Source: Candidatus Micrarchaeota archaeon (GTDB taxonomy: Archaea; Micrarchaeota; Micrarchaeia; Norongarragalinales; UBA8480). Taken from it: a stretch of DNA of 26,651 nt. The DNA lies in contig JAZDHP010000053.1 in NCBI GenBank assembly GCA_043805855.1, positions 1 to 26,651 of the forward strand, given 5' to 3'. The notes beneath the pieces are model-generated. The model made no database searches, had not been told where the DNA came from, and saw nothing but the letters and a program-made list of their open reading frames with translations. Within the stretch, counting starts at the first letter, position 1; every line of letters begins with the position of its first letter. This document shows positions 1 to 26,651 of this stretch, piece after piece. The translations under genes were made by a program, and so were the position numbers.

Positions 1-13
1 TTAGGTGTCATTC

Positions 14-1315
14 GTGAAAGTTTGTTTTGTTAATGCGTTGTTTTACCCGTTTCGGGGCGGTACAGAGACGCACATGCTTGAACTGGGAGAAGCGCTTGTC
101 AAGCAGGGCGTTGAAGTGCATGTTGTTACTGCAAGGTTAAAGGGAACAAAGCAAGAAGAAACGGTAAATGGCATTTCAGTACACCGGATTCCGGCCGAAG
201 TTATTAGAATTGAAGGTCTTTACCCGCCGCCTTTAGTAATTTGTCGTAATTTCTTGAAACACTTGCGACAAACCGACGCGCGGGAAAACTTCGACGTGTT
301 CCACTTACATGGAAGGTGGTTCCCTGACTTCACGCAAGTGAGAAAGCACTGCAGCGACGTTGGCAAACCACTGGTTTTGACTATTCACAATGCTCGGCCA
401 ACTGGCATAAGTGCGCTTTACACGTTGTTTGGTTCAATGTACGAAAATGCAGTTGGAAAAAGTGTAATCAAAGGAGCGGGTTCGTTAATTGCGGTTAGCA
501 AATGGACAGCTGAAGACATAGCTAAATATCATATTCCAAAGAAAAAATTCACAGTTATTTACGACGGAATAGATGCAACTAAATTTTCGCCAGCGTTTAA
601 TCCCAAAGTAAAAGAAGAACTTGGAATACATCCGAAATCTCCGCTATTAGTTTGGGTTGGGCGCATAATTCCGCAAAAGGGACTGAAATATTTAATCGCC
701 GCAATGCCCGCGATATTGAAAAATTCGCCAACAACTAAATTACTCATAATTGGAACTGGAACTGAATTACCTGAGTTAAAAAAACAAGCTGCAAAACTAG
801 GCGTGGCGAATTCAATTATTTTCTACGGCCAAGTGAACGACCGTAAAAAGCTAAACAATTTACTCCGCGGGTGCGACTTGTTCGTATTCCCGTCAATTTG
901 GGAACCATTTGGAATGGTAATTACAGAAGCAATGGCTTCAGGATTGCCAATAGTAGCCGCACGTACTGGCGGGATTCCTGAAATAATTCAAGAAAATAAA
1001 AACGGGCTACTTGTAAAGCCGCGCAGCGCAAAAGCGTTTGCAACTGCAGTTGTAAAAATTCTCAACAGCGGAAAGTTAAAACAAATGGGCGCGAACGGGA
1101 GAAAAGTTGTTGAAAAGAAGTTCAACTGGGCGGCGATTGCAAAGCAAACAATTGCAGTTTACAAAAAAGCGCCGGTCACAAAAGAAGAGGGTATACCACA
1201 AATGGCATTGAACGAAATGCATGAAGTTTTTGAAAAAGGAATTGAAACAATCTCTGCAAAGAAGTTAACAAAGTACACTATTCGTTTGAAACGACTTTTG
1301 AAGCGCCTTTCCTAA
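14..1315 (+). CDS. Glycosyltransferase family 4 (GT-B, RfaB-like)
   Basis: N-terminal 'KVCFVNALFYPFRGGTE', 'VGRIIPQKG' and 'PSIWEPFGMVITEAMASG' (EX7E motif). Start placed at GTG 14, after AGGTG at 3-7. Confidence 0.93.
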   Translation: MKVCFVNALFYPFRGGTETHMLELGEALVKQGVEVHVVTARLKGTKQEETVNGISVHRIPAEVIRIEGLYPPPLVICRNFLKHLRQTDARENFDVFHLHGRWFPDFTQVRKHCSDVGKPLVLTIHNARPTGISALYTLFGSMYENAVGKSVIKGAGSLIAVSKWTAEDIAKYHIPKKKFTVIYDGIDATKFSPAFNPKVKEELGIHPKSPLLVWVGRIIPQKGLKYLIAAMPAILKNSPTTKLLIIGTGTELPELKKQAAKLGVANSIIFYGQVNDRKKLNNLLRGCDLFVFPSIWEPFGMVITEAMASGLPIVAARTGGIPEIIQENKNGLLVKPRSAKAFATAVVKILNSGKLKQMGANGRKVVEKKFNWAAIAKQTIAVYKKAPVTKEEGIPQMALNEMHEVFEKGIETISAKKLTKYTIRLKRLLKRLS

Positions 1316-2021
1316 CCAAGCGATACTTCTTCCTCTTTACTCCAATTAGATAGAAAAGCGTGGTTTTTGTCCAGCCGAAGAACAATTTCACTAAACCTAG
1401 CTTGCGAACTCGGCGATTAGAAGTTAATACGGTTAAATTTTTCAAAAATATCGCTTTGCCTAAGCGTGACGCGCGGTTTGACAAGTCATGGTCTTCACTT
1501 GCAGTACGCCCAACGTCGAAGCCACCGAGTTTGTTAAACGTATCACGCCGGTAGCCAACTGCATTTCCGGAAAACGCTGCGCCACTGATAACTGAAACTT
1601 GCAAAAACGAGTTGAAAAGTTTAAACAGTGCCTTTTCGTGTATTTTCAACGGGTGCGGCATCACCTGGCATCCAACAACTACAGAACCAGTTGAAAGCGC
1701 ACGGACAAAATCCCTCACTAAAGGCAACGGAACTGCAGTATCTGCATCTACAAAGATTAAAAATTTACCATACGAATGGCAAGCGCCGTTGTTTCTAACT
1801 GCAGCAATAACTTGCCTTTTCTCGTGATAAACTTTATCTGCAAGTTTAACCGCGATTTTCACAGTATTATCTTCACTGTTATTATCAACGACAATGACTT
1901 CACAAGGGAGTTTGGAAAACGCAATGCTCTGCCTAACCGCTTTTATGCAATGCAACAGCGTGTTCTCTTCATTGTACGCAGGGATTATGATTGAAACAAT
2001 TGGCTTTTTTACTTTGTTCAT
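1278..2021 (-). CDS. Glycosyltransferase family 2
   Basis: 'SIIIPAYNEE', 'VVDNNSED', 'FVDAD' (DxD) and 'GGFD...EDHD'. Confidence 0.93.
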   Translation of the reverse strand: MNKVKKPIVSIIIPAYNEENTLLHCIKAVRQSIAFSKLPCEVIVVDNNSEDNTVKIAVKLADKVYHEKRQVIAAVRNNGACHSYGKFLIFVDADTAVPLPLVRDFVRALSTGSVVVGCQVMPHPLKIHEKALFKLFNSFLQVSVISGAAFSGNAVGYRRDTFNKLGGFDVGRTASEDHDLSNRASRLGKAIFLKNLTVLTSNRRVRKLGLVKLFFGWTKTTLFYLIGVKRKKYRLVRKGASKVVSNE

Positions 2022-2029
2022 TTTTGAAA

Positions 2030-2737
2030 TTACGCCTTGCTATGAGTTAACGCATACTTCTTTGTCTTTATGCCGAGCAAAAAGTTAAACGTTGTGCCTA
2101 ACCAGTTTACTAACAGACCGAAAAAGCCCAACACACGCAAACGGCGGGAAGAAGTGTAAGTAACTATTCGCGGGAGAAAAATAACGCTACCGAATTTTGA
2201 AATTTTAATTGAAAAATCTTGATCTTCACTTGCTGCACGTTCCTCGTCGAAACCAGTTGCCTTAACAAATGAACTGCGGCGATAAGCAACGCAACTTCCA
2301 GCAATGCACGGCCGGCGTAGTTGAACCGAAAGGTGAACTAGGAAATTTAAAAGGTAGAAGAAAAGCGTTTCAAAAAAGCTCAACCTGCGCGGCATTATCA
2401 CGCAGCCTAGTCCAACTACTTTTTTGTCACGCGAAAAAATCGTCTTTAGTTTATCGAAAAACTCAACGTGCGGCACAGTATCTGCATCGAGGAATAGAAT
2501 AACTTCTCCCTTTGCATAGCCAGCGCCGATGTTACGCGCTTTGCCAATTGTGCCACCGTGAGAAACTATAACTTTGTCAGCATACTTTTTGGCAATTTTC
2601 ACCGTGTTGTCCTTTGAACCGCCGTCGACAACTATAATTTCAACATCTTCAATTGAACGAACATAGCGCAGCGTTTTGCCGATATCTAATTCTTCGTTCA
2701 AGGCAGGCATAACTACAGATAAATAAACTTTAGCCAT
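2030..2737 (-). CDS. Glycosyltransferase family 2 (paralog of the adjacent GT2)
   Basis: 'SVVMPALNEE', 'VDGGSKD', 'FLDAD' and 'GFDE...EDQD'. Confidence 0.93.
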   Translation of the reverse strand: MAKVYLSVVMPALNEELDIGKTLRYVRSIEDVEIIVVDGGSKDNTVKIAKKYADKVIVSHGGTIGKARNIGAGYAKGEVILFLDADTVPHVEFFDKLKTIFSRDKKVVGLGCVIMPRRLSFFETLFFYLLNFLVHLSVQLRRPCIAGSCVAYRRSSFVKATGFDEERAASEDQDFSIKISKFGSVIFLPRIVTYTSSRRLRVLGFFGLLVNWLGTTFNFLLGIKTKKYALTHSKA

Positions 2738-2840
2738 TTAGAACAACTTCACAAGCCTAGTATAAAAAACCGCACTAAAAAATACAAAAATACGCATGGT
2801 TAAAAACCCGGAAATACTCAAGAATTAGAGAGAGGATAAT

Positions 2841-4955
2841 ATGAACGTGAAATATGCTTTTCTAACCCTTTTTGTATTCACCGTGTGCGCAAGCGCAATT
2901 ACGACAACTTGCGGCTTGGTAAACATCGACTACAATAACGATTTAACGTTAAACGCTGGCGAACAAGGTTCATTCACGTTAACCGCGTTTAACCGCGGTA
3001 CTGCAACGCAAAGGATAAGCGCAAGCGCACAGTGCGACCCGTTACAATTACAATGTTCATTCACTGGAATTAGCGACTCGACAATTTTAGCCCCAAGCGA
3101 ACAAAGAACATTTTCACTAAAGGTCAAGCCACTTCAAAGCGGCGCGTATCCAATTACTGGAGAGTTCCACGCTGGCCCAAGCGCCTCAACATGCATTGCA
3201 CCACTAACTTTCAACTTAAATGCGCTTGACGCACAAACGCAAACTATTGATCCGTTAACAGTTTCTATAAACCCCGTTGACAGCCAAAACGCTCGTCCAG
3301 GCGACGAAGTTACATTTACAATTACACTCAAGAACAATCTAAACAAAAAAATCTACGCTGGCTTATCATCTCAAGATACTAATCCATTTGAAAGTTCAAC
3401 AACGCTAAGCGCGTCGAACGTTGCACTGCAATCTGGAGAAACGAAAGACGTTGTTATAAAAGTTCGACTGCCTCCAGGAACCCCCGGAGGAACATACACT
3501 TGGATTTACAAAGTCGACGCCGGCAACTGCTGCGGTTTCACAAGCAACTTACAAGCACAAATTACAGTAGAAGCACCGCGGCTATCAATGCAATTACTAA
3601 ACGCGCCAGTTCAAGACGAGTGCAAAGTGGCAAACGCTGGCAGTACGGCAGCGGTTCCATTAATAATAAAAAACAACGAAGAGACAACCGGCCCGTTTGA
3701 CTTGACAATTCAAGGTACAAACACAGTGCAAAACATCGTGACGTTAACTGAACCGCGCTTTACTTTACTAACCGGCGAGGAAAAGCCCTTCCAGGTAAAC
3801 ATCGCGCCGTTAATGCGAACTCCAATTGACAACTACACTTACAAACTAGTCGGCACATACCAAGGATTTAAATTCTTGGACCGCAGTTTCTGCTTTAAAG
3901 TACAAGGCGTTGACAGTATAAACGTAACCAGCAGCCGCAATTTAGTAATTGAAAGAATGAGAATTTCAAACGTACAAATAAACGTCACTAACACTGGTTC
4001 AACAAGTGACACTTACGCGTTGTCAATAAACCCTGAAGCGCAGTTAACTGCACAACTTCAGCCAAATTCATTTACACTCGCGCCTGGACAAATGCAAACA
4101 GTTGCAATTGCTTTCACGACAAACTTACAAACTCCGCTTGGCCAACGCATTGTCAAACTACGAGTTGACGGCCAAAAGTATTCAAAGAACATTGACCTAA
4201 ACGCAACAGTATACGCAACTGGCAGAACAGGCGAGTCACTCTTGAAAATAACAAGCGAACGACAGCTAAACGTAGTAAAAGGAATTGCAAAGACTTTCAA
4301 CGTAACAGTTGAAAACCTAGGAACAGAAGCACTGCGAGATGTTGAACTAACACTAAACGGAATTGATCTTTCTTGGTATGTAAGTGAAAACAACACGATT
4401 CTAGCTGGAGACAATGAAGTATTCCAAATTACTATTACTATACCAACGACAAGCGAAGAAACGCAATTTGAAACACAACTAAAAGCACAAAGCGGCCGCG
4501 AGTTCGTCACAACGCCGTTGACAATTTCTACTTCCAATGTAGCTTTCGATTTTACAATAACTCAAGTAATTGAAAACAAAAACGCTGCAGGCGAAACAAC
4601 TTCAATTGACTTAGTGCTAAACGTTACAAACAACGGCGCAACAACCGCAACACAAATAACTCCATTGATAAACGACTTGAACTACATTTACAGACAAACT
4701 CCCGCGACGCTAACACTTCAACCAGGTCAAACCGCACAAGTTCAAATTAACTTAAAGGCAGGCAATGAAAACACGCAAAACGCAACTCTCTCACTACAAT
4801 TATCCGCACAAGAGGGAGTAAGCGGAGCACAAACCGTTCAAGTACCGGCGCTTACAATTATAAAAGATTCAAACCTCGCGTTGAAAATCGCGCTAATCTT
4901 AATACTGCTAATTGGAATATTCGCAGTACTGGCCAAAACGCAGAAGAAATTTTAA
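2841..4955 (+). CDS. Secreted, membrane-anchored protein with repeated Ig-like (NEW3/CARDB-type) beta-sandwich domains
   Basis: N-terminal signal peptide; repeated units like 'V.V.N.G...' and 'L.PG....V.I'; T/N/Q-rich; C-terminal TM helix followed by KTQKKF; AGAGGA before the ATG. Confidence 0.75.
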   Translation: MNVKYAFLTLFVFTVCASAITTTCGLVNIDYNNDLTLNAGEQGSFTLTAFNRGTATQRISASAQCDPLQLQCSFTGISDSTILAPSEQRTFSLKVKPLQSGAYPITGEFHAGPSASTCIAPLTFNLNALDAQTQTIDPLTVSINPVDSQNARPGDEVTFTITLKNNLNKKIYAGLSSQDTNPFESSTTLSASNVALQSGETKDVVIKVRLPPGTPGGTYTWIYKVDAGNCCGFTSNLQAQITVEAPRLSMQLLNAPVQDECKVANAGSTAAVPLIIKNNEETTGPFDLTIQGTNTVQNIVTLTEPRFTLLTGEEKPFQVNIAPLMRTPIDNYTYKLVGTYQGFKFLDRSFCFKVQGVDSINVTSSRNLVIERMRISNVQINVTNTGSTSDTYALSINPEAQLTAQLQPNSFTLAPGQMQTVAIAFTTNLQTPLGQRIVKLRVDGQKYSKNIDLNATVYATGRTGESLLKITSERQLNVVKGIAKTFNVTVENLGTEALRDVELTLNGIDLSWYVSENNTILAGDNEVFQITITIPTTSEETQFETQLKAQSGREFVTTPLTISTSNVAFDFTITQVIENKNAAGETTSIDLVLNVTNNGATTATQITPLINDLNYIYRQTPATLTLQPGQTAQVQINLKAGNENTQNATLSLQLSAQEGVSGAQTVQVPALTIIKDSNLALKIALILILLIGIFAVLAKTQKKF

Positions 4956-4961
4956 AACCCG

Positions 4962-5636
4962 CTAGCCGCGTTTTTGCAAACCTTTGCTTGCCAACTCAGC
5001 GAGAATATCTTCAAAGTCACCAGCATGCTTTTCAGAAAAAGCTTTAATTGCAGCGCGATTGACCCTTCCAAAAAAATCAACGTAATTCGAAACAAGTTGC
5101 CCACGCGGCCAAACGCGCTGCTCGCCACTTTTCCTACCTTTTTCATATCCCGTCATATTTCTGCCATATTCTCCCGTAGCAGTTCCTTTTCGGCTATCTC
5201 TTAAAAGATCGTAAAAACGAAATTCAACAAAAACCTCATTTTCATGCGATTCAAATCGCTGTAACGAAGAACGCGACAAGTCAAAATCAGTAACTGGCGT
5301 TCCATGAAAATGAACCACTGGCACGTTGAAACCTTTTGAAGCTAGAAATTCAGTAACTTGCGCGTCAACTGGAACAGTAGCGTGCAACCGCTTGACAACT
5401 TCTTTGCTTAACTTCCGCTTCTCAGCAGTCTTCCACAGCCAGTGCGGCGTCCACCTAGCGGGAATTCTAACAACAACTGCACTGTGCTTCTCCCAACTTT
5501 CATGATGGTGCAACGCGATGTTTATTGTTCCTTCGTTCGGGTGGCGGCCGACGAACACAATTACCTTGCGCTTTGCTTCAGGCACAGCGCGCAGCAACTC
5601 CTCCATGTGTTTCAAATTCCTAGGCCGAAGAATCAT
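4962..5636 (-). CDS. Hypothetical protein
   Basis: 224-aa ORF filling the gap between the surface protein gene and tRNA-Ala; no family recognised. Confidence 0.6.
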   Translation of the reverse strand: MILRPRNLKHMEELLRAVPEAKRKVIVFVGRHPNEGTINIALHHHESWEKHSAVVVRIPARWTPHWLWKTAEKRKLSKEVVKRLHATVPVDAQVTEFLASKGFNVPVVHFHGTPVTDFDLSRSSLQRFESHENEVFVEFRFYDLLRDSRKGTATGEYGRNMTGYEKGRKSGEQRVWPRGQLVSNYVDFFGRVNRAAIKAFSEKHAGDFEDILAELASKGLQKRG

Positions 5637-5694
5637 ATACTAACGAGAACAAACAACCTTATAATTAATTACCTGCTAAAATAGTTCTACAAAT

Positions 5695-5827
5695 GGGCTT
5701 GTAGTCGAATGGTAAGACGCCGCCTCCGCAAGGTGGAGATTCCGGGTTCGATAAGCCTTTTCTTTAAAAAAGAAAAGCCTTCGGGAAAAGAAACTCCCGA
5801 AAACGCTCGAACATCCCGGCAAGTCCA
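5695..5827 (+). tRNA. tRNA-Ala(CGC) with a 61-nt BHB intron at 59/60 (5753-5813)
   Basis: Acceptor stem GGGCTTG/CAAGTCC with G3.U70 and A73; anticodon arm CCGCC-TCCGCAA-GGTGG; T-stem CCGGG/CCCGG. BHB: central helix TTCG/CGAA, bulges ATA and CAT, intron helix AGC/GCT. Spliced T-loop TTCGATT. CCA not encoded. Confidence 0.93.
5757..5793 (+). repeat. Three-tract (Y / R / mirror-R) element, copy A, in tRNA-Ala intron
   Basis: CTTTTCTTT-aaa-AAAGAAAAG-ccttcgg-GAAAAGAAA. Confidence 0.9.
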
Positions 5828-5832
5828 TAAGC

Positions 5833-5874
5833 CTTTTTTCTTTAAGAAAGAAAAAAGCCTTGGGAAAAAAGAAA
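5833..5874 (+). repeat. Three-tract element, copy B, in tRNA-Ala 3' trailer
   Basis: CTTTTTTCTTT-aag-AAAGAAAAAAG-ccttgg-GAAAAAAGAAA. Confidence 0.9.
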
Positions 5875-5901
5875 CTCTGAAAAGAAAAACCTTAGAAATT
5901 T

Positions 5902-6567
5902 CTAAAGTTTAACCACCTGATAATCTTGCACTTCTTTTTCTGACAAGCCACACCCGGCGTTTTTCAATGAATAGATAGCAGCGTGGAAAGCTGGCTCTGC
6001 ATCGCTGCCAAACGAATCAAAATAACCGCGCCTAGCTGCGGCGACGAGCAGTTCACTCGAACGAATTACATTAACCTTGCCAACTAAATTTGTAAATTCA
6101 CTGATAGCCTTTTGGTTAACCATAACTCGCGCGTTGTAAGCGAGGGAAATATTCTCCTGCAGCAGCGCAGGATCTTCAACCATTAACCGCGTTGTCTTCT
6201 CGTCAATTGCAAGCGCGTCGCACTTAAACTGCTTGTAAACCGCAAGACACGCTGCTTCGCCGCTGTGCAGCAAACGCAGTTGCTTACCACGAATAGAAAA
6301 ACTAGAATTAGCATAGTGAACTATACTGTCAACAAGCGACTGGTCAACGTTGACAATTTCCAAATCTCCATCTTCAATTGACTTACGCAAACGCAGCGCA
6401 GAGAAAGCATAGCGGCTCACGTTAATTGGCTTTAGCACAATTTCGCTTTCAACCGCCCTCGGTATAAGAAACTCGCCCCCCTTATGCGATAAGAATCTCA
6501 ACACCTTCACTAGACAAGTGCTGGAAAACGAAATCAAAGGCCCGCTATCACAAACAATTTTACTCAT
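5902..6567 (-). CDS. PIN-domain-like protein (DUF3368/VapC-like)
   Basis: 'IVCDSGPLI' (first acidic site), 'LHSGEAACLA' and 'LAIDEKTTR' follow the PIN acidic-residue pattern. Start reassigned to ATG 6567, which has GTGA upstream. Confidence 0.7.
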   Translation of the reverse strand: MSKIVCDSGPLISFSSTCLVKVLRFLSHKGGEFLIPRAVESEIVLKPINVSRYAFSALRLRKSIEDGDLEIVNVDQSLVDSIVHYANSSFSIRGKQLRLLHSGEAACLAVYKQFKCDALAIDEKTTRLMVEDPALLQENISLAYNARVMVNQKAISEFTNLVGKVNVIRSSELLVAAARRGYFDSFGSDAEPAFHAAIYSLKNAGCGLSEKEVQDYQVVKL

Positions 6568-6574
6568 GTAAACA

Positions 6575-7111
6575 TCACGTGAACAATTTATCCGCCAGTG
6601 CAATACGCTGGCTAACTTTTTTAGATTCAAACTTATCAGCAAGCGTCATAGCACCTAAATAGCTCAACAGTTCGCGGCGGTCTGCACTGGTTAACTCAAC
6701 CGCAATTCCAATAGACGCGCCGTGACTGTACAACTGAGATGCGGTTTTCAACCGCGCTTTTTCAACAACACTTACAACAAACCCGCCTAAATCACTACTT
6801 AGTTCGTCAATGTCAGTTAAAATATTGTCAATAATCCCGCTGCACGTGTTTCCAGTGCACTTTTCGCCCTGCGTTAAACGCTGGGTCAACTGCTGCGAAA
6901 ATTTCTTCCACCGTGAGCTGTGCACAATGTGCGGCTTGTCAAATAACTTCGCAAGTGCGAATGCAACGATGCTGAACTCAGCAATTTGTTGATCATTCAG
7001 CGCAAGCGCATCTTCGGCACAAACGTGGGCAAACTCTTTCAAACCATCAGTGTCCTGCGAGGCGAATAGTTTACGCAACGAGCTCAACCTTTCAGAAACA
7101 CTAACTTCCAT
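6575..7111 (-). CDS. Hypothetical protein with a UPF0175-like C-terminal HTH (possible antitoxin-like partner of the PIN protein)
   Basis: 'LYSHGASIGIAVELTS' resembles the UPF0175 pattern 'LY..G.IS.G.AAELAG'; ends 7 bp before the PIN gene start; its own start is uncertain. Confidence 0.5.
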   Translation of the reverse strand: MEVSVSERLSSLRKLFASQDTDGLKEFAHVCAEDALALNDQQIAEFSIVAFALAKLFDKPHIVHSSRWKKFSQQLTQRLTQGEKCTGNTCSGIIDNILTDIDELSSDLGGFVVSVVEKARLKTASQLYSHGASIGIAVELTSADRRELLSYLGAMTLADKFESKKVSQRIALADKLFT

Positions 7112-7217
7112 GCAAAACCAACACAAGACATACATAAAAAACAAACGTTTCTATTCGTCCACTTTGCGAACCGTAAACTTCAATAGCCTAACCACAATAA
7201 CAAACAAAGCAAAACAA

Positions 7218-7265
7218 CTATAAACCTTAGTTTAGCTAAGTTTAACTTAGGTGAATTAAGTTTAT
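7218..7265 (+). promoter_or_regulatory. TATA-like box followed by a 10-bp-phased operator array upstream of the TA pair
   Basis: CTATAAA at 7218, then CTTAGTTTAG CTAAGTTTAA CTTAGGTGAA TTAAGTTTAT; includes the perfect inverted repeat CTAAGTT-T-AACTTAG (7236-7250). Confidence 0.55.
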
Positions 7266-7551
7266 GAAAAGCGAGGGGAAAAGCAAAGTGAATGTTAACT
7301 TAATTGTAGACGACTACACAAACCGCGTGTTAGGCGTGATAAAAGAAAAATACGGGCTAAAAGACAAGGGAGAGGCTCTGTGTACTTTTGCCGATATGTA
7401 CGGCGATGATTTTGTTGAACGCGAAGTAAGAGAAGATGCCGCTAAAAGAATTATTGAAAGCTGCGACGCACATATCAAAAAATACGGCTACAAAGGAATG
7501 AGCGATAAGGAACTTATGAACTTACTCGGGATAACAAAAAATGACCTTTGA
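7264..7551 (+). CDS. Antitoxin, DUF2683-like
   Basis: 'VNLIVDDYTNRVLGVIKEKYGLKDKGEAL' matches the DUF2683 pattern as I recall it; overlaps the downstream toxin by 11 bp. Confidence 0.7.
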   Translation: MKSEGKSKVNVNLIVDDYTNRVLGVIKEKYGLKDKGEALCTFADMYGDDFVEREVREDAAKRIIESCDAHIKKYGYKGMSDKELMNLLGITKNDL

Positions 7552-7816
7552 ATATATTACTTCTGATAAATTAAAGCTCAAAATGACAGCTATAAGCAAA
7601 ACTGACAAAGCACTAGCAGTTAAACTATTCAAAAAAATAAAAGAAATTACCTCACGTGACAACAATACAATTGAATTTTACAAAAACTTACGGCAGCCAA
7701 TGCAAGAATACAAACGAGTTCACATTGACCCGTTTGTCTTAACTTTTAAAGTATATCAATCACACAACTTAATATTATTTGACGATCTTAACCATCACGA
7801 TAACATCTACAAATAA
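7541..7816 (+). CDS. RelE/ParE-superfamily toxin (YafQ/RelE-like mRNA interferase)
   Basis: 91 aa, basic; 'YKNLRQPMQEYKRVHIDPFVLTF...HHDNIY'. Confidence 0.8.
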   Translation: MTFEYITSDKLKLKMTAISKTDKALAVKLFKKIKEITSRDNNTIEFYKNLRQPMQEYKRVHIDPFVLTFKVYQSHNLILFDDLNHHDNIYK

Positions 7817-7841
7817 AAATGCGCAGAGGTAACAACATAGA

Positions 7842-8375
7842 GTGGCTTACTATTATCTAGATATTGAAACGTTCAGTGAATCGCTTCCTAACCCAATTAC
7901 GGACAAGATTATTTCAATTCAATTCCAGGAAATCACACCAATCGGAGAGCCAGCTGGAGAGCTAACGATTTTGAAAGAGTGGGAGAAAAGCGAAGAGCAA
8001 ATTCTACGCGAGTTTACACCACTCTTGAAACCGTGGGCTTTCATCCCGGTTGGGAATAATTTAAACTTCGAACGCAAATTCCTCAAAACTCGCTGCTTGC
8101 AACACGGCGTTCCATTTGACATCTACGATTTTACCTTCTCTACTCCATCAATAGACATTCAACCACTATTTGTGATTCTAAACAAGGGTAATTTCAAAGG
8201 GTGCGGCATGCACCACTTTACTTCCAAAAAGACAAACGGCGCCGTGATTGCTCCATGGTACAAGAAGAAAGAGTTTGACAAAATTGAGAACTATATCAGA
8301 GAGGAAACCAACGCTTTTCTTGAGTTTTACCAAAAATGCTGCTGTGAATTACCTAAACTAATTGAAAAAACCTAG
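7842..8375 (+). CDS. Standalone RNase H-like / DEDD 3'-5' exonuclease domain protein
   Basis: 'YLDIET' (Exo I), 'GNNLNFE' (Exo II-like) and 'YIREE' (Exo III-like); GAGGT upstream of the GTG. Confidence 0.7.
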   Translation: MAYYYLDIETFSESLPNPITDKIISIQFQEITPIGEPAGELTILKEWEKSEEQILREFTPLLKPWAFIPVGNNLNFERKFLKTRCLQHGVPFDIYDFTFSTPSIDIQPLFVILNKGNFKGCGMHHFTSKKTNGAVIAPWYKKKEFDKIENYIREETNAFLEFYQKCCCELPKLIEKT

Positions 8376-8431
8376 AAAATAGCAGCAAACTAGCTCTACA
8401 ACTTGTATCCACTAACCAGTTTAAAGTTAGA

Positions 8432-8467
8432 TTTATATACTCTCGACGTGTCATGATTGTGTCATGA
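8432..8467 (+). promoter_or_regulatory. TATA box with a downstream direct-repeat operator
   Basis: TTTATATA at 8432-8439; GTGTCATGA at 8448-8456 and 8459-8467, each containing the palindrome TCATGA. Confidence 0.55.
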
Positions 8468-8506
8468 CGATAACTAGATGCTGTTGAAGCAGCTGCGTTA
8501 ATCGTT

Positions 8507-8965
8507 ATGGTAAATGGGTATAAAAGGGTTATGGACTCGGGGGAGTTTGACAACGTAACCGCGGAGTTCCGCGAGTTTTCCTCTAGAATGAAGGATCCTA
8601 TTGTTGTTGGCACTTTACTTCACAAGTTAACAGAAGAGAGGCAATCCACTAACTTACTACTTAGAGAGATAAATGCTAAGCTAGACAAGTTGGGAGAAAT
8701 GGAAAAGAAATTCAGCGAACTTGAAGCTAAGATAAACAAAGTAAACGCACAAAAAGTGCCAGCCAAGAGTAAAATGTTGCCTGAAGTTGACGAAGCAATT
8801 ATTGCATTTATTAAAAGTAAAAGCGCGGTTTGCGCTGAAGATGTGCAGGAAGAATTTAAGTACAAAGGGAAAAACGCAGCGAGTGCTCGTTTGAACCGCT
8901 TGTGCAGCCTTGGGGTTTTGAAAAAATCTCAAGTTGGTAAGAGAGTTTTCTTTGAGAAGAATTGA
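8507..8965 (+). CDS. Coiled-coil plus C-terminal winged-HTH protein (putative regulator)
   Basis: Heptad region 'LLREINAKLDKLGEMEKKFSELEAKI', then wHTH-like 'AIIAFIK...AEDVQEEF...AASARLNRL...GVLKK...GKRVFF'. The true start may be ATG 8531. Confidence 0.7.
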   Translation: MVNGYKRVMDSGEFDNVTAEFREFSSRMKDPIVVGTLLHKLTEERQSTNLLLREINAKLDKLGEMEKKFSELEAKINKVNAQKVPAKSKMLPEVDEAIIAFIKSKSAVCAEDVQEEFKYKGKNAASARLNRLCSLGVLKKSQVGKRVFFEKN

Positions 8966-9216
8966 CGCTTGAAAGGCGTGCCTTTGTTCAACCCACCCAA
9001 AATTAACGAAGCACGCAGAACAAGACGAGGCGAATAGCCTCGGTAGGAAAGCGAGATAAACCATCTCGCCCACCAAACACCCCCAAAGACACGAGAGTGT
9101 CTTAAGGTGCTTAGTTCGAAACGCTATGGCGTTCGACACGATGAAGCACCAGGAGAACGTAAGAACCAGAGGATCGTAAAACACTTTTTGATTGCTGGGA
9201 AAACGTTCTCCTACCT
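8966..9216 (+). ncRNA. Candidate structured non-coding RNA, unassigned
   Basis: Six consecutive stems: 8976-9016, CGAGGC/GCCTCG, GCGAGAT/ATCTCGC, AAGACAC-GAGA-GTGTCTT, GGTGCTT/AAGCACC and AGGAGAACGT/ACGTTCTCCT; followed by a T-tract at 9218-9228. Confidence 0.6.
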
Positions 9217-9245
9217 ATTTCTTTTTTTGTTAAAATTAGTGAAAA

Positions 9246-10286
9246 CTAGTCCATTCTTTTAAGTAGTTCGGCGCGCAGCCGCTGTGCTTCTTTGAAAGTA
9301 AGTGCCGGAATTGCGTTTATTGCTTTGCCAGATTCGTTTTGGCTGTAAACTTGCCTTGCGCCGCTTTGTACTTTTAGTGAATATAAGCTAAAGAGTTTTT
9401 CAAGCGGCCCCTGTGAAATTGTTAAGTCTTGAATTGCGGAAAATGGAGTTGAAGTTTTTACATTGCTGAAAATAATTGAATAGGAAAGTATTGTTTGGGT
9501 TTCTCGCAGTTCAAATTTAAACGTCGAGGCAATAATCGCTTGAACTCCGAAGGAAAAAACTAAGCCAAAACCAACGTAAACTAAAAGGATCAAAATATCA
9601 AAGGGTATTGAACTAAGCGTCGCAATTAAACCAATAAAAACTAATGAAATAAAAGTAATAATTGCTTTTAGCGCAAGTAAGCGGTAATACAGCGAACGGC
9701 TAAGCACAGCAGAGGTAAAAACGTTTTCTTCACTTGCTGAAACGCAAGTAGTTTGTTTAACTCCCGCTACGCCCACAGCTTTACTTTTCGTTGTTGATTT
9801 TTGTGTTGACTTAGCTTTTTTGCTCAAAATAATAGACTTAATGTATTCCGCGTCTTTAGTGCGAATGCCTGGAATTATTCCAGAGAAGCCAGATTGAAAA
9901 GACATTGTAGAGATTTTGAGTGTTGACGCACTTAATATCATTGAAAGAAAATCTTGAACTAAGTCAACTTCTTGGATTTCTTTATAGGAAAAAGAAGATA
10001 CATTTTTGGAAATTACGCCGTGTTTAATTGTCACGACATCGGGGCTTAAAGTAACTGAATAATTTTGCCACTGTAGTTTAGCCCATTTGTAAGAACAGAT
10101 AGAAATAATTGCAGTTAACAAAATCCAAATTGGAATCGCAAACCAAGTTGACAAATTAAGAGCTTTAGGTAAGAATAACGCAGGGAAAAAGGCAAACATT
10201 GCTAAAATAAAAATCCAAATTAACCAAGGGTAAAGCATAAATGCAAATCTAGGTTTGAAAATTTGCTCTTGTGCAGTTGACGCCAA
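9246..10286 (-). CDS. Membrane-flanked bacterial PH-domain protein (bPH_2, YdbT-like, two repeats)
   Basis: Two [TM-TM-PH] units: 'YKEIQEVDLVQDFL...STLKIST' and 'FSAIQDLTISQGPLEKLFSLYSLKVQS'. Confidence 0.8.
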   Translation of the reverse strand: MASTAQEQIFKPRFAFMLYPWLIWIFILAMFAFFPALFLPKALNLSTWFAIPIWILLTAIISICSYKWAKLQWQNYSVTLSPDVVTIKHGVISKNVSSFSYKEIQEVDLVQDFLSMILSASTLKISTMSFQSGFSGIIPGIRTKDAEYIKSIILSKKAKSTQKSTTKSKAVGVAGVKQTTCVSASEENVFTSAVLSRSLYYRLLALKAIITFISLVFIGLIATLSSIPFDILILLVYVGFGLVFSFGVQAIIASTFKFELRETQTILSYSIIFSNVKTSTPFSAIQDLTISQGPLEKLFSLYSLKVQSGARQVYSQNESGKAINAIPALTFKEAQRLRAELLKRMD

Positions 10287-10287
10287 T

Positions 10288-10773
10288 TTACTTTCGCCCC
10301 TTTTTGCCGTGAATTTGGCTCAAGATTTCTTCGCGAAGCGCAGTTGCGTTTTTTGGATTTACTCCATCAATGTGCGCAGCTACTCCAGAAGTAATTGTTG
10401 GAGTTGAAACATGAACGTCCCAAATTCCAAAAATCCTATCAAGTATATCCTGGTCAACGTAAACATCTTGAATTTTGCTATAAGGAAGTGTAGTTTCTCG
10501 CGTTGTAATGACGCCTTTTTTAATTACCATTTGCTTTGAGGGCAAATCGTAAAAGTAGCTCTTATAATATTCGTTTTCAAACCAGACTTGCCAAATTGCA
10601 AGGATAACCCAAACAACTGCAACTGGAAGTAACGCATCGTTAATCGTTGCTGAAGTTAAAAATACCCAAAGTGCAGCTAAAACTGCTAAAAGCACAGTCC
10701 AACTTATCATGGATAAAATCCATCGCTTTACAATTTTAACCCGTTCAAGGGGATATTCATTAACAGTTGCCAT
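10288..10773 (-). CDS. bPH_2 domain membrane protein (YdbS-like)
   Basis: Two TM helices, then 'IKKGVIT...LPYSKIQDVYVDQDILDRIFGI'. Confidence 0.85.
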   Translation of the reverse strand: MATVNEYPLERVKIVKRWILSMISWTVLLAVLAALWVFLTSATINDALLPVAVVWVILAIWQVWFENEYYKSYFYDLPSKQMVIKKGVITTRETTLPYSKIQDVYVDQDILDRIFGIWDVHVSTPTITSGVAAHIDGVNPKNATALREEILSQIHGKKGRK

Positions 10774-10823
10774 AACTACAAGTAGTCAGTTCGAATATTT
10801 AAAATGCAACACAGCACAGCCAG

Positions 10824-11579
10824 TTAAAAAGAGAGTAAATTATTATTTTTCTCTAGCCATTCTTCGCACGTGTTGTGCCCCGGGCAAAATTGTTCAACTG
10901 TTTGCCAAAACGCCTTGCTGTGATTAAAGTGCTTTAAGTGCGATAACTCGTGAATAATCAAATAATCAATAACGTACAGCGGCGCCATTGCTAACTTCCA
11001 GTTGAAATTCAAATTACCTCGTTTGGAGCAGCTGCCCCACTTTGTAGTCTGCCCGCGAATCGCTATATCGCCAGCTTGAACTTGCAACGCAGCTGCGTGT
11101 AGTGCAACGCGTTCTTCGAACAACTTCCGCGCTTCGCGCTTGTAAAAACCAGTCAAAGCTTTCCGCGCACGTTGCTCCTCATAGCGTTTTAATTTTAAGT
11201 TGAACCTTTTACCGTTGCTTTCGTCGCTTGATAGCGTCGCGTAGTCTCTCAACCCAGCTGAAACTACAATTTGGCAATCTTCGCCAAGATACTTCGCAGT
11301 GCTGCCGTCGAGAAAGTTAAAAGAATAACTTGGCTTTTCATTTTCTTCAGCAAGTTTTCGGGCGAGCCACTGCTGATTTTCAGTGGCAAATTGCATTGCT
11401 CTAGCTTCACTTGCGCGTAGTGGCATTGTTAACTTAATTTTTCCCCGCGAGACGCTTAAACGTAGATTGCGTGATTTGCGCGAACGGCGCAGCGTAATTG
11501 GAATTACTTTCCCGCCTAACAGTAGCTCCTTAGTAATTTCAACTGCTGGCTGCTGCGATTTGGAAAAAAAGTTGAACAT
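10824..11579 (-). CDS. YgjP/DUF45 (SprT/M48-like) zinc metalloprotease
   Basis: 'KWGSCS...LNFNWKL...IDYLIIHELSHLKHFNHSKAFW' (HExxH). Confidence 0.9.
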   Translation of the reverse strand: MFNFFSKSQQPAVEITKELLLGGKVIPITLRRSRKSRNLRLSVSRGKIKLTMPLRASEARAMQFATENQQWLARKLAEENEKPSYSFNFLDGSTAKYLGEDCQIVVSAGLRDYATLSSDESNGKRFNLKLKRYEEQRARKALTGFYKREARKLFEERVALHAAALQVQAGDIAIRGQTTKWGSCSKRGNLNFNWKLAMAPLYVIDYLIIHELSHLKHFNHSKAFWQTVEQFCPGHNTCEEWLEKNNNLLSF

Positions 11580-11604
11580 CGTTTAGTTATTAGCGCGAGA
11601 GATT

Positions 11605-12945
11605 TTAATTACTGCGTATGAGTTCAACCGCTTCTTTCACAGTTACGAGTTTCTCTACGCCGGTTTCGAGATTGCGCAGTGTAATTTTTTTCTTTTCAGC
11701 TTCTTTTGGCCCGATGATAGCCGCATAGGTAAAACCTTGCTTTGCCGCGTATTCAAGGTTTTTGGAAATTGAGCGGCCAATTAAATCAACTGCAGTGCGT
11801 ACTCCAGCTGAGCGTAGTTCACTCGCAGTTTCAATGCACTGCGAAATTGTTTTAATTGGGATAACATAAACTTCTGCGTTTGTCTTGCGCATTTTGTTCC
11901 CTTTTAGTTTAAGCACTTCACTTATCACGTCTAACCCAAATGAAATTCCAATTGCAGGGATACTCTCACGGCCAGCAAATTGGCCGATTAAATTATCATA
12001 GCGCCCGCCACCTGCAAGACTAGAGGTAATTGGACAATTGCGACAGTAAGCTTCAAACACGGTTCCAGTGTAATAAGATAACCCGCGTGCGAGTGAAATG
12101 TCAATTGAAATGTTTTCAGTTTTGTCGAAACTCTCAAGGTAGTCGAATACTTCTTGCAGTTCAATTAAACCTTGTTCGGCTTTTGCGTTGCCTTTTACTA
12201 ATTTACTGCACTTTGAAAGCGTTTCACTTGCTTTTAGCTCTTCAAATTCCAAGATTGTTTCCAAGATTTTACGCGAAGCTGAAATGGAAATTCCCTTGTC
12301 AACAAGTTCCTTTTGAACTCCCTCGCGTCCGATTTTTGTAAGTTTATCAATGGAAAGGATAGCTATTTCAATAGAATCTACGGTAACGCCGAGTTTTTCT
12401 AGTAAACCTTCAAGTAACTTACGGTTGTTTACTTTTATAACAAAATTAATTCCCAACGCAGTGAACGCATCGCACACAAGCGCAAGAACTTCTGCGTCGG
12501 CAACCCCGCTTTTACATCCAACAATATCAACATCGCACTGTATGAATTCACGGTAGCGGCCAAGTTTTAGTGGGCCGTCGCGGAACACTGGGCCAATTGC
12601 ATAGCGCTTTACTGGCATTGGAAGATTAGGATTAGCTGCAATTACGCGACACAGTGGAACGGTTAAATCATAACGTAGCCCGAGTTCGCGTTTGCCTTGG
12701 TCTTGGAACTTGTAAGTTTCTTTTAGAATTTCTGCCCCGCCGGCGTATTTGCTTGAAAGCACACTCCATTTTTCAAAAGCGGGGGTTTCAAACGGCGTGA
12801 AGCCATATAGCTCAAAAGTATTTTTCAAAACATTTACAACGCCATCGCGGAGTAGTTTTTCCTCGAATAGAAAATCTCTAGTTCCCCGCGGCGCAGCTAG
12901 AGACACGTCTTCCAACTTTTCATCTTTTTCGTTTTCTGGGTTCAT
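11605..12945 (-). CDS. hisS: Histidine--tRNA ligase
   Basis: 'PRGTRDF', 'LRYDLTVP', 'GRYREFIQCDVD', 'LARGLSYYTG', 'GGGRYD' and a C-terminal anticodon-binding domain. Confidence 0.98.
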   Translation of the reverse strand: MNPENEKDEKLEDVSLAAPRGTRDFLFEEKLLRDGVVNVLKNTFELYGFTPFETPAFEKWSVLSSKYAGGAEILKETYKFQDQGKRELGLRYDLTVPLCRVIAANPNLPMPVKRYAIGPVFRDGPLKLGRYREFIQCDVDIVGCKSGVADAEVLALVCDAFTALGINFVIKVNNRKLLEGLLEKLGVTVDSIEIAILSIDKLTKIGREGVQKELVDKGISISASRKILETILEFEELKASETLSKCSKLVKGNAKAEQGLIELQEVFDYLESFDKTENISIDISLARGLSYYTGTVFEAYCRNCPITSSLAGGGRYDNLIGQFAGRESIPAIGISFGLDVISEVLKLKGNKMRKTNAEVYVIPIKTISQCIETASELRSAGVRTAVDLIGRSISKNLEYAAKQGFTYAAIIGPKEAEKKKITLRNLETGVEKLVTVKEAVELIRSN

Positions 12946-12955
12946 TTTATTCGCC

Positions 12956-13001
12956 TTTCTTTTTGGGCCGAACAGGCCTTTTTCTTTTCTAAAGAAAAAG
13001 G
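12956..13001 (-). repeat. Three-tract element, copy D, in tRNA-His 3' trailer / hisS leader
   Basis: Minus strand: CTTTTTCTTT-aga-AAAGAAAAAG-gcctgttcggccc-AAAAAGAAA. Confidence 0.85.
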
Positions 13002-13009
13002 CGGTTTAG

Positions 13010-13144
13010 GGCAAGGGTCGGGATTTTCCAGCATTCGGTTTTCTTTTCCCGACGGCTTTTCTTTTTTCAAAAAGAAAAGGCTCTTTGAACCCGAGTCAAA
13101 GGATCCACAGTCCTCTATACTGACCAAGCTATACTACCCTCGCC
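13010..13144 (-). tRNA. tRNA-His(GTG) with encoded G-1 and a 60-nt intron at 59/60 (13083-13024)
   Basis: G-1/C73; acceptor stem GCGAGGG/CCCTTGC; anticodon arm GAGGA-CTGTGGA-TCCTT; T-stem TCGGG/CCCGA. BHB: central helix TTCA/GGAA (one A.G mismatch), bulges AAG and AAT, intron helix AGC/GCT. Spliced T-loop TTCAAAT. Confidence 0.93.
13039..13079 (-). repeat. Three-tract element, copy C, in tRNA-His intron
   Basis: Minus strand: CTTTTCTTTT-tgaa-AAAAGAAAAG-ccgtcgg-GAAAAGAAAA. Confidence 0.9.
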
Positions 13145-13325
13145 ATAAATTTAACGTTGTTTGCAGCGCATATGGTACGCGCTAGAAGTTAAAAAATGGG
13201 AAGTTTGTTTAAAAGCAGTTAAGATAAAGAGTAGCGGTTGCGTTTCCTTGTTTTCAATAATGAAGTAAACCACGACTCACATTTATCACTTATTTCTTGT
13301 GCTTTTTGTACCTTTTAATATAGTC

Positions 13326-13384
13326 GCTATCAGCCGCTATCAACTTCATCACAAGTCAGAGGTTGTTCAGGTTCATCACTTAGC
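13326..13384 (-). ncRNA. Archaeal C/D-box methylation-guide sRNA
   Basis: Minus strand: GCTA-A-GTGATGA(C)-ACCTGAACAACCT-CTGA(D')-CTT-GTGATGA(C')-AGTTGATAGCGG-CTGA(D)-TAGC. Four perfect boxes, 13- and 12-nt guides, 4-bp terminal stem, intergenic. Confidence 0.92.
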
Positions 13385-13436
13385 AAAGTAAAAGGGGAAA
13401 AGTTAAATTTAAGCGGGACGGTTCGCTAGAAAAAAG

Positions 13437-14039
13437 CTATTTCGCGCCGAGGATTTCTTTTACGCGTTTTTTTTTCATTGCTAGTTCATGCAAGGGAGTT
13501 CCTTCAAAGTTATTGCGAGTTGCAGTGTGTTGAAAGAACCGCTCTCTCAAAGGCAACGCATTTTGCCTAGCGATAATACCTTGCGGCGATTTGCTTTTGC
13601 TACTTGGCACCGCTAGGAACACCTTTGTGCCTTTTTTGATTTGTGGCGCAGTCCAATGCAAAAAAGCATTAACTAAATATTCAGTAGGCCGGCGTCCAAG
13701 TTGCTGTTGCAATTCGCGACTAGCCGCGGTTTCCATTTCAGGAGACCATTGCAATTTACGCCCAGTTCCAGCGTATTGTGTTCGCAGGCGTTGAACTGCA
13801 CCTATCCATAAGTGCCCGTCAAAAGTTAAGTCAAATTGCATTACAAAACGCGGTTCTCCCTTAGCGTCGCGTAGAACCAAGTGAGGAGAAGGTGAAAAAT
13901 ACTTCGCTAGTTTAAATCTACCTCGAGTGGGACATTTATCGCCGTATAGCCATCCTGGTTCTTTAATTATGCTATGCGTATCTGTTTGTAAAATTACTTC
14001 AGTGTTTGCCGCTTTCCATTGCTCATGGGGAGAAGTCAT
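13437..14039 (-). CDS. Hypothetical protein
   Basis: 200-aa ORF overlapping the antiporter stop (ATGA-type coupling); no family recognised. Confidence 0.65.
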   Translation of the reverse strand: MTSPHEQWKAANTEVILQTDTHSIIKEPGWLYGDKCPTRGRFKLAKYFSPSPHLVLRDAKGEPRFVMQFDLTFDGHLWIGAVQRLRTQYAGTGRKLQWSPEMETAASRELQQQLGRRPTEYLVNAFLHWTAPQIKKGTKVFLAVPSSKSKSPQGIIARQNALPLRERFFQHTATRNNFEGTPLHELAMKKKRVKEILGAK

Positions 14040-15853
14040 TTTAATTTTACCCCTCGAGTTTGTTTCTTTGGTTCAAGTATTGAATAGTTTTCCATGAAAG
14101 AATGCGCTGCTTTGCCAAGGTGAATTGCAGCAAGTACCGTATAAACCGCCGGCACTAGCAGCGCAAGCGCAAGTGAAGCGTAGTTAGAGTACATTAGCAA
14201 CGTAGCTACTATTCCAAGTACGACCATTATGAAACCTGCAAATACGTCGAACGCGTTTGACTGCGGGACGGAAACGTTTTTAGATTGCTTGAAAACAGTT
14301 GCGAATATTGAAACTTCAATTGTTCGGATTAACGCTTTCAAGTACTTTGCAAAATTGTAAAGTGGCCAAATTATCAACGGCAACAGCAACAGCGCTAGCG
14401 ATAACTCGGTTGGAACTCCTTGAAGAAATGAAAAAGTAATTTCTTTACGAAGGATAAACGCGAGGTACACTACGGATATAGCAATTGTTAAGTTTGAAAA
14501 AATATGCTTGAGTAAAATAGCAGTTTGGTTTTGAAAAGCGCGGGTTATGAAAACAGTTTCAAGCCCTTCAATTTGGTCGCCTGCAAGTGCAATGCGTTGC
14601 CTTACCTTTATTGGATAAATTTTGAGAAGCGCAGCTGCAACCGCGTCAATTCTATCAAAAATAAATGGCCCGATTAACGTTGTTAAAATCGTGAGGGAAA
14701 ACGCGATTGACAGCAAGTCGCCGGAATTTCCAATTAAACAACTCCCAGCCGCAACGCAATTAGGCGCGTTTAGCTTCTCCGCTGCAGACGCGATTAAAAT
14801 ACCGAATTCGCCGATGGGAATCATTATCGCGCCTATTGCAACTGAACTTGGAATATTAAGCCCAATTGCAGTGCCAAACACGCCGTACGAAAAAATCTTC
14901 ACAATACAATAAAGCGCAACAAGCACAAGTACAAACACAATCAACGTAACCGAATGAGGTAGTAAGACTTTTGATCCAAAACTAACAAAGAAGAACAAGA
15001 GGAACAATTCACGGAGGAAACTAAACTCGCGCTTGATGCGGTCGGCGAATCCAGTTTCTGCAAGTGCAAATCCCGCAAAGTACGCGCCGAGAATTGCAGA
15101 GAGGCCAAGGAAAATTCCTAAAAAGGATACCACAATTCCAGTTCCAAGTGCGAATAGGAAAATTTGGTCACGGTGCCCCCAAGCTTCAAGCCGCTCCATA
15201 ACTGGCCGGGAAACTTTTCCAACTATGAACAACATTGCAATGACGAAAATCAACGCGTTTAGAACCGCAATGTTAAACGACTGGTTACTAGCGACAGTAG
15301 AGAGAAACACAACTAACAGCACTGCAAAAATATCCTGTATAATTAGCACGGAAATTGCAATGCGCGATTCAAGCGAATGCAAAATGTTCTTCTCAATAAC
15401 AAACTTAACCGCTTCAACTGTACTAGCGGCAACTAACATTGAACCAATTACAAGCGACTCCATATCGCCAAAACCGAACAACTTCGAAACAATAAAGCCA
15501 AGTGCAAACGCGCCGGCCATTTCAATAAATGACAACACAACGGCAATGCCGCCAGTTTCCTTAAACCGCTTTAAGTTAACCTCTAGACCTAAATAAAACA
15601 AAACCGCAAGTAGCCCAATTTCACCAAGCGCAACAGAAATGCCAGTCTCGGAAATATACTGCAACCCCTGCTGGCCTAAGAATAAACCAGCTAAAATGAA
15701 ACCAACAGAAGAAGAAACACCAAACCTGGACAAAATAACGCCAAAAACTAAAGCAACTAGCAACACAACGCCAAACTCAGTTACAGGTAAACCAGAAACA
15801 CTTGAAACAACTGCACTCGCGCCGTGTTCAACCAAACCAGTAAATGGAAACAT
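14036..15853 (-). CDS. Cation:proton antiporter, CPA2 family (KefB/KhtU-like) with extra C-terminal TM segments
   Basis: 'GEIGLLAVLFYLGLE', 'VLIIQDIFAV', 'ILGAYFAG' and 'PIGEFGILIA'. The start is uncertain; 15913 would collide with the likely tRNA-Arg promoter. Confidence 0.88.
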   Translation of the reverse strand: MFPFTGLVEHGASAVVSSVSGLPVTEFGVVLLVALVFGVILSRFGVSSSVGFILAGLFLGQQGLQYISETGISVALGEIGLLAVLFYLGLEVNLKRFKETGGIAVVLSFIEMAGAFALGFIVSKLFGFGDMESLVIGSMLVAASTVEAVKFVIEKNILHSLESRIAISVLIIQDIFAVLLVVFLSTVASNQSFNIAVLNALIFVIAMLFIVGKVSRPVMERLEAWGHRDQIFLFALGTGIVVSFLGIFLGLSAILGAYFAGFALAETGFADRIKREFSFLRELFLLFFFVSFGSKVLLPHSVTLIVFVLVLVALYCIVKIFSYGVFGTAIGLNIPSSVAIGAIMIPIGEFGILIASAAEKLNAPNCVAAGSCLIGNSGDLLSIAFSLTILTTLIGPFIFDRIDAVAAALLKIYPIKVRQRIALAGDQIEGLETVFITRAFQNQTAILLKHIFSNLTIAISVVYLAFILRKEITFSFLQGVPTELSLALLLLPLIIWPLYNFAKYLKALIRTIEVSIFATVFKQSKNVSVPQSNAFDVFAGFIMVVLGIVATLLMYSNYASLALALLVPAVYTVLAAIHLGKAAHSFMENYSILEPKKQTRGVKLK

Positions 15854-15968
15854 ACCAAAAAGTAACGCAAAACCACAATAAAAACACTCGCGGTTCACGC
15901 GAGACACACCCATTTAAAACAAAAACAACCTATAAACATAAAAGGGCCCGTAGCTCAGCCTGGCGATC

Positions 15969-16013
15969 CTTTTTCTTTTAAAAAAAGAAAAAGCAATCGA
16001 TGGAAAAAGAAAA
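15969..16013 (+). repeat. Three-tract element, copy E (Arg D-loop intron)
   Basis: CTTTTTCTTTT-aaa-AAAAGAAAAAG-caatcgatg-GAAAAAGAAAA. Confidence 0.9.
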
Positions 16014-16081
16014 CCAACGATTGCCTCTATAAATTAAAAGAAAATCGGTCAGGTAAATAGAGCGATTGCCTCCTAACGACC

Positions 16082-16125
16082 TTTTCTTTCTTAAAAGAAA
16101 GAAAACGATCGACGAAAAGAAAGAA
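16082..16125 (+). repeat. Three-tract element, copy F (Arg anticodon intron)
   Basis: TTTTCTTTCTT-aa-AAGAAAGAAAA-cgatcgacg-AAAAGAAAGAA. Confidence 0.9.
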
Positions 16126-16163
16126 TTTTGGAGCAAGCAATAGGTCCCGCGTTCGAAGACATC

Positions 16164-16203
16164 CCTTTTCTTCAAAAGAAAAGGTTCGTCACTCCTAAAA
16201 GAA
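16164..16203 (+). repeat. Three-tract element, copy G (Arg T-loop intron)
   Basis: ccTTTTCTT-caa-AAGAAAAgg-ttcgtcactcct-AAAAGAA. Confidence 0.85.
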
Positions 16204-16302
16204 CGGGTGAGTCGAAAATCGCGGCGGGCTCGCTTTTCTTTTTAGAAAAACGTTTAAAACGCAGCGTGTCCCAAATTGTTCTTGCGTTTTAAGGTGATTA
16301 GA

Positions 16303-16581
16303 GTGGCGAAGCAAACAATTACAGTTCAAGATTTTCAACCAATTGTACAAATTTTAGAAACTCTCATTGAAGATACTTCAATTCCAAAAAACGTACGTGC
16401 GTCAATTACAAAGGCAAAGGAAAAATTAAACGAAAGTGACAAAGACGCCAACACAGTATTGACTAATTCTATACATGCCTTGGAAGAAGTTGTAAACGAC
16501 GTCAACATGCCAATGCACGGCAGGACAATGCTGTGGAACATTCTAAGCGAGCTAGAAGTAATGAAAGAAAAAACATTGTAA
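16303..16581 (+). CDS. UPF0147 family protein
   Basis: 'IEDTSIPKNVR...LEEVVNDVNMPMHGRTMLWNILSELE'; AGGTGA upstream of GTG 16303. Confidence 0.9.
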   Translation: MAKQTITVQDFQPIVQILETLIEDTSIPKNVRASITKAKEKLNESDKDANTVLTNSIHALEEVVNDVNMPMHGRTMLWNILSELEVMKEKTL

Positions 16582-16632
16582 AGCTTAAACCGCTAGCGCT
16601 GACTTTTTTGCGTTTTGAATTTTTGCTCCATA

Positions 16633-16989
16633 TTACTTGCTAGGCTCTTTCTTGCTTTTTTTCGGTTTACCTTCTTCAACTTTGCGATCTAACTCGCCGC
16701 CACACTGGGTACAGAATTTCGTCCCAAAAGGAAAATCACGAGTACATTTTTCACAAGTTGCAACGAGTTTTTGTCCACAACTCGGACAGAATTTCAAATC
16801 AGGTTCACTTATTTTTACACTACACTTTGGGCACTTATCGAGTTTTTTGGCTTCTCCAGTATTTCCCCGGTTAAGCCCGCCTCTAAGTGTTTTTTCTACT
16901 CCAGAGGAAATTTCACTACCAGCGCGATAAGAAAGGTCGCTCTTTACCCTTCCAAATATATTGCCTACGCTTTCATCTATAATTCCCAT
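16633..16989 (-). CDS. Double zinc-ribbon (DZR) protein
   Basis: Four CxxC motifs: CPKC, FCPSCG, CEKC and FCTQCG. Confidence 0.85.
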   Translation of the reverse strand: MGIIDESVGNIFGRVKSDLSYRAGSEISSGVEKTLRGGLNRGNTGEAKKLDKCPKCSVKISEPDLKFCPSCGQKLVATCEKCTRDFPFGTKFCTQCGGELDRKVEEGKPKKSKKEPSK

Positions 16990-17067
16990 TTAAAGCACCA
17001 CATGTTTATTTCAGAGATTGTCTATAAAAATGCTGTCATTTGCTGTTAAAATTACTTATACTAAATC

Positions 17068-18789
17068 TTAAACTAAATCTGTTTCTCTAGGTGAATTGTA
17101 CTGCGGAAAATTAGTGTTTAAATCTGAACGCAATTTAGCAATTTCGCTGTCGCACCAGCCGATCATTTTTATCATGTACGCTTCAATGCCTTCTTCATTA
17201 TGTTCTAGTACATCAAGTTGCATTTGAGCTGCATCGGCCCTCATTGTATCACCAGCTTGTCTATGGCGTTTTATTTCATCTAAAAGCTCTGGCCTAGCTT
17301 GTCGCATCATTGCTTCGTACTTTGCGGCCACTTTTTGCGGGTCCAATTCATCAAGTTGTATCTGAGTAGCGTCCACCATCTCAGTATCGCCAGCTTTCTT
17401 GTAGTACGCTTGCTGGTCTAAAAGTTCTGCTTTTTTTCTTTCTTTATCCCTCTTGGATGACTCTGATTCAGGCGCTTTTAGTTTAGCGTTCTTTTCTTTC
17501 ATTGCCTTTAGATTTTGTTCAAGTTCTTTCTTCGTATTTAGAAATGAAATGTATTTTTCTACCGCGAATCGGTTTTTCACAATTGCCTTTGCTCTTGGAT
17601 CGACTGCATCTGCGGCTTCAGAATACATTCTATCGCCTGCAATTGTAATCTTGCCAGTTATAATGAAGTCTCCAGGCGCATGTTTAGGCAAATTTGGATA
17701 TGCAATTTTGCCATTTGTCATGTTCTTAACTGGGTTTGGCGTTCCAAAAGTAACAACTGAACCATCTTTGCAAAGTTCAATATACGCCGAAATATCGTCG
17801 CAAACTTTTGACCCGCGAGGCGATTTCGTGGCGTTAATTTTTGCAACTACATTTTTAGGCATTTTTGCAGTTAATTTATCAATTATATTTCCAATCATTT
17901 GCGATGTGGGCAAAAACTCAATGGCAGGATACCCTGAAGCTATTTTCAAAAATTTATTCACGTCTTTACCGCTGTCTAGAATTTTCATGTTAAATATTCC
18001 TTTGATTAGCGAAACTGCAACGAAATTATAATTTATAACTGTGTTTGAAGAATTTCTCAGTATAACTTCAGTTTCTTTCGACGGAACCATAGACGACGGA
18101 GTTGGGTGCGATTCATTTCTAGTTAAAACCAAACTAACTTCTGAACTTGGATAAACAAATATTTCACGGCTATAATTATCATCTGACCTAATGTCGTTAA
18201 TTTGAACGTAAGAATGATCTTCAGTTTCAATTATATCGCCATTTTCTAAAATGAAAACAGTGTCCTTTGGATTCAAAAGTCTACTTCCCATTCCCAGCCC
18301 ACTGTCAAGTGGAGGTATTGCACTTGCAGGAAGTAGAATTCGTTGGCCTCCGCGCCTAACATACGCTCTACCAGTAGTTTTGAAAGTAGGCGCGTTTATT
18401 GAAGTGTACTTTACCGCATTTAAAAAGCCGAACCCGTTTTTCTTCAACATTTCTATCTTTGCTTTGAACCGGTCCTCGTAAGCATATTCAACAGATATTC
18501 CATTAACGTGTTTTGAAACCGCCACTGGCGGGTTAATTTTAAACTCTTCAACTATCTTTTGGCACTGTTCAATTTCTTCAAACTTTTGTCCAATTTGACG
18601 GCCTTGTACCCTACCTTCTTCAGTTTCTTTCGCATATTCGCCCATTCCAGCAGTTGCTTTTCTAGACGCAGTTTCTTTTAAGTTCATAAAACGCTTGAGA
18701 AACTCTTCGTCGCTTTCCTTCCCTGCGCTGGCAGTTGCCGCTTGTTTTGCAACAGTTGTTTGTTTTTTGGATTTTTTCGCAGAAGCCAT
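17068..18789 (-). CDS. Hypothetical protein with a FecR-like beta domain and a helical C-terminus containing an internal repeat
   Basis: 'GRAYVRRG...LENGDIIETEDHSYVQI...IFVYPSSEVSL...VSLIKGIF'; no signal peptide or TM helix seen. Confidence 0.55.
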   Translation of the reverse strand: MASAKKSKKQTTVAKQAATASAGKESDEEFLKRFMNLKETASRKATAGMGEYAKETEEGRVQGRQIGQKFEEIEQCQKIVEEFKINPPVAVSKHVNGISVEYAYEDRFKAKIEMLKKNGFGFLNAVKYTSINAPTFKTTGRAYVRRGGQRILLPASAIPPLDSGLGMGSRLLNPKDTVFILENGDIIETEDHSYVQINDIRSDDNYSREIFVYPSSEVSLVLTRNESHPTPSSMVPSKETEVILRNSSNTVINYNFVAVSLIKGIFNMKILDSGKDVNKFLKIASGYPAIEFLPTSQMIGNIIDKLTAKMPKNVVAKINATKSPRGSKVCDDISAYIELCKDGSVVTFGTPNPVKNMTNGKIAYPNLPKHAPGDFIITGKITIAGDRMYSEAADAVDPRAKAIVKNRFAVEKYISFLNTKKELEQNLKAMKEKNAKLKAPESESSKRDKERKKAELLDQQAYYKKAGDTEMVDATQIQLDELDPQKVAAKYEAMMRQARPELLDEIKRHRQAGDTMRADAAQMQLDVLEHNEEGIEAYMIKMIGWCDSEIAKLRSDLNTNFPQYNSPRETDLV

Positions 18790-18799
18790 TTTATAACCA

Positions 18800-19999
18800 C
18801 TATGCAACTTTTACCCCATCTTTTGTAACTGGCTTGTATACCCGCGGAGATTCAATAATTTGTTCAATATCAATACCTTCTGCCGTTGACATATTTTTCT
18901 GTTTCTTTAGCATTTCCATACCTGCCTTTTGACTTGATACTAACCGCTCTATTCCTTTGTCACCCATTCCTTCCATTAGCCCTTTTTGCATTGCCATTGC
19001 TTTTTTCATTTGGCCAAACATACCGTCTTTTTCCATTTTTTTAAGCATTTCAGGCATTTCTTTCATTCGTTCCATAACTTCGGGGCTAATTTTAGTGCCA
19101 CTTTTAGCTTCGCCTATTTTCATCATGCGAGTTAAGTCATCTGGAGACATTTGCTTGAACATTTCTAAACTTCCAACCATTTGCTCCATGTTTTTTGGCA
19201 TGTTTTTGTACGATTCAGCCATTTGTTTTTCGTCAACAGTAGGCATCGTCGCAGTGAGCTTGTTTTGAAAGAACCCGTTCAACGCAATAGCATTGTTAAA
19301 AATGTCGTCCATTTTGGTTAACCCCTTTCGGTAAATTGCATCTCGCGTTACAATTATCTCTTCAAAAGTAGTGGACTTTGCAGTGAACGAACGTTTAGTT
19401 GCCTTGTTTGTATATTCAACTCCGCCTGCGCCGATTGAAGTTGACGCTAATGGACTACTGTAAAGAACGTCGTCGCACACGTCAAAAAAACCGCTACCGT
19501 CAAAATTAAATTTTATCAAAGCAACTGGAGTTACGAGCACATCGTCAGTGTGAGAATATGAAACTTGAAAAAAACCTTTTTTCAACTCTATATTTTTTAT
19601 TAACTCCCCGTGACATCTTGTTTTCTCTTTGTTATCTTTTTTGTCCCATTTTTCAAAACCGCTAACTTGTAATTCGCTGTTTGGCCCCATGAAAACAGTT
19701 TTCGACGCTCTAGCTTTATAATCATCAATTGGATTTTCCTTTCCATTGTTATAGCTAGTAGTAAGATACACAATTGTCTTCGCGCCGCAAATTATCTTGT
19801 CGCCTTCCGCAAGTTTTGGAAATTCTTTTTTAGACTTTTCTAGTTTGGCGTTATCGTGAGTTTTTTGAAATTCTTCAATTAGCTTAGTTTCACTTTCACC
19901 AGAAGGAATTTTAATTTTCTTACTTCCCCTTGCAATAAAAGCATTTTCTCCACCAGCAGTTAGTCTAATATTTCCAGTTTCTATTTCATGATAAAGCAT
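18800..19999 (-). CDS. Hypothetical protein with a FecR-like domain and a Met-rich (STI1-like) helical C-terminus
   Basis: 'LAEGDKIICG...VFMGPNSELQV...IELKKGFF...LVTPVALI', then an M/K/E-rich tail ('MFKQMSPDDLTRMM'); GAGGT upstream. Confidence 0.6.
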   Translation of the reverse strand: MLYHEIETGNIRLTAGGENAFIARGSKKIKIPSGESETKLIEEFQKTHDNAKLEKSKKEFPKLAEGDKIICGAKTIVYLTTSYNNGKENPIDDYKARASKTVFMGPNSELQVSGFEKWDKKDNKEKTRCHGELIKNIELKKGFFQVSYSHTDDVLVTPVALIKFNFDGSGFFDVCDDVLYSSPLASTSIGAGGVEYTNKATKRSFTAKSTTFEEIIVTRDAIYRKGLTKMDDIFNNAIALNGFFQNKLTATMPTVDEKQMAESYKNMPKNMEQMVGSLEMFKQMSPDDLTRMMKIGEAKSGTKISPEVMERMKEMPEMLKKMEKDGMFGQMKKAMAMQKGLMEGMGDKGIERLVSSQKAGMEMLKKQKNMSTAEGIDIEQIIESPRVYKPVTKDGVKVA

Positions 20000-20089
20000 T
20001 TCAACAACCTCAACAAAAAATAACAGCTATCGCTTTTAAACCTAATCATTAGACGCAGTAATTTTTTCAAACAATACGAGACGCGCAAG

Positions 20090-20632
20090 CTACATACTGT
20101 TTTTAGCAATAAATTCTTGCAACTTAGCTGCTTGTGTTTTAGAAATTGACACGTAAGCTGCGGATTTATTGTCTTTAAAAGAAATTAGTCTATCCTTTGC
20201 AAGCGCACGTAGCAAGTTTTGCCTTGCTGACCTACAACAAATTAATTCCACATGTCCGGTATTTTTCGGTAACGCTCTTTTAATTCCACGGACCGCTACA
20301 AAGTGAAGCGGCTGCTCTATAACTCGGTTAAATTCTTGAAGCGCACATTCAACATCGCGGTCAAACGGTTGATCTTGTTTAAGCCATTGAACTTGTTCCT
20401 TTTCACTCGTGCTATTTACTAAAGTTGAAGCGTATAATCGCAGTGGCTCGTTTACATTACGATATAAAAATAATTTATCGAGATGTTCAACTGGCACGGT
20501 TACGGAAAAAACGCGTTTTTTGACGCGCCCAAAAAAACCAGGCTTGGCTCGCGTGTGCTCTTGCAGTAGGAGCATCGCCATTTGTAGTTTTGCGCGTTCA
20601 AAAATTTCAGGCATATACTGAATGTACGACAC
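20090..20632 (-). CDS. Hypothetical protein
   Basis: 180-aa ORF filling the space next to the divergent polD operon. Confidence 0.55.
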   Translation of the reverse strand: MSYIQYMPEIFERAKLQMAMLLLQEHTRAKPGFFGRVKKRVFSVTVPVEHLDKLFLYRNVNEPLRLYASTLVNSTSEKEQVQWLKQDQPFDRDVECALQEFNRVIEQPLHFVAVRGIKRALPKNTGHVELICCRSARQNLLRALAKDRLISFKDNKSAAYVSISKTQAAKLQEFIAKNSM

Positions 20633-20724
20633 AAGGTTTAAAAAAAGCTAGCCAGCTATAGTTATTTACGTTTACCTGTTGTCTCTGCATATGCGGAGCG
20701 AATTAAAAAGGTGTTTGGAATGAA

Positions 20725-22254
20725 ATGGCTGGTTCTCAAGTAAACGGCGGAAGTGCCGTGCGGGAAGTTCTATTGAAAAAAATTAGCGAGAAGAAGCTAC
20801 TTGTATCTCCCGAAGCGCTCGACAAACTATGCACAGTTAGCGAAGACCGAGCAGTCAAGGCAATTGAAAGGTTCTTTGAACAAACGGAACTAATTGTAAC
20901 GCTATCTCAATGTGATGAAGTGCTTGCTGGCATTGCGATAGTTGAACAAACGCCGGTAATTGTACAATACACTGGCTTCAAGCCACTAAATGCCGATGTT
21001 GAAAGCCAGTTGGAAATAAAAGAAAAATTAGACGTTAGTGGAAAGAGCCGCTGCACTGGAACAATCGAAGAATTCGTCGGGCTATTTAGAGATAGATTCC
21101 GCCGGGTAAAAGCAGTTTTGAAAACTCGCATGACGCAAATGCCATTAATTCCAATTTCAAGCGTAAAGGGCGGCGGCCGGGGAAGAACAGGTAGGATTAT
21201 CGGCATGGTTTACAACAAACAAACAACGCGCAACGGGCACTTGATATTTGAAGTTGAAGACGAAGAGGCAAATGTAAAGTGCCTCGTGATGAAAGACTCT
21301 CCAATTCGCGAAAAAGCAGACGAGATTATTTTAGACGAGGTAATTGCGCTTGACGGCGTATGCTCAGAAGAGTTGTTCATTGTAAAGGACGTCATTTGGC
21401 CAGAAACTCCAGTTGCGCCAGCGAGAAAAACAACAGAAGAAGACATTTCAATAGTTTGTACGTCTGATACGCATGTGGGCAGCAAATTATTTATGAAGGA
21501 TAACTTTGCGAAGTTCATCGCTTTTCTAAATGGTCAGGGAACTGACCAAGAGCGGGAAATTGCTGGGAAGATAAAGTACATTTCATTTGCCGGCGATTTA
21601 GTCGACGGCATTGGCGTTTACCCAGAACAGGAAAAAGAACTGGAGACGAAAGATATCTACACACAGTACGAAATGTTCTGCGAGTACATGAAAATGATAC
21701 CGGAACATATCGAAGTTATAATTTCGCCAGGCAACCACGACGCAGTGAGAAGCGCAGTGCCTCAACCTCGGTTAGCGCGGGAGTTTGTAAAAAGCGCAGA
21801 GGGTTACAAAAACTTACACTTTGTCAGCAACCCTAGTTTCATAAAAGTACATGGTTTCAACGAAGTAATTTACCACGGCGAGTCAATGTACGCAATTGCA
21901 AATAGTTTACCAAACCTACGGGGCCTTAATACAAATCCGGAAAAAGCTGGAATTGAAATGATACGGCGCCGGTTGTTAAACCCAATTTACGGCGACAAAG
22001 TTCCATTTGCGCCTGAAAAATTTGACTACACTGTAATGGACGAAGTGCCTGACATTTTTCACTTTGGAGATATTCACCACAATGGCTACAGTAACTACCA
22101 CGGCACGATGATTATCAACAGCGGGTGCTGGCAGTCAAAAACAGACTATCAGGTGCGTCTCGGTCACGAGCCAACGCCGTGCTTTGTTCCGCTTTACAAT
22201 TTAAAAACAAATAATTTACAAGTACTGAACTTCGGAGGCGAGAACATTTTATGA
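20725..22254 (+). CDS. polB: DNA polymerase D small subunit DP1 (proofreading exonuclease)
   Basis: OB fold followed by calcineurin-like phosphoesterase motifs SDTHVGS, GDLVDG, GNHD and YHG, plus 'INSGCWQ'. Confidence 0.96.
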   Translation: MAGSQVNGGSAVREVLLKKISEKKLLVSPEALDKLCTVSEDRAVKAIERFFEQTELIVTLSQCDEVLAGIAIVEQTPVIVQYTGFKPLNADVESQLEIKEKLDVSGKSRCTGTIEEFVGLFRDRFRRVKAVLKTRMTQMPLIPISSVKGGGRGRTGRIIGMVYNKQTTRNGHLIFEVEDEEANVKCLVMKDSPIREKADEIILDEVIALDGVCSEELFIVKDVIWPETPVAPARKTTEEDISIVCTSDTHVGSKLFMKDNFAKFIAFLNGQGTDQEREIAGKIKYISFAGDLVDGIGVYPEQEKELETKDIYTQYEMFCEYMKMIPEHIEVIISPGNHDAVRSAVPQPRLAREFVKSAEGYKNLHFVSNPSFIKVHGFNEVIYHGESMYAIANSLPNLRGLNTNPEKAGIEMIRRRLLNPIYGDKVPFAPEKFDYTVMDEVPDIFHFGDIHHNGYSNYHGTMIINSGCWQSKTDYQVRLGHEPTPCFVPLYNLKTNNLQVLNFGGENIL

Positions 22255-25200
22255 CCGAAACTGGAAAAACCGAAGGGCAACTACAGTACAATAATTCAAT
22301 TAAGATAGATTTTGAAAAGTGTTACATTGTTGCAGAAAAAGCGCGGGATAAAAACCGCGACCCGAAGAAAGAAGTTGAAATTATTCCAGCCGAAGACGTA
22401 GCTGGACGTGTCGAAGGTCTAGTTGGTCCAGTCGGTATAGCGCTTTATGTTCGTGAAATTATGCCGCAGTTCAAAGACCGCGAGGGGCTAGTTGTACAAA
22501 TTGTCAACGAGATCCTTGATGGAAAATGGCCTGCAAAAACTTTAGTCAATTCAACTGATGAAAAAGAGATAAAAATTGAACAAGCAGTGCGAACTGGACT
22601 CGCACTTTATACTGAGGGAGTAGTAAGTGCTCCAATTGAAGGTGTTGTAAAGTTAAAGTTAAAGAAAAACGCAGACGGGAGCGAATACCTCTCGGTTTAT
22701 TTTTCTGGCCCAATTCGCGGCGCTGGCGGTACAGGTCAAGCTTTTACGCTACTACTTGCAGATTACTGCCGTTTGAAAATGGGTGTTGGAAACTACCGTC
22801 CAACTGACGGCGAAGTTGACCGTTATGTTGAAGAGGCTAACTTATACGCAATTAAAACCCGCTCAGGGCAATACGTACCAACAGAAGAAGAAATACGGCA
22901 CATCATACGCAACTGCGCGGTATGTATTGACGGCGAGCCAACTGAAGAATACGAGGTAAACGTGAACAAAAACGTGCAAAACGTTGAGTCAAATAGAGTA
23001 CGCGGCGGCGCTGTGTTAGTAATGAGCGAAGGCGTGTGTTTGAAAGCTGCAAAAATAATTAACATTGCAAAAAAGCTACCTGGAATTGACTGGAACTGGG
23101 TTGAAAAACTAATCAAGGCAACAAAAACAACAGCTACAAAATTTGAAATTAAACCAAACGACAAATACATGAAAGATATCGTAGCAGGGAGGCCAATTTT
23201 TTCCTACCCAAGCACGCCCGGCGGCTTCACGTTGCGCTACGGCCGCACTAGATTAACTGGAATCGCTGCAAAGGCAATTCACCCGGCAACAATGATTGTA
23301 CTTGGAAAATTCCCCGCAATTGGAACACAGGTAAAAGTAGAACGGCCAGGCAAAGGGTGCATTGTAACTCCATGCGAAACAATAGACGGCCCATTTGTTA
23401 GGCTAAAAAACGGCAATGTACTGCGCGTGCAAACGCTTGAAAAAGCAGAGGAAATTGAAAACGAAGTTGAAAAAATTATTTTCCTCGGCGACATACTAAT
23501 AAACTATGGCGATTTTCTAAAAGCAAACCACCCGCTAATCCCAGGCGCATGGTGCAGCGAATGGTACGCTGAAGAGCTAAAGGCAAAAGGCGTGAACAAA
23601 ACCAAAGAAGAATGTGAACAAATTACATTCGACGAAGCGACTGCGCTATCTCGCGAAAAAGGCGTTGCACTTGCTCCTCGCTTTACTTTGTACTGGAGCG
23701 ACTTTAAGCCAATTGAAATAAAACAAATCGCGCATTACATCACAACTGGAAAACTTAACTATCTTCCCGGAGATGAACAAAATCTTACACTTACACTCCC
23801 GTTGCAAAAACCTGAAAAGGAATTACTGGAAAACCTCGGCGTTGAACATGTTGTTGACAATGGCGAAATAAAAATCACCAGCGAGATGGTTCCAGCCCTT
23901 TTATTTCCACTTGGAATGCACGCTGCTTTACAACTAGAAAAGTTCAACGAACGTTACAGTGAAGAAAAACCCATTCTAGAAATACTCCACGAGATTTGCG
24001 GAGTTGAAATTATAAACCGGCCAGGAAATTACATCGGCAGCAGTATGGGCCGACCGGAAAAATCCAAGGAACGCAAAATGCAACCGCCAGTACACGGCTT
24101 GTTTCCAATTGGCCACTACGGCGGTAAACTACGCAGCATTGGCAAAGCAGTGCAAGAGTTGAAAAAGAAAGGCGAACGAGTTATACAAACAGAAATTGCA
24201 ATTCGCATGTGCCCAAGTTGCAAAATAAAAACTCCACTACCAAAATGCGCGTGTTCACGCGAAACAATACTCGCACGACAATGCACTGACTGCGGTTCAC
24301 TATGCGTAAGTGAATTTTGCCCAAAGTGCAAGAAAAAAGCAAAGCAAAATGAAAAACAGCCAATTGACTTAATTACAATGTACGAAAACGCCGTCAAGGC
24401 AACGCAAATGACAGACGCAAAAGGCGTAATTGGTTTAATTTCCGAAAGAAAGCCATTTGAAATAATAGAAAAAGCACTTCTCAGGGCAAAGCACAACGTT
24501 TACGTATTCCGCGACGGCACAACACGCGTAGACGCAACTGAAATTCCAATAACCCACTTTATCCCAAGCGAAATTGAAACAAGCATAGAAAAACTACACG
24601 AACTAGGCTACACTCATGATGCAAACGGCGCGCCGCTTACCGACGTAAATCAAGTTGTTGAACTACGAGCTCAAGACATTATAATCAACAAAATTTCAGC
24701 TGAATATTTAATGCGCGTAACAAAATTCGTCGACGATCTACTTGTATACGTTTATGAAATGCCAGCATTTTACGACGCTAAAACAATAAACGACTTAATA
24801 GGACAGTTAACAATTTGCATTGCGCCACACATCAGCGCAGGAATAACAACGCGAATAATTGGATTCACAACAACACGCGGCCTACTCGCGCACCCGTACG
24901 TGCACTGCGCGTGCCGTCGTAACAGCGACGGAGATGAATTGGCATTTATGCTCTTGCTTGACTCGCTGATAAACTTCTCGCGCGAATTCCTGCCAGCTAC
25001 GCGCGGTGGGAAAATGGACGCGCCGCTTGTATTGTCATCACAGTTAACTCCAACTGAAGTTGACGACGAAGTACACGCAATGGACGTATGCGACCATTAC
25101 CCGCTTGAATTTTACCAAGCTACCTTAAGAAACGCAATGCCAAAAGAAGTGAAACTAGATACAGTTTCCAGCCGCCTCGGTAAACCAGAACAATTTGAAA

Positions 25201-25664
25201 ACTTGCACTACACGCACGCATGTAAATTACAAGGTCCAGTGGAAACTTCTTACGTTACGCTTGAAACAATGAAAGAAAAAGTTGCAGTTGAACTTGAAAT
25301 GATGCAACGAATACGCGCAGTAAAAGCCAGCGGCGCAGCAGAGAGAATAATCCAATCCCACTTCTTCCCCGACCTCTACGGTAACCTACGTTCCTTTGGC
25401 AGGCAAATATTCCGCTGTGTTGACTGCAACGCTAAATTCCGCAGAATTCCATTACGCGGCAAGTGCAGCCAGTGCGGTGGAAAATTAATACTAACAATTA
25501 ACCGCGGCGGCATTGAAAAGTACCTTGAATTGTCAAAAGCAATGGCTGAAAAATACGAGTTACCGCTATACTTGAAGCAACGCTTGCTACTAATTGAACG
25601 CGACATAACTTCCTTATTCGAAGACGAGAAAAGCAAGCAATTCTCCCTCGCAGCGTACGTTTAA
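22251..25664 (+). CDS. polC: DNA polymerase D large subunit DP2 (no intein)
   Basis: 'EGVVSAPIEG', 'GPIRGAGGT', 'GGFTLRYGR', 'RRNSDGDE', 'RGGKMDAPL' and Zn fingers; ATGA overlap with DP1. Confidence 0.98.
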   Translation: MTETGKTEGQLQYNNSIKIDFEKCYIVAEKARDKNRDPKKEVEIIPAEDVAGRVEGLVGPVGIALYVREIMPQFKDREGLVVQIVNEILDGKWPAKTLVNSTDEKEIKIEQAVRTGLALYTEGVVSAPIEGVVKLKLKKNADGSEYLSVYFSGPIRGAGGTGQAFTLLLADYCRLKMGVGNYRPTDGEVDRYVEEANLYAIKTRSGQYVPTEEEIRHIIRNCAVCIDGEPTEEYEVNVNKNVQNVESNRVRGGAVLVMSEGVCLKAAKIINIAKKLPGIDWNWVEKLIKATKTTATKFEIKPNDKYMKDIVAGRPIFSYPSTPGGFTLRYGRTRLTGIAAKAIHPATMIVLGKFPAIGTQVKVERPGKGCIVTPCETIDGPFVRLKNGNVLRVQTLEKAEEIENEVEKIIFLGDILINYGDFLKANHPLIPGAWCSEWYAEELKAKGVNKTKEECEQITFDEATALSREKGVALAPRFTLYWSDFKPIEIKQIAHYITTGKLNYLPGDEQNLTLTLPLQKPEKELLENLGVEHVVDNGEIKITSEMVPALLFPLGMHAALQLEKFNERYSEEKPILEILHEICGVEIINRPGNYIGSSMGRPEKSKERKMQPPVHGLFPIGHYGGKLRSIGKAVQELKKKGERVIQTEIAIRMCPSCKIKTPLPKCACSRETILARQCTDCGSLCVSEFCPKCKKKAKQNEKQPIDLITMYENAVKATQMTDAKGVIGLISERKPFEIIEKALLRAKHNVYVFRDGTTRVDATEIPITHFIPSEIETSIEKLHELGYTHDANGAPLTDVNQVVELRAQDIIINKISAEYLMRVTKFVDDLLVYVYEMPAFYDAKTINDLIGQLTICIAPHISAGITTRIIGFTTTRGLLAHPYVHCACRRNSDGDELAFMLLLDSLINFSREFLPATRGGKMDAPLVLSSQLTPTEVDDEVHAMDVCDHYPLEFYQATLRNAMPKEVKLDTVSSRLGKPEQFENLHYTHACKLQGPVETSYVTLETMKEKVAVELEMMQRIRAVKASGAAERIIQSHFFPDLYGNLRSFGRQIFRCVDCNAKFRRIPLRGKCSQCGGKLILTINRGGIEKYLELSKAMAEKYELPLYLKQRLLLIERDITSLFEDEKSKQFSLAAYV

Positions 25665-25680
25665 TAAATCACCAGCGTAT

Positions 25681-26418
25681 ATGCATATAATGAACAATTT
25701 GCACTTCAGTTTGGAACGTCAACTGCACAACGGCGACAAAATCGCAATCGCAGCAATAATTATATCTTTAATCGCCGGTGGGCTACTTTACAATTACTTG
25801 CCTGAACAAGTTGCAAGCCACTGGAACGCAGATGGAATCGCAGACGGGTTCACAAACCGCGAAAACCTAATCGTTGGCTTTCCAATTTTAATGCTGTTAA
25901 CTTACCTCGCGCTTTCGCTGCTCCCGAAAGTAAAGGAATTAAAATTCGAAATGCACTTACTGCACAAAGAATACGCTTCGCTAAAAGCCGCAGTTTTACT
26001 ATTCATGCTCTACGTTCACCTAGTTATAATATATTCAAACACTGACTACGCGCTTCTCCACGTTTCAACCCCACAGCTCATATTTCCCGGACTGTCAATA
26101 CTATTCTACTATATTGCAACTCTACTGCCTCAACTAAAACGCAACTACTTAATTGGCATAAGAACACCATGGACAATTCACAACGACGCAGTATGGACAA
26201 AGACCCACGCAGTTGGCGCAAAATTATTCAAAGCGCTATCAGTAGCAATTATGTTCGCAACGCTAACCTCAAGCAGAATATCAACATGGCTAGTAGTAGC
26301 GCCAATCCTCTTCGTCGCCGTGTTCCTAGTAGTATACTCCTACTCACTGCACCGAAAACTAGAAAAACAACACAAGCTAACGAAGAAATCAACAAAGGCA
26401 AAGAAGAAAAAACGTTAA
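25681..26418 (+). CDS. SdpI/DUF1648 family membrane protein
   Basis: 'LPEQVASHWNADGIADGF' and 'RNYLIGIRTPWT...VWTKTH'. Confidence 0.9.
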   Translation: MHIMNNLHFSLERQLHNGDKIAIAAIIISLIAGGLLYNYLPEQVASHWNADGIADGFTNRENLIVGFPILMLLTYLALSLLPKVKELKFEMHLLHKEYASLKAAVLLFMLYVHLVIIYSNTDYALLHVSTPQLIFPGLSILFYYIATLLPQLKRNYLIGIRTPWTIHNDAVWTKTHAVGAKLFKALSVAIMFATLTSSRISTWLVVAPILFVAVFLVVYSYSLHRKLEKQHKLTKKSTKAKKKKR

Positions 26419-26574
26419 TTTAGTCCACAATTAAATCACACCTAGCTTCTGCCTTACCTAGGCAAATAACTAAATCGCTAATGCTAAAGGTTAAAATAAA
26501 ATTCTAAAAAAGAGAGTTAAAGAAAAAAAATGTAAAAATAAAAAAGATATTTGTATGAACGCTAGCAAACTAAA

Positions 26575-26651
26575 CTATTTGCTTGAGAGGCCTTTCTTCT
26601 TGATGAAGACCCACAGTTTCTTGGTCATTTCACTCGGAGTTAATGCTCCAG
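26575..26651 (-). CDS. C-terminal fragment of a small SWIB/MDM2-like protein (cut by the window edge)
   Basis: Minus-strand frame GALTPSEMTKKLWVFIKKKGLSSK*, resembling the SWIB pattern 'EVTKKLWxYIK'; not in the ORF track. Confidence 0.6.
   Translation of the reverse strand, partial: GALTPSEMTKKLWVFIKKKGLSSK

Follow-up and report, generated by a model that had tools for sequence, protein, structure and literature searches.

H-DNA requires homopurine mirror repeats, such as GAA.TTC tracts, and RNAs of the ENE/MALAT1 type contain U.A-U triple helices. The element described here occurs in a 26,651-nucleotide stretch of DNA from a Candidatus Micrarchaeota archaeon (the window; contig JAZDHP010000053.1) and elsewhere in the same genome. 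It is a module of ∼45–65 nt in which a pyrimidine tract (Y), a loop of 3–4 nt, and a purine tract (R) form a perfect hairpin, followed by a linker of 4–14 nt and a purine tract that mirrors R (the third tract). R and its mirror lie on one strand and have the sequence that H-DNA requires, but the element adds a third, inverted copy (Y), both of its strands can fully pair within themselves, and its tracts are only 8–12 nt long. Copies that are antisense to the host transcript read U-tract, U-tract, A-tract and could form U.A-U triples, whereas the common orientation has only one U-tract and lacks a U-rich internal loop that would clamp a 3′ tail.

The PIT elements/BoxC/TMECO, class II of Holder et al. 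(2015, PMC4666352), have the same order on one strand in the parts of that paper drawn on here: Y, a complementary R, and another purine tract running antiparallel to R. Like the element, they are multi-copy, located in non-coding places, and without an assigned function. The sequence-only reading took the Y-R-mirrorR order for the geometry of a purine-motif triplex, which agrees with class II as set out there, and the opposite strand corresponds to class III, the pyrimidine motif, in both systems. The class II features (Holder 2015/Hoyne 2000) found here are a Y tract with its complement on the same strand and a 3′ mirror purine tract. The loops depart from that class: the first is short, but the linker usually exceeds the ITxF limit of 1–6 nt (Hoyne, 0–10 nt; both as quoted in PMC4666352), so an ITxF search would miss most copies. 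TMECO is G/C-rich, has second loops of 3 nt, and has a triplex demonstrated by CD and NMR (PMC4666352), whereas the element is rich in A/T, contains one to three G, and has an often structured linker and a putative triplex. Its locations are introns and trailers of archaeal tRNAs and rRNAs; neither the word tRNA nor the word intron appears in the main text of PMC4666352.

The host introns also resemble described ones. The transposed or paralogous tRNA introns of a 2010 study (as cited in PMC3239211) are likewise related introns in unrelated tRNAs, at non-canonical sites, several per gene, and recently gained; they come from a different phylum, and the part of that work covered there does not report a triple-tract signature. 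As with those introns, the ones analyzed here are more alike than their host genes, and intron-less orthologues occur in congeners. ARMAN-2 (Candidatus Micrarchaeum acidiphilum; Fujishima et al. 2011, PMC3239211) shares the T-loop 59/60 intron position, but its intron there is 13 nt long, whereas the introns here are 58–64 nt and built from the repeat; the word hairpin is absent from the main text of that paper. According to the same source, ARMAN-2 has a three-unit epsilon2 splicing endonuclease. The splicing endonuclease gene of the genome analyzed here is a 412-aa open frame with a PF01974 match of 78.5 bits.

The tRNA genes of the window (Table 1) were missed by both ARAGORN and Rfam while their introns were in place. 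ARAGORN called all three once the introns had been excised at their bulge-helix-bulge junctions, and the sequence-only reading was right that five of five introns and two 3′ trailers carry the element. Although its loop might at first hint at arginine, the first gene is not an arginine tRNA: ARAGORN calls it Ala(CGC), and it carries G3:U70. The junction criterion was a helix, a 3-nt bulge, a 4-bp helix, a 3-nt bulge, and a helix at the exon-intron boundaries. In T-loop introns, TTCR pairs with YGAA beside the T-stem, and the 3′ end of the intron pairs with the exon. Genome-wide, ARAGORN called 3 tRNAs in the unedited sequence and 11 in intron mode, and excision restored an ARAGORN-called tRNA in 27 of 55 clusters. 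A strict test demanding both the full junction and the T-loop position was passed by 18 of 69 elements.

Table 1. Host tRNA genes, introns, and copies of the element in the window
Feature	Span	Strand	Y	R	Third tract	Mirror	Remarks
tRNA-Ala(CGC)	5695..5827	+					one T-loop (59/60-type) intron, 5753-5813; ARAGORN call after excision
tRNA-Ala intron	5753..5813	+					bulge-helix-bulge: T-stem, then TTCG/CGAA, two 3-nt bulges
Copy A		+	5757-5765	5769-5777	5785-5793	9/9	tRNA-Ala intron; P3 stem, 5780-5786 with 5795-5801
Copy B		+	5833-5843	5847-5857	5864-5874	11/11	tRNA-Ala 3′ trailer, 5828..5874
tRNA-His(GTG)	13009..13143	-					one T-loop intron, 13024-13083; ARAGORN call after excision
tRNA-His intron	13024..13083	-					relaxed bulge-helix-bulge; failed strict filter
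Copy C		-	13070-13079	13056-13065	13039-13048	10/10	tRNA-His intron
Copy D		-	12991-13002	12976-12987	12956-12966	9/11	tRNA-His 3′ trailer, 12956..13002
tRNA-Arg(CCT)	15944..16232	+					three introns; ARAGORN call after excising 15964-16056, 16076-16135, and 16158-16218
tRNA-Arg D-loop intron	15964..16056	+					D-loop join confirmed by G002 orthologue
Copy E		+	15969-15979	15983-15993	16003-16013	11/11	tRNA-Arg D-loop intron
tRNA-Arg anticodon-loop (37/38) intron	16076..16135	+					anticodon join confirmed by G002 orthologue
Copy F		+	16082-16091	16096-16105	16115-16124	10/10	tRNA-Arg anticodon-loop intron
tRNA-Arg T-loop intron	16158..16218	+					full bulge-helix-bulge junction
Copy G		+	16164-16172	16176-16184	16195-16203	7/9	tRNA-Arg T-loop intron

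All seven copies that had been noted in the window were located at the places claimed for them, each qualifies as a Y/R hairpin, and the second C/G/G described for copy F is present in its Y, R, and third tract. In copy D, both misses are at the stem base, with CC in place of the GG expected from the mirror. Copy B adjoins the discriminator base of tRNA-Ala. A relaxed form of the three-tract pattern matched 6 times in the window, and none of 100 dinucleotide shuffles had a match. Minimum-free-energy folding places the third tract in a hairpin loop in copies A, C, D, and G, as had been claimed, and leaves it unpaired in copies B (which has no enclosing hairpin) and F, both left out of that claim. 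For copy E, the claim stood in part: the loop hairpin is predicted, but Y pairs with a fourth purine tract farther downstream and not with R.

Perfect pyrimidine/purine hairpins of at least 8 bp number 77 in the genome. An exact-mirror purine tract lies within 45 nt downstream of 42 of the 74 testable hairpins, and 9 more have a mirror with one mismatch. When partners were permuted within the family (2000 times), perfect mirrors averaged 13.5 (S.D. 2.8) and never exceeded 24. Mirror symmetry across the genome is far above that of permuted partners, and the proposed covariation of the tracts copy by copy is borne out. So is the proposal that the third tract is a mirror and not a direct repeat, since the 75 asymmetric cores include 40 perfect mirrors versus 4 perfect direct repeats. 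The three-tract pattern has 42 matches in this genome versus 1 for a reversed control. There are 28 distinct R cores (sequence variants); the tracts are strictly conserved, and loops and linkers diverge. Mirrors are imperfect in 27 of 69 family members, and, for stems with a GG/CC base, CC or TC stands in the third tract in place of GG.

When Y/R stems were collected irrespective of Y, 50 proved perfect, 8 had one mismatch at the loop edge, and only one T:G pair appeared; G:U makes up 22 of 330 pairs in the other helices of the same introns. The catalogue demanded perfect stems, so its no-wobble figure for P2 is circular and only the Y-blind ascertainment is independent.

Intron identity between unrelated tRNAs was 0.97, 0.93, and 0.92, versus 0.65, 0.63, and 0.52, respectively, for the flanking exons. 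Because introns are up to 97% identical across unrelated tRNAs, and introns and trailers are variably present among congeneric genomes, the element is mobile, which was one of the options of the sequence-only reading. Its description there as tRNA-associated proved too narrow, as the element is also present in an intron of 23S rRNA, in the S7/EF-2 spacer, and immediately past the stop codons of protein genes (five copies start 1–9 nt beyond the codon). One copy has convergent genes on either side, with their stop codons 9 nt and 3 nt away. Both orientations are seen relative to the host transcript; a single family has a sense copy in one T-loop intron and an antisense copy in a second. By a rough T-arm motif test, 37 copies are sense to the tRNA, 6 antisense, and 15 ambiguous, and 11 have none. 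Two antisense copies are flanked by 14–16 nt repeats of a tRNA 3′ end; empty and filled orthologous sites compared among congeners revealed no clear target duplication. For a MITE of an IS200/IS605-type single-strand transposon, no autonomous partner was found, the 92%-complete assembly having 0 matches to Y1 TnpA (PF01797) or TnpB (PF07282).

In relatives of the same order, the three-tract pattern is present in 20 of 40 genomes (226 matches versus 6 for the reversed control) and, phylum-wide, in 45 of 201. Its distribution among families is patchy, and several families of relatives with different linkers keep it. Across all three tracts of the tRNA-Ala T-loop intron, the run length is 4 in G000 and in G003 but 7 in G002; congener G001 has an orthologue that lacks the intron and has the same T-loop as the joined exons here. 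At the site of copy D, the tRNA-His trailer of G002 has its run lengths reversed (3,5 versus 5,3), again in all three tracts. One orthologous pair does not covary: the tRNA-Arg T-loop intron of G002 has a Y/R run of 3 versus 4 with an unchanged third tract, AAAAGAA. In two orthologous trailers in G002 and G003, R has decayed and Y and the third tract are still matched. Turnover is also seen in G002 at tRNA-His, where the T-loop intron is absent, and at tRNA-Arg, where the D-loop intron (copy E) is absent and an unrelated intron occupies the anticodon-loop site. The trailer site of copy B holds other copy types or none in congeners.

Beyond the anatomy, covariation, junction structure, spread, and turnover documented above, we propose, at a probability of roughly 0.45, that Micrarchaeota carry the element as a mobile, dispersed module whose tracts are kept matched by an intramolecular triplex, in DNA, that serves the element's own persistence or copying; the triplex, its DNA level, and its role are what we infer. 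In tRNA and rRNA genes, the element makes up the body of bulge-helix-bulge introns. Because the intron 3′ end pairs with the exon, the host splicing endonuclease could cut the element out, and insertion would therefore be harmless. Introns that are nearly identical have spread among unrelated tRNA genes, and their tracts would stay matched through triple-helix pairing, in the purine motif (A.A-T, G.G-C) on the Y-R-mirrorR strand and in the pyrimidine motif (T.A-T, C+.G-C) on its complement. The triplex would arise in DNA, not in intron RNA, upon unwinding or supercoiling of these heavily transcribed loci, and may act, for example, as a recombination-prone non-B structure.

The three-way matching is best explained by an intrastrand triplex. 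Such a putative triplex is more likely to form in DNA than in intron RNA, judging from the copies in both orientations, the copies outside introns, the near absence of wobble in the Y/R stem, and the statement, in the parts of Holder et al. (2015, PMC4666352) used here, that RNA does not form triplexes of the purine motif. The same source has G.G-C triplets as the driver of stability in purine-motif triplexes. Those rich in A/T are the weak kind, which counts against a triplex, as do the imperfect mirrors, the mismatch at the GG/CC base, the non-covarying orthologue, and the decayed R of two trailers. Most T-loop introns enclose the third tract in a hairpin loop of 8–11 nt, whose stem varies in sequence between copies with pairing kept. 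On geometric grounds, this closed loop would not be able to coexist with a triplex of 9–11 layers on the same strand, whether in RNA or in single-stranded DNA. The majority in sense orientation counts against the DNA level, as it would also fit a role in RNA. The lack of a transposase partner in the assembly likewise weighs against the proposal.

Such a role is conceivable if the purine loop packs against the Y/R helix, by a base-triple stack or a loop-helix contact, in the pre-tRNA or in the excised, possibly circular, intron, and thereby compacts the intron so that the bulge-helix-bulge forms or stabilizes the excised intron. Intron copies are necessarily transcribed, most copies share the orientation of the tRNA, and the folds predict a regular three-way junction that exposes the third tract in a hairpin loop, on a stem that varies yet stays paired and holds G:U. 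In addition, the tract order of antisense copies would give the pyrimidine motif, which does form in RNA (Holder et al., PMC4666352, in the parts used). We nevertheless consider an RNA fold unlikely. The common orientation is the purine motif, and a processing role in RNA is weakened for it because that motif is stated not to form there (PMC4666352). A closed loop of 8–11 nt would also be unable to line a helix of 9–11 bp, yet the mirror match spans the full length. One family occupies T-loop introns in both orientations, trailer and post-stop-codon copies keep the pattern though they are not introns, and the Y/R stem nearly lacks wobble, unlike other RNA helices.

Trailer copies begin right at the tRNA 3′ end, and those past stop codons and between convergent genes lie within a few nucleotides of the codon, as expected if archaeal RNA polymerase is halted downstream of tRNA and protein genes by the T-rich tracts of both strands, the intron copies being secondary. 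We regard this as improbable: the majority of copies lie within tRNA genes, which termination would harm, one is in the S7/EF-2 operon spacer, and a T-tract needs neither R nor a covarying mirror tract. The termination or processing signal suggested by the sequence-only reading would leave the mirror covariation unexplained. The strict conservation of the tracts next to divergent loops and linkers would instead suit a site at which a putative protein reads the hairpin and purine tract, with the match reflecting protein contacts and not strand pairing, and the patchy family distribution could track such a partner. This, too, is improbable, because a protein would select one sequence and not 28 internally matched variants, and mirror symmetry would fit no known protein-dimer symmetry on single strands. 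Common descent of recent copies plus homopolymer slippage, with no selection on the third tract, is already contradicted and almost certainly wrong: many copies are recent and A/T-tract run lengths change easily, yet permutation cuts perfect matches from 42 to ∼14, a mirror copy cannot be templated by replication, relatives with different linkers keep the pattern, and an orthologous intron went from 4 to 7 in all three tracts.

A literature search found no published description of this element. The three-way matching points to a three-stranded helix in the introns and tails of tRNA genes, of a kind for which that search gave no account in such genes.

Direct reading of the sequence between positions 5400 and 16600 revealed three tRNA genes interrupted by long inserts. 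With these introns still in place, ARAGORN and Rfam at gathering threshold found no RNA gene in the window; after the inserts were excised at bulge-helix-bulge positions, ARAGORN recovered all three genes listed in the table. Each of their five introns contains one element, composed of a Y tract, a loop, the complementary R tract, a linker, and a third tract that is the mirror of R, and two further elements lie directly 3' of tRNA-Ala and of tRNA-His, one behind each. The mirror match is complete in copies A (9/9), B (11/11), C (10/10), E (11/11), and F (10/10) and partial in D (9/11) and G (7/9). The seven copies were thus as the sequence-only reading had described them, and all of its checkable particulars, including positions, were correct. 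A relaxed three-tract pattern matched six times in the window and not once in any of 100 dinucleotide shuffles; the seventh copy falls outside this pattern solely because its linker is longer than the allowed gap. That reading had also placed the third tract of several copies in the loop of a second hairpin. The folds of those copies agree with this, except that in the minimum-energy RNA fold of copy E the Y tract pairs with a fourth purine tract rather than with R. Additional AAAAGAAAA-like purine tracts of this kind lie 3' of the third tract in copies B and E. In the ARAGORN fold of tRNA-Ala(CGC), anticodon-loop position 33 is C instead of the usual U, and the loop sequence is identical in three congeners. 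The inverted repeat 3' of tRNA-Arg looks like a terminator-type hairpin ahead of the next gene.

Coordinates of tRNA genes, element-bearing loci, and neighboring features in the window and elsewhere in the same genome
Feature	Contig	Position	Strand	Introns or content	Basis
tRNA-Ala(CGC)	window	5695-5827	+	intron 5753-5813	ARAGORN after excision
Extra purine tract, copy B	window	5880-5889			
tRNA-His(GTG)	window	13143-13009	-	intron 13083-13024	ARAGORN after excision
tRNA-Arg(CCT)	window	15944-16232	+	introns 15964-16056, 16076-16135, 16158-16218	ARAGORN after excision
Extra (fourth) purine tract, copy E	window	16037-16046			
Region 3' of tRNA-Arg	window	16233-16300		T-rich run, then AAAACGC...GCGTTTT inverted repeat	
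23S rRNA gene (L052)	5	84-4336 of L052		head-to-head element pair	
S7/elongation factor 2 spacer (L053)	40	2312-2373 of L053		one full element	
Antisense copy behind tRNA 3' end	9	~30780-30870			
Antisense copy behind tRNA 3' end	32	~6100-6200			
Two-element head-to-head intron	31	2161-2253			
Two-element head-to-head intron	10	14174-14285			
Two-element head-to-head intron	29	32890-32996			
Two-element head-to-head intron	5	near 60434			

Standard tRNA finders overlook nearly all tRNAs of this genome (1.03 Mb in 67 contigs, 92% complete): the Rfam tRNA model returned six (five above cut-off), and ARAGORN returned three, or 11 in intron mode. A genome scan for perfect pyrimidine/purine hairpins, chosen blind to any third tract, yielded 77 loci. 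Among the 74 hairpins with cores of at least 8 nt, 42 are followed within 45 nt by an exact mirror of the purine core, and a single-mismatch mirror is present in nine further loci of the 77. For the 75 asymmetric cores, a perfect mirror was found in 40 and a perfect direct repeat in four; the mirror fitted better than the direct repeat in 53, equally well in 16, and worse in six. When partners were permuted (2000 permutations), perfect matches averaged 13.5 (sd 2.8) and reached at most 24, compared with the 42 observed, and the outcome was unchanged when the test was limited to the 69 clear family members. These data bear out the proposal that the third tract covaries with the hairpin across genomic copies. 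There are 28 distinct purine cores, some of them with two or three G, and in these variants too the three tracts match. Most imperfect copies have GG/CC at the stem base, and there the third tract starts with CC or TC, which pairs in the neighboring stem. The unbiased counts in this analysis are the whole-genome ones, namely the hairpin catalogue, the permutation, and the pattern counts in 40 relatives and 201 genomes.

A scan for imperfect hairpins was discarded, as its output consisted mostly of mis-registered perfect hairpins, and the question of wobble pairing was re-asked by ascertaining elements on the R/mirror pair alone. In that set, 50 elements have a perfect Y arm and eight have one loop-edge mismatch, with a single T:G pair, compared with 22 G:U among 330 pairs in the other helices of 18 introns. 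This difference hints that the Y/R stem is more tightly constrained than RNA helices ordinarily are; the no-wobble figure from the perfect-hairpin catalogue is circular and counts only alongside the R/mirror-ascertained result.

To locate the copies, candidate introns were enumerated around elements, excised, and tested by ARAGORN, and a T-loop-restricted version was also run; location and orientation counts are partly hand-curated. A tRNA was recognized after excision in 27 of 55 clusters, together holding 41 of the 69 elements, and 18 of the 69 lie in T-loop introns with a strict junction (T-stem, 4-bp helix TTCR/YGAA, two 3-nt bulges). The minimum-energy folds of these strict introns are uniform: two hairpins extend from a three-way junction, the Y/R one and another that has the third tract as its 8-11-nt loop. 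A hand-made count from contexts places about 60 of the 69 elements within tRNA or rRNA genes or next to them. For 23S rRNA, a 2987-nt model is matched over 4253 nt, corresponding to ∼1.2 kb of inserts, one of which contains a head-to-head pair of elements. Two further copies belong to an intron-bearing tRNA in the 16S-23S spacer. Five copies begin 1-9 nt 3' of protein-gene stop codons; one of these occupies the 62 nt that separate the genes for ribosomal protein S7 and elongation factor 2, starting 1 nt past one stop codon and ending 18 nt ahead of the next start. A splicing endonuclease gene is also present, with a frame of 412 aa.

By a T-arm test, the Y-R-mirror order mostly runs along the host tRNA (37 sense, six antisense, 15 ambiguous, and 11 with no T-arm call), counts that are rough because the motif background is high (0.48 per window) and TTCGAA is palindromic. 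Orientation varies even within one family: among copies with a "caggcgtggcc" linker, a T-loop intron on contig 22 contains a sense one and a T-loop intron on contig 59 an antisense one, two lie antisense behind tRNA 3' ends (contigs 9 and 32), and in three introns the family faces a sense copy head-to-head. Both copies behind tRNA 3' ends are followed by a second 14-16-nt copy of the host tRNA 3' end, an arrangement resembling the footprint of an insertion or a duplication of the 3' exon. In the two-element head-to-head introns, the third tract forms Watson-Crick pairs with the complement of its partner's third tract, so that three consecutive hairpins form, and each single copy might represent one half of a larger palindrome.

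Unlike direct and inverted copies, a mirror image of a sequence cannot be templated by replication, so the mirror match needs selection on a strand-to-strand contact, and we would say that the internally matched variants imply selection on third-strand pairing itself. Judged by its tract order, the element is of class II geometry and its complementary strand of class III, the pyrimidine motif. In the main text of Holder et al. 2015 (PMC4666352), class II denotes the purine motif, in which the third strand runs antiparallel to the purine arm; purine-motif triplexes are described there as not formed in RNA, pyrimidine-motif ones as formed, and stability as driven by G.G-C triplets in the former and T.A-T in the latter. 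Because the element is A/T-rich, the better triplex would be expected on the strand antisense to most host tRNAs.

We rank a putative DNA-level triplex first and a candidate RNA-level fold second. The DNA-level structure would form at these loci of heavy transcription when the DNA is unwound or supercoiled, with both strands able to fold. A fold in the transcript would account for the orientation bias toward the sense of the host, for the regular fold of the introns, and for a loop-closing stem that differs in sequence among copies yet stays paired. However, the usual orientation is the motif said not to work in RNA, one family is used in both orientations, copies outside introns retain the pattern, and, on geometric grounds, a third tract in a closed 8-11-nt loop should be unable to line a 9-11-bp helix. 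These points against a common RNA function, together with the hint of a strict Y/R stem, are why the DNA level is placed first.

The core pattern matched 42 times in this genome (backward-read control, 1). It was present in 20 of 40 same-order relatives, with 226 matches compared with six for the control when summed over these non-independent kin, and in 45 of 201 genomes sampled across the phylum. The latter distribution is patchy (1/56 and 0/36 in two large families), and, since the pattern captures only part of the range of tract variants, genomes without a match may have others. Orthologous genes were compared in three congeners (G001, G002, and G003; about 70% identical in coding DNA), in which loci were picked by the pattern. 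The tRNA-Ala of G001 lacks both the intron and the trailer copy; the T-loop intron of this gene has a run length of 4 here and in G003 and of 7 in G002, in all three tracts, and its trailers are of unrelated types among the congeners. In G002, tRNA-His lacks the T-loop intron and has a trailer copy with run lengths reversed in all three tracts, and tRNA-Arg is without the D-loop intron, its anticodon-loop intron being unrelated to the one here; its T-loop intron is common to both genomes, with Y/R changed from 4 to 3 and the third tract unchanged. In two decayed trailers (G002 and G003), R has lost one G, and Y and the third tract still match.

T-loop introns of unrelated tRNAs within this genome are 97, 93, and 92% identical, compared with 65, 63, and 52% for their exons, and some keep the YGAA end pairing with the new host only via wobble. 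Based on this excess of intron over exon identity and on the turnover among congeners, we take the intron family to be mobile, a pattern like that of mobile introns in Thermoproteales (as cited in the main text of PMC3239211). A groundwater DNA run covering a small share of the window contained a ∼90%-identical relative with contigs broken at repeats, and those contigs gave no usable joints.

What the triplex does is our inference. The element would spread by recombination between conserved tRNA arms and survive thanks to its excision from RNA by the host endonuclease, and its non-B structure may favor its own copying or retention. This picture is consistent with the strong clustering at stable-RNA genes, with the turnover, and with the failure to find a transposase partner in the 92%-complete assembly. 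A transcription terminator would suit the placement of trailer and post-stop-codon copies but not of those inside genes, and it leaves the mirror rule unexplained. Other accounts of the third tract were rejected: a pseudoknot or A-minor contact, given a hairpin loop of only 3-4 nt and an A-U-rich stem; pairing with Y, which would give only a symmetric 7-9-bp core and favor a direct repeat, not a mirror; and a pre-existing target recognized by the hairpin, since the empty orthologous sites of G001 have no purine tract. Bolder, and a long shot at roughly one chance in eight, is that the matched tracts are a sequence-programmed triple helix that takes part in the self-copying of bulge-helix-bulge introns, with each variant recognizing itself by like-with-like third-strand pairing (folded ssDNA or an RNA-DNA triplex) and this pairing driving recombination or insertion at stable-RNA genes. 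In a sub-case of this self-copying, intron RNA would, contrary to what is currently believed, fold into the purine-motif triplex.

No published description of the element was found in full-text searches of openly accessible main texts. Holder et al. 2015 (PMC4666352) also scanned archaeal genomes, capping the second loop at 6 nt, and the words tRNA and intron are absent from their main text. For ARMAN-2, the main text of Fujishima et al. 2011 (PMC3239211) reports 59/60 introns and a three-unit endonuclease, with no mention of hairpins. The intrastrand triplex motifs known so far are enigmatic repeats of bacteria, and mobile introns spliced by proteins are known from a single archaeal order; the present element brings the two together.

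For tRNA annotation, recognizing the module gives an easy means of finding introns and excising them. Dozens of matched variants per genome, with several hundred pattern matches across the searched relatives, constitute a natural compensatory-mutation experiment. With this element, the formation of triplexes in cells and their importance there can be tested directly. The element may also be a handle on the unsolved question of how archaeal tRNA introns spread. If the self-copying triplex proved true, bulge-helix-bulge introns would have their first mechanism of mobility, and a natural 9-12-layer triplex would have a function.

What the first reader, a model, noticed from the sequence alone, without database searches (positions are those of the whole stretch)
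5751..5885. tRNA-Ala intron is duplicated just outside the tRNA 3' end
Seen: 5751-5803 (ATAAGCCTTTTCTTTAAAAAAGAAAAGCCTTCGGGAAAAGAAACTCCCGAAAA) recurs 76 bp later at 5827 (ATAAGCCTTTTTTCTTTAAGAAAGAAAAAAGCCTTGGGAAAAAAGAAACTCTGAAAA), with the same ATAAGCC start. The trailer copy lacks the GCTCGAACA half that completes the BHB. Inference: this may be a snapshot of intron birth from a trailer element, or of intron escape into flanking DNA.
Basis: partly seen in the sequence, partly recalled or inferred. Interest (0 to 1): 0.72.

Follow-up and report, generated by a model that had tools for sequence, protein, structure and literature searches.

The report
Triplex-type repeat colonising archaeal tRNA genes
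The look-alike intron and downstream copy at this alanine tRNA gene are not a local duplication but two separately arrived members of a family of about 50-base repeats, shaped like a three-stranded helix, that fills most tRNA introns of a tiny archaeon and gives a concrete candidate for how such introns arise.

Summary
Both copies are real: a 61-nt intron at position 59/60 of tRNA-Ala(CGC) with a strict BHB, and a related copy 1 nt after the discriminator. They are not a local duplication. The neighbouring intron is only the trailer's 6th-best match of 75, and seven orthologues show all four intron/trailer presence combinations, with different subtypes. Both belong to a family of 74 copies in this Micrarchaeota genome, 58 of them in tRNA introns. 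Each is a pyrimidine tract, its reverse complement and a mirror-image purine tract; the mirror run length matches in 68 of 71, an intrastrand-triplex signature. The pattern occurs in 44 of 68 genomes of the order. In six cases the bare 39-62-nt element lies between 32-82-nt duplications of a host gene end, and one relative has the empty site. No RT, Y1 transposase or integrase tracks with it. Best reading: a DNA repeat copied by template switching, kept as an intron where a BHB closes. The scan found this family before, in this and other genomes; I found no paper describing it. Triplex formation, splicing and mobility are untested.

The parts
5695..5752 (+). tRNA-Ala(CGC) 5' exon (positions 1-59; G3.U70 pair; unusual C at position 33)
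   Evidence: Spliced product called tRNA-Ala(cgc) by ARAGORN; exon near-invariant in 7 orthologues
5753..5813 (+). 61-nt intron at 59/60 with strict BHB (4-bp central helix, 3-bp inner and 5-bp outer helix)
   Evidence: Only boundary pair passing the BHB test; fold; absent in G001 and L171
5753..5793 (+). Intronic repeat copy: pyrimidine tract 5757-5765, its reverse complement 5769-5777, mirror purine tract 5785-5793 (run lengths 4/4/4)
5814..5827 (+). tRNA-Ala 3' exon, ending at discriminator A73; CCA end not encoded
5829..5874 (+). Trailer repeat copy: pyrimidine tract 5833-5843, reverse complement 5847-5857, mirror purine tract 5864-5874 (run lengths 6/6/6); no BHB, no flanking target duplication
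5880..5898 (+). Probable left-over tail of an older trailer element of another subtype
   Evidence: Aligns with the third arm and following bases of the trailer elements in G002 and G003; inference
12946..13006 (-). Trailer copy behind tRNA-His, just before the hisS start; subtype differs from the His intron
   Evidence: neighbour ranks 13 of 75; G002 has a trailer of another subtype and no intron
13024..13085 (-). Copy in the T-loop intron of tRNA-His(GTG)
15944..16232 (+). tRNA-Arg(CCT) with three introns, each opening with a copy (hairpins at 15969, 16082, 16164); ends approximate
   Evidence: isotype read by eye from the exons

Best explanation
Intron and trailer are two independently placed copies of a non-coding repeat of about 40-60 nt, dispersed through Micrarchaeota genomes. 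Its three tracts (pyrimidine, reverse complement, mirror purine) fit an intrastrand triplex, more likely in single-stranded DNA than in the pre-tRNA. SHOWN: the family, its three-way covariation, its positions, filled and empty sites, and long flanking duplications at some copies. INFERRED: it spreads at DNA level with no enzyme of its own. A growing strand that has just copied an exon or gene end switches, by a few matching bases, onto an existing copy, reads through the third tract and returns. A return upstream gives the element between two copies of the gene end, leaving an intact gene with a leader or trailer copy. A return in register gives an interruption that survives only where a BHB closes for the broad-specificity epsilon2 endonuclease, which makes it an intron. 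Occupied sites are then overwritten by other subtypes. The focal trailer is such an overwrite of an older trailer element by a T-loop-intron-type copy, the tRNA-Ala(GGC) intron being the closest present-day match.
For: Family: 76 hairpins against 0-1 in shuffles; nhmmer 76 hits at E<=0.01, some being the same copy on both strands, against 0 in the reversed genome. Mirror rule: 68 of 71 parsed copies against 17 of 71 for a direct-repeat reading; permutation mean 24, maximum 38 of 20,000. Run lengths change together within single linker subfamilies, e.g. 3, 4, 5, 6 and 7 in one (19 of 21 equal in all three arms). The orthologous intron goes from 4/4/4 (G000, G003) to 7/7/7 (G002) with a matched C-to-T, G-to-A, G-to-A change (read by eye). 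Independence: four presence combinations in 7 orthologues; L171 has a new trailer subtype in front of the old one's tail; L173 has an unrelated intron at the same site. DNA-level signs: 5 antisense copies in introns and 4 in flanks (my classification); 5 copies 1-9 nt behind stop codons; one in 23S rRNA. Duplications: six inserts of 39-62 nt between 32-82-nt repeats; endA 3' end filled in G000 and G002 with different subtypes, empty in G003. EndA matches PDB 4FZ2 at E 9e-131; by my recall that entry is the ARMAN-2 epsilon2 enzyme, which cut a 59/60 intron in vitro (PMC3239211, passages). RT was found in 3 of 68 genomes, all three without the pattern.
Against: No triplex, splicing product or insertion event was observed. 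Copies are related, so 68 of 71 overstates independent events; a stricter parse gave all three runs equal in only 58 of 70 own and 30 of 46 relatives' copies, some misses being parse errors. Five of the 76 hairpins have no third arm. Flanking duplications occur at only 3 of 74 own copies and 11 of 96 relatives' matches; two of those look like chance, one is counted twice and two are orthologous. The focal trailer has none (score 30; null 95th percentile 34). Template switching does not itself make mirror symmetry, so selection on the third arm must be assumed. The strong bias to tRNA genes (65 of 74 inside or beside) is not fully explained. The empty endA site in G003 may be a loss by recombination between the repeats.
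Confidence: 0.5

Rival explanations
1. Host-maintained functional element. The three-tract motif is kept by selection at RNA boundaries, as a terminator or pause site (U-rich tract just after tRNAs and stop codons) or as a protein-binding or processing signal, and is homogenised by ordinary gene conversion between conserved exons.
For: The pyrimidine end abuts exon or gene ends; 5 of 8 non-tRNA, non-rRNA copies tested lie 1-9 nt after a stop codon on the same strand; 53 of 58 intronic copies are sense (my classification); the architecture is kept across the phylum (56 of 251 genomes).
Against: Dispensable at this locus: G001, L172 and L173 lack the trailer, G001 and L171 the intron. The G002 and G003 trailers have decayed hairpins. 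24 of 68 genomes of the order show no match. A terminator inside an intron would be harmful. One subtype sits at unrelated sites in both orientations.
Confidence: 0.2
2. RNA route. Excised introns re-insert into other RNAs by reverse splicing (EndA plus ligase) or join to processed tRNA 3' ends, and reach DNA by reverse transcription and recombination, as proposed for intron transposition in Thermoproteales.
For: Most copies are introns and sense; the trailer starts 1 nt after the discriminator; precise absence of the intron in G001 and L171; broad-specificity EndA present.
Against: RT not found in G000 (92% complete) nor in any of the 44 pattern-positive genomes. Antisense copies and copies after stop codons exist. 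The mirror tract fits a purine-motif triplex, which Holder et al. state cannot form in RNA (PMC4666352, passage).
Confidence: 0.15
3. Local duplication: the trailer was copied from the adjacent intron, or the intron from the trailer, and they diverged or one was later converted.
For: Same leader and same broad subfamily (rank 6 of 75). The orthologous G002 intron is a long-run variant resembling the G000 trailer, so the neighbour may once have looked like it.
Against: Five distant copies match the trailer better. The short-run intron is shared by G000 and G003 although G003 is sister to G002, so it is probably the older state. Intron and trailer subtypes differ in the other two sense pairs of this genome and in G002 and G003.
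Confidence: 0.1
4. Assembly artefact.
For: Draft metagenome assembly of 67 contigs; no reads could be checked.
Against: The trailer is identical to no other copy (best 0.87). Independent assemblies G002, G003 and L171 have an element at the same spot with syntenic DNA downstream.
Confidence: 0.02

Closest known systems
Class II intrastrand triplex repeats of bacteria: BoxC / PIT elements / TMECO (Holder et al. 2015, PMC4666352; passages read)
   Same: Pyrimidine, purine, reverse-Hoogsteen order 5' to 3'; short dispersed repeat; not linked to transposons; variable between related genomes; PIT elements block DNA polymerase in vitro (as cited there).
   Different: TMECO is G/C-rich, near-identical between copies and always intergenic, with 23 copies in E. 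coli. This family is A/T-rich, varies in run length and linker, and is 58 of 74 inside tRNA introns. The word tRNA does not occur in that paper's main text.
Intron families shared among tRNA genes of Thermoproteales (Fujishima et al. 2010; not read, known through passages of PMC3239211 and bioRxiv 10.64898/2026.10.13.758758)
   Same: [quoted passage not shown]
   Different: Here the shared unit is a defined three-tract element that also lies outside introns, in both orientations, in 23S rRNA and behind genes, sometimes with long target duplications.
Non-canonical 59/60 introns and epsilon2 EndA of ARMAN-2 (PMC3239211, passages)
   Same: Same phylum, same intron position, homologous enzyme.
   Different: The introns tested there are 13 and 25 nt; the passages read describe no shared repeat.
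Insertion with long target duplication (Nobusato et al. 2000; label taken from earlier scan notes; paper not read)
   Same: Recombinase-free insert between long, variable copies of a host gene end; empty site in a relative.
   Different: Described for gene cassettes such as restriction-modification units; here the insert is a 39-62-nt non-coding repeat, and only a minority of copies show it.

Membership tests
Archaeal BHB tRNA intron | Bulge-helix-bulge at the exon-intron junctions | tested here: met
   One boundary pair gives 4-bp H with 3-bp and 5-bp flanks; fold agrees
Archaeal BHB tRNA intron | Removal restores a tRNA; intron-less orthologue exists | tested here: met
Archaeal BHB tRNA intron | Splicing endonuclease able to cut non-canonical positions is encoded | tested here: met
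   388-aa EndA, full-length match to 4FZ2, E 9e-131
Archaeal BHB tRNA intron | Spliced in vivo | not testable with these tools
   No sequencing run was listed
Class II intrastrand triplex motif (ITxF) | Pyrimidine tract, complementary purine tract, then mirror purine tract | tested here: met
   Full-length mirror in both focal copies, 9 of 9 and 11 of 11 nt; 68 of 71 family-wide
Class II intrastrand triplex motif (ITxF) | Physical triplex formation | not testable with these tools
   Needs CD, melting or DMS; ViennaRNA models only the hairpin
BoxC / TMECO family proper | G/C-rich conserved consensus, always intergenic | tested here: not met
   A/T-rich tracts, mostly intronic against the paper's description
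MITE or REP moved by a transposase | Terminal inverted repeats and short fixed target duplication | tested here: not met
   The inverted repeat is internal and the 3' end is a mirror tract; duplications, where present, are long and variable
MITE or REP moved by a transposase | Cognate transposase co-occurs | tested here: inconclusive
   Y1_Tnp in 8 of 44 pattern-positive and 10 of 24 pattern-negative genomes, none in G000-G003; DDE families not searched; assemblies incomplete
Retroelement-derived repeat | Reverse transcriptase available | tested here: not met
   RVT_1 in 3 of 68 genomes, none pattern-positive; other RT models not searched
Insertion with long target duplication | Insert between long direct repeats, with an empty site in a relative | tested here: met
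   endA site; six bare-element cases. Not met at the focal trailer

The most novel reading that the evidence does not exclude
A minimal mobile DNA with no gene and no dedicated enzyme, whose intrastrand triplex is itself the propagation signal: it captures replicating strands at structured gene boundaries, is copied in with long target duplications or in register, and is the main source of new tRNA and rRNA introns in Micrarchaeota with epsilon2 EndA.
Probability: 0.3. Interest if true: 0.85.

Novelty: new variant of a known kind. Interest (0 to 1): 0.64.

Why it matters
How non-canonical archaeal tRNA introns arrive is open: a 2026 preprint on Asgard archaea tested copying between tRNAs, mobile elements and reverse transcription and found no general route (bioRxiv 10.64898/2026.10.13.758758, passages). 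Here one short defined element opens most introns found in a genome, exists free beside genes, has filled and empty sites in relatives, and leaves insertion scars. That makes intron gain testable with oligonucleotides and population data. The three-way covariation is also natural evidence of selection on a triplex. It explains why standard tools miss most tRNAs here: ARAGORN finds 11 in the genome at default settings.

Tried and rejected
Local duplication: failed the rank test and the orthologue test. Direct-repeat reading of the third tract: 17 of 71 against 68 of 71 for mirror. Target duplication at the three sense trailers: none above null (scores 30, 23, 25). Known RNA family: no Rfam hit in the window. 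Viral carrier: one strict pattern gave 0 matches in IMG/VR; other subtypes were not tried. Mobilising enzymes: RT, Y1 transposase and tyrosine recombinase do not track the element; the recombinase was found in 33 of 68 genomes but not in G001, G002, G021, G029 or G056, which carry many copies. Reads: no run was listed, so neither assembly nor splicing was checked. The named-genome search with HisRS gave only distant hits; the phylum comes from DP1 homologues. Relaxed ARAGORN gave mostly false calls; I used spliced alignment to 44 intron-free templates and curated by eye, and several alignments were wrong at the 3' end or for missing isotypes. The C10:28990 copy first looked CRISPR-like but is a duplicated endA end. 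The apparent split of G002 endA is an assembly gap. Kadnikov et al. 2020 on a Micrarchaeota genome is not held; I recall that it reports many introns, and it may describe related repeats. Paper searches that found no description of the family. No supplements were opened.

Full report
Setting. The window is contig C53 of a 1.03-Mb, 67-contig genome, 92% complete. It encodes DP1 and DP2, and the named DP1 homologues are labelled Micrarchaeota.

The observation. The tRNA is 5695-5827. One pair of boundaries, 5753-5813, gives a strict BHB, and the spliced product is called tRNA-Ala(CGC). G001 and L171 have the same gene without the insert, fixing it at 59/60. The genome encodes a 388-aa EndA matching PDB 4FZ2 over its length; I recall that entry as the ARMAN-2 epsilon2 enzyme, and that enzyme cut a 59/60 intron in vitro (PMC3239211, passages). 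The trailer copy starts one base after the discriminator and has no BHB.

Not a local duplicate. Against the other 75 hairpins of the genome, the trailer's best match is the T-loop intron of tRNA-Ala(GGC) on another contig (0.87); the neighbouring intron is 6th (0.71). The intron's best match is C8:2984 (0.92); the trailer is 8th. For the other two sense intron-trailer pairs the neighbour ranks 13th and 4th. Seven orthologues of this tRNA were compared: four genomes of the genus and all three metagenome hits. G000, G002 and G003 have intron and trailer; L171 trailer only; L172 a family intron of another subtype and no trailer; L173 an unrelated intron at the same site and no trailer; G001 neither. 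G002 and G003 share a decayed trailer of another subtype. L171 has a third subtype in front of what looks like that older element's tail, and G000 keeps a similar tail at 5880-5898. I infer that the tRNA 3' end is an old landing site whose front part was overwritten at least twice. G002 and G003 are sisters, yet G000 and G003 share the short-run intron, so it is probably the older state. An old local copy remains possible at low odds, since both copies are of one broad subfamily.

The family. A motif-light search found 76 pyrimidine/purine hairpins against 1, 1 and 0 in three shuffles. My classification by eye: 58 in tRNA introns (53 sense, 5 antisense; one is probably a contig-end duplicate), 7 at tRNA flanks (3 sense trailers, 2 antisense trailers, 2 antisense leaders), 1 in 23S rRNA, 1 behind a C/D-box-like RNA (below Rfam's cut-off), 5 lying 1-9 nt behind a stop codon, 1 behind endA, 1 some 90 nt upstream of tRNA-Tyr, and 2 non-members. 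The pyrimidine end nearly always faces the nearest exon or gene end, in either orientation; several introns have one copy at each end pointing inward (seen, not counted). A fixed pattern matches 44 of 68 genomes of the order, with 3 matches in all for the backward control, and 56 of 251 of the phylum, patchily. It had no match in IMG/VR.

The third tract. Each copy carries, after a variable linker, a purine tract that mirrors the hairpin's purine arm. The diagnostic run length matched in 68 of 71 parsed copies under the mirror reading and 17 of 71 under a direct-repeat reading; 5 of 76 had no third tract; permutations gave a mean of 24 and a maximum of 38. Copies are related, so the better evidence is change within subfamilies: one linker class shows runs of 3, 4, 5, 6 and 7, equal in all three arms in 19 of 21 copies, and most other classes show two or three lengths. 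A stricter parse gave all three equal in 58 of 70 own and 30 of 46 relatives' copies, with some parse errors. This order is class II of Holder et al. (PMC4666352, passages), who state that purine-motif triplexes cannot form in RNA and cite polymerase blocking by PIT elements in vitro, with no effect seen in vivo. By their definitions the opposite strand is a pyrimidine-motif class (my derivation). Templated synthesis cannot write a mirror copy (established knowledge), so the symmetry implies selection, on the host or on the element's copying. Decayed trailers in G002 and G003 and empty orthologues favour the second, weakly.

Insertion scars. Direct repeats bracket 3 of 74 own members (4 of 76 with a non-member; null 5 of 300) and 11 of 96 matches in G001-G003 (two chance-like, one counted twice, two orthologous). 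I realigned 11 chosen cases: 8 exceed the 99th percentile of a null, though they were pre-selected; the first repeat ends 1-9 nt before the pyrimidine tract in all 11; in six the insert is 39-62 nt, the element alone, between repeats of 32-82 nt. The repeats are tRNA 5' or 3' ends and protein-gene ends. At endA, G000 and G002 carry different subtypes in front of a duplicate of the last ten codons, starting at the same base, and G003 is empty. The focal trailer has no such duplication.

Mechanism. I favour copying at DNA level by template switching at gene boundaries, with EndA as the filter that turns in-register insertions into introns (confidence 0.5). The steps are inferred. RT was found in 3 of 68 genomes, none with the pattern; Y1 transposase in 8 of 44 positive and 10 of 24 negative genomes; tyrosine recombinase in 33 of 68, missing from several rich in copies. 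Rivals are a host-kept boundary signal (0.2), an RNA route (0.15), local duplication (0.1) and artefact (0.02). The strong tRNA bias and the origin of new BHBs are not fully explained.

Standing. It works like bacterial class II triplex repeats and like Thermoproteales intron families, but is a member of neither BoxC/TMECO nor any transposase-driven class tested. Eight searches of the paper library found no description; Kadnikov et al. 2020 and Fujishima et al. 2010 were not read. The scan has noted the family many times, in this and other genomes; I had reached the triplex reading before looking. What this locus adds is the four-way independence of intron and trailer, the stacked overwriting at the tRNA 3' end, and the long target duplications, for which one word search of earlier notes found no match on this family.

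Noticed in passing
window 5726-5732; L002-L004, L171-L173: tRNA-Ala(CGC) has C instead of U at position 33 in all seven orthologues compared; relatives outside the genus have U (L005-L007). The three metagenome hits were selected on this letter.
   Followed up: partly
G000 C10:28950-29060 (L028); L117; L113: The last ten codons of endA are duplicated behind an antisense element in G000 and G002, and the site is empty in G003; the three differences between the G000 copies fall at third codon positions.
   Followed up: yes
G000 C1:2532, C4:1210, C8:9640, C9:21725, C12:7631, C29:47608, C45:23401, C56:2300 and others: A second repeat, 14 copies, made of two hairpins around a fixed core; several are nested inside other repeats, three inside triplex-type copies where they displace the third tract.
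   Followed up: partly
G000 C6:15368, C9:30556, C21:13225, C22:4452, C45:18274, C47:15941 and others: A third, G/C-rich hairpin repeat, 11 matches, found in tRNA introns, just upstream of tRNA genes and elsewhere.
   Followed up: partly
G000 C5:60400-60520 (L119); L143: An insert in the 23S rRNA gene carries one sense copy and a decayed antisense copy; a G002 copy (L143) lies in rRNA-like sequence with BHB-like ends.
   Followed up: partly
G000 C63:10310-10400 (L122): A C/D-box-like small RNA (Rfam below cut-off) is followed by a family copy and then several tandem repeats of its purine tail.
   Followed up: no
L004 behind tRNA-Ala; L020 behind a tRNA: G/C-rich trailers with one G run and two C runs stand where other genomes have the A/T-rich element; possibly a G/C triplex-type counterpart.
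   Followed up: no
G000 C40:20720-20780: A copy fills the short gap between a stop codon and the next gene, which read by eye as ribosomal protein S7 and EF-2; G001 (L160) has another subtype at what looks like the same gap.
   Followed up: partly
G000 C20 end and C31 start: The same tRNA 3' half and element appear on both contigs, probably an assembly overlap.
   Followed up: no
window 4962-9184, 17068-20632: Several ORFs of 90-580 aa without a Pfam match at cut-off, including both neighbours of the tRNA-Ala gene.
   Followed up: no
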